Shown piece by piece: positions 1 through 64,000 of a DNA stretch of 64,000 nucleotides. Every line of letters starts with the position of its first letter. The first letter of the stretch is position 1. Source of the stretch: Fimbriimonadales bacterium (GTDB taxonomy: Bacteria; Armatimonadota; Fimbriimonadia; Fimbriimonadales; ATM1); contig JBGTLG010000022.1 in assembly GCA_041744215.1 (NCBI GenBank), positions 1 to 64,000 on the forward strand, in the 5' to 3' direction. A model generated the notes under the pieces. It worked only from the letters and a program-made list of their open reading frames with translations, did no database searches and was not told the DNA's origin. Made by a program: the position numbers and the translations under genes.

Positions 1-1
1 G

Positions 2-620
2 ATGGACAGGCCCTGGGCACGATTTGTTTGCGGTGATGCCTTGACGGAACTGAGGAAGCTGCCAGCAGAATCGGTGGACTGCGTCGTCACATCGCCCCCT
101 TACTGGTTCGTCCGTGACTACGGCGTTGCCGGGCAGATAGGCTTGGAGACGACGGTCGAGACCTACATCGAGATGCTCGCTCGAGTGTTCGCTGAGGTCC
201 GGAGGGTGCTGAAGGCCACGGGGACCCTTTGGCTGGTCATCGGGGATTGCCACGTGACGGGCTCGAAACTCTTCAATCTGCGCACTTTCACCAAGCTCAG
301 ACACGGTAGGCAGTTTACGACTGAGGGCCAGTCGAAGCTCCGCAATCCACTTTCGAGCGGCCTAGCGCACAAGAACCTACGATGGAAGGATTCTTCGCTT
401 AGACATCATCTGGCACAAGCCCAACCCGAATCCCGAGCAGATAAAGGACGGTCCCCCGAAGGCGGGTGATCACTAGGCCTCGTTTCCCGAAGTTCTGGTC
501 GAACCGTGAATCAAAGCTGGCTGCACAAATGAGGGCAGACGAGTGCTTGATTTCTTTGTTGGCAGCGGCACGAAGATGATAGTGGCTACGAGAATACTTG
601 GACTTGCGTAGAATTGATGC
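2..620 (+). pseudogene. Decayed beta-class N4/N6 DNA methyltransferase
   Basis: Motif IV VVTSPPY in the frame-2 ORF. Family motifs continue in frame 3 (ILRLDIIWHKPNP, ASFPEVLVEP, VLDFFVGSGT) after a frameshift near 380, with stops at 474, 507 and 609. Confidence 0.8.
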
Positions 621-961
621 CGCCGCCAGCCGAATGTCACGAGCACTGGAATGAACGCCGACTGACGAATGGGCAATGAGGATGGAGGAGTGAGTGACAG
701 GGTTTGTGGAATGAGGGTTGAGTTATTGTTTGAGCCTTACTTTGCTCGGCGATTTCGACCAATCCTGACCGCCCCACAAACCGCGGTAATGTCCGCAATT
801 CTCCTTCCTAGGCTTGGAGCAGTTTGTCAGGGGAAGCAGTGCGATCGAGCTCAATGTACTCTTTCTGGTTCAGAAACTCGCAGGCTCCACGAGAGGAACT
901 GCGCCCCGATATTGCCCCTTTTGAACATCGGCCCACCGCTAGGCGAACGGCGTTGCCAGTT

Positions 962-3900
962 TCAGTTGGCGGCACCAGCCCAACCGCTCCTTAGCTGTGC
1001 AATTACGTGCGAGAACTCCTTGTCGGTCGCGTCGTATCCCTCAGAGATGATCGTTCGGCAGATATCTCGAAGTTCCTTCTCCGTCGCGCATTTGCGAAGA
1101 GCTTGAGCTAAAACCTCCTTACTTACCCTGAGACCAGCCTTTCGCATAAGGTCAATTGCACGGGTCGCTTCCTCAACGTTGCTAGACTTGCTCGCCAGAA
1201 GGTCGAAAGTCGCTGGAGACGGAACGAACTCGCGACCGGTCTCAGGCGCCAGAACAAGGCACGCTTGGTCAAAGGTTTCCGCTCTGGCGGCAAGTCCGCA
1301 ATACGAAGTTTCGGAAATCTCAATGTCTTTTGAACGTTCGACGCTCATGAGTTCAAGTGCTGCCTCAAAGCTCGGTGCTTTGCTAAACAATGGGGTAAAA
1401 ACTGATTCGTTCAGTTCAACGCTCGAACCAAGTGACTCGAGAAAGCCCAGACCTTCATCCCAAGTCTCCGCCAACGAAACGAGCGCGGAAACAACAACTG
1501 CGGGCAGATAAGCGTATGATTCCTTCCAAGGGAACTCTCCAAGCCCACGTAGCCATGCAAGACCCATTGAAAGAGATTCGGCCTTCGAAACAAGACATGA
1601 AATGGTATTCTCGTTTATTCTCACATTGGCTGCACACAGGTCCTTCACCATGCCAAAAGCAGCTTCGGCGGTGGGAGCCATCCTAATCACGTTTTGCAAT
1701 GTGCGCTGGTCGAGCTGACCTGGTGCCTGCTGCAACACTAGCTCGCAAGCAGCCTCAAAGGACTCTGCCTTAGTAACTAATGCCGCGATGACCATTGGGG
1801 AGCTACACAGGTCTGCAGCGACTGGCATCTTCTCCTTGAAGTTGGCTAGGAACTGCTTCGCTTCAGCGATCGAACCCGCTTTCGAAACAAGGGAAGATAG
1901 CACGGTTGCATTCCAGCCAAGGCCCTCTTCAAGCAATTGCGACGTTCTGGCTTCTGCATCCTTGAAAGATGGCGACTTAGCAACATAGTGCGTTACGATC
2001 TGAGTGCTCGGCACAAAACCAAAGCGTTTCATGAGTCTTAGTCCTTGTTCTATTTGGTCTGCTGTTGTCGCCCTTGACAATAGGTAGGTGAATGTCATTC
2101 CAACGGGTTCCAGACCCAACTTCTCAATCCATGAGAGAATATCCATCCCTTCTTGAAAGGTCCCCTTGGCAATCAATTCGTTGAAAGTTGCAACGTAAAC
2201 AGGCGACCCAGCAGTCATTTCGTCTTCGATGATTTGACGCGCAAGAGTGAAGCTCGGTGCCTTTTGAATGAGAATCCGGAGAGTCACGTTACTGGGTGCT
2301 AAGCCTGACACTTTCATCCGCTTTAGCACATCTAGAGCGTCGTAAATCGATTGCATCTTCGACATTAGCGAATTAAACGTGACGACGGTTGGCGAAAGAC
2401 GCCCTGCCTCTAGGCCCTCAAAAAACTCCATCGCTTGGTCCGAAGGAACTCTGGACAGGAGCGTGTTAAATGTGACGATATCCGGTTCCCAGCCCTCAGA
2501 TTCTAGGCGTTCTGTCAGTTCCAGTGCCTGGGAGAAGGTCTTGGTCTTAGCCAGCAGGCTGTTCAGCGTATAGCTTGTGGGTGTAACTTGCTTCGCGCGT
2601 AAGCGGGCCACGACGGCATTCGCCTGTTCAAGATCGGCTGCCTGGTCGATAAGAACGTTGTAGATTCGGGCGTCGAGCTGCTGGCATTCTCGTTCGATTC
2701 GATCAAGCAAGCTCATGCCAAAGTGGAAGTCACTGGCAGCGCGAAGAAGGTTATGATAGGCAAAAGTAGGAGCCTCGATTCCGGCAGGCGGTTCACGAAG
2801 GCCAAGGTTCTCAGCGAGGTGAGGATGGTCCGTGAAGCATCGCAGATGAAACCCCAGTGCTGAATCCGGTGCTAGCAGCCAGGCGGCGTGGAGTAGGTCC
2901 CGCGTATCCGCCGCAATCTGGACTGGAAGTGGAGCACGGTTTGGGTCAAGTCGAAGCTGACCCGAGAGACGCTGCAAGACAAAATACTCTCCAAGGAAGT
3001 CCGGCTGTATGGCGGTGATCCGGGGGCTGTTCGGGTCCCACTCTTCGCCTAGGGCGGCTAGTGCCTCCATAGTTTGATCGTTCCAAGTCGGAGGTAACTT
3101 GCCATTGACCACCAGGAGTTTGAGCGCATCCGATTCCAAGTCTTGAAAACGGACGCTGCCAGTGATCGTCGCGAAGGCCAAGAGATTGATGTCCTCGTGG
3201 CGCGCGCCGACGGACTGCCAGCGACTTGCTTCTTTGCGCAGAACGGTGCTCGTAAGGTCGATATGAGACCACCTCGGTACCTGTAGCGCATCCGGATTTG
3301 TCCTGTGCGCATCCGCGAACATAGCGGCAAAAAGCGGCCTCCCTTGCCGGTCGATGCTCTGCAGGAAAACCCGAGCGAGCCTGTTCCTTACCTCGTCGAC
3401 AATACTCGGCAATTTCAGTTGAAGGATCTGCCCCACTGACTCGAAATCAAGTGTTCGTAGCTTCAGTGGCTGAGGGTCGTAGAGCGAATTCAAGACGATC
3501 TGATCGGTGTTTGATTCGCCGGCCGTCAATAGCTGCCACCAAAGGTCTGAGGACTTTCTCTCTAGCAGCAACACTCGTAGCTGATGCTGAGAGTTTGCAC
3601 GGTTGTTTGCCCTCGCAAGCATCGCCAACATTTCCTGAATGGAAGCGAACCTCTCGACAACGTAGTCGACAATCATCAGCGTATCGCCACTTGGGTTCCA
3701 GTACAGCCAGTCGTCAAATCGGTCATCGATCGCCCAGAACCCACCTTTCCAACCACGCTCCAAAGACGACAACATCAGTTCAAGCGCGAGCCTGCTCTTG
3801 CCACTGCCTGCCTCACCCGTGATTGCCCACCATGTGAACCCCGCGTCAGAATCGATGAAACGTTGAAGGTGATCAAATGCTTCAGAGCGACCAATCAGCG

Positions 3901-4516
3901 GAACGGCGCGCTCGCCGTAGTAAAACCTTCGCGCTTCCTTGCGAACTGCATCCGTCGTCACTCTTGGCAGTTCGAGCAATGGGCCCCGCTCGTGCCGATG
4001 TTGGCCGCCCCGGGCTTTCGAAAAGCGTCGATCAATCTCCAGCCCAATGTCACGAGCCCGGTTTGCGATCTCAGAAAGCCGGCCCTCAAACCACTCTGGC
4101 TTGGATTGACAAAGTTGAGGATCGATTCCTCCGGATGAAATTTCGAGCGCCCACTCCAGTTGGCTTTGAGCAGCAGTCGTACGATTTGACCAGATTTGCT
4201 CGAAATCCACAAGATCGCACGTCCAGCTTCCTCGAAGGTAGACGCCGCTCCCGGCTCTAAAGCGGATTTCAACGCCTGTCTTGTCCCGAAAGCCGTACCG
4301 GCCCCTTTTGGATTCGGGCAAGTTAGCTCGGTCAACTATATCCCGTATCTGATGCTCGTCGGGCACACTCGGAATGTTCTTTCTTTCCAGATACTTCTTT
4401 CCTGACAGCAACAGTAGTTTCAAATAGGTCAAATACCTGCGGTCGGGAAGCTCAAGCTGACGACCTTCCTTGCTTGCCCGAAACGTACCAAACAGGTGGA
4501 ATCTGACTGGATCCAT
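962..4516 (-). CDS. SARP-like wHTH/BTAD + STAND P-loop NTPase + PPR-like repeat protein (1184 aa)
   Basis: N-terminus VRFHLFGTFRA...TCDLVDFEQ; Walker A GEAGSGKS; Walker B LMIVDY; GRPLF motif; C-terminal repeats such as WEPDIVTFNTLLS and LSPTVVTFNSLMS. Confidence 0.8.
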   Translation of the reverse strand: MDPVRFHLFGTFRASKEGRQLELPDRRYLTYLKLLLLSGKKYLERKNIPSVPDEHQIRDIVDRANLPESKRGRYGFRDKTGVEIRFRAGSGVYLRGSWTCDLVDFEQIWSNRTTAAQSQLEWALEISSGGIDPQLCQSKPEWFEGRLSEIANRARDIGLEIDRRFSKARGGQHRHERGPLLELPRVTTDAVRKEARRFYYGERAVPLIGRSEAFDHLQRFIDSDAGFTWWAITGEAGSGKSRLALELMLSSLERGWKGGFWAIDDRFDDWLYWNPSGDTLMIVDYVVERFASIQEMLAMLARANNRANSQHQLRVLLLERKSSDLWWQLLTAGESNTDQIVLNSLYDPQPLKLRTLDFESVGQILQLKLPSIVDEVRNRLARVFLQSIDRQGRPLFAAMFADAHRTNPDALQVPRWSHIDLTSTVLRKEASRWQSVGARHEDINLLAFATITGSVRFQDLESDALKLLVVNGKLPPTWNDQTMEALAALGEEWDPNSPRITAIQPDFLGEYFVLQRLSGQLRLDPNRAPLPVQIAADTRDLLHAAWLLAPDSALGFHLRCFTDHPHLAENLGLREPPAGIEAPTFAYHNLLRAASDFHFGMSLLDRIERECQQLDARIYNVLIDQAADLEQANAVVARLRAKQVTPTSYTLNSLLAKTKTFSQALELTERLESEGWEPDIVTFNTLLSRVPSDQAMEFFEGLEAGRLSPTVVTFNSLMSKMQSIYDALDVLKRMKVSGLAPSNVTLRILIQKAPSFTLARQIIEDEMTAGSPVYVATFNELIAKGTFQEGMDILSWIEKLGLEPVGMTFTYLLSRATTADQIEQGLRLMKRFGFVPSTQIVTHYVAKSPSFKDAEARTSQLLEEGLGWNATVLSSLVSKAGSIAEAKQFLANFKEKMPVAADLCSSPMVIAALVTKAESFEAACELVLQQAPGQLDQRTLQNVIRMAPTAEAAFGMVKDLCAANVRINENTISCLVSKAESLSMGLAWLRGLGEFPWKESYAYLPAVVVSALVSLAETWDEGLGFLESLGSSVELNESVFTPLFSKAPSFEAALELMSVERSKDIEISETSYCGLAARAETFDQACLVLAPETGREFVPSPATFDLLASKSSNVEEATRAIDLMRKAGLRVSKEVLAQALRKCATEKELRDICRTIISEGYDATDKEFSHVIAQLRSGWAGAAN
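965..2770 (-). repeat. Array of about 18 degenerate 30-37 aa (mostly 32 aa) PPR-like protein repeats
   Basis: Manual alignment to consensus xxTFNxLLxKAxSFxxAxxLLxxMxxxGLxP. Confidence 0.75.
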
Positions 4517-4895
4517 CAGCGACAGTGAAGCCCCAGTAGCATTGTACAGAATCGGCGAGAGGTTCAGTACCGGTGGCTGTGTCAGTGGTTCGGGAGATTC
4601 GCGATTAGTTCGTTACCAATTCGTGAAGGAGCAACAGTATACACATGTTAGCAGCGCTCGTGACAGGGCAGTAGGTTGATAGTAAGGCCTGCTTTGCCCG
4701 GAACGAGATATGGAGCCGCAATGTGACGCGGCTCCCGAAGATGGCCGACCCTCGGCTACAGGGCTCATTGACCAGCCCCGTGACCGCTAGGAGGTCGGTC
4801 AGAGGGCCAGCCTTGCACAACATAGCAAGAATCCGCGCCAACCGCAACTGGTTCGTACCTTCTCTCACGAGCGCGCGAACAACTAGGAGGAATAA

Positions 4896-5003
4896 ATGAA
4901 GTCTGTCAGGATGCGCCAGATGCTGGCGCTTGTACTTGCCGCGATCGGGGCGTTGGGCACTGTATTGCCTGCGTGCTGTGACGACCGGCAGCGTAGCTTG
5001 TGA
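4896..5003 (+). CDS. Small hydrophobic peptide (35 aa), possible lipoprotein or membrane anchor
   Basis: AGGAGG 5 nt before ATG; MKSVRMRQMLALVLAAIGALGTVLPACCDDRQRSL; TGATG overlap with the next gene. Confidence 0.55.
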   Translation: MKSVRMRQMLALVLAAIGALGTVLPACCDDRQRSL

Positions 5004-6376
5004 TGTCGCGCCCAGCCATCCCGGAACATTGGATTGGAGTCGTCAAGGACTGGTCGGACTTGTGCCAGTCGTTTGATGAGGCGCTCGTCACATTGCCGCC
5101 TGTCATGCTTAGCACCCACGCGCTCGTCATCGGCGCGACTGGCAGTGGCAAGACCAACTTCCTGCATCACCTTATCGCGGGCGACTTGATGCGCGGTCAT
5201 TCGATCATCGTGCTCGACGCGCGAGGCGACCTTGCCCTTGCTACCGTTGAACTGGCATCTAGGACTGGCGTTGATCCCATACGTGTGAAGTTCCTAGACC
5301 TCCGCGAGAAGGACCAGCCGCTGGGCTTCAACCCACTCGCGGGCAAAGGGGAGTCTTACTATCGAGCGCTCGGCCTTATCGACGCTGTCGCGGCTGAGTC
5401 CGAGTCGTGGGGTGTCCAGCTCGCCGAGACGTTCCGGAACGCCGCGCTCCTGCTCGCCGAAACTAGTAGCCCCATCACTAAACTCGACGGGCTCTTTTAC
5501 AAAGGTGCTGTTCGTCGAGAGTTGATCGCACGGGCGTCTTCTGAGTCCCTTCGCGCCTTCTGGAGCCGGTACGACTCGCTTTCAGCGGACAAGCAGGCCG
5601 TCCTCGCATCACCAGTGCTCAACAAGGTGAGTGCGCTGCTGGCAACGGAGGGACTTCGACGGATGTACGGCCACCCGGCACCAGTCGATCTTGCCGAGCA
5701 ACTGAACTCGCGCGGCAGCGTGACCCTTGTCTCCCTCGCCGTAGACGAGATGCACTCGGCGGGATGGATGACGGGATCGATCATGGTCAGCTCGATCTGC
5801 CGAGAAGTCTTCTCACAAGCAACTGTCCCGGAAAGTCAGCGGAACCCGATCCGGCTCTATGTCGACGAGTTTGAGAACTTCGCCATGCGAGACTTCGAGA
5901 CGATTCTCGCCGAGGGTCGCAGGTTCAGATTCTCCGTCGTCTTGGCGCATCAAACCTTGGCCCAATTGACCTCGAAATTGCGTTCGGTCATCCTGGGAAA
6001 CGTTGGCGTAAAGGTCGTCTTCCGGACCGGTTACCAGGACGCAGAGGTCTTGAATCGCGACCTGGCCGGAGCTAAAGGCGCGTTCGACCTTGCGTCTCTG
6101 CCCGTAGGCGAGGCCGTGCTGTGGCGGCGCGGCGCATACCCGTTCCAGATCGAAGTCAATGCGCCCCTCATCGAAGATGTGGGAAGCATCAGTCCATCCG
6201 CTCGCGAGTTCCTTGAGCAACTCTCGGGACTGACTCCAGCCTACTACGAAATCGTCGAGGATCCCGCAAGAGTCGAGCGGGAGAGCGAAGTCGAAACGGC
6301 CGAACCGCCTCCTCCGCTGAGACAATCCAGAGGACGCAAGTCGCCGGGCGGGAAGTTGGAGGACTGGCTCGGATGA
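5003..6376 (+). CDS. VirD4/TraD/HerA-like type IV coupling ATPase
   Basis: HALVIGATGSGKT, LYVDEF, EGRRFRFSVVLAHQTLAQL and ILGNVG motifs. Confidence 0.8.
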   Translation: MSRPAIPEHWIGVVKDWSDLCQSFDEALVTLPPVMLSTHALVIGATGSGKTNFLHHLIAGDLMRGHSIIVLDARGDLALATVELASRTGVDPIRVKFLDLREKDQPLGFNPLAGKGESYYRALGLIDAVAAESESWGVQLAETFRNAALLLAETSSPITKLDGLFYKGAVRRELIARASSESLRAFWSRYDSLSADKQAVLASPVLNKVSALLATEGLRRMYGHPAPVDLAEQLNSRGSVTLVSLAVDEMHSAGWMTGSIMVSSICREVFSQATVPESQRNPIRLYVDEFENFAMRDFETILAEGRRFRFSVVLAHQTLAQLTSKLRSVILGNVGVKVVFRTGYQDAEVLNRDLAGAKGAFDLASLPVGEAVLWRRGAYPFQIEVNAPLIEDVGSISPSAREFLEQLSGLTPAYYEIVEDPARVERESEVETAEPPPPLRQSRGRKSPGGKLEDWLG

Positions 6377-7029
6377 TCACACTGCTGGACTATCGCACTA
6401 AGTCCGACGCCGTCCTGGCCCCAATCCGCGAGTACCGGCCTAGCACTGCTCTCTCACGGCGCCTCGCGATGGAAGGAATCCAGTCTTTCTCCCTTTTCCA
6501 ACTTCCTCCGGGATTGGCGGGCGCGGAACGATTCAGGTCCGTGGTGGAAGTGGCCCGCGCCTCCCACGGCGCGTTGGGTGCGTGCCTTCACGTTTACACA
6601 GCGGCGGAGTATGCGCACATGCGACTCTTCACCGACCCTGACGGTATGGCGGGTTTTGCTCTCAATGGTCAAGACGTCGTGTCCGTGTTCTGCCACAAAG
6701 CCCGCCGCAAGCGGCATGCCACACGAACAATGATGCAGTTGGCTGCTACCTTGGGCGGCATCTTCTTGAACGCATTCGACACGTTCCTTCCTCGCCTCTA
6801 TGGACGATGCGGGTTCAAGTCAGTCGCTCGATTAGCTTGGGACGACCGTGAGGCTCCGATCGGCTGGGATTACGGAGCGGCCCAGCAGTTCAATAACGGC
6901 AGGCCAGATGTGGTCTTCATGACACAAACGAACCGCAAACAGACAGTTCGCTATGTCACTTCGTTTGAAGCCGGAGAGCTCCTACAGAAGCTGGCTTTCG
7001 GCACCGGCTTCGTCGAGGTGAACCTATGA
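6373..7029 (+). CDS. Hypothetical protein, GNAT-like fold suspected
   Basis: VVSVF...LNAFDTFLPRLYGRCGFKSVAR resembles a GNAT C-terminal motif; overlaps both neighbours by 4 nt. Confidence 0.5.
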   Translation: MITLLDYRTKSDAVLAPIREYRPSTALSRRLAMEGIQSFSLFQLPPGLAGAERFRSVVEVARASHGALGACLHVYTAAEYAHMRLFTDPDGMAGFALNGQDVVSVFCHKARRKRHATRTMMQLAATLGGIFLNAFDTFLPRLYGRCGFKSVARLAWDDREAPIGWDYGAAQQFNNGRPDVVFMTQTNRKQTVRYVTSFEAGELLQKLAFGTGFVEVNL

Positions 7030-7703
7030 GGATTACGAAGCGCGATATTACTGTCCTGCGCGACCTGGCGCTGAGCCACATCCTTTCCCGGGACCAACTG
7101 TTGCAACTCGGCTACTTCCACTCGATCACTCGGGTGAATACTCGCATGCGCGAGCTGACTAAGCTGGGCCTCGTTCGCCGCCTAGACAGCCCATTCTTCG
7201 GTCAGAGCCTATACATCGCATCCAAACGGGCTGCTGAGGTGGTCGGAGAGAAGATCTCGACACTGATCGAGGGGCGGACCTCTTCGCCCCGATTCGTTCA
7301 GCATGCGATGTCCGTCACAAACGTCCGGATCGCCCTCCAGCGGAAGTCGAGCGGAGTCTGGCGGTTCGAGCAGCAGCTTTGGCGAAAGATCCGGAGTCCT
7401 AAGCGGCTCGAGGTCCGCCCTGACGGACTTTTGATGGCAAGCCTCCCCATTTTCATCGAAGTTGATATGGGGCACGCCTCGGCGCCCCGCTTCAAGGAGA
7501 AGCTCAGCTCATATCAAGCGTTGGCCAAGTCCGGCCAGTGCCAGTTGATGTACGGCTTCAACAAGTTTCGTGTTTTGGCCGTCACAACCGGGTCCCTCCG
7601 CTCTCGTCACCTACGTCGCTTGCAGCCTTCTGACGCTGGGTTTGAATTCCTAATTCAGACCTTCGATGAGGTTGGCGCGACCCCAATCGCACCATGGAGT
7701 TAA
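7026..7703 (+). CDS. Replication-relaxation (PF13814-like) family relaxase
   Basis: N-terminal wHTH (ITKRD...LSRDQL), QHAMSVT, VRPDG, IFIEVDMG and KLSSY motifs. Confidence 0.8.
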   Translation: MRITKRDITVLRDLALSHILSRDQLLQLGYFHSITRVNTRMRELTKLGLVRRLDSPFFGQSLYIASKRAAEVVGEKISTLIEGRTSSPRFVQHAMSVTNVRIALQRKSSGVWRFEQQLWRKIRSPKRLEVRPDGLLMASLPIFIEVDMGHASAPRFKEKLSSYQALAKSGQCQLMYGFNKFRVLAVTTGSLRSRHLRRLQPSDAGFEFLIQTFDEVGATPIAPWS

Positions 7704-7709
7704 CTCACT

Positions 7710-8078
7710 ATGCTCGCCCAAAGAACTGACCAACAACCCATCATTTCCGTCCCTAACTCCCTCCGGCAACAGCTTGAGAGGGCTCAGAACCTCCTTAGCC
7801 AGAGCGAAGAAGCTGAATCGTATGGTGATCGATCTCTGGCGGTCGTGAAGGCCAAAGAAGCCATGCAGGTTATCCAGAGAGTTGCTCAGCAGTCTCCTGA
7901 GATAGCGGCGCTGATCATCCTTGGAGACATGGGCTACCGGGGCTTTGAGGTCGAGACGGTCGAGCGTGTGGACCGCCATCAGATCGTTCAACACACGTTT
8001 CTTGGGGTCACCATGGGCCAAGAAGTCGTCAACGTCCCGACCATCACCCGACGTACGATCCGCGCAAGGTTGTTATGA
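7710..8078 (+). CDS. Hypothetical protein
   Basis: ORF within the operon, coupled to the downstream gene. Confidence 0.6.
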   Translation: MLAQRTDQQPIISVPNSLRQQLERAQNLLSQSEEAESYGDRSLAVVKAKEAMQVIQRVAQQSPEIAALIILGDMGYRGFEVETVERVDRHQIVQHTFLGVTMGQEVVNVPTITRRTIRARLL

Positions 8079-8284
8079 GCCATAAGCTTGCCTACACGGT
8101 CGCCGAGGCCGCTGAACTCCTGTCGATCTCGCGCTCTCTTCTCTACGAACTGATCCATGCGGGTCGAATCGAGTCCGTGAAGTTCGGACGTTCTCGCCGA
8201 ATAACGCAGGAGCAAATGCACCGGTTCCTTCAGGACCACGCTGTCGAATCGCTCCGAGCTCCACCCTATGATCGCCGGAAATAA
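8075..8284 (+). CDS. Excisionase-family HTH DNA-binding protein
   Basis: AYTVAEAAELLSISRSLLYELIHAGRIESVKFGRSRRI. Confidence 0.85.
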   Translation: MSHKLAYTVAEAAELLSISRSLLYELIHAGRIESVKFGRSRRITQEQMHRFLQDHAVESLRAPPYDRRK

Positions 8285-8300
8285 ACTGCAGATAAACTGC
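8281..8300. repeat. Tandem ATAAACTGC direct repeat, candidate integrase arm-type sites
   Basis: Copies at 8281-8289 and 8292-8300, about 60 bp inside the tRNA 3' end. Confidence 0.5.
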
Positions 8301-8302
8301 GC

Positions 8303-8346
8303 AAAGAAAAACGCCCTCCGCTCGAGAGGGCGTTCTCTTCGTTTTT
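8303..8346. terminator. Intrinsic terminator, probably bidirectional
   Basis: Stem AACGCCCTC/GAGGGCGTT (8310-8334) flanked by A-rich and T-rich runs. Confidence 0.7.
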
Positions 8347-8358
8347 GAACCTAATTGG

Positions 8359-8433
8359 TGGCTGCCGCACTTGGATTCGAACCAAGGACCCGCTGATTAA
8401 CAGTCAGCTGCTCTACCGCTGAGCTATGCGGCA
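8359..8433 (-). tRNA. tRNA-Asn(GTT)
   Basis: Cloverleaf, anticodon loop CTGTTAA, encoded CCA. Confidence 0.97.
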
Positions 8434-8502
8434 ACGGGGATACGAAAGAATACCCTACAGATAGTCGGAAACCGAGCCCCGGAAGCACAGGGAGGGTACA
8501 CT

Positions 8503-8560
8503 CCTTCCCCCAAGAATCCTCTCTGTCCCCGCCGGATGGGGACCAGAGGCCATAGGGAGG
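8503..8560 (+). promoter_or_regulatory. Putative S6:S18 ribosomal protein leader RNA
   Basis: CCTTCCC can pair with the SD GGGAGG; inner hairpin CTCTGTCCCC...GGGGACCAGAG; CCA in the 3' internal loop; TACACT -10 box just upstream. Confidence 0.55.
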
Positions 8561-8564
8561 AAAA

Positions 8565-8861
8565 ATGAGCAATCTGAGAAACTACGAAGCACTTTACATC
8601 TTGCCGGCCAACCTCGACGATGCGACGGTGACGGCCCATGTGGAGAAGAACAAGAAGCTGATCGAAGACCACGGAGGACAGGTCGAACTTGCCGAAAAGT
8701 GGGATAAGCGAAAACTCGCGTATCCGATCAAAGGGCACTCCGAAGGCAACTATTGCATCTTGCACTTCACCGCACCGGCGACTGTTCCGGCCGAACTCAG
8801 CCGTCAGTTCCGCATCAGCGACGAAGTCATCCGAGGCAGGGTGTTTTTGCGGGAGGCATAG
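8565..8861 (+). CDS. rpsF: 30S ribosomal protein S6
   Basis: RNYEALYIL, KRKLAYPIK. Confidence 0.97.
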   Translation: MSNLRNYEALYILPANLDDATVTAHVEKNKKLIEDHGGQVELAEKWDKRKLAYPIKGHSEGNYCILHFTAPATVPAELSRQFRISDEVIRGRVFLREA

Positions 8862-8864
8862 GAC

Positions 8865-9305
8865 ATGGCAGCAATCAATCGAGTTGTTATCACAGGCCGC
8901 CTTACGAACGATCCCGAACTGCGAACCACGCCTAGTGGCAAGCAGGTGGTCGGTGTCAGCGTAGCGGTACAGAAACGCTTCAAACCTACGGATCCAAACG
9001 AGAAGGACGCGCACTTCTTCCGTGTAACTTGCTGGGGTCGAGACGCCGAATTCCTGGCCAACTACGCCCACAAGGGCAGAATGGTTGGAATCGAAGGCCG
9101 ACTTGAGCAGCGCCGATACACCGGAAACGACGGGATCGAGCGCGAAGTAGTCGAGATCATCGCAGACAATGTCGCTCTTCTCGATCGACCTCGCGACGAC
9201 GCCGGCGGAGGCGAGAACCGCGAGCGTGCCGTCGCCGCTGTCCCTGCGGGCGGCGCCAGTTCCAACGACGAGCCGGACGACTACGACCCATTCGCAGAGG
9301 AGTAA
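8865..9305 (+). CDS. ssb: Single-stranded DNA-binding protein
   Basis: INRVVITGRLTNDPELRTT; acidic DDYDPF tail. Confidence 0.97.
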   Translation: MAAINRVVITGRLTNDPELRTTPSGKQVVGVSVAVQKRFKPTDPNEKDAHFFRVTCWGRDAEFLANYAHKGRMVGIEGRLEQRRYTGNDGIEREVVEIIADNVALLDRPRDDAGGGENRERAVAAVPAGGASSNDEPDDYDPFAEE

Positions 9306-9308
9306 GGC

Positions 9309-10358
9309 TTGCACAATCTAGACGACCCTTCATTCGTCCGAAAGAACGACCCGAAGGGGATGATGGATCTCACAGAGGGCTTCCCGGCTCAGTGCCGGGA
9401 AGCCCTTGCGATTTCTTCGGCAGCAGACCTGCCCGATTCGCTTGCCGGGAAACAGGCAATCTGCGTCGCTGGGCTCGGCGGTTCCGCAGCTGGAGGCGAC
9501 TTCCTACGGGCATTGGTGGACGCGGCCGGGTCAACCCCGGTTGTCGTCTGGAGAGACTACGGCCTCCCGTCCTGGGTTGGAAAAGACACGCTCGTGATGG
9601 CGTGCAGCTATTCCGGGAACACTGAAGAGACGCTGTCGGCTGCGCGAATGGCGAAAGACCGCGGTTGCGCCGTGCTCGCAGTAACGAGCGGCGGAGAACT
9701 TGCTGACATGGGATTTCCTACAGTCGCAATTCCGGGCGGTCAGCCCCCCCGCACAGCTCTCGGCTACCTCTTCGTGCCGCTTGCCGTCGCTGCGGAGAAG
9801 CTCGGATATCTGCCACGGCAACGCTACGACACGGCTTTCGAATTGCTCGATGCCTGCGTTACGGAGTGGGGGTCGGCAGCGCCGATCGAAACGAACGAAA
9901 CAAAACGGATTGCAGACGCACTCGGCGGGAGCGTGCCCATCGTTTATGGATCGGGATCATGGGCGGGTTTGGTTGCCAATCGTTGGAAGGGGCAACTGTG
10001 TGAGAACGCGAAAGTCCTTGCATTCGCAAACACCTTTCCTGAACTCAATCACAACGAAATCATGGGTTGGGAGCTGAGCGGGAGTCAGAATGTGCTGCAA
10101 TGGGTGACGATCGTTTTGGAGTCGGGAGACGAAACTCCGAAGATGCGCAAGCGAATCGACGTTAGTCGCGAGCTCATTAGGCAGAAGACAGAGCTACATA
10201 CTGTAAAACCGCGAGGGAACAGCCTGCTTGAAAGGATGTTGTCGCTTGCGTTCTTCGGCGATTTCGTGAGTATCTATCTGGCAGCGCTGAACGATGTCGA
10301 TCCTGAAACGATCGATTCGATCAACAAGTTAAAAGCAGAACTCAGCAAAGTTAGCTGA
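9309..10358 (+). CDS. Bifunctional phosphoglucose/phosphomannose isomerase
   Basis: GLGGSA, SYSGNTEET, ENAK, PELNHNE. Confidence 0.92.
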   Translation: MHNLDDPSFVRKNDPKGMMDLTEGFPAQCREALAISSAADLPDSLAGKQAICVAGLGGSAAGGDFLRALVDAAGSTPVVVWRDYGLPSWVGKDTLVMACSYSGNTEETLSAARMAKDRGCAVLAVTSGGELADMGFPTVAIPGGQPPRTALGYLFVPLAVAAEKLGYLPRQRYDTAFELLDACVTEWGSAAPIETNETKRIADALGGSVPIVYGSGSWAGLVANRWKGQLCENAKVLAFANTFPELNHNEIMGWELSGSQNVLQWVTIVLESGDETPKMRKRIDVSRELIRQKTELHTVKPRGNSLLERMLSLAFFGDFVSIYLAALNDVDPETIDSINKLKAELSKVS

Positions 10359-11373
10359 CGGAGAGATCGCGGAAGACGCAGATTGCCTGTTCAGCCTTCT
10401 CATCATCGACTTCTCGGTGAAACACGCACCGCAAGCGGTGTGGTGCGACTGCGAAGCACCAGACGTTATTGTCGTGCAGTCTCTCTGCCCAAGCGTCTGC
10501 TGGCGATTCCGTATGCACAAGAACCATGTTTGTCTGAACGTTGTCAAGTTCCACTCGGATTCCGGGAAGATCGGAGATCGCCGATGCAAATCGCTTCGCC
10601 CTCGCATGATCTTCTGCAAGACGGTCGACGAGATTGTTCAAAGCATAGATGCCGCAGGCAGCCAGAACGCCAGCTTGCCGCATCGAGCCGCCCATGCGCT
10701 TTCGGTGCTGTCGCGCGCGTGCAATGAAATCGGCTGGGCCCGTCAGTACTGATCCGACAGGACAGGAAAGTCCTTTGCTCAAGCAGAAGCTGACTGAGTC
10801 GGCGAAACGTGCGACCTCGCTGGCGGCGATACCTTGCGCGATTGACGCGTTAAAAATGCGTGCGCCATCGAGATGCACCTTCAATCTGCGGTGTTCCGAA
10901 AGCTCCCAATATGCTTTCATTCGCGATTGCGGGATGATGGTTCCTCCGCCTCGGTTGTGCGTATTCTCTATGCAAAGCAGTGTCGTAGTCGGCGTGTGGA
11001 GCGACGGTGAGGTGATCCGCTCCTCAATCGTTATAGGATCCATCGCCCCATTTTCAGAAGGAAGCGTCCAGGTAACGACGCCTGCGTGCACGCCGGGCCC
11101 TCCAGATTCATAAAAGAGAATGTGCGCGTCCTGCTCGATGATCATGGCGTCGCCAGGTTGAGTCCATGAGAGAATCGCGATCTGGTTGCCCATTGTCCCA
11201 CTTGGAACGAACACAGCTGCCTCTTTTCCGAGCGTGTTCGCGGCGAGTTTTTCCAGTGCGGTTACTGTCGGCTCGTCGCCCAATACATCGTCACCGAGAG
11301 GCGCAGAAACCATCGCTTCGTACATCTCTGGCGTAGGCCGTGTAACTGTATCGCTGCGCAGGTCGACGATCAT
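10351..11373 (-). CDS. ltaE: Low-specificity L-threonine aldolase
   Basis: [20 protein letters not shown]. Confidence 0.92.
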
Positions 11374-12116
11374 GTTGCGAAGTGCTCCCGGAAAAAGTTC
11401 ATAGATTGATCGAGGATGAGCTCGAATGCAGATAGTGTGAACGAGTGCCCCTCACTCGGCAGCACGTGCAGCGCAGTCGGGACTCCGTTCAGCGTGAGGG
11501 CATCGTGCAGCTTCCTGCTTTGCTCAGCCGGAACGATGTCGTCTTGGTCGCCGTGAAAAATTACTGTCGGGGCAGTGTTCTTATCCACTTGATACAGTGG
11601 ACTCGCCGCAATCCAAATCTCTTCGTTCCCTTCGTATGGAACTCGCATGTACTGCCCAATGAAGTCCCATGAAATCGGTGGATGCTGGACCTGTGGCTGA
11701 GTCAAGTCAGTCAAGCCGCAAACATCCGCGCAGACGTTAGCCCTCGCAGCGGCTTCGGGCGAGACGGCCGCGGAAAGAGATAGGTACCCGCCTGCGCTGT
11801 TGCCGAAAGTGGCGATGCGGTTTGGATTGATCCCGAGGTCTCCCGCGTGCGTTCGCAAGTGCGAAATGAATGCACGGATGTCTTCAATCGCAGTCGGGTA
11901 TGAATGCAATGGCGCGAGGCTGTATTGGGGACAAAACGCTGCAAATCCTTGATCGGCAAGCATCATCGCGACGTCGCACATATCGGACTTGTCTCCGCTG
12001 ATCCATCCGCCGCCATGGATGCAAACAACCGATCCAACGGGCGAGGGCGGGATGAAGGCGTCGTAAACTAACTGTCTCTCGCCGGACGAAAAAGAGTTGT
12101 TGGCTATTCGCTTCAC
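11370..12116 (-). CDS. Alpha/beta hydrolase (esterase/lipase)
   Basis: HGGGW, GNSAG, HGDQD. Confidence 0.9.
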
Positions 12117-13381
12117 TGTATCACCGCCTCAAGCAGCGAGTTCGTCTCATCAACCGAGTCGCCAAAGACCGAGATCGCCGTATCAACTTCGTCGGCTGAA
12201 ATGATCAGGGGCGGCTCGAAGCGGATCACGCGGCGATTGTTGAGCGTGTACGCCGCGATGACTCCTCGCTTTACCATTTGTCCGATTGTGAGTTCGCCAA
12301 CGTCATCCATCTTAAACTCCACTCCGAGCATCAATCCTTCCCCGCGAACCTCAGAGATCAGTTCGGGGAACCGCTGTTGAACCGATTCGAGTCCGGACTT
12401 CAATCGCGATCCCATAAGAACGGCACGATCGCACAGTCCTTCGTCTTCGATGACAGATATCGATGCAAGCGCGACTTCGCACGCCAAAGCGTTACCGCCG
12501 AATGTCGACGTATGCACCAGCGGATTTGCACCGAACACCTTCTCCCATATCTCGGTCGTACCCATAAACGCGCCGACCGGGGCAACTCCGCCGCTGAGGC
12601 CCTTGGCGCAGGTGATCAAGTCGGGCTTCACTGCAGGATGGTGGTCAAGCCCAAACATCTTGCCAGTCCTCCCAAAGCCCGTTTGCACCTCGTCAACAAT
12701 CAGCAGCGAACCGCTACGATCGCAGGCTGCGCGCGCGGCCTGCATATACTCTGGCGTCGCAACGTGGATTCCCCCTTCCCCTTGAATTGTTTCGACAATG
12801 AAGGCGGCGGTTGATTGATCGATTGCATCCAGGGCGGAAACATCATTGAACGGCGCGAATTCGAAGCCAGGCACGAGCGGCAGGAACGGCTCTCGATATT
12901 TGTCGCGCCCAGTTGCAGATAGCGCGCCCATCGTTTTTCCGTGGTATCCGGCGTGGGTCGCGACGAACTTTTGTCGGTCCGAGAATGACTTCGCGAGCTT
13001 CAAAGCGCCTTCAACGGCCTCGGTCCCGCTATTGCAGAAGAACGAATACTGCAAATCGCCCGGGCTGATCTGTGCGAGCTTCTCTGCGAGGTCGGCGAGG
13101 GGCTTGCTGAAAAAGACCTTGCTCGGAAGCGGCTGAGTGTCGAGCGCACGTTTAGCAGCTTCGACGACCCTTGGATGACGGTGACCGATGCCGAAGACCC
13201 CGTAGCCGCCCAAACAGTCTAAAAATCTCCGGCCGGTGTGGTCGTACAAGTAGCAGCCTTCAGCCCGCGCCTCAACTCCGTAGCCGGCGAACGCCATCAG
13301 CCGAGCCAGGCCAGGATTCACGTACTGGGCGTACTTATCGATGACTGACTCGAGTAGCTGGTCTTCCCCGGATTGATCCAT
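12113..13381 (-). CDS. Class III aminotransferase (putrescine/ornithine type)
   Basis: NSGTEA, IQGEGG, DEVQTGFGRTG, AKGLSGG. Confidence 0.9.
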   Translation of the reverse strand: MDQSGEDQLLESVIDKYAQYVNPGLARLMAFAGYGVEARAEGCYLYDHTGRRFLDCLGGYGVFGIGHRHPRVVEAAKRALDTQPLPSKVFFSKPLADLAEKLAQISPGDLQYSFFCNSGTEAVEGALKLAKSFSDRQKFVATHAGYHGKTMGALSATGRDKYREPFLPLVPGFEFAPFNDVSALDAIDQSTAAFIVETIQGEGGIHVATPEYMQAARAACDRSGSLLIVDEVQTGFGRTGKMFGLDHHPAVKPDLITCAKGLSGGVAPVGAFMGTTEIWEKVFGANPLVHTSTFGGNALACEVALASISVIEDEGLCDRAVLMGSRLKSGLESVQQRFPELISEVRGEGLMLGVEFKMDDVGELTIGQMVKRGVIAAYTLNNRRVIRFEPPLIISADEVDTAISVFGDSVDETNSLLEAVIQ

Positions 13382-13429
13382 CGGCCGATTATGCCCCCTT
13401 CAAACCCCGGTGGTATATTGCCGCGCGTC

Positions 13430-13855
13430 ATGAGCAGCGAAAATGAAAGGACTCTGATTTTGATGAAACCGGACGGTGTAGCCCGTGGCCTCGTTGGAGA
13501 GGTGCTCAGGCGGTTTGAGTCTCGGGGGCTCCGCCTTGCGGCGATGAAGCTGATCAACGCCCCACAAGGAACCGTCGAGAAGCACTATGACGAGCACCGC
13601 GATCGCCCGTTCTTCGGGGACGTCGTCAGTTACCTCTGCTCGGGGCCGATCGTGGCCATCGCCCTTGAGGGTCCGAATGCCGTAAAGTCGGCCCGGGCGA
13701 TGATGGGCGCAACGAATCCAGCCGATGCCCCGTCTGGCACTATCAGGGGCGATCTCGCCCTCAGCATCGAAAAGAACATCGTACACGGGAGCGCTGACCC
13801 CGAATCAGCCGCCAGAGAACTGGCCATCTGGTTCAGCGATTCCGAGTACGTTTGA
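13430..13855 (+). CDS. ndk: Nucleoside diphosphate kinase
   Basis: ERTLILMKPDGV, GTIRGD, NIVHGS. Confidence 0.96.
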   Translation: MSSENERTLILMKPDGVARGLVGEVLRRFESRGLRLAAMKLINAPQGTVEKHYDEHRDRPFFGDVVSYLCSGPIVAIALEGPNAVKSARAMMGATNPADAPSGTIRGDLALSIEKNIVHGSADPESAARELAIWFSDSEYV

Positions 13856-13945
13856 CGGGGACGACCTTTTTCTGGTTAGAATAGGGAATTCCCGGCGCCC
13901 GCAGGATGTGGGCGAAGGCTAACGAAGGATTGGAGGTCCTGTGAC

Positions 13946-14464
13946 ATGAAGCGATTGCTGACACTAAGCGCACTGGGCGCAGCCTGTGCGCTCACCCTGC
14001 CCGCCACCGCCCAAAATGGGCTCGACTTGGAGAGTTCGCGAATCTCGGTTCGCGTCGGCGCATTCTTTCCGTTTGACGCCGAGCTTAGGAACCTGGACAC
14101 GATCTGGTTCCAAGCTGGCCTGGACTTTGAGTTTAGCGCCAGCCTATTCCGAAACGCGGTCACCGTCATATCGGCCGACTGGATGAGCCGCGTGAGCGGC
14201 GCGCGAGACAACGCGTTTCCCATCTTCTTCAGCCAACGCTGGTACTCAGGCGGCGACGAAGGCGGTCGAACCTACTGGCATGCCGGAATTGGTGCTGCCG
14301 TGACCGACTTCCAGCCAGCAGACCTGCTTTTCGCAGCTCGTGCAGGGGTCGGCCGGGAGTTCGGCGAGCGGATGTTCGTCGAAGGCAACGTGATGTGGTC
14401 AGACGAAGACAAGGGAGGCAGAAGCGTCACTGGCGCATCCGCTTTCGTCGGATTTCGGTTCTGA
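13946..14464 (+). CDS. Outer-membrane beta-barrel protein
   Basis: Signal peptide, amphipathic strands, C-terminal FVGFRF. Confidence 0.75.
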   Translation: MKRLLTLSALGAACALTLPATAQNGLDLESSRISVRVGAFFPFDAELRNLDTIWFQAGLDFEFSASLFRNAVTVISADWMSRVSGARDNAFPIFFSQRWYSGGDEGGRTYWHAGIGAAVTDFQPADLLFAARAGVGREFGERMFVEGNVMWSDEDKGGRSVTGASAFVGFRF

Positions 14465-14553
14465 GAGGCTAAACGCCGAAATTGTGGGCCGGGCGAGGAA
14501 TCTCGCTCGGCCTACGTATTTCTTTGGCCAACGCCCGTCTAAAGGAGACACAC

Positions 14554-15129
14554 GTGAGCACAGAAACGCCAGGAGTCAGATACGCGGAGATAGAGAGGGA
14601 GTCCGATTCGACGCGCGTTAGGGTCGTCCTTGACCTTGACGGAGGCCAGAAGGCCACAGTCGACACCGGAATCGGATACTTCGACCAACTGCTCGCACTA
14701 ATGGCCGGTGCGGGTCGGATAGACCTTGGGGTCTCAGCGGAAGGCGACCTCGCGGTGGATGACAGGAACACGATCGAAGAGGTTGGCTACTGCTTGGGAC
14801 GGGCTGTTAGGCATGCACTCGGAGATGGACAGGGAATCATCGGGCGGGCTTCCGAGGCTGCCGTCCACGAGGACGCCCTCGTGCTGGTCGCTCTCGATCT
14901 TGCGACGAGGCCGTACCTCGGCTATGAACTTGGCCTAACCTACGAGCGGATTGGAGGCTTGACGGGTGAGTATGTCGAGACGTTCCTCCGATCATTCACG
15001 CTTCAGGCAGGCCTCAGTCTTCATGTGCGACGCCTCGACGGCCACAACAATCACCATCTGTGCGAGGCGACTTTCAAAGGTCTGGGGCGTGTGCTGGGTC
15101 GCGCGGCCCAAAAGACCGAACTCGTCTGA
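14554..15129 (+). CDS. hisB: Imidazoleglycerol-phosphate dehydratase homolog, degenerate
   Basis: TGIGYFD and NNHHLCEATFKG motifs; first metal motif altered; GTG start after AGGAG. Confidence 0.75.
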   Translation: MSTETPGVRYAEIERESDSTRVRVVLDLDGGQKATVDTGIGYFDQLLALMAGAGRIDLGVSAEGDLAVDDRNTIEEVGYCLGRAVRHALGDGQGIIGRASEAAVHEDALVLVALDLATRPYLGYELGLTYERIGGLTGEYVETFLRSFTLQAGLSLHVRRLDGHNNHHLCEATFKGLGRVLGRAAQKTELV

Positions 15130-15131
15130 CC

Positions 15132-15674
15132 GTGCGCTTGCTACCCAAACTCGTTATTGGCGGCCGGGAGCCACCGGCTGACGCCCGCGAGCGGGCAATT
15201 CGCCTCGCTCAGGCAGGCTCGACTGAGGTGCTGGTCTATGACGAGGACGGTGACAGGGCCGGCGCCCCACAGTGCGTTCAGGTTATCGCTGAGGTTATCT
15301 CGACCTTTCCCGGTGCGGTGATCGTCGATGCGGGGGTCCATCTTATCCATGTCGCCGACTTGGTTTTGGGGCTGGGAGCGAGCCGGGTGGTGGTGAGCGT
15401 TTCGGCCGTCGCAACAGACCTTGCCCTTAAAAACTTCGCTACTCGCTTCGGCTCGTCGGTGATTTTCCGGGGCTCTGGGGCTGAACTTGGTTCTCTTCGC
15501 GAAGCAGGAGTTTCGGTAATCGTGCAGAATGCTAACCCGCGAGACATTCAATCGGTTCACGCAAAGGAACTTCTGGCAGACCCCGATGATGCTTCTCGCA
15601 ACCCTGGACTCTGGGCAAACGTATCTATTGCCGGCCTGGTCGTCCGAGAGAATGAATACGCCGAGATGTCATGA
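15132..15674 (+). CDS. Degenerate HisA/HisF-like TIM-barrel protein
   Basis: Follows hisB; VDAGVH...LGASRVVV pattern; short for the family. Confidence 0.55.
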   Translation: MRLLPKLVIGGREPPADARERAIRLAQAGSTEVLVYDEDGDRAGAPQCVQVIAEVISTFPGAVIVDAGVHLIHVADLVLGLGASRVVVSVSAVATDLALKNFATRFGSSVIFRGSGAELGSLREAGVSVIVQNANPRDIQSVHAKELLADPDDASRNPGLWANVSIAGLVVRENEYAEMS

Positions 15675-15982
15675 GTTGGCTTCAGTCACTATTGGGAAAC
15701 TTCTTTGTGCAGATCTTCATTGGGATAGGCATCATGGTGTTGCTGATCACGATCGGCGAGTCGATCAAGAGCCTGGTCTCAGGCAGGACATCCGGAAAAG
15801 CGATCCGAAAAGCCCGAGAGGAGTCGAGTAAGGAATTGGTCGGATTACGGAATGAAATGCAAAGCATGAAGGAAATGTTGCTGGCACATTCGATGAGCCT
15901 TGACGAAAACGTGTCCCATCTCGCACGGCGTGTTGAGCACCTCGAGCGCCAGGTTGGAAATGTACACACAGGAGGCGGTTAA
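15671..15982 (+). CDS. Small membrane-anchored coiled-coil protein
   Basis: N-terminal TM helix and heptad-rich C-terminus. Confidence 0.7.
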   Translation: MSWLQSLLGNFFVQIFIGIGIMVLLITIGESIKSLVSGRTSGKAIRKAREESSKELVGLRNEMQSMKEMLLAHSMSLDENVSHLARRVEHLERQVGNVHTGGG

Positions 15983-16270
15983 ATGGAATGGCTAATACCA
16001 ATCGTAGCGATCTTCTGCGTTTTTGGATTGCCGATGATTATCGGTCTCGTTTCTATCATGCTCAAGCACCAGCGAACCATGGCGGAATTGATTCATAGCA
16101 ACAAAGGCGTAAACATTGAGCAGGAACATGAGATAGCCGCGCTTAGATCTGAGATCGAGAACCTTAAGTCAGCGCTTTACGATCACTCGTCGAGCATCGA
16201 CGACAACGTTCGGGCGCTTGCAAGTCGCGTCGAGCGTGTGGAATCAGAATCGCGAATTCGGGAAGCGTGA
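15983..16270 (+). CDS. Small membrane-anchored coiled-coil protein, paralog of the upstream gene
   Basis: Shared HSxSxDxNVxxLAxRVExxE motif. Confidence 0.7.
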   Translation: MEWLIPIVAIFCVFGLPMIIGLVSIMLKHQRTMAELIHSNKGVNIEQEHEIAALRSEIENLKSALYDHSSSIDDNVRALASRVERVESESRIREA

Positions 16271-16315
16271 TAGTTCGCGACTGCGACCGTTCGATCGTCG
16301 TTTTTTATTGAATTG

Positions 16316-16391
16316 TGGCGCCCCCGACAGGACTCGAACCTGTGGCCCACTGCTTAGAAGGCAGTTGCTCTATCCGCTGAGCTACGGGGGC
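16316..16391 (-). tRNA. tRNA-Arg(TCT)
   Basis: Cloverleaf, anticodon loop CTTCTAA, CCA. Confidence 0.96.
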
Positions 16392-16402
16392 ACACGGAGA
16401 TT

Positions 16403-17185
16403 TTACCCGTGCAGGTTTTGCTGTTCTGCGTCCTCAGTAGGTTCCGTGATTGCAGTAACCGGCAGATCCAGCTCTTCGAGAGCTTGGTTTATCGAGTTGA
16501 GTTGCGCCCGAATGTCTGACATAGCCTCCAGAAAAACTTCCTTTTCTGCAGGCACTGTGTCGCCAACCAGTCGATGGCCGAGAATCTGAACACGCATCGA
16601 ATCCAACGCACTGATAAACACGGCGCACTGTCCTTCTGTGCGCGTTACTCGCGCTGTGATGCCCTGGAAGTGTCGGCGGTACTCCGCAACATTCTTGTCG
16701 GCCATAACATAAAGCTCGTTCGTCTCCATGTCCGGCGACTGAACGTGAAACGGAAACGCGGCGGTCGCAAGGTTTCCTTCGCTGCGCATTATTTCCCCAC
16801 GCACTATGTCCGCCCTTCGAAGCGATTCGTAGAGCTGGTTCGCGGTGCGCTCTATTCGGTTTGGAAGATCGTTCATAGATCTGCGAATATGCTCTGGAGC
16901 GAGTTTGAGAGCAGCGCGCAAACGGTCTAACCGATCTTCGACTAAACTCCAGAGGTGCTTGTGTTCAGAATTTTTAAATCGCCGATTGAGAAAGTCGTTT
17001 CTGACCGCGAGTGAGTAAATGCCTAACCCAACGCCGGTAATCGCAAGGCCAAAGCCGAAGGCGACGGCTCCCATTCCGGCAAGCAGATATGTCGCATAAA
17101 CGCACGCGGACATTGCGAGCAGCCTGAAGGGGTGGAAGATTGCTGCCGCGTAAATCTTGCGATCTGCGCGCTTGATTTCGCTCAT
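16403..17185 (-). CDS. Hypothetical membrane/coiled-coil protein
   Basis: ATG overlaps the gatA stop; two TM segments then a helical region. Confidence 0.7.
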   Translation of the reverse strand: MSEIKRADRKIYAAAIFHPFRLLAMSACVYATYLLAGMGAVAFGFGLAITGVGLGIYSLAVRNDFLNRRFKNSEHKHLWSLVEDRLDRLRAALKLAPEHIRRSMNDLPNRIERTANQLYESLRRADIVRGEIMRSEGNLATAAFPFHVQSPDMETNELYVMADKNVAEYRRHFQGITARVTRTEGQCAVFISALDSMRVQILGHRLVGDTVPAEKEVFLEAMSDIRAQLNSINQALEELDLPVTAITEPTEDAEQQNLHG

Positions 17186-18633
17186 TAGACGATGTTTGGT
17201 AATCCAATCTTCGGCAGAACCTCTTCTGCCGCGAGAGCAATAGAGAACAGTTTCGCCTCGTCGAATCCGTTCGCAACGAGTTGCAGGCCGACAGGGAGGC
17301 CGTTTGCGAGCCCGCACGGCAAGCTGATCGCCGGAAAGCCGCCCATGTTCGCGGGGATTGTGCAGAAGTCGGCGAGTTTCAAGGCCATTGGGTCATCCAG
17401 TTTGTCCCCAAGCGGAAAAGCCGTAGTTGGACTGGTTGGACAAACAACCCCATCGTAATCTGCGAAGAGTGCTTCAATCTGGCGCTTCATCAGAGTGCGC
17501 GCTTGACAAGCCTTTGCATAAAACGCATCGTAGTATCCGGACGACAACACATACGTGCCGATAACGATTCGCTCCTGAACTTCTTTACCGAATCCGCGAG
17601 AGCGTGTATGCGTCATCATTTTGATTGAATTGTCACCCTCCTCTCTCAAGCCGTATCGGACGCCATCAAATCGCGCTAAGTTGCTGCTCGCTTCGGCCGG
17701 CGCGATGATGTAATATGTCGATACGCCGTGTTCGATAACTGGGAGTGAAACTTCTTCGATGATCGCTCCGGCGTTAGACAGTGCGTCCATTGCAGCCAGC
17801 ACACTTGCCCGAACTTCGGGCGCAACGTGACTCGAAAACATCTCTGTGGGAGCGGCGAGCTTCTTTCCTTTGATGCTTGGTGCACGCGCTAACTCTTGAT
17901 CGTAGGGTCGGTCGACTGTGGTGGAGTCAGCTCGATCGATTCCAACTACGGCTTCGAAAGCGTCGATCACATCGGAAACATTGCGAGCGAACGGCCCAAT
18001 CTGATCGAGCGAACTCGCGAACGCCACAAGTCCGAAGCGGCTGACACGTCCATACGTCGGCTTGAACCCGACAACGCCAGATAGTGCCGCTGGCTGCCGC
18101 ACACTCCCTCCGGTGTCAGAGCCATAAGCGATTGGCGCCATGCAAGCGGCTACCGCTGCTGCGCTGCCACCGCTGCTTCCGCCTGGAACGCAATCGGTGT
18201 TCCAGGGATTTCGCGTCGGAAAGAATGCGCTGTACTCCGTACTCGTTCCCATCGCGAATTCATCCATGTTTGTCTTGCCGACGATAACCGATCCTGCATC
18301 TTCCAGGCTCTTTGCGGCAGTTCCTTGGTGCGCAGGAATGTAGTTTTCAAGAATCTTGGACGCGCAAGTCGTGCGCAATCCTTCTGTAATCATGTTGTCT
18401 TTCAGCGCAACTGGGATGCCAGTCAACGGATTCGATCTCCCATTGTCGAGCATCTCCTGCGCTCTGTCGGCACTGGAGAGCGCGCGCTCCGGATCGACAG
18501 TGATGAACGCACGAATTCTTGGATCGAGCTTGGTGATTTGAGTGAGATGAGCTTCTGCGAGTTCGCGTGCCGAGAACGCCCTCTCTCGAAGACCGCTCCT
18601 CATTTCGCCAACGGAGAGCGATTCGAGACCCAT
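17185..18633 (-). CDS. gatA: Asp/Glu-tRNA amidotransferase subunit A
   Basis: Amidase signature GGSSGGS, GSDTGGS, SSNLARFDG. Confidence 0.97.
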   Translation of the reverse strand: MGLESLSVGEMRSGLRERAFSARELAEAHLTQITKLDPRIRAFITVDPERALSSADRAQEMLDNGRSNPLTGIPVALKDNMITEGLRTTCASKILENYIPAHQGTAAKSLEDAGSVIVGKTNMDEFAMGTSTEYSAFFPTRNPWNTDCVPGGSSGGSAAAVAACMAPIAYGSDTGGSVRQPAALSGVVGFKPTYGRVSRFGLVAFASSLDQIGPFARNVSDVIDAFEAVVGIDRADSTTVDRPYDQELARAPSIKGKKLAAPTEMFSSHVAPEVRASVLAAMDALSNAGAIIEEVSLPVIEHGVSTYYIIAPAEASSNLARFDGVRYGLREEGDNSIKMMTHTRSRGFGKEVQERIVIGTYVLSSGYYDAFYAKACQARTLMKRQIEALFADYDGVVCPTSPTTAFPLGDKLDDPMALKLADFCTIPANMGGFPAISLPCGLANGLPVGLQLVANGFDEAKLFSIALAAEEVLPKIGLPNIV

Positions 18634-18635
18634 CG

Positions 18636-18923
18636 CTACTCAATAATCGTCGGGACCAGAAAGAGGCCGGCTTCCGACGAAGGGGCATTTGCGAGCGCCC
18701 GATCCCGAGGCATCCCGTCGGCGGCCTGATCTTCTTCCCAAACGCTCCTAGAATCGACGGCGTGGGCCGACACTTCGACACCAGCTAACTGTAATTCTTG
18801 CAGGTGTGTGAAATGCGTTAGCACTCGATTCAAGTCGGAGTGCATCGCTTCCAACTCGGCATCGGAAAGCCGGAGCCGCGCCAAGTCGGCGATCTGGCGC
18901 AATTCGTCCATCGATATCGGCAT
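18636..18923 (-). CDS. gatC: Asp/Glu-tRNA amidotransferase subunit C
   Basis: IADLARL...ANAP...FLVP; adjacent to gatA. Confidence 0.92.
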   Translation of the reverse strand: MPISMDELRQIADLARLRLSDAELEAMHSDLNRVLTHFTHLQELQLAGVEVSAHAVDSRSVWEEDQAADGMPRDRALANAPSSEAGLFLVPTIIE

Positions 18924-18963
18924 GGCGAGGTCACTATACCTTTGGGTGCGGCCATAATCCGAG

Positions 18964-20973
18964 TTGATGCCGGCGCATAGGCTGCGTCCCAGCTACCAAA
19001 TCGTCGCGACCCTATTGCTCGTCATAGCGAGTTTGGGGCTTGCGTTCAAACTCCTCTCAAGATATCTTCCCGAGGCGCAGCCGAACCTTGTCGCCCGCGA
19101 ATACTCCACATTTCTCCAAGTCGTCGGCAGGCAAAAAGTCGATTGGTTCCCCTACTCAGCGGAGGCGTTCGAACAGGCTCAATCACTTGATCGGCTCATA
19201 TACATGGAAGTCGGCTCACTTTTCAGCCGTTACTCAAACATCGTCGCTGATCGATTCTATAACGATGAAGAGTTCGTTCGTTTGCTCAATAGCCACTTCA
19301 TCTCAATAAGGGTCGACATTGATGAGTTGCCTGCCGTAGCGCTTGCGTTGGCGGCAAACACCTCGGTCTTCGTTGACGCCGGAGGCGCGCTTTTTGTGGT
19401 GCTGACGCCGGAAGGGTATACGGTCGAAGCGACTCAATATCGACAGCTGAGATCTTCGCGAGAGCCGTTGGGTATGTATGAGTGGCTCTCTGACCACGCG
19501 CGAAACTGGGTCGTGGAGAAGGGCGAAGTCCGAGAGTCCGCGAAGAATCGACTCGAAAGACAGGCGTCGTTGATGGCAAGCTCTTTACAAGCAGGCGCAG
19601 TCTCGGTTGACACCCCAGAGGAGTTCGCGGCCCAGCTGGCGGTGGCGTTTGATTCGGGAACCGGACGAATCGGGCAGCGACCAGCGCCGCTCTGTCCAGC
19701 TGCACCAGCGCTGCTTCTGTCCGTGCGCCGGACCGCGGTCGAGGGTCGCCGCTGGGTCCAGGCCCTTCGCATCAGCGCTTCCTACGATCACCTCCGGGGT
19801 GGGTTCTTCGACGACTCTCCGAACGGATGGTGGTCGCCGACCTACGGGAAGCGGGTTGGGCGATCAGCGCAGCTTGCATCGGTCTTGGCGGCAGCATCAT
19901 CGAATGGCGATCTGCTTTCTCAGGCGGCTCGGCAAACGACGAACTGGATTCGGGAATCAGCGGTTGGCGATGACGGCCAGTTGTACGGAGTAGGCCTGTC
20001 CACGGACGAACTCGTCCTCGAGGGGAGCCGATACTACGACTTCACGACGGTCCAACTGCCGCCGAACTCGCCATTTCGTATTGGGGCGACTCGCTCGACC
20101 GGGCCGCCATATCTGACCGAATCACGGATGACGGACCCAGCGGACCTCATCGCCCAGGCAGCCGAGGTCCTGAATCGGGTCGCTGAGGGGCGGCAGCCGC
20201 CGATGTTCGATCCAGCGACCTATACGGACGACAACGCGCGCACGATCTCAGGCTTGGCGCTCACGGGCATTATGCTCGGCGAGTCAGCGCTGTTGGCGGT
20301 CGCGGAGCTGCGATTGAGGCGGCTGCTGCTGACGCGAGTACACGGGCTTGGCGACGTCGATCACGCTCCCTCAGGGCGCGCCAAGACGACGGGATTCTCC
20401 GGCGACTACGTCTGGCTCGTTCGGGCGATCCTTGACGTTTATAGGGGAACTGGTGATCGCGATCTGTTGGAAATCGCGCGAAGGATTACGTCCCGCGCGC
20501 GGGAACTGTTCGCCACTGACACGGGTCTGCTCTTGACGCGCTTAAAGTCGGAGAAAGTCGGTGCGTTCGAGATTGACGTCGTAAATCTGGCGGATGATTG
20601 GCACGAAAGCATCAACTCCGTCTGGATAAGGAACTTGCAAGACCTCGCGGGCATCCTTGCAGACACAAGTCACCATGCGCTTGCGAGGAACGCCTTGCAG
20701 TCAATCGGGACGTCCGCACCACGGTTGGGTGTCGGCGGTGCTGGGCTAATGCGTGCGCTTTATGAACACTTTCGCCCAATTGTGCTTGTCTCAGCTCCGG
20801 ATCCGACGCTCTTCTCTATCGAGCTGCAGCGACGCCGATTTGGGATTCTTGTCGCGCCAAATCCCGTGCCGAACGACCCTGTGGGCTACCATTGGGTTGA
20901 GGCCGGTGTCAAACAAGGGCCGTTCACTCTGGCGGAGATTGAGGCGCGGTTACGCCTGTCTGAGGGCCGGTAG
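18964..20973 (+). CDS. DUF255/YyaL-like thioredoxin-domain protein, divergent
   Basis: VDWFPYSAEAFEQA, LLNSHFISIRVD, YDHLRGGF. Confidence 0.75.
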   Translation: MMPAHRLRPSYQIVATLLLVIASLGLAFKLLSRYLPEAQPNLVAREYSTFLQVVGRQKVDWFPYSAEAFEQAQSLDRLIYMEVGSLFSRYSNIVADRFYNDEEFVRLLNSHFISIRVDIDELPAVALALAANTSVFVDAGGALFVVLTPEGYTVEATQYRQLRSSREPLGMYEWLSDHARNWVVEKGEVRESAKNRLERQASLMASSLQAGAVSVDTPEEFAAQLAVAFDSGTGRIGQRPAPLCPAAPALLLSVRRTAVEGRRWVQALRISASYDHLRGGFFDDSPNGWWSPTYGKRVGRSAQLASVLAAASSNGDLLSQAARQTTNWIRESAVGDDGQLYGVGLSTDELVLEGSRYYDFTTVQLPPNSPFRIGATRSTGPPYLTESRMTDPADLIAQAAEVLNRVAEGRQPPMFDPATYTDDNARTISGLALTGIMLGESALLAVAELRLRRLLLTRVHGLGDVDHAPSGRAKTTGFSGDYVWLVRAILDVYRGTGDRDLLEIARRITSRARELFATDTGLLLTRLKSEKVGAFEIDVVNLADDWHESINSVWIRNLQDLAGILADTSHHALARNALQSIGTSAPRLGVGGAGLMRALYEHFRPIVLVSAPDPTLFSIELQRRRFGILVAPNPVPNDPVGYHWVEAGVKQGPFTLAEIEARLRLSEGR

Positions 20974-21823
20974 GAGGCTTCTTAGTCAGAGCGAATGATG
21001 CCCAGACCGCAACCACGCAGACTGCAAGTAAGGCCGTCGTCATGATCTTCTCTTCGCGCGACATTTTGAACTCCCGCCAATTGACCGCCAACACTAACAG
21101 CCCAATCGGAACGAGCGCGGGTAGCGCGCGCAACGGAACGCCCAGCATTGTGGTATCGCCGAGAAAGAGAACAATTCCCAAGTAGATCAGCAGGCCGGGC
21201 ACAATTGCGATCAACGTTTCTTTGGATCTCATCCCGAACTTGTGGATAGCTACGAAGAACATCGATAAGAACAGAAAATCGGCGGGGCCAATCTGTGCCG
21301 CAGGGGTTACGCTTCCGAACTGTGGGACTTTGTAGGCGATCGTCTCGAAAGCCATTCGGCCCTTCTCGCTCTCCAGAGCGAGTTTCACCGTCCCGATCGG
21401 CGCAAAGACAGCGATTATGTCAACGGCTGCGAGAACGAAGCAGATCGGGAGTAGCAGGTTTTTGTCGCGGATGCCTGTCGCAATCAGCGCGCCCAAAGAA
21501 GATGCCCACGCCAGGACGCCTATCTGCAACAGCGCACCAAACACGCTCAACGCGAATGTGGGCCCCGACACTTGCCTCGCGAGCAGTGTGATCAGCACGA
21601 ACATGATAATCGCCAAGATAAAGGAAGTGAGCGCTGATCTCCACGTCCACCCGAACTTGCTGGCAAAGAAGATCGCAAACACGGGGAGTGAAACAAAGAG
21701 GATCGAAGAAACCACGGTCCCGAGGGTGAGCCAACCAACCGGAATTGGTATCAGCGGCACAGCGACTCCGAGGACGAACAGCCCTCCGAGAAGGATACCG
21801 ACCCACCAGACTGGTTCCCGCAC
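20924..21823 (-). CDS. Multi-pass membrane protein, presenilin/signal-peptide-peptidase-like
   Basis: About 9 TM helices; VDIIAVF, IGPADF and LPAL motifs. Confidence 0.6.
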   Translation of the reverse strand: MREPVWWVGILLGGLFVLGVAVPLIPIPVGWLTLGTVVSSILFVSLPVFAIFFASKFGWTWRSALTSFILAIIMFVLITLLARQVSGPTFALSVFGALLQIGVLAWASSLGALIATGIRDKNLLLPICFVLAAVDIIAVFAPIGTVKLALESEKGRMAFETIAYKVPQFGSVTPAAQIGPADFLFLSMFFVAIHKFGMRSKETLIAIVPGLLIYLGIVLFLGDTTMLGVPLRALPALVPIGLLVLAVNWREFKMSREEKIMTTALLAVCVVAVWASFALTKKPPTGPQTGVTAPQSPPE

Positions 21824-21919
21824 GCGAAGAGGCTACCTAACCCAAGATCAGTAGAGTCTCGTCTACTATCTCGAAGCCGTCCACAAACTCAAAACGGAGC
21901 GCGTCCATAATGGGTTCTA

Positions 21920-22462
21920 ATGGCTGATCTTCGACTGGACGCTGGTGACATTCGCCGCACGCTCGGGCGCATGGCGCATGAAGTTTTAGAGACGCACGAG
22001 GGCGCCGAGAATCTTGTTGTGATTGGGATTCTCAATCGGGGATTCTATGTTGCAAAAAGATTGGCATTTGCAATGACAAATATCGAAGGGACTACCGTCC
22101 CGTCAGGAAGTCTTGATATTCGCCCATTCCGCGATGACGTCGCAAGATCAGAGGGCATTGCAGATGAATCCGAGATCCCTTTCGACCTCAATGGAAAGCG
22201 CGTCGTTCTCGTTGATGAGGTCATGCAAACCGGTCGCACGATTCGTGCCGCATTAGATGCCATGATGCACCATGGGCGACCCGCGCAGGTGCGATTGGCA
22301 ATCCTGATAGACAGGGGCGGACGCGAGTTGCCGATCCAGCCGAACTATGTGGGCAAACTGATTGAAGTCGCGCCAGAAGAGCGCATCGAAGTAAAGTTCG
22401 CAGAAACAGACGGAGAAGACGCCGTCTACATTCAGAAAGGAGCCATACCTTGCACCTCTTGA
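21920..22462 (+). CDS. pyrR: PyrR regulator/uracil phosphoribosyltransferase
   Basis: LDIRPFRDD, TGRTIRAALDA, DRGGRELPI. Confidence 0.93.
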   Translation: MADLRLDAGDIRRTLGRMAHEVLETHEGAENLVVIGILNRGFYVAKRLAFAMTNIEGTTVPSGSLDIRPFRDDVARSEGIADESEIPFDLNGKRVVLVDEVMQTGRTIRAALDAMMHHGRPAQVRLAILIDRGGRELPIQPNYVGKLIEVAPEERIEVKFAETDGEDAVYIQKGAIPCTS

Positions 22463-23394
22463 GCATTCGAGAAATGCACCCCGAAAAGATTGAGGAGACC
22501 CTTGCGCTTTCGTTGCAAATGAAGAAAACAAGTCGCGCTGGTGGCAAACTGCCATCTTTGGCTGGGCGTGTTGTTGGAATGCTGTTCCTTGAAAACAGCA
22601 CCCGAACTCGCGTTAGCTTTGAGCAGGCGGCGAGGAAGCTCGAACTGGCTTGCTGCGTGTTCGGTGTTCAGGGAACCTCGATGGCGAAAGGCGAATCCTT
22701 GAAGGACACTGTTTTAACGCTCCGCTACGAAGGAATTGATAGCCTCGTTATGAGGCACAATTCAAGCGGTGCGCCGTATCTCGCAGCACGCTTCTTCGGC
22801 GGCCCAGTTATCAATGCAGGCGACGGTATGCACGAGCACCCAACACAGGCGCTCGCTGATGCAATGACGATTCTCGAACACAAGGAGCGCATCAAGGGGC
22901 TGTCAGTGGCCATCGTTGGCGACGTGATGCACTCGCGAGTTGCTCGCAGCAACTTGTGGCTGCTTTCCAAACTTGGGGCAGACGTCAGACTCGTTGGTCC
23001 GCGAACGCTTTTGCCGCGTCACCCAGGGCACTTGCCGGTGTCGATACACTACGATCTAGCATCAGGCATTGAGGGCGCGGACGTCGTGATGGCGCTTCGA
23101 ATGCAAAAAGAGCGGATGGATGGCGGTCTGGTGTCGAGCATGAGTGAATATGCATTCATGTATCAGGTCAACGCGAAGTCGCTACGCGGTGCGCAGCCGG
23201 ATTGCTTGGTGATGCATCCTGGACCGATCAACCGAGGACTTGAACTCGATGATTGGACTGCAGACGGCCCGAACTCAGTCATCAACGAACAAGTCGAAAA
23301 CGGTGTCTATGTGAGAATGGCGGTCTTTGCTAACGCCTTCGAAGCAAGCAATGGAAAACCGAAGAAGACACAAAAGAAGGCGGTCAGCGCATGA
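22450..23394 (+). CDS. pyrB: Aspartate carbamoyltransferase
   Basis: ENSTRTRVSFE, HPTQAL, MHPGPINRG. Confidence 0.97.
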   Translation: MHLLSIREMHPEKIEETLALSLQMKKTSRAGGKLPSLAGRVVGMLFLENSTRTRVSFEQAARKLELACCVFGVQGTSMAKGESLKDTVLTLRYEGIDSLVMRHNSSGAPYLAARFFGGPVINAGDGMHEHPTQALADAMTILEHKERIKGLSVAIVGDVMHSRVARSNLWLLSKLGADVRLVGPRTLLPRHPGHLPVSIHYDLASGIEGADVVMALRMQKERMDGGLVSSMSEYAFMYQVNAKSLRGAQPDCLVMHPGPINRGLELDDWTADGPNSVINEQVENGVYVRMAVFANAFEASNGKPKKTQKKAVSA

Positions 23395-24710
23395 AGTTAG
23401 TTCTCAAGAACGGAAGAATTCTCGACCCGAGCCAGGATCTCGATATCGTTGGCAGCGTCACGATCGTTGATGACCAAATAGATGAAGTCGGCGAAACAGT
23501 CGATGAGCGCGGCGCATTCGAAGTCTACGACTGTGCTGGCATGTGGATCACCCCTGGTCTGGTCGATCTTCATGTCCACCTGCGTGAGCCAGGCTTCTCG
23601 CATAAGGAGACGATCATCAGCGGCACGCAGTCGGCTGCAGCGGGCGGATACACCGTAATCTGCTGTATGCCGAACACCGATCCGCCGCTTGACGACCCTG
23701 CATTGATCGACTTCATATTGGATCGGAGCGCTTCGCCAGAAGCGGGCGGAGTGTTTGTACAGCCGATCGGCGCGCTTACGCGCGGCATGAAGGGTGAACA
23801 GCCTGCCAATCTTGCATCGCTCAAGCGCGCCGGCATCGTAGCGGCGAGCGACGACGCGTTTCCTGTACAAAACTCTCAGGTGATGATGCGCTGCATGGAG
23901 CTTTGTCGTCAGCTCGACTTGCCCGTCGCCGTCCATTGCGAGGACGAGTCCTTGACTCAAGGTTCGAGCATGAACGAGGGAGCTATGAGCGCGATGTTAG
24001 GGCTCAAGGGGATGCCAAGAACGGCAGAAGAGATCCAAGTCGCGCGTAACTGCATGCTCAGCCTTGAAACGGGATGTCCGCTGCACATTCTTCACGTAAG
24101 CACGTGGGGATCCGTCGAGATCATTAAGCAGGCGAAGTTCTTGGGCGCGCCCGTGACCGCAGAGGTATGCCCGCACCACTTCTCGATGACCGATGAAGAC
24201 ATGGTGCCCTTTGATACGAATTGGAAGATGAATCCGCCGCTCAGAACGCAGGTCGATGTTGACATTTTGCTTGGTGCGATTGCTGATGGAACGATCGATT
24301 GCATCAGCACGGACCACGCGCCGCATGCGGCATATGAGAAAGACAGACCGTTCGACGAAGCGCCATTCGGAATCGTCGGGCTGGAATCTGCCGTTGGTGT
24401 GACCTTGACTTACCTCACGCACAAGGGCGTTATCAGCCCCTTAGAGACAATTCGCCGAATGAGCACTCGCGCCGCGGAAGTCTATCGACTTGATGCCGGG
24501 ACGTTGAAGAAAGGTAGGACGCCGGTTGCGCAGATCACCGTCATCGATCCTGATGTGGAGTGGACATTTGATGTAAACAAAACATTCAGCAAAGGTAAGA
24601 ACTCGCTTTATCACGGCATGAAGCTGAAAGGGAAAGCGATGCTAACTTTCAGCGGTGGAGAGGTTTATCGCGACGCCTTGTGGGCCGGTGGCGAGCGCGT
24701 GACGGCCTAA
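23391..24710 (+). CDS. pyrC: Dihydroorotase
   Basis: DLHVHLREPG, KMNPPLR, TDHAPH. Confidence 0.96.
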   Translation: MKLVLKNGRILDPSQDLDIVGSVTIVDDQIDEVGETVDERGAFEVYDCAGMWITPGLVDLHVHLREPGFSHKETIISGTQSAAAGGYTVICCMPNTDPPLDDPALIDFILDRSASPEAGGVFVQPIGALTRGMKGEQPANLASLKRAGIVAASDDAFPVQNSQVMMRCMELCRQLDLPVAVHCEDESLTQGSSMNEGAMSAMLGLKGMPRTAEEIQVARNCMLSLETGCPLHILHVSTWGSVEIIKQAKFLGAPVTAEVCPHHFSMTDEDMVPFDTNWKMNPPLRTQVDVDILLGAIADGTIDCISTDHAPHAAYEKDRPFDEAPFGIVGLESAVGVTLTYLTHKGVISPLETIRRMSTRAAEVYRLDAGTLKKGRTPVAQITVIDPDVEWTFDVNKTFSKGKNSLYHGMKLKGKAMLTFSGGEVYRDALWAGGERVTA

Positions 24711-25792
24711 ACCAGCAACCCTTCCACCTGTGATATCCTGCTCATCAACTCATCGCGGTCCTCGCAGACCAGCGTAACATGTCCGACCTTGCGCCCAGGT
24801 TTTGGCGACTTGTCATACGCATGAAGGTGTGCGCCGCGGATCGCAAGTATGTCTTCATGGCGAGGAATATCGCCAATCAGATTCACCATTCCTGCAAGCC
24901 CTCGTGCTGCAGTCGATCCCAGTGGTAAGCCGAGAATCGCACGGAGGTGGTTTTCGAACTGACTCGTCTCTGCTCCTTCGATCGTCCAGTGCCCTGAGTT
25001 GTGTACACGAGGAGCCATTTCGTTCGCGAGCAGTTTTTCGCCCAATTGGAAGAATTCAATCGCCAGAACGCCCACATAACTCAGCCGCTCGAGGATGCGA
25101 GCCGCTATCGCTTCTGCATTGGCTTGAAGAGAGCTTGGTGCACTTGGGACTGGTGCTACGGATCTGCGGAGAATGCCGTCACGATGGAGATTCTCGATCA
25201 GGGGATAGAACGCAGTCTCCCCTCTCGCTGAACGTACCGCGATAATCGACAGCTCGCGGTCGAATCGAACGAACGATTCAAGGATTAGTGGTCGGCCAGT
25301 ACTCAGACCCCCCCCGTCGGCAACATCGCTCGACGATGAGAGCACGTATTGGCCCTTGCCGTCATAGCCGAAACGACGTGTCTTCAGCACAGCTGGGAAT
25401 CCCGTCCGAGCAATTGCGTCGTGCAAATCGGTTAGCGAGTCCACCGCAAAGTAATCCGGCGTGTCAATGCCCAGTTCGCTAAACAAGGTCTTCTCGGCGA
25501 GACGGTCTTGCATCACGCGCAGGGCGGCTGTCGGTGGATAAACAGGAACGTCTCCGCATAGCCACGGCGAGTCAGAGTTTACATTTTCGAATTCGTACGT
25601 CACGACGTCCAACGATCGCAACGTGTCGGTAACCCGGGAAGGATCCAGATAGTCTTGATTCAGGAGCGGTGCGACTCGCCCAGCGCACGCCTCAGCAGAA
25701 GGGTCCACGATGACGAATCGGAGACCGAGCGGATAACCCGCAAGCGCAAGCATTCGGCCCAGCTGCCCTCCGCCCAAGATTCCAACGGTCAT
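24707..25792 (-). CDS. purK: N5-carboxyaminoimidazole ribonucleotide synthase
   Basis: [23 protein letters not shown]. Confidence 0.96.
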
Positions 25793-26280
25793 GACGAACT
25801 TGGGTCCGGGTTTTCCAAAACGGTTTTCGTTTGCCGCTTGCGATAATCAATCACAGCCTTTTCAATTTGCGTGTTAGATCTTGAAAGGATTGACGCAGCG
25901 AGAAGCGCCGCATTGATCGCGCCAGCCTTTCCAATCGCGACGGTCGCAACAGGCACTCCAGCAGGCATCTGAACAATCGAAAGCAGCGAATCCAACCCTT
26001 TTAGGGACTTCGATTCCACCGGTACGCCGATGACCGGAAGATGCGTCTTGCTCGCCGTCATACCGGGCAGATGCGCCGCCCCGCCTGCTCCGGCGATGAT
26101 CACCTCGATCCCTCGGCCCGCCGCCTCCTCTGCGTATTCGAAGAGCAAATCCGGCGTTCGATGCGCAGAAACGACTCGTTTCTCAAAAGGGACCTTAAGC
26201 GCCTCCAGGGTCTCCGCCGCGTGCTGCATCGTCTCCCAGTCCGATTTTGAACCCATGATCAGGCCGACAAGGGGCTGCAT
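25789..26280 (-). CDS. purE: N5-CAIR mutase
   Basis: MGSKSD, SAHRTP, AAHLPGM. Confidence 0.97.
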
Positions 26281-26289
26281 GGAACGAGT

Positions 26290-26874
26290 TTACCGGCGAC
26301 GCGGCTTGCCTGTGATCCGATGACACTTTCGGCACCTTGCCTCGTATGTTTCCGTAGCCCCGATCAGAATCACCGGATCGCTCCAGGCGGCTGGCTTTCC
26401 ATCGATGATTCGCTGAGTGTGGCTCGCGGGCTCGCCACAAACCACACAGATCGCGCGGAGCTTCACGATCTCATCCGCCAGAGATAAAAGCCTTGATATC
26501 GGCCCAAACGGCTCCCTTCGGAAATCCTGATCGAGTCCTGCCACGATAACGTGGATGCCCCGGTCCGCGAGCTCAACGGCCAAGTCCGGCAGCGACTGGT
26601 CGAAGAACTGGGCCTCTTCGATCACCACTACCCGCGCATCAGGGTCGATCCGATCGCGGAGTTCGCTGACAGAAGCCACTGGCGTCGCTGCGTGAGTCAC
26701 CCCCATGTGAGTCGCGACCATTGCCTGCTCGTATCTCTCATCGAGTTGGTGCTTAAACACCTGAACGCGCTGCTTCGCGAACATTGCGCGGCGGACCAGT
26801 CGGATGAGCTCCTCCGACTTTCCGGCAAACATGGAACCGCAAATCACGGTGATCTGGCCGCGGCGCGACTTCAT
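26290..26874 (-). CDS. tdk: Thymidine kinase
   Basis: GSMFAGKS, EAQFF, YEARCRKC. Confidence 0.95.
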   Translation of the reverse strand: MKSRRGQITVICGSMFAGKSEELIRLVRRAMFAKQRVQVFKHQLDERYEQAMVATHMGVTHAATPVASVSELRDRIDPDARVVVIEEAQFFDQSLPDLAVELADRGIHVIVAGLDQDFRREPFGPISRLLSLADEIVKLRAICVVCGEPASHTQRIIDGKPAAWSDPVILIGATETYEARCRKCHRITGKPRRR

Positions 26875-26957
26875 TGCCTCATTCTGAAAGAAGGAAAGCC
26901 GCTGGTGACGGCGAACTTAATGGTCGACGTGCGCGAGCAACTATTGGGTGGGAAGCA

Positions 26958-28106
26958 GTGATCATCGGAGTACCCACCGAAACTACCCCCGGCGAAAGGC
27001 GAGTGGCGCTGACTCCTGACGGAGTGAAGGCGCTCGTCTCACGTGATATCGCCGTCGCTGTCCAGTCCGGAGCGGGTCTTGGCGCAATGGTACAAGACCA
27101 GGAATACTCCGATGCTGGGGCTCAAATCGTCCGCGACGCAATCGAGGCGGCGGACTTGCTCGTGAAAGTGATCGGTCCCGAAGATGGCTCGTCCGACAGC
27201 GAGTTGATGCGACTCAAACCCGGCAGCGCGCTCGTCGCGCTCTTGTTTCCTCACACAAACGTCGATACGATCGCGTCGTTGGCAGAACGCAACATCACAG
27301 CTTTTGCGATGGACCTCATGCCCCGCATTTCCCGCGCACAGAGCATGGACGCATTGACTTCGATGAGCACAATCGCCGGCTACCAGGCTGCGCTGATAGC
27401 TGCCGAGAAACTTCCAAAGTTTTTCCCCATGCTGATGACCGCAGCCGGCACGCTCGCCCCCGCGCGTGTGTTAGTGATCGGCGCAGGCGTTGCCGGCTTA
27501 CAGGCGATCGCGACCTGTCGGCGCCTCGGCGCGATGGTCGAAGCATTCGATGTCCGCCCAGCGGTCAAAGAGCAAATTCAAAGCCTCGGAGCAAAGTTCG
27601 TGGACCTCGGCCTATCAGCCGAAGAGTCGGAAGACGCGGGCGGCTACGCAAAGGAAGTCAGCGGCACAACGCATGCGAAAGAACTCGAAGTCATTGCATC
27701 CCGGCTGCCAAAGTGTGATGTCGTCATCACCACAGCACTGATCCCAGGTCGGCACGCACCAACTCTTATCACAAGAGAGATGGTCAGGCTGATGCAGCGA
27801 GGGTCGCTGATAGTTGACCTCGCCGCAGTGAACGGCGGAAACTGCGAAGCGACCGTTCCCGGGGAGACAGTGGACTACGAGGGAGTGACCATCATGGCGC
27901 CACTGGATCTCCCATCAAAAATGGCCGTTCACGCTAGTCGAATGTATTCGAAAAACATGACCGAGTTTCTCACTCACATTATCCGCGATCAGAAACTGGT
28001 GCTTGACCTCGAAGACGAAATCACACATGGCACGCTTGTGACACACGAGGGAAGAGTGATCCACGAGCCGACGCGGCTAAAGATCGAGAGGACGAAAAAA
28101 TCATGA
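26958..28106 (+). CDS. pntAA: NAD(P) transhydrogenase alpha subunit, part 1
   Basis: ERRVALTP, RAQSMD, GAGVAGLQA. Confidence 0.93.
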   Translation: MIIGVPTETTPGERRVALTPDGVKALVSRDIAVAVQSGAGLGAMVQDQEYSDAGAQIVRDAIEAADLLVKVIGPEDGSSDSELMRLKPGSALVALLFPHTNVDTIASLAERNITAFAMDLMPRISRAQSMDALTSMSTIAGYQAALIAAEKLPKFFPMLMTAAGTLAPARVLVIGAGVAGLQAIATCRRLGAMVEAFDVRPAVKEQIQSLGAKFVDLGLSAEESEDAGGYAKEVSGTTHAKELEVIASRLPKCDVVITTALIPGRHAPTLITREMVRLMQRGSLIVDLAAVNGGNCEATVPGETVDYEGVTIMAPLDLPSKMAVHASRMYSKNMTEFLTHIIRDQKLVLDLEDEITHGTLVTHEGRVIHEPTRLKIERTKKS

Positions 28107-28405
28107 CCCTGATTGTCGTAATCACCATTTTCGTGCTTGCCGTTTTTGTCGGCCTCGAGATCATCACCAAAGTTCCTCCGATTCTGCATACACCATTGAT
28201 GTCCGCGACGAACGCAATCCATGGCGTCATCCTGGTTGGCGCATTGATAGTTCTCGCACACGCTCATTCTACGGCGGAAATCGTGCTTGGCATGATCGCC
28301 GTCGTCTTCGCTACACTCAATGTTGTTGGCGGATTCGTTGTCACCGATCGTATGCTTGAAATGTTTAAGAAACGACCCGATCCGCCGGAGAAGAAGCATG
28401 AATGA
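28103..28405 (+). CDS. pntAB: NAD(P) transhydrogenase alpha subunit, part 2
   Basis: LHTPLMSATNAIHG, GGFVVTDRML. Confidence 0.93.
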   Translation: MTLIVVITIFVLAVFVGLEIITKVPPILHTPLMSATNAIHGVILVGALIVLAHAHSTAEIVLGMIAVVFATLNVVGGFVVTDRMLEMFKKRPDPPEKKHE

Positions 28406-29792
28406 TCACTGGCTGATCGAGCTTGGCTACCTGGTCGGCGCAGTCCTTTTCATCCTTGCTCTGAAGCTCCTCAATTCTCCCAAGACTGCAAGACGAGGAA
28501 ACTGGTTGGCGGCCCTGGGCATGGCGATAGCGTTGGGAACTGTTGGGTTCAGCCTCGGCCATGTCGAAACGCAAAACTACATTTTCATTGCCGTCGCTGT
28601 GGTGGCTGGCACGATTATCGGCTCGATCTCCGCAAAGCGTGTCCAGATGACCGCGATGCCGCAAATGGTTGCATTGTTCAATGGAGTCGGCGGTGGCGCG
28701 GTTGCGCTGGTCGCGATGATCGAGTTTATGGCCGAGCCAGGCGAACGGCTCGCACCAGTTCCTTTAGTTACTGCTGTGCTCAGCGCAATAATTGGCTCGG
28801 TATCGTTCTCGGGCAGCATGATTGCGTTTGGAAAGCTGCAAGAGATAATGCCAGGCAAGCCGATTCTGTATCCTGGCGACAAGGTAGTGACCGCGCTCGT
28901 GCTCGCTGCGGTTATCGCTCTTGCCGTACTGCCGATCTCCGGCTCCACATCGATTGCGCTTTTCGCCGGGTTACTCGGTACTGCGACCCTTCTCGGAATC
29001 CTCATGGTGCTTCCGATTGGGGGAGCGGATATGCCCGTCGTAATTTCTCTGCTGAATTCATTCACTGGATTGGCGGCAGGTCTGGCCGGTTTCGTTCTCG
29101 GAAACACTGCGCTCCTGATCGGCGGTGGCCTTGTCGGTGCGAGCGGGCTAATTCTCACACTCCAAATGTGTTCCGCGATGAATCGGTCCCTCGAGAATGT
29201 GCTCTTTGGCGCGTTTGGGGCGGCGAAGTCAGGAGATCACACTACAGCCTCCGCGACTGGAAGAATCCGCAGCTACTCAGTCGAAGACGCTGCGATCATT
29301 TTCGCTAGCGCGAGGACTGTCATCGTTGTCCCGGGCTACGGGCTCGCCGTCGCCCAGGCCCAGCACGTAGTCAAGGAGCTGATGGAGAAACTCGAAGCGC
29401 GAGGAATTCAAGTCAAGTTTGCAGTTCATCCAGTCGCAGGTCGAATGCCAGGTCATATGAATGTTCTTTTGGCTGAAGCTGATATCTCGTACGATCACCT
29501 CTTCGATCTGGATGAGATAAACTCCGATTTTCCAGAAACAGATGTCGCGTTGGTGATCGGCGCAAATGACGTTGTCAACCCGGCTGCGCGCACCGATAAA
29601 TCTTCTCCGATCTACGGCATGCCGATACTTGACGTCGACAAAGCCAAAACAGTTATCGTTTCAAAGCGCGGTATGGGCGCAGGATTCGCAGGGATCGAAA
29701 ATGAACTCTTCCTGCAAGAAAACACGGTCATGGTGTTTGGCGATGCAAAAGCAACAATGACCAAGCTAGTTGCTGCCCTCGACGAGTTCTAA
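28398..29792 (+). CDS. pntB: NAD(P) transhydrogenase beta subunit
   Basis: GGADMPVVISLLNS, HPVAGRMPGHMN. Confidence 0.96.
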   Translation: MNDHWLIELGYLVGAVLFILALKLLNSPKTARRGNWLAALGMAIALGTVGFSLGHVETQNYIFIAVAVVAGTIIGSISAKRVQMTAMPQMVALFNGVGGGAVALVAMIEFMAEPGERLAPVPLVTAVLSAIIGSVSFSGSMIAFGKLQEIMPGKPILYPGDKVVTALVLAAVIALAVLPISGSTSIALFAGLLGTATLLGILMVLPIGGADMPVVISLLNSFTGLAAGLAGFVLGNTALLIGGGLVGASGLILTLQMCSAMNRSLENVLFGAFGAAKSGDHTTASATGRIRSYSVEDAAIIFASARTVIVVPGYGLAVAQAQHVVKELMEKLEARGIQVKFAVHPVAGRMPGHMNVLLAEADISYDHLFDLDEINSDFPETDVALVIGANDVVNPAARTDKSSPIYGMPILDVDKAKTVIVSKRGMGAGFAGIENELFLQENTVMVFGDAKATMTKLVAALDEF

Positions 29793-30136
29793 ACGTGAAC
29801 AAACTCGCCAATCATTGCGGGTAACTGCTCAATCGGCACGAATGCAGCGGACGGAAACTTCTGCCGAGCTGCCGCAACCTTGTCGGGTGTTCCGCCGACG
29901 AAGATGATCGGAATGTCTCGCCTCGACTCTGCTTCCCAAATCCACTCGGCGACGCTCCGCCCATGAGATGGCAAACGCTCCAGCGAGATGATCACCAGGT
30001 CGGGACGGTAGTCGCCCCAGCGATCAAACGAATCCGTGTTCCACTGGGTGCGAACTGCATGCCCTTCCCGCGAAAGAGGAATTGCAAGCGACTCGATCTC
30101 CTCTTGGTTCCAGTGGACAATATAGACATTCGCCAT
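29789..30136 (-). CDS. Atypical receiver-like domain protein
   Basis: PDLVIIS...IPIIFV flavodoxin-like pattern; SD AGGAAG. Confidence 0.6.
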   Translation of the reverse strand: MANVYIVHWNQEEIESLAIPLSREGHAVRTQWNTDSFDRWGDYRPDLVIISLERLPSHGRSVAEWIWEAESRRDIPIIFVGGTPDKVAAARQKFPSAAFVPIEQLPAMIGEFVHV

Positions 30137-30165
30137 AAGTATCTTCCTGTGGACAGCTGAGTGTT

Positions 30166-30242
30166 TGGTGGGCCCAGGTAGATTCGAACTACCGACCTCG
30201 CCCTTATCAGGGGCGCGCTCTAACCAACTGAGCTATGAGCCC
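30166..30242 (-). tRNA. tRNA-Ile(GAT)
   Basis: Cloverleaf, anticodon loop CTGATAA, CCA. Confidence 0.97.
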
Positions 30243-30299
30243 ACAGGCGAGCGCGGAGTATACCTTGGCAGCGATGGGCGCAGATATAATGTCCACAAA

Positions 30300-31421
30300 A
30301 TGAGGGTGCAGGTTGCGGTCTCGCTTTGTGCGCTTGGAGGCACGGTTTCGGCTTGCATTTGGGATTCGGATACCCTTGCTGCCGAAGCCAAAGGCTTGCC
30401 GGGAGTTATAGAAGTTATCTTGGGGAGAGTTGATCGCAATCCTCCGTTGTACTATGAGATGCGATTGGAAAGGGTATCTGCCGTTTTGTCCACCGATCCG
30501 AGAAACCTTGAAGCATACGATGACGCGGCAGTCGCCTGCGATCGCCTTGGAAAATCTGACGAAGCGATCGACTGGATGCGCAAGAAGAAGGCGACGCTCG
30601 ACCTAATGCCAGACAGTCCGTCGAAGTCCGAGCACTTGTATCGTTACTTCGCCAACCTCGGTACGTTCGAGGTCCATCGATGGTTTGGAGATCCCGCAAA
30701 CTACGACGACGTGACGCTGCTCGAAAGCGGAATCAAAAATCTTAAAGAGGCGGTAGATATCAACCCGGACGCGCACTTCGGCCGCGAACGTGTTCAGATT
30801 CTGTTGTTGGAAATGTTTTTGGCCGACCGTAATGGCACCACCGATGAGATGCGGATGCGATGGCATTTGGAGCTGAGGGATGATGCTGATAGGCTTGTGG
30901 AAGGCTTGGTTGGCTTAATGGCACTGGGAAGTGCTTGGGAAAGCATCGATGTCATATCCCTTCTTGGCAACGCGCTTCAAGATCAGGGGAATGGTGTGCT
31001 GAGTTTCTTTGCGCTCCTTCGAGTCGAAGAGCTTCAAAGCTCGGGAAGAAAATCGATCTTCTCAGATGTTCGCTCAATCGGAGTGGGTGGCTCGACAATC
31101 CGTGACAACAGGCAAGGATCGCTCAAGAAGTCGTTCAGAGATTTGAGGGATCGGATTGACGAAGTGAATCGATACCGCGAATCCTTCATGTTGAAACGCC
31201 TTGAATCCGGACGACATCCTGATACCGATCCGTCGTTTTGGAATGGCTACGAGCCTCCAGAACTGCCGGACCTCTCAATCTATAATGATCCAGAGAGGTT
31301 TCTGCACGACGGTATGTCTGCGACCGTCGGTGGCGTCATTATCTTCGTCGCTGTCGTCATGACCTTCGCACTTTTGTTGATAGGAATTCGAAAGCGACGA
31401 ATGGCGGCGAAATCGCTCTGA
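30300..31421 (+). CDS. Exported helical-repeat protein with C-terminal TM anchor
   Basis: Signal peptide, TPR-like helices, C-terminal TM plus RKRR; TATAAT upstream. Confidence 0.7.
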   Translation: MRVQVAVSLCALGGTVSACIWDSDTLAAEAKGLPGVIEVILGRVDRNPPLYYEMRLERVSAVLSTDPRNLEAYDDAAVACDRLGKSDEAIDWMRKKKATLDLMPDSPSKSEHLYRYFANLGTFEVHRWFGDPANYDDVTLLESGIKNLKEAVDINPDAHFGRERVQILLLEMFLADRNGTTDEMRMRWHLELRDDADRLVEGLVGLMALGSAWESIDVISLLGNALQDQGNGVLSFFALLRVEELQSSGRKSIFSDVRSIGVGGSTIRDNRQGSLKKSFRDLRDRIDEVNRYRESFMLKRLESGRHPDTDPSFWNGYEPPELPDLSIYNDPERFLHDGMSATVGGVIIFVAVVMTFALLLIGIRKRRMAAKSL

Positions 31422-31444
31422 AAGGTAGAATCGTCCTCCCTCGT

Positions 31445-31520
31445 GGGGGCATAGCTCAGCTGGGAGAGCACCTGCTTTGCAAGCAGGGGGTCAGGGGTTC
31501 GAATCCCCTTGCCTCCACCA
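31445..31520 (+). tRNA. tRNA-Ala(TGC)
   Basis: Cloverleaf, G3:U70 pair, anticodon TGC, CCA. Confidence 0.97.
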
Positions 31521-31566
31521 AGTTTCACCGAAGATTCCCATATTTGGATATCATTCCTAGACAATC

Positions 31567-33807
31567 ATGCTTGGAATGAAGCCGATCATATTATTTGCGT
31601 GTGTCGCGTGCTGTCTCGCGTCGGTCGCAAACGAGCCCTACACACCGTCTCGCGAGGAAGTAGCCCGCGCATACCAGCGCGCCTCTGAGATAACCCGTGC
31701 AAGGAATACGGTACTCAACTCCACTCTCACGCCCAACTGGATCGGAGGCGGCAGTGCGTTTTGGTACAAGAAGCAGCTATCAGGAGGCAGGCACGAGTAC
31801 GTCCGAGTCAATTCCGAGACTGGAGGAAAGTCTCCGCTCTTTGATCACGCAAAGATGGCCGAGTCGCTCACCAAGGCGTTTTCCACAAACATCGACGCGA
31901 CGCGCCTGCCTCTCGATGAAATGCGAGTAGCGACCGACGAGAAGACGCTGACCGTAACGCGTGAATCGCAAAACTGGCTTGTCAATCTCGAAACCTACGA
32001 GTGCACTCGTACGTCGAGCGAATCGCAAGGGCAGCAACAGCAAGGGGGCAGGTCTGGGCACTCGCCCGACGGCAAGCTTCGATACGAGTTGCGTGATGGC
32101 AAGATCCAAGTGTTCGAAATCGGAGCGACCACACCAAAGTTCGAGACTACGTTAGCTGATTATGCATCCGCATCTTGGGCGCCGAACTCTAGGCATATAG
32201 CGGCGTTTCGAGTGATCCCCGGCGATCGAAAGCAGGTGTTTCTTATCACGTCCTCTCCGCAAAGCGGCGGCCGAGCAACGTTCGTCGCTCGAGACTACGA
32301 CTTGCCGGGAGACAAGCTGGATACGTACGAAACAATCGTCATCGACGCACAGAGCGGATCCGAGACAAAGAGCGATCTCGAGCCGTTCTGGACCGGAGGA
32401 AGGCCCTGGGCAAGTCCTCCGCGCGCACAATGGCGCGGAAGCGAAAACAGGTTCCTTCTCCAGTTCACAGAGCGAGGGTATCAAGCGGTTCGCATAGTTG
32501 CTGTCGATCTTGAATCAGCCAAAGCCACGACTCTTATAGATGAAAGATCAAGCACCTTCGTCGACACCACTGCTCTGATTCGACGCGATCTAACGCGAAC
32601 AAATGAAACGATCTGGCGATCGGAGCGTGACGGTTTCGGCAGACTTTATCTGCACGACCTACAAACAGGCGCGCTAAAGAACGTCATTACGCCAGCGGGG
32701 TGGGTCGTACGTTCGATCGAGAACATCGACGAGGGCTCACGCACGATCACGTTTAGTGCGAACAACACGCGCCAAGATCAAGACCCGTACTTCATCCACT
32801 TCTTCCACGTTGATTTCGACGGAAAGAACCTCGTGCGCTTGACCGATTCGAACGGTCAGCACCGCGTCAACTTTTCCCCGAATCGAAAGCGAATCGTCAC
32901 GACGTGGTCACGTGTAGACTCCCCACCAGTTCACGAACTGCGCGATGCTGAAACCGGCAAGCTGATTTCGATTGTCGATGAGGCGGATACAACTGCCTGG
33001 GCAGGGTTCGGGATCCGACTTCCCGAAGTTTTCGTGGCGAAGGGGCGTGATGGAGCAACGGACATTTGGGGCATCGTGTGCAGGCCCCGTGATTTCGACC
33101 CAGAAAAAAAGTATCCGATCATCGAAAACATCTATGCAGGGCCGCACGACTCGTTCGTGCCAAAGACCTTCTCGCCGGTCATGCGCATGCAGGAGCTTGC
33201 TGAACTAGGGTTCATTGTCGTACAAATCGATGGTATGGGAACTCGCAATCGGGGCAAGAAGTTTCACGATATCTGTTGGCAGAACATAGCGGATGCAGGC
33301 TTTCCCGATCGAATTCTATGGATGAAAGCGCTTGCGGAGAAGTACTCGTATATCGATATCGAGCGAGTCGGCCTGTATGGAACGTCTGCGGGTGGTCAAA
33401 ACGCGGCGGGCGCGCTGCTGTTTCACCCGGAGTTCTACAAAGTTGCGGTCTCGTCGTGCGGTTGCCATGACAATCGCATGGATAAGTTCTGGTGGAACGA
33501 GCAATGGATGGGTTATCCGGTTGGCAAACATTACGAGGAGCAATCGAACATCACGAACGCTTCAAAGCTCCGAGGGAAGCTGCTGCTGATAGTTGGCGAA
33601 GTTGACACGAATGTTCCACCCGAGTCGACCATTAGGTTTGTAGATGCGCTAGTCAAAGCGAACAGAGACTTCGATTTCCTATTGATCCCTAATGCCGGTC
33701 ACACCGATGGAGGAGCGTACGGAGAGTCACGGCGTAGAGACTACTTCGTGCGTCACCTTCATGGAGCTGAACCTCCCGACAGGAACGCGAATCCAACTCG
33801 TGGCTAG
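31567..33807 (+). CDS. S9 family dipeptidyl-peptidase IV-like protein
   Basis: Signal peptide, beta-propeller, GTSAGG, DTNV and GH catalytic motifs. Confidence 0.92.
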   Translation: MLGMKPIILFACVACCLASVANEPYTPSREEVARAYQRASEITRARNTVLNSTLTPNWIGGGSAFWYKKQLSGGRHEYVRVNSETGGKSPLFDHAKMAESLTKAFSTNIDATRLPLDEMRVATDEKTLTVTRESQNWLVNLETYECTRTSSESQGQQQQGGRSGHSPDGKLRYELRDGKIQVFEIGATTPKFETTLADYASASWAPNSRHIAAFRVIPGDRKQVFLITSSPQSGGRATFVARDYDLPGDKLDTYETIVIDAQSGSETKSDLEPFWTGGRPWASPPRAQWRGSENRFLLQFTERGYQAVRIVAVDLESAKATTLIDERSSTFVDTTALIRRDLTRTNETIWRSERDGFGRLYLHDLQTGALKNVITPAGWVVRSIENIDEGSRTITFSANNTRQDQDPYFIHFFHVDFDGKNLVRLTDSNGQHRVNFSPNRKRIVTTWSRVDSPPVHELRDAETGKLISIVDEADTTAWAGFGIRLPEVFVAKGRDGATDIWGIVCRPRDFDPEKKYPIIENIYAGPHDSFVPKTFSPVMRMQELAELGFIVVQIDGMGTRNRGKKFHDICWQNIADAGFPDRILWMKALAEKYSYIDIERVGLYGTSAGGQNAAGALLFHPEFYKVAVSSCGCHDNRMDKFWWNEQWMGYPVGKHYEEQSNITNASKLRGKLLLIVGEVDTNVPPESTIRFVDALVKANRDFDFLLIPNAGHTDGGAYGESRRRDYFVRHLHGAEPPDRNANPTRG

Positions 33808-33821
33808 CGTAGCAGCCCCTG

Positions 33822-34469
33822 CTACACCTTCGGTTCCGTGAGGAGCGGGTTGATGGGATACGTACCCATCTTGAAGTGCGGTCCGTCCCCCGCTCGATTA
33901 ATCGCGACAGGTCGCTGATCGAGCGTCTCCCAGATCGGAACGCCGAAGTGCTGCACCCACATCTCTCGATACTGCGGGTATCCACCTGTGTAGACCTTCC
34001 AAGCGAGTTGACGATCCACTGGATCGACCCCAACTTTGAAGGAGTACCATTGAAGCCAATAAAGTATCTGCCCTGTGTCGTATAGCCACCACTCGTTGTC
34101 CTCGAAATACTCGAACTGTATGTTTTTCTTGATTCGTTCCAAATCGGCGCGCCAACCGCGATAAGTTGCTCCAGTAAAGTAACCCTTTTTATTCGAGTTG
34201 TCTAAGACGAGTTGGCCCCAGCTGAGAGCTTCGATCGCAACCTCTCGACCTTCGGCAGAATTCCAAGCGTCAACTCCACCGCGTGCCGACACGTCAATGT
34301 CAGTCGGCTTTGCGCCGACAACCGCGCCGCCTTGTGCGGTAGGCACAGTTGCAGGCCGAGGACTAGCCGCTGCAGGCTGAGGAGTGACGGTTACCTCGGG
34401 TTCGCCGCAGCCCGCGGCGATAATCGCGGTGAACAGAAATAGGCTTGAGATCTTGTGAGTCGTATTGAT
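33822..34469 (-). CDS. Hypothetical lipoprotein; start uncertain
   Basis: Lipobox IAAGC followed by a Pro/Ala/Thr linker. Confidence 0.6.
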   Translation of the reverse strand: MNTTHKISSLFLFTAIIAAGCGEPEVTVTPQPAAASPRPATVPTAQGGAVVGAKPTDIDVSARGGVDAWNSAEGREVAIEALSWGQLVLDNSNKKGYFTGATYRGWRADLERIKKNIQFEYFEDNEWWLYDTGQILYWLQWYSFKVGVDPVDRQLAWKVYTGGYPQYREMWVQHFGVPIWETLDQRPVAINRAGDGPHFKMGTYPINPLLTEPKV

Positions 34470-34579
34470 GACGATCCTCGTTCCAAACGGCGAATCTCGC
34501 CGCGTGTCAATACATTTAACTCCACAGCGTAAAGCACTGTTCGTTACGGCCCACGGCGCGCCGCTAAAAGTGGCAGAGA

Positions 34580-35200
34580 TTACCGGGGCGATTCCATCTC
34601 TGTTTTCAGTGCGGCGAACGCATCCGACCAAGCTCGTCGAAGACCGTCGGCCTCTTCACGAGATAGTATGCGATTGTGGTTAAGCGTCAGCCCGGTCTTG
34701 CCGTTTCCCTTGTCAGCAAACAGAACGTCTACAGTCGTCTGGTCGCCCGCTCCGTTGGTCTTCCAGCTGAAGCGCAGATCCTTCTCTTCGCGAACCCGCG
34801 AGTACTCGCCACCGTTCCCATTAGCGTCGCTGATTTTCCCGCCCACCTTGGGATCACTCTGCCCGGCGTCGCCGAACCATTTTGCGAAAGACTGCCCACC
34901 CCATGCTGAAAAAACTTGCGCCAACGGGGCGGCAATCGTCTTAGTCACGCAGATGTTGTAGCCTTCGGCCCTCCCGTCCTTCTGAACAATGCCCTTCAGC
35001 TTCTCGTACTCGACCCAAACTGTCGTTGGCCACCAAGCGTCCTTCCCCATCGTGTCATACATCCACGCGATTGCATTCCTGCGCTGACCCGCAAAGCCGC
35101 GCTCCTCAATCGCCGATAACCACTCCTTGATGTACTTACCAGTCATTCGAGCACACTCTGCGTCATCTATAACATGGTCTGATTTCAGATCGACTTTCAC
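34580..35200 (-). CDS. SRPBCC/AHSA1-domain protein
   Basis: VTKTIAAPLAQVFSAW...LRFSW...W C-terminal helix. Confidence 0.75.
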   Translation of the reverse strand: MKVDLKSDHVIDDAECARMTGKYIKEWLSAIEERGFAGQRRNAIAWMYDTMGKDAWWPTTVWVEYEKLKGIVQKDGRAEGYNICVTKTIAAPLAQVFSAWGGQSFAKWFGDAGQSDPKVGGKISDANGNGGEYSRVREEKDLRFSWKTNGAGDQTTVDVLFADKGNGKTGLTLNHNRILSREEADGLRRAWSDAFAALKTEMESPR

Positions 35201-35348
35201 AGCAGGAAACCTCCGTATCGAGATTGATTATCCCGAAAACGCTCGGCCGCTTGGGAAGTAAGACCCTAATTCCGCACAATCGGCAAGACCTAATCTTGTT
35301 ACCGGTGGAAACCGTCCGTCGTCGAACGATGTATACCAGGCTAATTCT

Positions 35349-36179
35349 ATGGAAGAGACAGGAACTCACTTCAGTGGCACAGTTATTCGCGAGCGGACCG
35401 TCGGCGGCTTGCGGTTCATGGAAAGCTATCATTCCCCAGGCAGTCTGCGCGGTCGCCACGGCCACGGCGTCGCTTTCATTAACACGATGCTCGCTGGAGC
35501 CGCCGTCGAACGTGTCGCCAACGGACCCGAACATGTTTACCGCCCATACCAACTGGTGTTTCACCCCGAGAACGAGGAGCACGCATGCCGAATCGGCCCC
35601 AAGGGATCAATCTCATTTGGAGTGATCATCCCGTCTGAACAGTTGCGCCTCATCAGCGAGTTCTGCGAAGTTGGGCGCATCCCCCTGGCCTTGACTGGTG
35701 AGCGATTCAACTGCCTATGCGGGCAGATGATTCAGGAGTTTCGTTCAGATGACCCGGCATCCGAGTTCGGATTGCAAGCGGCCTTCTTCGAACTTGCCGG
35801 CGAGATTGGACGCTTTTCGAGGTTCCAAAGGGATCTGCGACCCCAGCCGTGGCTTGAGAAGGCTCGCGAGATGCTGCACTCCAGACATGCAGAATCACTG
35901 TCGTTAGCAGAAATCGCAAAGGCTGTCGCGATACATCCGGTGCACCTGGCACAGGAGTTTCGCAGATTCTTCGGAATGCCCGTTGGGGAGTACGTCCGGT
36001 CGATCCGGGTGCAAGAGGCGAGGGTGATGCTGATCAAGTCGGAGCACCCGCTAGCCGCAATTGCCGCGCACTCAGGATTCTATGATCAGGCCCACTTCTC
36101 GAAAGTGTTCAAGAAGCAAACAGGAGTGACGCCAGCGGGCTTCAGGAAGATGTTCGGCCGTACCGCGCACTGTCGCTAG
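35349..36179 (+). CDS. AraC-family transcriptional regulator
   Basis: Cupin N-terminus; HPVHLAQEFR...GFYDQAHFSKVFK. Confidence 0.93.
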   Translation: MEETGTHFSGTVIRERTVGGLRFMESYHSPGSLRGRHGHGVAFINTMLAGAAVERVANGPEHVYRPYQLVFHPENEEHACRIGPKGSISFGVIIPSEQLRLISEFCEVGRIPLALTGERFNCLCGQMIQEFRSDDPASEFGLQAAFFELAGEIGRFSRFQRDLRPQPWLEKAREMLHSRHAESLSLAEIAKAVAIHPVHLAQEFRRFFGMPVGEYVRSIRVQEARVMLIKSEHPLAAIAAHSGFYDQAHFSKVFKKQTGVTPAGFRKMFGRTAHCR

Positions 36180-36193
36180 CGGTCCGCGCTCAG

Positions 36194-36829
36194 TTAGTGG
36201 CCGTGTCCCTCGTGGCCAGGCGTCTCCGGTTGTGCAGGCTGCGCTCCCGCTTCTCCTGGCTGCGTTGGCGGAGCTGCCTCGCCCGAACGCTCTCGCTCAC
36301 GCTGCTTGAGTATCTCCTTCCAAGCAGGGTGGAACTCCTTGGGCACGTAGGTAGTCGTCCCCACCGACATCCAAGGAAGCTCAGGTTCGTCGTCTACCAC
36401 TACGGTGCCGGCTTTTCCGCTCTGAGGGTCGTACTCGCCGAATAGCCTCGCCATCCCAATCCCATTCCAAGTAGCTTTTAGGTCGCCCCCGAACCACTGC
36501 AGGTGCCGCCACTTGCCCTCGATGATCGCTTTCCCGGAACCAAACCAAACCGTTCGGCCATGCCCCTCGTATTCCTTGCGAACATTCCCCTCAAAGACAG
36601 GGGGCGCGCCCTCGAAATCGTTCAGAAGGACGGTCCCCCTGAATTCCATCTCGATCCGCCCCTCTCCCTGGAGCATGAACGAGCCTAAGCTGGATTCCAT
36701 ACGCATCACGCCCGGAGTTACGGGAGTGGGCTCGGCTGTAGGCTCTTGCCCACCTTGCGCAAAAACGGCCGCTGTCAATATCGCGGCTGAGGCGATCGCG
36801 CCAGCTCCAAACATCGAAAATCTGCTCAT
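36194..36829 (-). CDS. Exported hypothetical protein with His-rich tail
   Basis: Signal peptide ending VFA; C-terminal GHEGHGH. Confidence 0.65.
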   Translation of the reverse strand: MSRFSMFGAGAIASAAILTAAVFAQGGQEPTAEPTPVTPGVMRMESSLGSFMLQGEGRIEMEFRGTVLLNDFEGAPPVFEGNVRKEYEGHGRTVWFGSGKAIIEGKWRHLQWFGGDLKATWNGIGMARLFGEYDPQSGKAGTVVVDDEPELPWMSVGTTTYVPKEFHPAWKEILKQRERERSGEAAPPTQPGEAGAQPAQPETPGHEGHGH

Positions 36830-36911
36830 CGGGTTCTCCAAACGAAACATCCCTGCACTCGGTTCCCCATTGTACCGGCGGCGAATCGCCAACGTATTCT
36901 AAAATAGAGAA

Positions 36912-37286
36912 GTGAAACCCGGGGCGATCATCGCCGCAACAGCCGCCGTCGCAGGAATCGGCGTCAGCATTTTTGCTTTCGTCGCTGGCGCGACACCCTA
37001 TGTCTCCGCCAAGGAGGCGCAGTCTACGCCGGGGCGGAATGTCCACGTCGCTGGCGAAATCCTTCACCAGACTGCCAGGCTCGACCTTCGGACTGGACAC
37101 TTCTACTTCGAACTCGCGGACGACCACGGAACCCGACTTCCGGTCGAGTACCACAACGGCAAGCCAGGAAACTTCGACTCAGCGCCCAAGGCATCCGTGA
37201 TCGGGGCGTACGACGACGGTCGCTTCGTGGCAACGCAGATCAAGACTCAGTGCCCGAGTAAATACGAGAGCTCGCCTAAAGGCTAA
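36912..37286 (+). CDS. ccmE: Cytochrome c maturation protein CcmE (CxxxY type)
   Basis: C-terminal QCPSKY. Confidence 0.88.
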   Translation: MKPGAIIAATAAVAGIGVSIFAFVAGATPYVSAKEAQSTPGRNVHVAGEILHQTARLDLRTGHFYFELADDHGTRLPVEYHNGKPGNFDSAPKASVIGAYDDGRFVATQIKTQCPSKYESSPKG

Positions 37287-37295
37287 GCCACCTAA

Positions 37296-39641
37296 ATGCA
37301 AGATCATCTTCCTCTTGCCCCCCAGTGGGGTCTAACCGTCGGCTTGCTTGGCAAAGGGCTGATCTTCGCAGCAATCACGTTTTACGCTCTTGCCGCACTC
37401 ATGTGGCTTTTGGGTCGGGGAAAGCTCGCGAAGCCCGCGTTTTGGCTAGCGACGGTCTGTACCGTTGGCGCGATGGCCGCTCTAATCTCCCTGCTCATGG
37501 GGAAGCAGTACGCCTTCCAGTACGTTTGGCGCAACACCCAAAACGATATGCCCGAGGTCTACCGTTTCTCGGCAGCGTGGGCAGCGCAAGAGGGCAGCTT
37601 CTTGCTGTGGGCAATGATGAGCGCCGTGTTTGCCGCGCTCGCCGCGCCGTTCACTGGCCCCGACAGAAGATGGTTCACGGTGATAGCAAGCTCCGCCCTG
37701 ATCTTCATGCTTGCGATCCTCGCCTACGAATCGCCCTTCAAGATTCATCCAGAACTGCTTGAATCCGCGATCGCTGGCAAGATCGTGATGCCGCCGGACG
37801 GAAATGGCCTCAATCCAACCCTCATGAACTACTGGATGGCCATTCACCCGTGGGTCATTTTCATCGGATTCGGCAGTCTCCTCACGCTCTTCGCATGGGC
37901 TGGCTCAGCGGCCTGCCGCCGCGACCCGAAGTCATGGGTTCCGCGGGCCCGTCCGTGGGCGCTCTTCTCGATGACGTTCCTCGGACTTGGCCTCACTATG
38001 GGCGGGCTGTGGGCATATGAGACTTTGGGTTGGGGCGGTTTCTGGGCGTGGGATCCCGTTGAAAACGTCAGTCTCGTCCCATTCCTCGCCGCAGTAGTCC
38101 TGATCCACGGCATGTATCTCCAGTCGAATCGTGGAGCATGGTCCAGGTGGAACATCTTTCTCGCGCTATTGCCCTTCGCGTGGTTTGTCTATGGCACTTA
38201 CCTCACGCGTAGCGGCGCGCTTGTCAACGTTAGCGTCCACAGTTTTGCCGAGATGAACCAGGGTGCCCACGGAGTTTTGCTAGCCATGGTTTCGCTCGTC
38301 TGGTTGGCGACAATCGCTGGCGCAATCGTCGCTTTCACGTGTCGTCGGCTTGCTGTTCCCGAAGCGAAACCTGAAAGCCCTCGAGCAACAGGAATGGGCA
38401 TTGGGATGTTCGTCCTCTACTCGATCGCGCTGATGGCGGCATTCGGGATGTCACTGCCCTTCTTCGCTTCCATGCTAAAGGCGGAATCAAAGATTGTCGA
38501 AGAGGCGCGTTACAATCAGATTGTTGTCTGGGCGTTCGTTCCCGCAATGCTGCTTATGGCGGTTGTCCCGTTCTTGGGATGGGCGCGCAAACCGGCGCGG
38601 TCGAATGCGCTTGCAAACGCCCTCCTTCTTTCGGTTGCACTCACAGGAGCGGTGACCGGTTGGCTGGTTGTCAACGGAATGACCATCCACGATGGCGAGA
38701 AGCTGCCCTTCTTGCAGCTCATGATCTTCTTCTCGCTTGTGTGGGTCACGCTCTTCGCAATCTCGGGCAACCTGCTCCGCGCGTTCGAAAGAGTGCGGGC
38801 GAAGACCTGGAACATAGGTCCGTACATGACGCACGCGGGCGTTTCTACACTGCTGCTTGGACTCATCATCTCTCGCGCTTTCGAAAAGGTAGACGACTCT
38901 CTCGTTTCGAGCAATCAGCCGGCAACGTTCAATCTCGCCCCTGGGAAAACCTACATCGCAATGCTCGACGAAAACTGGATGGAGCCGTTCCTGACCGAGT
39001 CGATTGCCGATCCCAATCACAGACTCCACTTCACGATGCTCCACATCGATGATGCCAAGCAGGCCCAGTTCAATCCTATCTTCTACTTCAATCAGCGAGA
39101 CAGCAACTTTGTTGTCCGACCGGAGATCATGCGTCGACCCCTATATGATCTCTACTTCTACGTCCGCAGTCTCCTTGTAACCTATGGCGAGCCACTGAGT
39201 CTTGAGCCGGGGGACTCAAAAATGCTTGCCGGATTCAACGTCAAGTTTGTCAAGCCGACAATGACAGGTGAACCCGGTCAGCCTGGAACGACGTTCGGCG
39301 CAGAGCTCGAAATCGAACGCGAAGGAACAACCGCGATGGTCACACCGACGATGGAGCTTGACGAGCAAGGAAGAGTCAATCGCCCAATCACGCGAGTGTT
39401 CGACGACCTCAACGTCGTTCTTGAAGGCCTCGATGCCACAACAAAAACCGCGACAGTTTCCCTCAACCTTCCTGAGCCCATGTTCTCGACGGAACTCTTC
39501 TACAAACCACTGACGATCCTCGTCTGGATCGGCACGGGTATGATGACGTTCGGTGGCTTTATCACCATTAACCGGCGTCGAAAAGACGCTAAACAACTTC
39601 GAGCGGAAGCCGATGCGACTGATCCAACTCCTGAAAGCTAA
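37296..39641 (+). CDS. ccmF: Cytochrome c biogenesis heme lyase CcmF
   Basis: WGGFWAWDPVEN, SVHSF. Confidence 0.92.
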   Translation: MQDHLPLAPQWGLTVGLLGKGLIFAAITFYALAALMWLLGRGKLAKPAFWLATVCTVGAMAALISLLMGKQYAFQYVWRNTQNDMPEVYRFSAAWAAQEGSFLLWAMMSAVFAALAAPFTGPDRRWFTVIASSALIFMLAILAYESPFKIHPELLESAIAGKIVMPPDGNGLNPTLMNYWMAIHPWVIFIGFGSLLTLFAWAGSAACRRDPKSWVPRARPWALFSMTFLGLGLTMGGLWAYETLGWGGFWAWDPVENVSLVPFLAAVVLIHGMYLQSNRGAWSRWNIFLALLPFAWFVYGTYLTRSGALVNVSVHSFAEMNQGAHGVLLAMVSLVWLATIAGAIVAFTCRRLAVPEAKPESPRATGMGIGMFVLYSIALMAAFGMSLPFFASMLKAESKIVEEARYNQIVVWAFVPAMLLMAVVPFLGWARKPARSNALANALLLSVALTGAVTGWLVVNGMTIHDGEKLPFLQLMIFFSLVWVTLFAISGNLLRAFERVRAKTWNIGPYMTHAGVSTLLLGLIISRAFEKVDDSLVSSNQPATFNLAPGKTYIAMLDENWMEPFLTESIADPNHRLHFTMLHIDDAKQAQFNPIFYFNQRDSNFVVRPEIMRRPLYDLYFYVRSLLVTYGEPLSLEPGDSKMLAGFNVKFVKPTMTGEPGQPGTTFGAELEIEREGTTAMVTPTMELDEQGRVNRPITRVFDDLNVVLEGLDATTKTATVSLNLPEPMFSTELFYKPLTILVWIGTGMMTFGGFITINRRRKDAKQLRAEADATDPTPES

Positions 39642-39975
39642 AGTCCATCATGCGCGCGTTACCTACGCGAACCCTGACTACGTCGGAAGCATAGAGATGT
39701 GCCCCGACGTGATGGAGCGTGTCGGTTTGAAAAATGGAGAGTTTGTCAACATTTGGGACGTCGACAACGCCGAACGCTTCTCGACTTACTGCTTCGCAGG
39801 CGAGAAGAAAACGTTTGGAGTAAATGGAGCCGCCGCCCACAAAGTTCGCGTTGGCGACCGTCTCATCATCGCGGCGTTCACTTGGACCGACGAAGAGGTG
39901 ATGCCCAAAATCGTCTTGCTCGACGAGACAAATGTCATCGTAAGAGATATGGTTCCCTATGACCGAAATGGTTAA
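39613..39975 (+). CDS. panD: Aspartate 1-decarboxylase
   Basis: LKAKVH, YVGS self-cleavage site, RFSTY, NGAAAH. Confidence 0.92.
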   Translation: MRLIQLLKAKVHHARVTYANPDYVGSIEMCPDVMERVGLKNGEFVNIWDVDNAERFSTYCFAGEKKTFGVNGAAAHKVRVGDRLIIAAFTWTDEEVMPKIVLLDETNVIVRDMVPYDRNG

Positions 39976-40534
39976 CCTCAAAGCGTTGCTCGAAGAAACC
40001 GGCGCGATCCTAAAAGGGCACTTCAAGCTCACATCAGGACGACACAGTGACACCTACTTCGAGAAGTTTCGCGTACTTGAGAGGCCAGATGTCATCGAAG
40101 CGGTCGCAAAGACGATCGCAGATAGGTTTAGAGAAAGCGGTGCGCAGGTCGTCGTGGGGCCGACCACAGGTGGAATCATCATCGCGTTTGAAGTTGCGAG
40201 GCAGATGGGGTTAGGTTCGTTGTATGTCGAGCGGGAAGACGGCAAGCGTATCTTGCGCCGTGGTGCCGATATCGCTCCTGGGACAAAGGTGCTCGTCGTC
40301 GATGACGTTCTGACTACAGGGGGCAGCGTTTGTGAGGTTATCGCGCTTCTCAGAGGGAAGGGAGCGGAAATTGTCGGCGTCGCCGTACTCGTCGATCGCA
40401 GCGAAAGCGTCATAGACTTTGGTGCGCCCTACTTCGCAGGAGTAAAGGTCGACGCCAAGAGTTTCGCGCCAGACGACGTCCCCGAGTCGCTTCGAGCGAT
40501 TCCGATTCACCAACCCGGTACCCGGAACCTATAA
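39959..40534 (+). CDS. pyrE: Orotate phosphoribosyltransferase
   Basis: GHFKLTSGRHS, VVDDVLTTGGS. Confidence 0.95.
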   Translation: MTEMVNLKALLEETGAILKGHFKLTSGRHSDTYFEKFRVLERPDVIEAVAKTIADRFRESGAQVVVGPTTGGIIIAFEVARQMGLGSLYVEREDGKRILRRGADIAPGTKVLVVDDVLTTGGSVCEVIALLRGKGAEIVGVAVLVDRSESVIDFGAPYFAGVKVDAKSFAPDDVPESLRAIPIHQPGTRNL

Positions 40535-40617
40535 AGGGAGCGGTCGCATTGATAACGACCGCCGGTATAATCCTGCGCTCAGGGAAGACGCGTCAGGGCG
40601 CGTCCAGCGCCCATCGT

Positions 40618-40703
40618 GCCGAAGTGGCGGAATGGCAGACGCAGCGGTCTCAAAAACCGCCGGGGGCAACCCCGTGCGAGTTCGACTCTCGCCTTCGGCA
40701 CCA
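40618..40703 (+). tRNA. tRNA-Leu(CAA)
   Basis: Long variable arm, anticodon loop CTCAAAA, CCA. Confidence 0.96.
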
Positions 40704-40761
40704 ACCACTTAGACAAAAACGCTGAGCCCAACAATCGTCGGACCCAGCGCAAAAGCAAGCG

Positions 40762-41673
40762 TTACTTCACTTGGTAAACACGGACAAGGTTGTACTCGTT
40801 GATTGCAGCGAGAAGGGTGCTGCTGGAGTTCCATGCGATCCTCGAGCCGATCCATGACATGCCAGTCAACTTCACTTCCTGCTTGAGAGTACTCGCGTTC
40901 CACAACACGAGCGTGCTGTCGGAAGACGCGCTGGCAATCCACTTGCCGTTCGGACTGTAACGCACGAAGAGCACATAGTCGTCGTGGCCGTTGAGATACG
41001 AAACGCGGTTGCCCGTCTTCAAGTCCCAAACGGCGAGTCGCTTGTCACGCCCCGCGGAGACTGCGCGTGTGTAAGTCGAGTTGGCTGATGCGTCTTGCGC
41101 ACCACCGTAGTGCCCGCCGAATGTCTTCATCAGCTGACCATTCGATGCGTTGTAGATCGCCATCCCTTTGCCAAGCGTCGCGGCCACGATCTTCGTGCCG
41201 TCCGAGCTGTACTCTGCGCCGAAAACATTGATGCCTTCACCTTTGATCGACAGAATTGTCTTCCTCGCAGCTACATCCCAAACACGAACAGTATCGTCGT
41301 CCGATGTGCTCAGCAATCGCGTGCCGGCTTTGTTGAAAGCTAGATGATTGACAGCACGCTGATGCCCCGTCAGAGACACCTGTGCGCCGGACTTCAAGTC
41401 CCATAGCACGATCCGGCCATTCTCTGCGCCGCCCGCGATGCTGCCACCCTTTGGATTGTACGCGACAGATTGCAGAGGGAACGCGCGACCCTCTTGCGTC
41501 AAAGTCCTTTCGAGTTTCAATCCCGCTCCGTAAATGCGGAGTGTCATGTCGCCGTGGCCGACGGCTAATTGGTTTCCAGTCGGGGCAAACGCCATACAAT
41601 TGGCGTCAGGCCTGATTGTCCCGACAGACTGAAGTGAAACGGCCGCAAGGCCAATAGTAACGAGTGTCAACAT
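40762..41673 (-). CDS. Exported WD40-repeat protein
   Basis: Repeated GH...WD units. Confidence 0.92.
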   Translation of the reverse strand: MLTLVTIGLAAVSLQSVGTIRPDANCMAFAPTGNQLAVGHGDMTLRIYGAGLKLERTLTQEGRAFPLQSVAYNPKGGSIAGGAENGRIVLWDLKSGAQVSLTGHQRAVNHLAFNKAGTRLLSTSDDDTVRVWDVAARKTILSIKGEGINVFGAEYSSDGTKIVAATLGKGMAIYNASNGQLMKTFGGHYGGAQDASANSTYTRAVSAGRDKRLAVWDLKTGNRVSYLNGHDDYVLFVRYSPNGKWIASASSDSTLVLWNASTLKQEVKLTGMSWIGSRIAWNSSSTLLAAINEYNLVRVYQVK

Positions 41674-41736
41674 GTGTCAGATCCTCCTTGATCCAAGTAC
41701 GTCCATTTCGACGTTTCTGTGACGGTGAAGTGTCGG

Positions 41737-44400
41737 CTAATTTGCCACGATGTTGACGATCTTATCCGGTACGACTATGACTTTTCGCACCGTTTTGCCC
41801 TCAAGAAAAGGAAGGACTCGCTCGTGTTCAAGCGCGATTCCCTCAGCATCTTCAGGGCTTAGACCGGCGGGCGCATCGAAACTCGCTCTCATTTTTCCGT
41901 TCACCTGCACAACGAGAGTCACCGTTTGCTTTACGAGAAATCTAGGGTCACATTCTGGCCACTCTGCCTGATAGGTGAAGCCGTCGAAACCATACGACTC
42001 CCAGATCTCATCGGACGTGTGAGGTGCGATCGGCGCGAGAAGCAGGAGCAAAGTCTCTACAGCCTCAGACATCACCGAACGCGACTCCATCCGATCGTTA
42101 TCCGCATGCTTCGCGAAATCCGCTACTGAGTTTCGAAACTCCATCAGCGAAGACACAGCAGTGTTGAAAGCGAAAGTTTCGATATCGTCGGTGATCTTTC
42201 GTATCGCGAAGTGAGTCGCTTGTCGCAGACCAAGCTCCGACTCGCTGAGCGATGAACTCCGCAATGCCGCTCGCCAGTTCGGCTCAAAGTTTTCTCGGAA
42301 GTCATCCGTCAGTTTGAAAACGCGATTAAGAAAATTGATTGCGCCGCCGACCCGCTCGTCCGACCACTGAATCGTCGCGCTGAAAGGCGCCTCAAAAAGC
42401 TCATAAACGCGCAGCGCGTCCGCACCGTACTTATCGACTGCTTCGTCTGGAGTGACGACATTCCCCTTCGACTTGCTCATCTTCTCCCACCGCCAAAACA
42501 CTTGATCTTCCGGAAGCGATTGCGCTTCCTCATAAGTGATTTGAATCCCCTCTTCTCCAACCTTAATCGTCTCGTTAGACCTCGGCTCGCGAAATGGCGT
42601 CGGAGCGAGCAGCATTCCCTGATTGCGCAACACCGCAAACGGCTCTTTGCACGAAACCAACCCCTCGTCATAGAGCACCTTCGTCCAAAAACGGGCATAG
42701 AGCAAGTGCATAACTGCGTGCTCCGCGCCACCGACGTAGCAATCTACTGGCATCCAGTAGTCGGCCTTCTTCTTGTCCCATGCTTTCTCATCATTGTGCG
42801 GGTCGGCGAAGCGGAGGAAGTACCAAGATGAGCAAGCGAATCCGCCCATCGTGTCCGTCTCTCGCCTCGCGGGACGACCTTTCGAATCTGTTACATTGAG
42901 AAACTCGGGAATAGCAGCAAGCGGGCTTTCCCCAGTTTCTGTCGGTTCGTAGTGGTCGACATCCGGCAGCAAAACCGGCAGCTCGGCTTCTGGAACGAGC
43001 TCGATCTCGCCTGCTTCCGTGTGGATGACAGGAATCGGCGATCCCCAATAGCGCTGCCGGCTGATCAGCCAATCGCGCAGTCGGTAGTTAATCTTTCGTT
43101 CGCCTATGCCCTGAGATTCGACCCACTCGCCCATCCTCGATTGCGCTTCATCGCACGCGATCCCGGAGAAGTCGCCTGAAGAAACCAACACTCCAGCTTC
43201 GGACTCGAAAGGCAACTCGACTGCCGTCATGCTCTCCGGCGCGATGACTTGCCGAATCTCGAGTTCGTTCTTCAACGCAAACTCATGGTCACGCTCGTCG
43301 TGCCCAGGAACGGCCATGATCGCTCCCGTCCCGTATCCCATCAAAACGTAGTCCGCAATCCAAATGGGAACATGCTCGTTAGTAAAAGGATTCTTCGCGA
43401 ACGCGCCAGAGAAGATGCCAGTCTTGACACGTCCCGTCGCCAGCCGGTCTTGCTCCGACATTCGCTTGGCATTCTCGATGTAGTCCGCAACTTCTGCGTG
43501 TCGATGGACGGGAACGATCGAATCGATCAGCGGATGTTCTGGCGCAAGTACGCAAAACGTCGCCCCGTAAACGGTGTCGATTCGGGTCGTAAAAACGCGG
43601 AATGAACGCCCGTCTACCGGCATGTACTCGGTGTGAGTGACAATCGCATTCTCGTTGTGCTCCGTTTTGGGCGCACCCAATTCCATGCGCGAGACTTGCC
43701 ATTCGAACTCGACGCCCTCCGACCTGCCGATCCAGTTCCGCTGCATCTGCTTGATTCCTTCCGGCCAGTCCAGGTCCTCCAAGTCATCAAGCAATCGCTG
43801 CGCGTAAGCAGTGATCTTGAAGAACCACTGCTTGAGCATGCGCTTTTCGACACGCGTGCCGCAGCGCCAGCACAGCCCGCCTTCAACCTCTTCATTCGCC
43901 AAAACTGTTTTATCTTTCGGACACCAATTCGCTGGATACTCACCGTGATAAGCGAGCCCTTTGCGATACAGCAGCTGAAAAATCCACTGAGTCCACCGAT
44001 AGAACTCGGGCGACGAACTGTTGAGCTCGCGATGCCAATCGTAAGAGATGCCAACCAAATCCTCTTGACGCTTGTAGGTCTCCGCGTACTCCCGCACCAT
44101 CGGGGCAGGATGTGACTTCTTTGCGATGGCCTCATTCTCAGCGGGTAGACCAAACGCATCCCACCCCATCGGATGCAGCACATTGCGTCCCTGCATATGT
44201 TTCATCCGACACAGGACATCCGTCGGTATGTAATTCCTCAGGTGACCCACACTAAGCCCTGCGCCGCTTGGGTAAGGAAAGAAATCGAGGCCATAGAACT
44301 TCTGGCGATGCGGGTCTTCGCGCGTGCGAAACAAGTCGGCAGCTTTCCACCGCTTTCGCCATTTGGCTTCGAATTCCAGGGGCTCGTATCGAGAGGGCAT
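41737..44400 (-). CDS. leuS: Leucine--tRNA ligase
   Basis: PYPSG..SVGH, DWLISRQRYWG, KMSKS. Confidence 0.98.
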   Translation of the reverse strand: MPSRYEPLEFEAKWRKRWKAADLFRTREDPHRQKFYGLDFFPYPSGAGLSVGHLRNYIPTDVLCRMKHMQGRNVLHPMGWDAFGLPAENEAIAKKSHPAPMVREYAETYKRQEDLVGISYDWHRELNSSSPEFYRWTQWIFQLLYRKGLAYHGEYPANWCPKDKTVLANEEVEGGLCWRCGTRVEKRMLKQWFFKITAYAQRLLDDLEDLDWPEGIKQMQRNWIGRSEGVEFEWQVSRMELGAPKTEHNENAIVTHTEYMPVDGRSFRVFTTRIDTVYGATFCVLAPEHPLIDSIVPVHRHAEVADYIENAKRMSEQDRLATGRVKTGIFSGAFAKNPFTNEHVPIWIADYVLMGYGTGAIMAVPGHDERDHEFALKNELEIRQVIAPESMTAVELPFESEAGVLVSSGDFSGIACDEAQSRMGEWVESQGIGERKINYRLRDWLISRQRYWGSPIPVIHTEAGEIELVPEAELPVLLPDVDHYEPTETGESPLAAIPEFLNVTDSKGRPARRETDTMGGFACSSWYFLRFADPHNDEKAWDKKKADYWMPVDCYVGGAEHAVMHLLYARFWTKVLYDEGLVSCKEPFAVLRNQGMLLAPTPFREPRSNETIKVGEEGIQITYEEAQSLPEDQVFWRWEKMSKSKGNVVTPDEAVDKYGADALRVYELFEAPFSATIQWSDERVGGAINFLNRVFKLTDDFRENFEPNWRAALRSSSLSESELGLRQATHFAIRKITDDIETFAFNTAVSSLMEFRNSVADFAKHADNDRMESRSVMSEAVETLLLLLAPIAPHTSDEIWESYGFDGFTYQAEWPECDPRFLVKQTVTLVVQVNGKMRASFDAPAGLSPEDAEGIALEHERVLPFLEGKTVRKVIVVPDKIVNIVAN

Positions 44401-44574
44401 GAGAGGTGGCAATTATGGACGCTTGAGCCAAGAGCGCGGCGAATGAATCAGGTAAGTGACGGCCGCCGCTTGGATGAACCACCAGGAAACGCCAGCAATC
44501 CGATCGAATCCACGCTTGCAATCGTGGTTCCCCGGTATCCTCGAATCCTCACTCCCAAAAAATCGGTAACTCAT

Positions 44575-46137
44575 ATGCCCATGCAGCCGCAAGAAGAAAT
44601 CGAAGTCCACATACGCGCCAGCTACCCGATCCTCTACGTCGTCACCTGGGAAGAAGAGCGCGTCTCGAACGCGATCTCCGAAATCGCCGACAGGGTCAAG
44701 CGACCCCGCAGGTCGTGGTCGCTCACGCAAGGCCTCAAGCCATCAGGCATCGACTCAGGACTTGAAAACACGCGCCTTCCCGCAGAAATCCAGGTTCTCA
44801 CGCACATCCTCGGCGTAAAGGAACCCGCAATCTTCCAACTGAAAGACTTTCATGCATACATGAGCGACTCCCGCGTCATCAGACTCCTTCGCGATGCCGC
44901 AAGCAAGCTGCGCAGCAAAAACCAAACGATTGTCATTACCGCGCCAATTCTAAAACTTCCCCCAGAGCTCGAGAAAGATATCACCGTAGTCGAGTATCCG
45001 CTCCCTGACGTCAGCGAAATCGGAGAAGTCGTCGATGTCGCACTCGAGGCATGGAAAGGAAAGGACAGCGTCGATACAAACTTGTCGAAAGAAGATCGGG
45101 AACGCATCGTACAATCCTGCCTCGGCCTCACTCTCGACGAAATCGAATCGGTACTCGCTCGCAGCCTCGTCGAAAAGAAGAAGCTTGACGTAAACGTCAT
45201 CCTCGAACAAAAAAAGCAGATCGTTCGAAAGTCCGGCCTGCTCGAATACTATCCCCCGCAAGAGAGCATGAAAGACGTCGGTGGAATGGAATACCTCAAA
45301 GACTGGCTGAAAAAACGCGCGTCCAGCTTCACACAGAAAGCCCGCGATTTCGGTCTGCCTGCCCCGAAAGGCGTCCTCCTCCTCGGCGTCCAAGGCTGCG
45401 GCAAATCCCTGATCGCCAAAGCGATCGCCAACTCCTGGAACCTCCCCATGCTCCGAATGGACGTCGGCCGAATCTTCGGCAGCCTCGTCGGTCAAAGCGA
45501 AGAGAACATCCGCCGAGCAATCCGCGTCGCAGAGTCCGTCGCACCCTGCATCCTCTGGGCCGACGAACTCGAAAAAGGATTCGCCGGAACGCAAAGCAGC
45601 GGAGTAAGCGACGGAGGAACCACAGCGCGCGTTTTCGCAACATTCCTAACCTGGATGCAAGAGAAAACCAAACCAGTCTTCATGATCGCAACAGCAAACG
45701 ACGTCACAAAACTCCCACCAGAATTGCTCAGAAAAGGTCGCTTTGATGAAATCTTCTTTATCGATCTCCCAGACACAGAAGAAAGAAAAGAGATTTTCGC
45801 AATCCACCTAAACAAACGCAAACGCGACCCGAAAAACTACGATCTTGGTGCTTTGGCAAAAGCGACTGCGGGGTTCAGCGGCGCAGAAATCGAACAAGCG
45901 GTTATCGCAAGTTTGTTCTCTGCATTCGATGCAGGACGCGAACTCGCACAAGAAGACATGATGGACGAAGCGAAAAACGCGGTGCCGCTTAGCAGAATGA
46001 TGGAAGAAGATATTCAAGAACTTCGCGATTGGGCAAAACTCCGAGCGAGGCCCGCAGGACACAACGACGACGAGAATCCACGCACGCCTGTCTTGGTGGG
46101 CGATGAGGGACTTGAACCCCCGACATCCTCCTTGTAA
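44575..46137 (+). CDS. AAA+ ATPase, Ycf46-like
   Basis: GVQGCGKS, WADE, PPELLRKGRFDEIFF. Confidence 0.9.
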   Translation: MPMQPQEEIEVHIRASYPILYVVTWEEERVSNAISEIADRVKRPRRSWSLTQGLKPSGIDSGLENTRLPAEIQVLTHILGVKEPAIFQLKDFHAYMSDSRVIRLLRDAASKLRSKNQTIVITAPILKLPPELEKDITVVEYPLPDVSEIGEVVDVALEAWKGKDSVDTNLSKEDRERIVQSCLGLTLDEIESVLARSLVEKKKLDVNVILEQKKQIVRKSGLLEYYPPQESMKDVGGMEYLKDWLKKRASSFTQKARDFGLPAPKGVLLLGVQGCGKSLIAKAIANSWNLPMLRMDVGRIFGSLVGQSEENIRRAIRVAESVAPCILWADELEKGFAGTQSSGVSDGGTTARVFATFLTWMQEKTKPVFMIATANDVTKLPPELLRKGRFDEIFFIDLPDTEERKEIFAIHLNKRKRDPKNYDLGALAKATAGFSGAEIEQAVIASLFSAFDAGRELAQEDMMDEAKNAVPLSRMMEEDIQELRDWAKLRARPAGHNDDENPRTPVLVGDEGLEPPTSSL

Positions 46138-46168
46138 GGGAGGCGCTCTACCACTGAGCTAATCGCCC
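46094..46168 (-). tRNA. tRNA-Val(TAC)
   Basis: Cloverleaf, anticodon loop CTTACAA, CCA. Confidence 0.96.
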
Positions 46169-46181
46169 ACAAGCCGCAATT

Positions 46182-48131
46182 CTACCGCTCGTCGCTTGCC
46201 TGCCGAAACTCAGACGGATAAATCAGCCTGCCATCCGATCCCGTAAAGTAGATCGTCGTTGGCCCAATCGCCTGCTGGTTGCGTGTCAGTTTGACGAGAA
46301 ATCTTGTCCAATCCCTCGGCAAGAAGCTGAAAGAGTAAGGCTCCTCCGGCCGAGGCGCAGGCCGGTGCGTATCCTGATACCAATTCCGCTTTTCGCCATC
46401 GACCCAAACCACCTGCCCAACAGGCGAAGCAACAACCATCTTCACCATGTCATCCGTCTCAAAACGCGCTTCCGTAGCCAAGTAAATCACGCCGGGCGCA
46501 TTCACAAAAAACGCCTCGATATCAAAAACACAGCCGTCAAACAATCGACGCTCCCAACGCATCGGCAGCGCTGATCGGCCCGAAAAAACCTCATCCGCAT
46601 TCATCCCTCTTTCAGGAGCGTAAACTTTTTCGTAACCCTCTTGCTCGCGATTGTCAAAAGGTCCGACACTCCACCAAACTTGCGGACGCAAAATCGGCGC
46701 GCGAACTTCGCCTCCATCCATGCGCATCGAAACATAACCGTCATCGCCCGACGCAACCGCGGCGATGTTTGCAACGCCCATCGCCTCAACACGAATCCGC
46801 GAACCGCGATGCGAAACCGCAACGCCTTCAGATCCAGAAATCTCCGGAACAACTTCAACCGGCGTATCACCAGGATTCTCGATTCGAAAACCAATCGAAA
46901 GCGGCTGCCCAAAATCCGAAACCACGCCATCAGGAAAACGAAACCCCGCAACCAAATCTCCAATCGCTTGCAAAGAAAGCAGCATCGGTTGCCGATGCAG
47001 CCGCGCAATCGCATCCGTCGCGCGCAAAAACGAACGATCAACACTCGCCTCGACAGAAGGCGCGCCCTCGCCCCCCCCTACATCAGCGACCGACTCATCG
47101 CCCCCCTCCCCGCCAGCCAAACTCGAATCCGCAACAGTAGATCCCCCATCGGAAAAACCAGAACCCCCACCCGATGAACCACCGCCCTCACCAGCCAAAT
47201 CCCCACCCGAAGAACCCCCAACCGAAGACACAACAGCCAGCCCATCCAAAAACGCCCGACCAAGCCCCTCAAACCGCCCCACCAGCTTCTCCTCAAAACC
47301 CCCAGAATCCAAAACCCAATCCTCAGGCACAGCCCCCGCCCCCGCAGCCAAAACCGCCCCAGCGCACCCTCCCGCCGATACCGACCGGCCCCCGCAGCCC
47401 GCCGCCAAACAAACCGTCCGCCCAAAATCCCCGTCACCAAACAAACAACCGATCAGCGCAAAAGCGTGAGTCGCAACAGCCTCGTCCGGCAGCTTCCCGC
47501 CGTCCCACCGAAGCGCGATCTCCCGAGCCTCCTGCCACGTCCGGCCGTCCCCCCATGCCTTGATCATCGCCGGCGATACCTTCCTAAGCTCCGAATCCGC
47601 AGGCAAAACGCCCTCGCCAATCTGCAAACACTCCGAAATCGACCCCGCAAACGGCGCAGCCGCAGCAGCAGCCGCCCAAAAACAAGCCGCCCAAACCCCC
47701 TCGCCCGAATGGTCGATCGTCGCGTCGTGCCATGCCCATGCCGCCGCCAAATCCGGCCGCCCAGCGAAAAGCAATCCCCAAAAAGGCCCGCGCCCCATCG
47801 CCCCACCATCATAAGAAAATGGGTTCTCAAAACTCCCCGAAAGCGGCGCCCTTAGCCCCCGTGAAACGTTCCCCAAAGCAAACCGCTGCGCGTCCTCCTT
47901 TAGCGGAAGCTCGCCATAAAGATCGCAAAGCCCATACTGATCCTTCGCCTGACGCAGATAAACCCGCGCCGCCAAAAATGGAAGCGTCTCACTGACCCCG
48001 TCCGGTATCGGCGTGTAAAAGGCGATGTTTCGCCAATCCGGCTTCCCGTCAAATGGCGCACCCAGCGTCGTCCCCGCCAACCAACCCCGCGCCCCCGCAC
48101 GAACCTTCGCCGATACCTGATCATAGGACAT
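46182..48131 (-). CDS. ADP-ribosylglycohydrolase-family protein with Gly/Ser linker and C-terminal beta domains
   Basis: GWLAGTTLGAPF, DATIDH.GEG and GDGDFGRTV...GCG motifs. Confidence 0.7.
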   Translation of the reverse strand: MSYDQVSAKVRAGARGWLAGTTLGAPFDGKPDWRNIAFYTPIPDGVSETLPFLAARVYLRQAKDQYGLCDLYGELPLKEDAQRFALGNVSRGLRAPLSGSFENPFSYDGGAMGRGPFWGLLFAGRPDLAAAWAWHDATIDHSGEGVWAACFWAAAAAAAPFAGSISECLQIGEGVLPADSELRKVSPAMIKAWGDGRTWQEAREIALRWDGGKLPDEAVATHAFALIGCLFGDGDFGRTVCLAAGCGGRSVSAGGCAGAVLAAGAGAVPEDWVLDSGGFEEKLVGRFEGLGRAFLDGLAVVSSVGGSSGGDLAGEGGGSSGGGSGFSDGGSTVADSSLAGGEGGDESVADVGGGEGAPSVEASVDRSFLRATDAIARLHRQPMLLSLQAIGDLVAGFRFPDGVVSDFGQPLSIGFRIENPGDTPVEVVPEISGSEGVAVSHRGSRIRVEAMGVANIAAVASGDDGYVSMRMDGGEVRAPILRPQVWWSVGPFDNREQEGYEKVYAPERGMNADEVFSGRSALPMRWERRLFDGCVFDIEAFFVNAPGVIYLATEARFETDDMVKMVVASPVGQVVWVDGEKRNWYQDTHRPAPRPEEPYSFSFLPRDWTRFLVKLTRNQQAIGPTTIYFTGSDGRLIYPSEFRQASDER

Positions 48132-48189
48132 ACACGGATTCTACTGATCCTGAGAGGTCGCGGTTACGAATCCGATCCGATCTAGATCG

Positions 48190-50745
48190 CTAATGGGGGG
48201 TGGCCCGTTCATCTGCCGAGCCGTCATTTGGATAGGGAGGCATGTTTTCGATCACTCGACTTGCGTCGGCACGGGTGATCACGGTGTCGTATAGCCCAAT
48301 CCCCTCTCCCTCGTGCTTGTCAACTCCTGTGTAGCGCAGGCTCGAGTCCTCATACCGCTTGAACTTGTACACAGCGTCGTTCATCAAGGCGCTGTTGAAC
48401 AACCCCAGACTGACGAGTAGCTCAAAATCCTCGACGCTCAGCCCTGTCACCTTCCGAAAGAGACCAGGTTCTAGCTTGGTGATCACGTCGCGCAGCGTCC
48501 GCTCCCGGTAGTCGGTCATGTACATGAACACGGGAATCCGGGTCGCAAACTTGATCAGCTTCTCCTGAATCTCTTTGCGTTTCGACTTGGCTTCCTTCTC
48601 CTCCTCGCTCAGTTCCTTCTTGGTCTTCGGGTCGACGGTCTCGTCATTCGCCGCCTTCTTCGCTTTCTTCACAGCTTCGGACTTGTTTATGATTGTCTCG
48701 ATCTCCTGGTTCAAGCTGCGAAACCCCTCGATGTTCATCAATGCCTTCATGGCCGCCTCGTTGTCCATCAATCGTTTTAGGGTCTCGTTGTCCACGTTCA
48801 CAAGTAATGCGCTCTCCCATCGACGGGCGAGCAGCGTAGCGGTCGTCCCGCTCATCGCCATGTCCAGGATGCCTGCTGCGTCGATTTGCCTCATTGAACT
48901 CCCATCGTAGGCGAGGACGGGCAGAAAGTCGATGAACTCGGCGACCTTCTTCTCCGGACTCACCTTTTCGTCCACATTCAGCCGACAGGCGATCTCCGAA
49001 ATCTGCCGCAAGGCGCGGTCCGGAGCGAAGTCGAAAACGCAGCACTCCTCCTTGAGGATCACTTCCTCGTTGGGGCTCAATCCATCGGGATTCCAAACCG
49101 TCCAAGGCGACTGCACCCGAAACGCGGCCTGGAAGTAGGTTTCGGGGCTCGAGGAGTTCCGAAGCATGAGAATGCCTGTCCAGGGCCGCACGGTCACGCC
49201 CGTCGTCAGCTTGCCGCAGGTCAGCGTGATCGTCTTGGTCCTCAAAGGGTCGTCCATCTCGCGCAGGACGGGCTCGAGGGCCCGCACCCCCAGACCGGCT
49301 TCCGTGCCGGCGGCGACGATCACCTTGTAGTGGTGATAGTATCGGTTCCCCCGCTTCTTCAAGAGGTTGCTCATCGCGTGGCACGCGGCGACGCTCGGTA
49401 AGAACCACACAGTGTGCGACAACACCTCTAGGAGCCGCACGTCCGAGAAGGGCATCGGCGGCTTCTCAGCCCCGAGCTTTAGGTTGTCCACCGTCGCCGC
49501 CGCGAACGAGCCACGGATGAGGTCGAGCCACTTCTGGACCTCCTCCTCGTAGTTAAAGGTCGCCGTTGCTCCCCGCCCGCTCGCCGAGAAGAAAGCGTTG
49601 AGGTCGAATCCGTCGAACTCACCCCGCATCGCCACGTCTCTGATTTCATCGGGTAGTTGGTAGGTCATCAGCACCATGCGAGGCAGCGAGGCATAGGGGT
49701 TGTTTTCGCCCTTTCACTCTGACTTGGCCCGTTGCTCGTCAGTGTAGGTCCAGTTGAAGATCTGATCCTCGATGAACTCTCCCGACGCAATCGCCCGGAA
49801 CGGCGTCCCTGAAAGATATAGGTAAGCCCTGGTCGTGATCGGCATCAGTCCTTCGTCGAAGTACTCGATCCCTTCGCCTTCCTCGAATGCAAGCTGCCCC
49901 TGGTCTTCGCCTTCGAAGAGGTCTTTGGCGTTCTCTCGCCAGGCCCCATAGTGGTACTCGTCAAAGACCACCAAGTCCCAGTTGATCGCGTGCACCCACT
50001 CGTTCTGCGTCTTGATTCCGCCGGTGCTCGGGTTTCGGCCGAGGTAGTCCTGGAACGACCCGAAGCAGACGAACGGTTTGCTCTGGTCTGCATCCTCGTA
50101 GCTCAGCCCACCTCGGACGATGAACTGCCATCCCTCGAAGTCGGTGTGCGTCTTGATGTCTTCTTCCCACGCGCTCTGGACGGCGGGCTTGAAAGTAAGC
50201 ACCAGCACTCGCTTGAAGCCCATTTCTTGGGCGAGCTTGTAGGCCGCGAACGTCTTGCCAAACCTCATCTTCGCATTCCATAAGAAGTGAGGGGTCTTAT
50301 CGGGCCGCTCCGAGATTGCCCGATTGAAGTAGTCGGCCGTCATCTTGACCGCCCCGGCCTGTTCCGGCCGCATGGGGAACGACCGAGTTCGATTCTCCTC
50401 ATTCTCCTTACCATCCACCAGAGCCAAGATGGCGGCCCGCACGTCCTCGACGGAGCATCGGAACCACTCGCCTTCTGGGTTGAACGCTTCCTTCTTGCGC
50501 AGCACACGGTGCACGTCGCGGTCGCTAAAGGCACCGCCGTCGTTCCGCATCGCGGACTCCTCGAGCACAATCCGATAGGGCGGCTCGCCGGGCATCACGA
50601 TGCTATAGATCTGCTTGAGCCTGGCTTCCGCTCCGAGAGTCGTGTACCCGACCTTCAGCAGGCCCGCGTACTGGGGGTTCGTGTCCTCGTACGCATATAT
50701 CGTCGGAGTGGCGGCTGGACGGGGGGGGAAGAATTTCTCTGGCAT
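48190..50745 (-). pseudogene. GIY-YIG/T5orf172 nuclease + SF2 helicase restriction subunit, interrupted by an in-frame TGA at 49714-49716
   Basis: IYAY..LLKVGYT..EWF; MRFGKT, FDEYH and LSGTP helicase motifs; both ORFs share a frame and the 12 intervening codons are open. Confidence 0.8.
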
Positions 50746-50794
50746 GTGGTCTGCGAAGGTGCTATCTCAAGAGTAGCTCCGTACGGGTGACTTT

Positions 50795-52303
50795 CTAGGC
50801 GATCCTGAGTTTGATGTATCCCCACTCGTCCTCCGTGATCCCCCATCGTTCAATGAGAAGTTCATCGCTAAAGGTCTCGTCGTAACAGGTTAAGTCTGGA
50901 ATGAACTCAAAGCATCCTCTCGTCACATTCTGGGACACAACCCGCTGAAGTAGCAAGAATCGTACAGTCTTTGTAAGCAAGTATGACAAAAAGTTCTCGG
51001 CCTCTCGCCTCGTTTCGAACGCGCCCGCTACTAAGTATGTTTCATTGCACGCTTCCCCCGGTTCAGCCAAAATGACATTTCCGGCGTAGTAGAACGCAAC
51101 TGGTTTGGAAAAGTCGGTCTGCCCTGCTATCGGAGCAAAGGGAATGAGCACTTTGTGCTTGCTCAACAATCCCTCCTCGCATTCGGAAATGCTGCTAGGT
51201 TCACAGAACCGACGGCCCGCCCGCTGAGCAAACCAGCACGGCGTTCCGCTGTCCAGCGGCATGTAGGTTGAAGGGATGCCAAAAGGTTGCCTGACAGATA
51301 CTCTGCTGCTCAACCTCTTGCCTCCATTCTCATTCATGGCTAGAACCTTACGAACAATTGGCAGAGCCTCGCCGCTCCTGATCAGCGTATCGAATTCATT
51401 CAGACGACGCTCAACGGTAACTAGGGATTCGCCGCTGACAGTTGTGAACGCGCATGTTCCTCGTTCGTCTCGGCACCAAAGAAAGTAGCAGATACCGCCC
51501 GCTATGTCCACCCCTGGGAAGACCTTGTCGGCTGCTTCAAAGTCGTGGATAGCACGCAGCCGATCATCCTGTAGCATTTCCTTACGAAAGTCATCCAGGC
51601 CCTTCCCGCCCGCAAACCACCGAGATGGGATGACCATAGTCAAGTATCTCGGTAACAGTTTTTTCGCCTGCGAAACGAACCGATGATATATTGGTATAGC
51701 GCTTCTACCTGTACCTCCTCCGTCATTCAGTTGATACGGCGGGTTGCTCACGATCACGTCGAATTGCATCTCAAAGATCTCCTTTGGGTCAGTGGTGTGT
51801 ATGAATCGGTAGGCATGGGTCTCCAATTCTTCGCTTCGGTCGTACGCGCCCTCGCCCGCGCCGCAGAATGTACATCTGCCATTCTGCCACGTATGCTCCA
51901 TGCGGTCGAAGCGGATGTTGCCTTGCTCGTCCTGGAAGGCGGTGCAGACCGAGTATCCGCCGTTCGCGGTCTTGGAACAGTACACCGAACGGCGAGCGAG
52001 CAGAGCGGTCAGGTCGGTGATCGCGAGTCCGAAAACCTGCTTCGTCAGGATGTGGTCGATCCGCTTCTGGTGGTCGGGTATCGCTTCTTCAAGCCCTTCC
52101 ACCAAACGTCGCGTGATCTCGCGGAGGAAAACGCCCGACTTACAAGCCGGATCCAGGAAGGTTGCTTTCGGGTCGCGCCAAATCTCCACCGGGAGCAGGT
52201 CCAGCACTCGGTTTGCCACCTCCGGCGGCGTGAATACCTCGTCGCTGCTCAGGTTGGCCAGGCACGTAAGAACGTCGGGGTTGTAATTTTCAGTCGTAGC
52301 CAT
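50795..52303 (-). CDS. Eco57I-like N6-adenine DNA methyltransferase with target-recognition domain
   Basis: DEVFTPP, FLDPACKSG, SNPPY, PSRWF. Confidence 0.9.
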   Translation of the reverse strand: MATTENYNPDVLTCLANLSSDEVFTPPEVANRVLDLLPVEIWRDPKATFLDPACKSGVFLREITRRLVEGLEEAIPDHQKRIDHILTKQVFGLAITDLTALLARRSVYCSKTANGGYSVCTAFQDEQGNIRFDRMEHTWQNGRCTFCGAGEGAYDRSEELETHAYRFIHTTDPKEIFEMQFDVIVSNPPYQLNDGGGTGRSAIPIYHRFVSQAKKLLPRYLTMVIPSRWFAGGKGLDDFRKEMLQDDRLRAIHDFEAADKVFPGVDIAGGICYFLWCRDERGTCAFTTVSGESLVTVERRLNEFDTLIRSGEALPIVRKVLAMNENGGKRLSSRVSVRQPFGIPSTYMPLDSGTPCWFAQRAGRRFCEPSSISECEEGLLSKHKVLIPFAPIAGQTDFSKPVAFYYAGNVILAEPGEACNETYLVAGAFETRREAENFLSYLLTKTVRFLLLQRVVSQNVTRGCFEFIPDLTCYDETFSDELLIERWGITEDEWGYIKLRIA

Positions 52304-53153
52304 AGGCGATCTCAAGATAATGCACCAGGGGGTAATCGCGAACGGGCTTCGGAATGAAGACCCTCTGCCCGGTATCGGAGATCAGCGGGGGTTCCGGCTG
52401 CGCGAAAAGCGACGCCTGATCCTCGCCGAACAACGACTTCTGGAGGTTGTCCAACATGAAGCGGGCCCCTTGGGGCTGGTCCGAGAGCAGCTCGTGAAAG
52501 GCGTACTCGCGTCGCTTGATCAGACTGCCGTTCATTGGAGACCACTCCGAGAAGACGATCGGCCCGGGGTCCGACCCAACCGTCTTAAGCGTCAGCGCGT
52601 CTCCCCAAACGATATTCCGCTCCAGGATGTACCGAACGCTCGCCCGAAAGGTCTTCTGAATTTTTCGATCGAATAACCTCAAATATTCGGCGTCCAGGCC
52701 ATCGAATAGCACTTGGCGGCACGTCCGAGCGTTGCGATCCTGAATGTCAATGCCGTAGAGCGACGCCATCGCGACGATGGCGTTCCGTTCCCATTCGAGT
52801 TGGCTCTTGCGATAGCGGGTGGCGACGGTCGTGAGTTTGCGCCGCAGGACTTCGACTAGGAAGTTGCCGGTGCCGCACGCGGGTTCGAGGAAGCGCGATT
52901 CAATCCGCTCGGTTTCTTGCTTCACCAAGTCGAGCATAGCGTTCACCTCGCGTGGTGCCGTCAGCACCTCGCCATACTCAGCAACCCTTTGCTTGCACCC
53001 GATCTGCACAACTGCAACTTCACCTGGTGGTTGTTCCAATTCGGTCGGCAAGCCGATTGGCTTAACACGCTTCTTGCTCAATTGGCCCGCGCGGACGATC
53101 GTGCCCTCCAGTTCAGCTGCCTTCGTCTGCTTCTCCTTACCCTTTCGAGCCAT
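52290..53153 (-). CDS. Methyltransferase-like subunit (SAM-binding half only)
   Basis: GEVLTA, FLEPACGTGNF, YGIDI, NIVWGDAL; no NPPY. Confidence 0.8.
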   Translation of the reverse strand: MARKGKEKQTKAAELEGTIVRAGQLSKKRVKPIGLPTELEQPPGEVAVVQIGCKQRVAEYGEVLTAPREVNAMLDLVKQETERIESRFLEPACGTGNFLVEVLRRKLTTVATRYRKSQLEWERNAIVAMASLYGIDIQDRNARTCRQVLFDGLDAEYLRLFDRKIQKTFRASVRYILERNIVWGDALTLKTVGSDPGPIVFSEWSPMNGSLIKRREYAFHELLSDQPQGARFMLDNLQKSLFGEDQASLFAQPEPPLISDTGQRVFIPKPVRDYPLVHYLEIAYGYD

Positions 53154-53339
53154 ATCCACCGATTCTATTCGACGCAAACGCGTCGATTCCTCCCGCCCAC
53201 CACAAGGTTGACATTCCGCCCTCCCAAAGACTTAACCGACGGAGCCCTTGCGCCAAAGCGAACGGGCAGGGAAACACCAACCCGCGACGCGCCGCAAGCC
53301 CCATGAACTCAAGACGCCGCGTTAACAATTAAAAACAGT

Positions 53340-53384
53340 GATGAGTTTGATGAGTCCAGTGACTCCGATGACTCCGATGAGCCG
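53340..53384. repeat. Five degenerate 9-bp tandem repeats, consensus GATGA(G/C)TCC
   Basis: gatgagttt gatgagtcc agtgactcc gatgactcc gatgagccg. Confidence 0.7.
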
Positions 53385-53438
53385 ACAACAGTAGCCAATC
53401 AAAACCCGTCAACCATCCCGGCCAAGACTCACGAAGAC

Positions 53439-53476
53439 AAAAAGAAAGCGGCGATCCGAAAACCTCGGATCGCCGC
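53439..53476 (-). terminator. Intrinsic terminator of the ECF sigma gene
   Basis: Perfect 12-bp stem GCGGCGATCCGA/TCGGATCGCCGC with a U-tract on the minus strand. Confidence 0.85.
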
Positions 53477-53497
53477 CAGAATCTCAGCCGCGTCTGC

Positions 53498-54070
53498 CTA
53501 AGCCGCAGCCGCCGCGGGCTCGACCACGCCCGCCAATTCGCGCTTCAAGAGCGCCCGCGCACGAAACAGCCAGCTCTTGATCGTCCCTTCAGGAGCGCCG
53601 ACCCGCTCGGCGATCTCCTCGACGTCCATCATCTCGTAGTGGCGCATCACGATGATCCGCCGATACCGCTCAGGCAACTTGCGGATAGCCTTCCGGATCA
53701 CGCCCGCGAGCTCGCCGCGGAACGCCTCGTCCTCCGGCCGGTCCCCGCTCTCCAGCATGTGCTCATGCTGCTCAAGCGAATCGTGCCCTCGGTGCTTGCT
53801 CCGAACGATGTCCGTGCAAACGTTCGTGCAGATCCGATACAGCCACGGCCGGATCGGCCGCGTCGTGTCGAACTCCTTCATCGACCGATGCGCCTTGACA
53901 AAAGTCGTCTGCGTCGCATCCGCTGCGTCGTCGCCGTTGCCCAGCATCCGCAGGGCATGAGCGTAAACCACTCGGTAGTTCCGCTCGACGATCTCGTCGA
54001 ACGCGTCGCGGCAGCCGCGTGCCGCGGCCATCGTCAGGGTCCTCTCGTTTTTTAGTTTTTTTACAGTCAT
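53498..54070 (-). CDS. ECF sigma-70 factor
   Basis: DAADATQTTF, PWLYRI, GTIKSWLFRAR. Confidence 0.93.
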   Translation of the reverse strand: MTVKKLKNERTLTMAAARGCRDAFDEIVERNYRVVYAHALRMLGNGDDAADATQTTFVKAHRSMKEFDTTRPIRPWLYRICTNVCTDIVRSKHRGHDSLEQHEHMLESGDRPEDEAFRGELAGVIRKAIRKLPERYRRIIVMRHYEMMDVEEIAERVGAPEGTIKSWLFRARALLKRELAGVVEPAAAAA

Positions 54071-54253
54071 CTCTTTTTCCTCCCACCCTCCCTGGGTGAG
54101 GGGTTGAAGATATTATGCATAAGAATGTGAAGGTGTAGGTTAAGAATCCTGATGGTTTGGGGCCAAAGTCCTTACGAGATCATAAGGTCTTGACTAAGAA
54201 TCCTGGCAAACTTGTCCTCTGCGATATAATCCGGAGGCCAAAGGAGCCAAAAA

Positions 54254-55411
54254 ATGCCTCGATACGTTCAACTCGGAAAAGTCCCCGGCAAGCGCCACAC
54301 CGCCTTCCGTAAGCCCGACGGAGGTCTCTACTCGGAGCAACTCCTGGGCGTCCACGGTTTCTCCGGCCTCCAAAGCATCACCTACCACATCAACATGCCC
54401 ACCCGCGTCGCCGGCTGGGAGCCGAAGGGACGGGTCGCGCCCGAATTCCTCGCCCACGAACCCCTCCGCCACCGCCACCTGAAGACCCGCCTCATGAAGC
54501 CGTGCGGCGACCCAATCAGCGGCCGCATCGCTCTCATGGGCAACAGCGACGTCATCTGGCACCAGATTTTTCCCGCCGAGCAGATGGATTACTTCTTCAA
54601 GAACGCCGACGGCGACGAGCTTTACTTCATGCACGACGGCAGCGGCATCCTCGAGTCGATGTACGGCGATGTTCCTTACAAGCCTGGCGACTACATCGTT
54701 GTTCCGAGAGGAACGGTTTACAAGATCCGGATGGACGAAACGCCGCAGCGAATGATCGTTCTTCAATCGGCCGGCCACATCGAGATTCCGAAGCGGTACC
54801 GCAACAACTATGGGCAGCTGCTTGAGCACGCTCCGTATTGCGAGCGGGATATCCATCCTCCGAGCGAGTTGAAAACCCACGACGAGAAGGGCGATTTCCG
54901 CGTGCTCGTTCGGGCGCGGGGCGACTTGACGGAGTACCACTACGACTATCATCCATTCGATGTTGTCGGATGGGACGGCTATGTTTATCCGTGGACGTTC
55001 AACATAAGCGACTTCATGCCGATCACGGGAAAGGTGCATATGCCGCCACCCATCCACCAGACCTTCGAAGCAAACAACTACGTCGTTTGCTCATTCTGTC
55101 CGCGAATGCTCGACTATCACCCCGACGCAATCCCGGTGCCATACGTCCACTCGAATATCGACAGCGATGAGGTTTTGTATTACGTGAATGGCAATTTCGG
55201 CTCCCGAAAAGGAATCGAAGAAGGCTCGATCACGCTCCATCCCCTTGGTATTCCGCATGGCCCGCAACCCGGCATCGCCGAAGCATCGCTTGGCGCGACC
55301 AAGACGGAAGAACTGGCTGTCATGGTTGACACTTTCCATCCGCTCATGCTCACAAAGGAGGCCGTTTCGCTCGAAGACGACACCTATTGGAAGAGCTGGA
55401 AACCCGAGTAA
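54254..55411 (+). CDS. hmgA: Homogentisate 1,2-dioxygenase
   Basis: NADGDE, HMPPPIH, HSNIDSDE, HGPQPG. Confidence 0.9.
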   Translation: MPRYVQLGKVPGKRHTAFRKPDGGLYSEQLLGVHGFSGLQSITYHINMPTRVAGWEPKGRVAPEFLAHEPLRHRHLKTRLMKPCGDPISGRIALMGNSDVIWHQIFPAEQMDYFFKNADGDELYFMHDGSGILESMYGDVPYKPGDYIVVPRGTVYKIRMDETPQRMIVLQSAGHIEIPKRYRNNYGQLLEHAPYCERDIHPPSELKTHDEKGDFRVLVRARGDLTEYHYDYHPFDVVGWDGYVYPWTFNISDFMPITGKVHMPPPIHQTFEANNYVVCSFCPRMLDYHPDAIPVPYVHSNIDSDEVLYYVNGNFGSRKGIEEGSITLHPLGIPHGPQPGIAEASLGATKTEELAVMVDTFHPLMLTKEAVSLEDDTYWKSWKPE

Positions 55412-55462
55412 GTCGCACAAAACGGATATAATCGGCGGTCGGTTCCCCGTAAGGAAAAACTA

Positions 55463-55909
55463 ATGGCCGCACCCTATCGCCTGCTGATCGTCGATGACGA
55501 AGAAGACGTCCGGATTGCCGTCAAGCGCCGCCTCGAACGCCAAGGCTTCGAGGTGGATACCGCTGACAGCGCCGAGGCGGGGATTGAGTGCATCCAAACG
55601 GTAGAGGAGCCCTACGACGTCATCGTCACCGACATGAGCATGGAAGACCCGGAAGCAGGGGTCCAGATACTCCAAGCTGCCTTTGGTCGTGATGTGTTCG
55701 CGGAAGTCATCGTCATGACTGCGTATGGCAACGTCAAAAACGCTGTCGAATGTATGAAGCGCGGTGCGTTCGATTACATCGAAAAGAACATCCCGGGTGT
55801 CGACGTTTACGAACTGTTGACGATTAAGATCGAACAGGCTCTCGACCGCAGGCGCCAAAGCGTTAGCGCAGTTAAGTCTTGGGATCGAACGACGGGAGCG
55901 AGGACGTAG
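55463..55909 (+). CDS. Response regulator receiver protein
   Basis: [25 protein letters not shown]. Confidence 0.92.
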
Positions 55910-55973
55910 CTCGGTTGACTGCTGGCGATTGACGAGGCTCGACAATCGGCAGCCGTCAAACGCGAATCGAATC

Positions 55974-57806
55974 ATGGACCAATCTCTGATCCGCAATTTT
56001 TGCATCGTGGCGCATATCGATCACGGCAAATCGACGCTTGCGGATCGCATTCTCGAAATCACCGGCACTATTCGGGGAACAGCCAAAGAGCAGATGCTCG
56101 ACAGCATGGACCTCGAGCGCGAGCGCGGCATTACGATCAAGATGACGGCCGTTCGATTGCGTCACACCGCAAACGACGGCAAAGAGTATGAGTTCAATCT
56201 GATCGACACGCCAGGGCACGTCGACTTTACCTACGAAGTGTCGCGATCACTCGCAGCCTGCGAAGGTGCGCTCTTGGTTGTCGATGCGACTCAGGGGGTC
56301 GAGGCCCAGACGATAGCGAACGCCTCGATGGCGATGACTCAAGGGCTAGAAATCGTCCCGGTCATCAACAAGATCGATTTGCCGCATGCGGACGTCGCGA
56401 GAGCAAGAGAGGAGATTGAGTCCGCGCTCGCGATCGATGCTTCAGATGCAATTCTTGTGAGCGCAAAAACAGGCGAAGGCGTTCCAGAACTTTTGGAAGC
56501 GATTGTGAAGCGTATTCCCCCCCCTTCATTGCCGAAGCCGGGCATCTTTCGTGATGGAGAGTTTCCAGGCAGCGACAATCCCCTTCGTGCGCTGATTTTT
56601 GATTCGCATTTCGATCCGTATCGCGGAGTTGTCGCTTATGTTCGCGTCGTCGACGGGATGATCAAGAAGGGCCAGATGATCAAAATGATGTCAACGGGTT
56701 CGACATTCGATGTCGATACAATCGGTTACTTCGCACCAGAGCCGATGCCGGCTGAAGAACTAAGTACGGGTGAGGTCGGCTTCTTCACGGCTGGCATGAA
56801 AGAAATTGGCGACGCTGGGGTCGGCGATACGGTAACAAGCGCAGACACTCCAGCAACAGATTCGCTGACGGGCTATCGAAGGGCGAAGCCAATGGTCTTT
56901 TGCGGGCTCTATCCCATTAATGGTGAGCAGTATCAGGAACTCCGCGACGCAATTGAAAGATTGCAGCTCAATGACGCAGCGCTCACCTTCGAGCCAGAAA
57001 CTTCCGACGCTCTCGGTTTTGGGTTTAGGTGCGGTTTCCTTGGGCTGTTACACATGGACATTGCGCGTGAAAGACTCGAGCGCGAGTTCAAACTTGAGCT
57101 AATCCTGACGAGCCCGAGTGTCAACTATGTTGTATTCAAAACCGACGGGACAATGGAGCAAATCTCAAACCCGAGTCGGTTTCCGCCTCCGCAGCAGATC
57201 GCGCATATTGAAGAGCCGGCGGTGAAGGCGACGGTGATGGTTCCGCAGGAGTATGTCGGTACCGTCATGAATCTCTGCAAGATTCGGCGCGGCGTTTTTA
57301 GCAAAATGGAGTACCCATCGCCTACGCGTGTGATCCTCTACTACACGTTGCCGCTTTCAGAAATCTTGCTCGACTTCTTTGACAAGCTCAAATCACAAAC
57401 GCGCGGGTACGCCAGTTTTGACTACGACTTTTCTGATTACATAAGGGCTGATCTTGTGAAGGTCGATGTTATGCTCAATGGCGATAAGGTTGACGCGCTT
57501 TCATTCATTGTTCATAAGGATGAGTCTTACGTTCGGGGTCGTGCGGTGACGGAGCAGTTGAAGAAGGTCGTGCCCCGGCAGCAGTATGAGGTGCGAATTC
57601 AAGCTGCAATCGGCGCGAAGGTGATCGCCGCTGAATCGATCAAGCCCTTCAGGAAAGACGTCACGGCCAAATGCTATGGAGGTGACATCACTCGTAAGCG
57701 GAAACTGCTCGAGAAACAAAAAGAGGGCAAGAAGCGGATGAAGAACATCGGGGCGATCGAGGTTCCGCAGGAAGCATTTTTGTCTGTGCTGAAGGTCACT
57801 GAGTAG
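55974..57806 (+). CDS. lepA: Elongation factor 4
   Basis: [31 protein letters not shown]. Confidence 0.98.
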
Positions 57807-57959
57807 CGACCTCCAGATCAGGGATTACTCTCAGACGCAGCCGGAATTGGGCGAATTGGAAACCAATTGCCCTTTGCCGGGTGTATAGTCGGGAGGTCTT
57901 CAGTCCCACACTCCAGGCATATCTGTCCTGGAAACGGGTATTCCATTTCACACAGGGCT

Positions 57960-59243
57960 ATGTCTCAGTTCATCCGCATCGTCACGGTCGCCAGCGTTGT
58001 CGCGCTGGCCCTCTCGGGGTTCGCCGACACGCTTTCACTTCGCGAGGCCATCGAGCTCGCTAAGCGGAACAATGGGCTCGTCGCGGCTGCCTTCAAGGAT
58101 TACGAATCGGCTCGCTCGGCGGTCCGAGAGGCGCGGTCGGCGTTCTTTCCGACGGTCACACCGGCCTACTCCTGGTTTGACGGAGACGATGGGACTGGCT
58201 TTGCTCGGCGCACGAGCGGATTCTCACTCAACGACCTATCGATTGACACTCGATGGCTTTTGCTAGACGCGGGCCAGAGGCAATACAATCTCGCGCGGGC
58301 GCGTAATCTGGCGGACGCCTCCGAGCAGTCAACTCTTTGGACCCTTCGGCAAACACTGTTTTCCGTAACTCAGCAGTATTACGACGTCCTTCGCGCGACT
58401 GAATTGATGCGCGTTGCCGCTTCGGAAATCGAGAGGACAAAGCAGATTCTCGACAGCATTAAGAAACGAGTTGAGGTCGGCGACCTTGCAGCCAAAGAGA
58501 TTCTGCAGGCCGAGGCCGACTACGCGAACGCGATTGTGAACCAAATAGTCCGGAAAAACCAGGTCAGCACGAGCACCGCAGCTTTGAAAGCGGTGATCGG
58601 TTGGCCCTCAGACGAGCCGATGCTGGAGCTCGTGCCACCCGAGTCCTTCGAACCGACCCTATCTGACCTCACCCTGACAGACGCCGTGGCGCGAGGGCTT
58701 GAGTCGCGACCTGACCTCGAGGACTCACGCAAGCGCCAGCAGGCGAGCAGATACAGCCTTCTCACCGCCGAGCAGAACGCGTCGATCGATTGGACGCTGT
58801 CGCTCAGTTACGCGAAGAACTTCGAACCCGGAGACACGTACGGGCGCGCGCTGACTTTCCTCATATCGTTCCCCCTGTTTGATGGTGGGTTCTCGAGGGA
58901 GCGTGTTCGACAGACAAAACTCGGCTATGAGGCCGGAAACCTCCGATTGGATCAGCAGGCACGGAATGTCCGCAGCGAGATTGAGTCGGTTTACTTGAGC
59001 TGGCAACAGAACCATGAGCGACTGACTGCGAGCCAAGCGGCCCTTCGTGCCGCAGAGCTGAACTTCAAAGCCGCCACCGAGAGCCAGGCCGCGGGAGCTG
59101 GCACGATTTTGGAAGTCACCAATGCTCGTTCAGCGCTGGTTACCGCTGAAACGAACTATGTTCAGGCCGTGTACGACTATCTAATCAGCGAAGTGCAGCT
59201 CAAGCTGGTTATGGGTGCGCCTGTGCCCGGGGAGGCTCCATGA
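57960..59243 (+). CDS. TolC-family outer-membrane protein
   Basis: Signal peptide, duplicated OEP helical pattern, FPLFDGG. Confidence 0.88.
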
Positions 59244-59980
59244 GCGACGTCCCTCTGATCGAGACCCGCGGCTTGTGCAAGGACTACGTTATGGGGTCGG
59301 TCGTTGTGCATGCATTGCGGGGCGTCGACACAAAAATCTATCCTGGGGAGTTTGTCGCAATCATGGGGCCCTCCGGCTCCGGAAAATCGACTTACATGAA
59401 CTCGCTCGGGTGCTTGGACAGACCCACAAGCGGTGAATATCTGCTGAACGGAGTTCAGGTCAATACGCTGAGCGAGAACGAGTTGGCTGAGATTCGCAAT
59501 AAGCAGATCGGTTTCGTCTTCCAAACATTCAACCTTCTTCCCCGGACGAGCGCACTGAAAAACGTGGAACTGCCGCTGGTTTATGCGGGCGCAAAGGACC
59601 GAACAACCACCGCGAAGGCGGCGCTCGACAGGGTAGGGCTATCGCAGCGGATGGACCACAAGCCCAACGAGCTGTCCGGCGGGCAGCAGCAGAGGGTCGC
59701 GATCGCGAGAGCCATCGTGAATGATCCCTTGCTGATTCTCGCAGACGAGCCGACCGGCAACCTGGACAGCCGAACCGGCGAGGAAATCTTGGCGCTGTTC
59801 CAAGAGCTCAACCGCGAAGGTCGAACAGTCATCATGGTGACTCATGAAGAGGACGTGGCCGAGCATTGCAAGCGGATTGTTCGTTTTAGGGACGGAAAGC
59901 TCTATAAGGACGAGGCAGTCGCGAACCCTATCGACGCGAGGGATATGCTCGCCAAGATGATTCCTGTCGAAGCCGACTGA
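59240..59980 (+). CDS. ABC transporter ATP-binding protein (MacB/LolD type)
   Basis: [26 protein letters not shown]. Confidence 0.95.
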
Positions 59981-59987
59981 AGTCCGG

Positions 59988-60015
59988 TCAAAACCGAGCC
60001 TCAACCAGCCGATAA
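59988..60015 (+). promoter_or_regulatory. Sigma-28 (FliA) promoter
   Basis: TCAAA-N15-GCCGATAA upstream of fliS. Confidence 0.75.
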
Positions 60016-60049
60016 TCCTAACGGAAGCTATCGTCGAGGTGGAGTTCAA

Positions 60050-60445
60050 ATAGGCGCGAGAGGGATAGACGAGTACCGAAAGCAGTCAGTCTCGTCGGCG
60101 AGCCCGGTCCAATTGGTGATCATGCTCTACGACGCGGCTATCCGCCACTGCGAATTGGGGCAGGCGGCGATTCTCGCGGGCCGAATCGAGTCCCAGAACG
60201 ACCACCTGACGAAGGCGCAACGGATCATCTCGGAGCTGATGTGCAGCTTGGACATGGAGAACGGGGGCGAGATCGCTCAAAACCTGCTCGGGCTCTACAC
60301 CTACTGCAACAACGAGCTCGTCAACGCCAACGTCGACGATCGGGCCGAAAGCGTCGACAATGCGATCCGTGTGCTCAATGAGCTTCGCGACGCTTGGAGA
60401 ACGATCTGCGTACAGATCGAGCCGGAGGAAAGAATTGCAGCCTGA
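60050..60445 (+). CDS. fliS: Flagellar export chaperone FliS; probable ATA start
   Basis: EYRKQSVSSASPVQLVIMLYD, KAQRIISEL, IAQNLLGLYTY, ELRDAW. Confidence 0.9.
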   Translation: MGARGIDEYRKQSVSSASPVQLVIMLYDAAIRHCELGQAAILAGRIESQNDHLTKAQRIISELMCSLDMENGGEIAQNLLGLYTYCNNELVNANVDDRAESVDNAIRVLNELRDAWRTICVQIEPEERIAA

Positions 60446-60773
60446 TACCAGACCAGTCGCCATAGCCGAGTCTCTGCTTGCAACAACGCTTAGCGCGGAA
60501 GCCTCCATTGCCTCCGGCGACTGGGAGACTGCTGGGCACCTCCTACGTCGGCGCGAGCAGTTGCTGACGCAGTTGGAGCGGGAGAGGGATTTAAGTGACG
60601 CGCAAGCCGTGCTGTTAGAAGTTCAACAAGCTGAGAAATCTCTGCTATCGCTTATGGAGCGATCAACGCGCGACATCTCTGAAGAATTGGGCAAGATCGC
60701 CAGTTTTCGGACGCGAAAGAATCCGTTTTCCCGAACCGCGGAAACGGGAACCGTTCTCGAACGTTACGGGTAG
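60435..60773 (+). CDS. Hypothetical helical protein, FliT-like; start uncertain
   Basis: Follows fliS; GDWE...LLRRREQLL pattern. Confidence 0.55.
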   Translation: MQPDTRPVAIAESLLATTLSAEASIASGDWETAGHLLRRREQLLTQLERERDLSDAQAVLLEVQQAEKSLLSLMERSTRDISEELGKIASFRTRKNPFSRTAETGTVLERYG

Positions 60774-60782
60774 CCTCCGGGT

Positions 60783-61673
60783 GTGGGTTTTGCGGTCGAT
60801 TCCACGCGGCAAAGTGAAGTGCCGCAAGTTATCCTACTCGACGGAGCAATGGGAACGGAGTTGAAGCGGAGAGGATCGCGCCTCGAGATGCCGCTGTGGT
60901 CTGCGCAGTCGCTCATCGAGAATCCGGATCTCGTGTTTCAGATCCACCGCGATTACAGGGATGCGGGCGCTAACATCTTAACGACGAACACATTTCGTAC
61001 ACATCGTAGGTCGCTTGACAAAGCCGGGATTGGGGAACGGGCACCCGCTCTCACGATGTTGGCGGTCAGATTGGCGATCGAAGCCTCCGATGGAAAGTGT
61101 ACGATCGCAGGCTCTGTCTCTCCACTCGAAGACTGTTTTCGCCCCGACCTCTCTCCAGGAAGCTCAGTCGATGAGTTCTTAGAAATTGGTTCTTGGCTTT
61201 TGGAATCAGGGTGCGACCTTCTGATCATTGAAACGATGAACAACATCGCGGAGATGCGATCAGCGCTGACAGCGGCGCAGCGACTTAGCGCAAGGTGTTA
61301 TGTGAGTGTCAACCCATCGACTGCAAATCCCCGCAAGCTGCTGAGCGGTGAGGAAGTTCGCGAAGCGCTACGTGTCGCCGACGGAGAAAGTGCTGCCGCA
61401 TTTCTTCTCAACTGCGCGCCAATGTCCGTAGTAGAGCGAACGATGGCGGAAGTTGCCGAGGTTTCGCCATTGCCGTTCGGCGCCTATGCCAACAACGGAA
61501 CGGATGCAGGTGAAGGGCGTTGGCGATTCGATCAGGACATCGGCGCTGCCAAGTTTATTGAGCATTCGGCGAAGCTGAGGGAGATGGGAGCACGAATCGT
61601 TGGCGGATGCTGCGGCACGACGCCAAGCCACATCGCGGCGATTGCCGAGTTTCTCGCATCTCAGCGTGGGTAA
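60783..61673 (+). CDS. Homocysteine S-methyltransferase family protein
   Basis: LLDGAMGTEL, LNC, GGCCGTTP. Confidence 0.9.
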   Translation: MGFAVDSTRQSEVPQVILLDGAMGTELKRRGSRLEMPLWSAQSLIENPDLVFQIHRDYRDAGANILTTNTFRTHRRSLDKAGIGERAPALTMLAVRLAIEASDGKCTIAGSVSPLEDCFRPDLSPGSSVDEFLEIGSWLLESGCDLLIIETMNNIAEMRSALTAAQRLSARCYVSVNPSTANPRKLLSGEEVREALRVADGESAAAFLLNCAPMSVVERTMAEVAEVSPLPFGAYANNGTDAGEGRWRFDQDIGAAKFIEHSAKLREMGARIVGGCCGTTPSHIAAIAEFLASQRG

Positions 61674-61682
61674 AGTCGCTGA

Positions 61683-62729
61683 GTGACGATTCGACGCACA
61701 ACGATTGCCATCATTCCTTTGCTGGTTGTTGCTCTGTTTGCGCTTGCCACCGTCACATGTGGTGGCCAATCCGGGGCGAAAGCGAAAGTTGGACTACGAA
61801 TTGTCACTTGGAACATCGCGTGGTTTGGTGAAGATGCTCATCCTGAACGGCTTGTAAACATTAACTCTGTGTTATCGAAAATCGATGCCGACGTGATCGC
61901 TTTGCAAGAAATTGCAAGTAGGAAAGCGCTTGAGCAGGTGTTTAAGGACGAGTGGGAGATTGGGATCATCGATGATCGCTCGGAGCCGCAAGAAACTGCG
62001 ATAGTCGTTAGAAAGCCGCTTCGGATCGAAAGTGTTGAACTCATTTTTGAATCCGGTCACTTCGATGATCCTTTCCCCGGGAAACGCGACGTGCTGAGGG
62101 CGGTCGTTGCGACGCCGGGAGGCAATCGCATTTCGTTTTATGTAGTTCATCTGAAGAGCCGAAGTGGCGGGAGGATTAACACGGACCCGCGTCGGATATT
62201 CGCCTGTGCCTTATTGGCGGCGTACATTCGCGGCAAGAATGAAGATTTCGTTGTTGCATTAGGCGACTTCAACGATACGCCTGATGATGAGAGTGTGAAC
62301 ATTCTCGAATCCGGCGATCTAAGAGCGAAGGGCGGTATGCACCGAACAGAGAACCCATTCATGCATAACATTACTGAGCCGCTTTGGGAGAAGGATTACG
62401 TAACTCTTGAGTTGCGCGATCGATTTCGCGGCAGCGACATGATCGCGCAGGCGAAGGGTGCGAGGAGAGAGAACGACCGGCTTCGAGGGGTCAACTATCG
62501 CTTCCCGCAGGATGTGAGCGTTCGAGAGATTATGTTCGATCAGATCCTTGTGAGCCCGAAGATGAATCTGCTGTTTACAGGCCATGCAGATATCTATGCT
62601 GGCGCGGATGCATTGCGAGGTCGTCCGCCGCGCGTCCGCCGCGGTGACAGCGGAGCCACGGCCTATGAGGACAAGGGAACGCTGGCGTCGGATCACCTGC
62701 CCGTCATCGCGGACTTCCGCATTCCGTAA
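61683..62729 (+). CDS. Exported endonuclease/exonuclease/phosphatase family protein
   Basis: VTWNI, LQEI, HLKS, GDFND, SDHLPV. Confidence 0.92.
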   Translation: MTIRRTTIAIIPLLVVALFALATVTCGGQSGAKAKVGLRIVTWNIAWFGEDAHPERLVNINSVLSKIDADVIALQEIASRKALEQVFKDEWEIGIIDDRSEPQETAIVVRKPLRIESVELIFESGHFDDPFPGKRDVLRAVVATPGGNRISFYVVHLKSRSGGRINTDPRRIFACALLAAYIRGKNEDFVVALGDFNDTPDDESVNILESGDLRAKGGMHRTENPFMHNITEPLWEKDYVTLELRDRFRGSDMIAQAKGARRENDRLRGVNYRFPQDVSVREIMFDQILVSPKMNLLFTGHADIYAGADALRGRPPRVRRGDSGATAYEDKGTLASDHLPVIADFRIP

Positions 62730-62731
62730 GG

Positions 62732-63175
62732 TTAGCGGCGAATCTTTGCGCGGCGCTCTAACCAAAAGTTTCCGCTATGCGCAGAGAGGATAAGAAAGCC
62801 GCCGAGACCAACCAAAATGTATGAAGCCAACGGCGCATCGTGGGCGTGACCATCTTTTATCCCGCAACACAACGGCTCTCCGCCAGTAAGAACCCAGTTT
62901 CCTAGAACAAGCGCCACCATGCCCACTCCGAACGCCCAAGCAGGCCAGCGAAAGAGGTGGGCACGATAGCCATGGGTGAGCGCGAGCGAACCGAGAACCA
63001 ATGCGCCGAGCATCATGCCGCCTTCAAACCAGATGTTGCCGACGAAAGTTGCGACGAGAGGCAGGGCGATGGGAAGAAGCAGGCAGTGTATGGCGCACAG
63101 GATCGACAGTGCGCCGCCAACCGCGTCGAGGCGGGAGGAGCGGTTGCAGCGTGCCTGGGAAGTCTCAACATTCAT
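62732..63175 (-). CDS. MerC-domain membrane protein
   Basis: LDAVG...CAIHCLLLP; His/Cys-rich loop. Confidence 0.8.
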   Translation of the reverse strand: MNVETSQARCNRSSRLDAVGGALSILCAIHCLLLPIALPLVATFVGNIWFEGGMMLGALVLGSLALTHGYRAHLFRWPAWAFGVGMVALVLGNWVLTGGEPLCCGIKDGHAHDAPLASYILVGLGGFLILSAHSGNFWLERRAKIRR

Positions 63176-63186
63176 CGAGTCGGATT

Positions 63187-63216
63187 AGTATATCAACATT
63201 ATTGCGTTTCTGTCAA
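63187..63216 (-). promoter_or_regulatory. Sigma-70 promoter of the MerC-domain gene
   Basis: TTGACA-N18-TATACT. Confidence 0.7.
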
Positions 63217-63242
63217 TGGCCGGCGTGAGGGAAAATGCCTTT

Positions 63243-64000
63243 GTGAGCCGTGATAATCGATCTCCGGGGTTCTTGGATTCCCAATTCCTGCGCGAAACTT
63301 ACTCGCTGCCGCTCAGTTACGGCGTCGAGCCTGCCGAAATCACTTGGTCGCCAGATGGAATGCGCTTCGCGTTTCTCTGGAATGATCAGGGCGATCTCTG
63401 GAAGGATGTGTACGTTAGCGACGCAGATCTTTCCCTGCGCAAGCTGACGTGCGCGGCTGATTCTCGGGAGGTCTTCGACGAAGATGACGAGCGAGAGGCC
63501 GCCGATGTGGATTACGCGGAGCGCATGGAGTCGGGATTCACGGAGATTGCGTGGCTGCCGGATGGGGGGGGCTTGGCAGCGATCGCACGTGGGCGAGTTT
63601 TGAAAGTTGCGACAGAAGGGGGCTCAATCGCTTTGTGGTCGGCTGGGAAAGCGTCACATCTTCGGATACCGCGACGTGGGGAAGGAATCTTCTTTTTGCA
63701 TGGAGGAAATGTCCATGTGATTCTTGGCGAGTCGGTGGTGCAGGTTACCGCATTCAGCAAGAAAGACCGTAAGGTGAAGGACTTTCAGCCGAGTCCGGAC
63801 GGGAAGTGGGTTGCACTCTTCGTTGAGGATGAGTCGGAGGTCGAAAAAGTACGAATGCCAGATTACGTTTCCACGAAGGAGGTTAAGATCAACGAGCTGC
63901 GTCGCCACAATGCAGGGGAACGGCCCGCGATGCGCCATTACGGGCTTGCGCTTTCCGATGGTTCAGCGAAGGCAACGTTGCACTCATACGAAAATGAAGA
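63243..64000 (+). CDS. Partial beta-propeller protein (DPP IV/S9 N-terminus), runs off the window
   Basis: Open frame with WSPDG, WLPDG and SPDGKW repeats; no stop before the window end. Confidence 0.7.
   Translation, partial: MSRDNRSPGFLDSQFLRETYSLPLSYGVEPAEITWSPDGMRFAFLWNDQGDLWKDVYVSDADLSLRKLTCAADSREVFDEDDEREAADVDYAERMESGFTEIAWLPDGGGLAAIARGRVLKVATEGGSIALWSAGKASHLRIPRRGEGIFFLHGGNVHVILGESVVQVTAFSKKDRKVKDFQPSPDGKWVALFVEDESEVEKVRMPDYVSTKEVKINELRRHNAGERPAMRHYGLALSDGSAKATLHSYENE

Follow-up and report, generated by a model that had tools for sequence, protein, structure and literature searches.

On a 64,000-nucleotide stretch of a Fimbriimonadales contig (the window, in what follows), a bacterial gene encodes a long run of short PPR-like repeats. 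To our knowledge, PPR proteins have been treated as essentially eukaryotic, organelle-directed RNA binders, and the words "bacteria" and "prokaryot" are absent from a structural review of the family. The locus raises the question of what such an array does in a bacterium, and whether it could be a programmable RNA-binding scaffold, as a preliminary description had proposed.

Organization of the gene and its product

The region first described, 965-2770, is the 3' half (aa 584-1184) of a single minus-strand ORF, 962-4516. The preliminary description had recognized the repeat array correctly but had missed its place as the tail of a SARP-STAND protein. The product contains three parts, namely an AfsR/EmbR-type SARP DNA-binding fold, a P-loop STAND NTPase, and about 18 short PPR-type hairpins (Table 1). 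In a phmmer search of 1.84 billion representatives, only P0002 (50% identity) and P0003 (43%) were full-length relatives among the 150 matches listed, and P0002 lacks the final eight repeats. Many of the 150 cover only aa ~175-585.

Table 1. Features of the SARP-STAND-PPR locus, in window coordinates
Feature	Position	Strand	Details and basis
Whole gene: SARP-like domain, STAND NTPase, short-PPR array	962-4516	-	1184 aa; stop codon 962-964; ORF list and translation
SARP-type DNA-binding domain: OmpR-type winged helix and short BTAD-like helices	4001-4516	-	aa 1-172; AF2 model
STAND-type P-loop NTPase with helical/winged-helix extension	2768-3994	-	aa 175-583; Pfam scores, homologue alignment
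About 18 PPR-like repeats, mostly 32 aa, with C-terminal capping helix	965-2767	-	aa 584-1184; period, PPR homology, AF2 model, Foldseek
Three direct heptamers, TTCG core, exact 11-bp spacing	4598-4626		Starts 4598, 4609, 4620; candidate SARP operator
Divergent transfer module	5000-7703	+	Coupling-protein-like ATPase 5000-6376; unknown ORF 6373-7029; Replic_Relax protein 7026-7703

A PPR array with a 32-residue unit

The tail is a PPR-family array with a 32-residue unit. BLOSUM62 autocorrelation over aa 601-1184 peaked at lag 32 (-0.13, versus about -0.6 to -1.0 elsewhere), with echoes at lags 31, 63 and 64; there was no 35-residue period (lag 35, -0.78). Segmentation gave 18 units and a 19-aa tail, with 13 of the 18 units being 32 aa long and the others 31, 31, 37, 30 and 36 aa. 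We built a 32-position HMM from the repeats of 33 other proteins, leaving out P0021, which has a 33-aa period. It recovered 15 ungapped units in the array at 4.5-25 bits, a count that includes ungapped matches only, so that repeats bearing insertions (e.g. units 7, 12 and 18) are absent from it.

The homology to PPR proteins was confirmed at the level of both sequence and structure. Pfam PPR_2 and PPR_3 scored 64.3 bits (cut-off 30) and 54.6 bits (cut-off 25), NCBIfam PPR TIGR00756 scored 25.2 bits (cut-off 20), and Pfam PPR_1, at 22.5, fell slightly under its cut-off of 23.8. A phmmer comparison with PDB sequences matched designer PPRs at 2e-48 to 1e-31 and PPR10 at 2e-25, and a word-indexed protein search with the tail region returned mostly eukaryotic PPRs. 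The AF2 model of the array (pLDDT 86.9) has 39 helices, paired as about 10 and about 13 residues. Its best Foldseek match in the PDB was PPR10 (4m57, E 1.1e-12); designer PPR-RNA complexes and mitoribosomal PPR proteins came next, and nearly all of the top 50 were PPR proteins.

The repeat had been described as three residues shorter than the canonical 35-aa PPR, with a shorter loop. Alignment to designer PPRs bears out the difference in length and maps the three-residue deletion to the junction of helix a and the loop, at the end of helix a and immediately before the conserved Lys. Given that deletion site, positions 5 and 32 of the array correspond to PPR positions 5 and 35. Position 10, the homologue of PPR Lys13, is Lys or Arg in 14 of the 18 repeats. 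Repeats 1-6 are well conserved across four homologues. The mean pairwise internal identity of the array is 0.20, the third-lowest of 35 arrays compared; that of the orthologue P0003 is lower.

The fifth and last residues of the repeats

Our re-reading of the fifth and last residues agreed with the pairs listed previously, with repeats 11 and 12 hinging on a one-residue register choice, and residue alignment with designer PPRs shows the two positions to be homologues of the plant code positions. Several pairs on this list (ND, NS, TN and SN) had been noted as canonical plant code pairs. Both residues belong to the N/S/T x D/N alphabet in just three of the 18 repeats (ND, TN and SN), or in four if NS is counted. 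The fifth residue is N, T or S in 11 of the 18; elsewhere it is H, R, A, Q, C or D, and the last residue is in places Y, V, P or Q.

The code positions are not preferentially conserved in the orthologues. The last position is identical in 5/20 and 3/17, compared with 256/646 and 195/572 overall, and in repeats 7-18 the residues of the orthologues at code positions include I, Q, A, L, G, M, P and E. Since helix a begins at repeat position 1 in the AF2 model and needs an N-cap at the residue before, the occurrence of S, T, D or N at the last position is explained without a code. Repeats 2-5 have Asn as their fifth residue in all four homologues, and the Asp ending repeat 3 is also kept. Because these residues and the Lys/Arg at position 10 are retained, contact of the array with nucleic acid is possible, and the conserved Asn-rich patch of repeats 2-5 looks like the sole candidate for a PPR-style contact.

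A search of the island for the predicted target, including 4600-4900, had been suggested. We used the rule given in a review (PMC12733224), by which N at position 5 specifies a pyrimidine, S or T at position 5 a purine, a last D U or G, and a last N C or A. The resulting 15-letter IUPAC pattern, with up to one mismatch, had 59 matches in the window versus 56.4 +/- 6.2 expected (41 of 100 shuffles reached 59) and no match in 4517-5000. With the match count at chance, we dropped the scan as uninformative. A programmable RNA-binding scaffold is unsupported for this protein, given few code pairs, code positions conserved no better than background and a target scan at chance, and the array looks too degenerate for programmable or base-by-base RNA reading.

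Related bacterial arrays

The 32-aa form is not peculiar to this gene. Bacterial PPR arrays linked to TIR, SIR2, CHAT and STAND domains usually have a unit of this length; lag 32 was the best in 24 of 27 related proteins. Plant S-type PPR motifs are also short, at 31 aa (PMC12733224). The repeat relatives have TIR_2, SIR2_2, CHAT, DUF4062 and SMEK_N heads, and the named bacterial carriers include Bacteroidales, Portibacter marinus and Kapabacteria.

Across 33 related bacterial proteins with 362 unique repeats, counted from ungapped matches, position 5 is N, T or S in 85% and position 32 is D or N in 83%, and the pairs ND, NN, TN, SN, TD and SD account for 266 of the 362. Positions 32 and 5 are the most variable in P0016 (89% internal identity) and P0104 (81%). 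Mean entropy over 17 uniform arrays was highest at position 32 (1.15), ahead of position 2 (1.10) and of positions 1 and 5 (both 1.06). Of the six most uniform relatives, three do not have both position 5 and position 32 in their six most variable positions, and P0085 has neither there.

One characterized PPR-armed STAND, PaAvs5-3, offers a precedent for a PPR-type arm as the sensor of a bacterial STAND protein. Its PPR annotation is that of its authors, and it was activated by expressing a phage protein gene (PMC12931631).

The SARP-type head and the STAND NTPase

The assignment of the head comes from structure. The AF2 model (pLDDT 85.9) was made from a five-row alignment, two rows of which come from G011, an unpublished genome that also supplies part of the synteny described below. 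In the model, an OmpR-type winged helix is followed by BTAD helices, the BTAD part being predicted as three helices only. VIA-align placed it closest to AfsR (8k60_J; Z 12.3, rmsd 3.9, 157 aligned), EmbR (2ff4_B; Z 11.5), 8hvr_I (11.4) and 2fez (10.8), with the next unrelated chain at 6.5, and AfsR was also the best Foldseek match (E 6e-4). Sequence methods were silent: neither the whole protein nor aa 1-175 matched Pfam Trans_reg_C or BTAD at E<=1, a three-head profile found nothing under E 0.5 among PDB sequences, and a word-indexed search with the head alone returned only the protein itself, which is weak evidence given the limits of that search. Atlas feature matches (0.86-0.88) included clusters with Trans_reg_C and BTAD in 10-51% of members and serve as leads only.

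In the NTPase, Walker A (GEAGSGKS, aa 233-240, nt 3797-3820), an hhhhD motif and an Arg are invariant in a four-sequence alignment. The Pfam scores were under their cut-offs (AAA_16, 27.2 against 32.6; nSTAND_NTPase5, 17.3 against 34; nSTAND3, 18.1 against 27.2), and nSTAND_NTPase5 reached up to 35.1 bits (cut-off 34) in the NTPase relative P0033. The 18 NTPase-only matches that we scanned have TPR or PPR tails and DUF4062 or Cap4-nuclease heads. PADLOC gave a weak mad8 match over the P-loop (20.7 bits, aa 228-296) and PDC-S70 at E 0.041.

Genomic context and a candidate operator

On its mobile island the gene has a DNA methyltransferase fragment as a neighbor and is divergent from a transfer module with Pfam matches to TrwB_AAD_bind, TraG-D_C, T4SS-DNA_transf and Replic_Relax. 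Coupling-protein and relaxase neighbors also flank the SARP-like gene in L006, G168 (L011) and G011 (L002/L005). In L006, from an Armatimonadetes MAG, a STAND-PPR portion follows the head, as it does in the window. In G168, a 660-aa protein with C-terminal hydrophobic segments sits between Replic_Relax/T4CP and ArdC, beside an integrase and with ArdC and an Mrr-type nuclease nearby. Two G011 ORFs consist of the head, a linker, one hydrophobic segment and a weak NPCBM-like domain. Three unrelated C-terminal parts thus occur behind one DNA-binding head at an equivalent locus, where the sensors are swappable.

The full-length protein was found in none of 40 other genomes of the order, and the head in one of 300 other genomes sampled from the phylum, so that we regard the gene as accessory. 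Within 1-8600 there were no att-type repeats, the sole direct repeat being a 19-nt pair at 626 and 4039. Contigs of three DNA sequencing runs break at ~112-141 and at the tRNA (8373-8416), with no joints.

The phased heptamers lie 82-110 bp upstream of the regulator ATG, in the intergenic region shared with the divergent transfer module, and a fourth TTCG is found beside them at 4589. They are visible only with one or two mismatches permitted; there are no exact-seed direct repeats in 4500-5010. In-phase triplets of equal quality occur at six places in the window. The L006 intergenic region has an equivalent TTCG/GTCG triplet, one of two such places in 16.2 kb, and the two triplets occupy aligned columns. 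L006 has 13 pairs of 7-mer repeats versus 2.0 expected (largest shuffle, 11), and we did not find equivalent direct repeats at the G011 loci. Because the pair count in the window is not above shuffles (4 versus 4.2), the case for the candidate operator is made by the phased triplet and by the matching triplet in one orthologue. A promoter and terminator scan of 700-5100 gave nothing exceeding shuffles, and Rfam at E<=0.1 found only tRNA-Asn in 1-9000.

Possible functions of the array

Our favored reading, held with slightly better than even confidence, makes the array the sensor or autoinhibitory arm at the C-terminus of a three-part STAND switch, and the whole protein a regulator of transcription for the mobile element on which it is encoded. 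By analogy we infer that, in its hot-spring bacterial host, the protein would sense a signal through the array and in response activate transcription of the element. As in AfsR, MalT and other STAND regulators, the solenoid would keep the NTPase closed in a resting ADP-bound state, and a ligand in or on the solenoid would permit nucleotide exchange and oligomerization. The oligomer would bring several SARP domains into register with the TTCG direct repeats and turn transcription on, the target being the rightward transfer operon, the regulator gene itself, or both. A protein, or another ligand that is not read by a code, is to us a likelier partner than a coded RNA, because outside repeats 2-5 the array shows too much degeneracy, and too much variation among orthologues, for each base to be read by the code.

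Against a regulatory role is the finding that the nearest NTPase and repeat relatives bear defense-type heads and that the clade is mostly immune. The gene could instead be cargo of the element and encode an Avs-like STAND sensor directed against phages or plasmids, with the PPR arm recognizing an invader protein and the SARP-like head providing the output by DNA binding or by inducing a toxic or escape programme. We consider this unlikely, while giving it appreciable weight: the DUF4062 and Cap4-nuclease heads of the NTPase relatives, the TIR_2, SIR2_2, CHAT, DUF4062 and SMEK_N heads of the repeat relatives, the island location beside a methyltransferase fragment, the ArdC and Mrr-type nuclease near the G168 locus, the patchy distribution and the PaAvs5-3 precedent are all consistent with it. 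The PADLOC match is weak and limited to the P-loop, however, and the head is a DNA-binding fold rather than an enzyme. The head also stays beside the coupling-protein gene despite three unrelated C-terminal parts, and with its position so constant a core regulator of the element fits better than cargo. A loss of specific ligand binding, with the array decaying from an immune ancestor into a mere intramolecular lid or oligomerization scaffold, could account for the low internal identity, the weak per-repeat HMM scores and the eight repeats missing from P0002. We regard this as very improbable in view of the intact 600-aa reading frame, a confident model throughout and the good conservation of repeats 1-6 in four homologues.

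The array could also be a sequence-specific reader of single-stranded RNA or DNA through the fifth and last residues, a natural programmable scaffold coupling recognition of a transcript or of the transferred strand to the STAND switch. The case for it is that the PPR homology is genuine and the code positions are in homologous places, that plant-alphabet pairs predominate in the relatives and positions 32 and 5 vary most in the most uniform arrays, P0016 and P0104, with position 32 also highest in mean entropy, and that Lys/Arg10 and the invariant Asn5 of repeats 2-5 are present here. Designer PPRs read ssDNA by the same rules as RNA, according to a review (PMC13041630). In this protein, the scarcity of code pairs, the non-code residues and low last-position identity of the orthologues, the N-capping explanation and the chance-level target scan all weigh against it, as do the three of six uniform relatives in which positions 5 and 32 do not both stand out and the activation of PaAvs5-3 by a phage protein gene, and we judge it distinctly unlikely. 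A broader form of the idea seems equally doubtful to us: that bacterial 32-aa PPR arms in general are natural nucleic-acid code readers wired to switches, with each array spelling its target RNA or ssDNA. On this view, positions 5 and 32 are where near-identical repeats of the arrays linked to TIR, SIR2, CHAT and STAND chiefly vary, within N/S/T x D/N. Here, the target of the Asn patch in repeats 2-5 would be a short single strand rich in pyrimidines, whose reading would gate SARP-driven transcription of the transfer genes; the conserved structured block at 4705-4835 could, for example, supply such a strand, as the element's own transcript or as the transferred strand.

If the regulator reading is correct, the locus is a testable case of a mobile element gating its transfer genes through a STAND sensor. 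The gene joins a compact 32-aa PPR-type unit, in the proposed role of sensor arm to a bacterial STAND protein, to a SARP head on a conjugative or mobilizable element. That the plant code alphabet is kept in the wider family poses the question of whether bacterial immune sensors read nucleic acid by a PPR code. Should that be the case, designer RNA binders would gain a new scaffold in the shorter unit, and the candidates for it are regular relatives such as P0016 and P0104 and not the degenerate array of the window.

Comparison with known systems

In full-text literature searches we did not find the SARP-STAND-PPR domain combination described; a single sentence on PPR repeats, in PaAvs5-3, was all that they returned. 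MalT is a ligand-gated, ATP-dependent oligomerizing activator with a helical-repeat sensor, and provides a functional analogy. No sequence or structure match was seen between the window protein and MalT or the classical STAND transcription factors; MalT has a C-terminal LuxR-type DNA-binding domain, and its sensor is not PPR-like.

The plant and organellar P- and S-type PPRs (PPR10, 4m57/4m59; dPPR, 5i9d-5i9h; cPPR, 5orm/5orq) belong to the same Pfam family, form the same two-helix solenoid with homologous positions 2, 5, Lys and last, and are the best structural matches; the plant S motifs share the shortness of the unit (PMC12733224). The array studied here differs in being a uniform 32-aa tandem rather than P-L-S triplets, in having code pairs in only 3-4 of 18 repeats, and in its bacterial origin and its place in one protein with a STAND NTPase and a DNA-binding domain.

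A further group is formed by the short-PPR arms of bacterial conflict proteins, including that of the SIR2-STAND Avs5 protein PaAvs5-3, which is likened to ours through the PPR annotation given by its authors (PMC12931631). They share the 32-aa period (24 of 27 proteins) and the C-terminal placement after a STAND or other NTPase, with heads freely swapped. In regularity their arrays far exceed this one, and they retain the N/S/T x D/N alphabet; their heads are enzymes that kill or arrest, whereas the head here is a DNA-binding domain.

The large SARPs of the AfsR type (AfsR, 8k60/8hvr; EmbR, 2fez/2ff4 for the head) share the OmpR-type winged helix and BTAD fold (Z 10.8-12.3) and the order of DNA-binding head, STAND NTPase and helical-repeat tail. 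SARP sites are heptamers at 11-bp spacing, and the phased direct repeats of the candidate operator, near the promoter, are a further likeness. The window protein lacks Pfam matches to Trans_reg_C, BTAD and NB-ARC, its BTAD part has three helices, and its NTPase is of an nSTAND5-like clade and not NB-ARC. The tail of AfsR is made of TPR repeats, whereas that of the window protein is PPR-type, and the setting is an Armatimonadota mobile element rather than an actinomycete antibiotic cluster.

Repeat array

The 3' half of one 1184-aa open reading frame (see table) encodes the PPR-like array, which is part of a larger protein, not a stand-alone RNA-binding protein. Autocorrelation of aa 601-1184 (BLOSUM62) had a single sharp maximum at lag 32 (-0.13, where the background is about -0.6 to -1.0), with echoes at lags 31, 63, and 64 and no signal at lag 35. 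Segmentation gave 18 units and a 19-aa tail; 13 units are 32 aa long, and the remaining five are 31, 31, 37, 30, and 36 aa. A 32-position HMM, a check suggested in the preliminary description, was trained exclusively on repeats of other proteins and found 15 ungapped units at 4.5 to 25 bits. The array passes Pfam PPR_2 (64.3 bits, cut-off 30), Pfam PPR_3 (54.6 bits, cut-off 25), and NCBIfam PPR (25.2 bits, cut-off 20), and phmmer against PDB sequences matched it to designer PPRs at 2e-48 to 1e-31 and to maize PPR10 at 2e-25. AlphaFold2 gave a confident model for aa 576-1184 (pLDDT 86.9), with 39 paired helices of about 10 and 13 residues; the model's best match among solved structures is PPR10 (E 1.1e-12), and other top matches are designer PPR-RNA complexes and mitoribosomal PPR proteins. 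The PPR homology of the array is solid.

In a residue-level alignment with the designer PPRs, three residues are absent at the end of helix a, directly before a conserved Lys, so that repeat positions 5, 10, and 32 correspond to PPR positions 5, 13, and 35. The preliminary description had reported a 32-aa PPR repeat, shortened by three residues from 35 aa, and listed its fifth and last residues; these observations were confirmed, the list on re-reading of the units, and its interpretation is partly supported.

The 32-aa unit is not unique to this gene. Among the best 150 phmmer matches, 34 matched the repeat region alone, the matched stretches being equally long in query and target. A lag of 32 was best for 24 of 27 proteins, namely 23 from this set of 34 plus P0001-P0004; the exceptions were P0002 and P0004 (31, then 32) and P0021 (33). 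A Bacteroidales MAG and a Kapabacteria MAG, along with Portibacter marinus, are among the named carriers. PMC12733224 gives the length of plant S-type PPR motifs as 31 aa. Our literature search found no paper on a bacterial 32-aa PPR class or on a code in it, and "bacteria" and "prokaryot" are absent from the text of the structural review PMC13041630.

NTPase and N-terminal head

Both Walker motifs of the NTPase are invariant in four homologues, and its Pfam scores are below threshold (AAA_16, 27.2 bits; nSTAND_NTPase5, 17.3 bits). The 18 relatives that we scanned, from those matching the NTPase part alone, are STAND proteins whose tails are TPR or PPR and whose heads are DUF4062 or Cap4 nuclease; one passes the nSTAND_NTPase5 cut-off (35.1 vs 34 bits).

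A Pfam search with the head (aa 1-172) had no match. Its AlphaFold2 model, from an alignment of five rows, two of them from the unpublished genome G011, has a pLDDT of 85.9, and AfsR is its first-ranked Foldseek match (E 6e-4). VIA-align gave Z 12.3 for the SARP domain of AfsR 8k60_J (rmsd 3.9 Å, 157 aligned), 11.5 for EmbR 2ff4_B (3.2 Å, 159), 11.4 for AfsR 8hvr_I (3.8 Å, 157), and 10.8 for EmbR 2fez (3.0 Å, 155); the next unrelated chain had Z 6.5. The protein thus runs from a SARP-type DNA-binding head through a STAND NTPase to a tail of helical repeats.

Plant-type code

Plant-code pairs had also been proposed. ND (unit 3), TN (unit 9), and SN (unit 14) are the only alphabet pairs among the 18 units of the window protein, with NS in unit 5 besides. 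The internal identity of the array is 0.20, third-lowest of 35 arrays compared. Against the orthologues P0002 and P0003, units 1-10 are identical at 11/20 fifth positions, 5/20 last positions, and 256/646 positions overall; for all 18 units against P0003, the values are 7/18, 3/17, and 195/572. Orthologue residues at the fifth and last positions of units 7-18 include I, Q, A, L, G, M, P, and E. Helix a starts at position 1 in the model, so position 32 is its N-cap, which by itself favors S, T, D, or N. Four homologues all have Asn5 in units 2-5 and the Asp that ends unit 3, and position 10 is Lys or Arg in 14 of 18 units. The target pattern expected from the published rule, another suggested check, occurred at chance level in the window and was absent from the intergenic region. 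The case for a code in this protein is weak.

At the family level the code signal is real but mixed. We counted 362 unique repeats that were ungapped and scored 10 bits or more, in 33 proteins (P0021 dropped, gapped units uncounted); in these, position 5 is N in 50%, T in 18%, and S in 17%; position 32 is D in 43% and N in 40%; and position 10 is K in 72% and R in 10%. ND, NN, TN, SN, TD, or SD pairs occur in 266. The very uniform arrays of P0016 and P0104 vary most at positions 32 and 5, toggling N/S and D/N. Mean entropy over 17 uniform arrays is highest at position 32 (1.15); position 2 comes next with 1.10, then positions 1 and 5 with 1.06. Of the six most uniform arrays, three have at least one of positions 5 and 32 outside their six most variable sites, and in P0085 this holds for both.

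P0016, P0104, P0009, P0027, and others, all outside the window, have CHAT, SIR2, or other heads and 8-17 near-identical 32-aa PPR units. Most differences between units fall at position 5 (N/S/T) and position 32 (D/N); read with the plant code, each array would thus correspond to a string of nucleotides. The code-like alphabet of these regular bacterial relatives is the more interesting lead.

Genomic setting

Features of the window discussed in the text
Feature	Position	Strand	Remarks
DNA methyltransferase fragment	2-469	plus	other side of the gene
Direct repeat	626-644; 4039-4057		19 nt, one mismatch; downstream of the gene and inside its 5' part
1184-aa ORF	962-4516	minus	divergent from transfer module
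PPR-like array	965-2770	minus	3' half of ORF
P-loop NTPase	aa ~175-583	minus	Walker A GEAGSGKS, hhhhD Walker B
TTCG-core heptamers	4598, 4609, 4620		spacing exactly 11 bp; intergenic
Fourth TTCG	4589		intergenic
Conserved non-coding block	4705-4835
35-codon ORF	4896-5003	plus	after AGGAGG
Coupling-protein-like ATPase	5000-6376	plus	TrwB_AAD_bind, TraG-D_C
ORF, no assigned family	6373-7029	plus	transfer module
Replic_Relax protein	7026-7703	plus	transfer module
tRNA-Asn (GTT)	8359-8433	minus	right edge of mobile genes, just past transfer module

The source assembly is 2.68 Mb and 93% complete. Among titled relatives that carry this gene family, the nearest are MAGs of Armatimonadetes and Fimbriimonadaceae. 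A search of 40 other genomes from the order did not find the full-length protein, and among the matches listed from 1.84 billion representatives only P0002 (50% identity) and P0003 (43%) are near-full-length; P0004 (32%) carries another head. At L006, the P0002 locus, the neighboring genes are likewise a divergent coupling-protein gene and Replic_Relax.

A head-alone profile found one further genome, G168, among 300 sampled from the phylum. Its head is fused within a 660-aa protein with C-terminal hydrophobic segments, encoded between Replic_Relax/coupling protein and ArdC, with an integrase adjoining. At this locus (L011, G168:C1:875000-893000), a related integrative element, the genes are arranged as tyrosine integrase, Replic_Relax, coupling protein, SARP-like-head gene, ArdC (anti-restriction protein), serine recombinase, and Mrr-type nuclease. 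In G011 (statements on which are subject to the depositors' permission), two ORFs continue from the head through a linker and one hydrophobic segment to a weak NPCBM-like domain, and both adjoin a coupling-protein gene. Related elements have this DNA-binding head at one and the same position, joined to three unrelated C-terminal parts, as would be expected of an element's own regulator with exchangeable sensors.

Contigs from three sequencing runs end inside the tRNA-Asn (8373-8416), where many unrelated contigs stack, and it is likely the integration site. A search of 1-8600 for att repeats gave none; the opposite end of the element is past the start of the contig. The methyltransferase ORF (155 aa) matches positions 1-60 alone of the 221-position N6_N4_Mtase profile and is probably truncated or frameshifted. 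Contig depth over bases 1-141 is about twice the neighbor's (36 vs 18.1, sequencing run X1). The 19-nt direct repeat is possibly due to chance.

Across the 64-kb window, phased triplets comparable to the TTCG heptamers occur at only six places. L006 also has a TTCG/GTCG triplet in the orthologous intergenic region, with 10-11-bp spacing (one of two such places in 16.2 kb), in columns aligned with the window triplet. Repeat pairs in L006 (13) exceed all 200 shuffles (mean 2.0, largest 11); the window count does not (4 vs 4.2). The triplets are suggestive of SARP-type binding and form a candidate operator, short of proof.

The non-coding block is conserved with two G011 loci and has a stable predicted RNA fold (-57.5 kcal/mol, z -4.09, matched by 0/200 shuffles), with no Rfam match. 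An oriT-type hairpin set is one possibility, and a leader RNA of the transfer operon is another. The 35-codon ORF, read by eye because it is shorter than the ORF-caller limit, encodes a signal-peptide-like hydrophobic stretch followed by Cys and is lipoprotein-like; its stop codon overlaps the GTG with which the coupling-protein gene starts.

Function and comparison with known systems

We favor, with modest confidence, a signal-gated SARP-STAND transcription activator of the mobile element, in which the short-PPR tail is sensor or lid. The protein could instead be an Avs-like defense sensor. Heads of the repeat relatives are TIR_2, SIR2_2, CHAT, DUF4062, SMEK_N, or STAND NTPases, and the SIR2_2-headed ones have the layout of Avs5. 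According to the Avs5 paper (PMC12931631), PaAvs5-3 has PPR-type repeats and is activated by expressing the phage gene for JADA. The head here resembles AfsR and EmbR, and we consider a defense role unlikely. A true PPR-code reader of nucleic acid, to which the family alphabet points and the variable fifth and last residues of the orthologues do not, is quite improbable. A ligand-less scaffold is more doubtful still.

The known kinds involved are STAND regulators and PPR repeats, and the window protein varies on both. AfsR-type "large SARPs" consist of a SARP head, a STAND NTPase, and a TPR-type tail. The window protein has this domain layout in common with them, but its NTPase belongs to a different clade and its tail is PPR-type rather than TPR-type.
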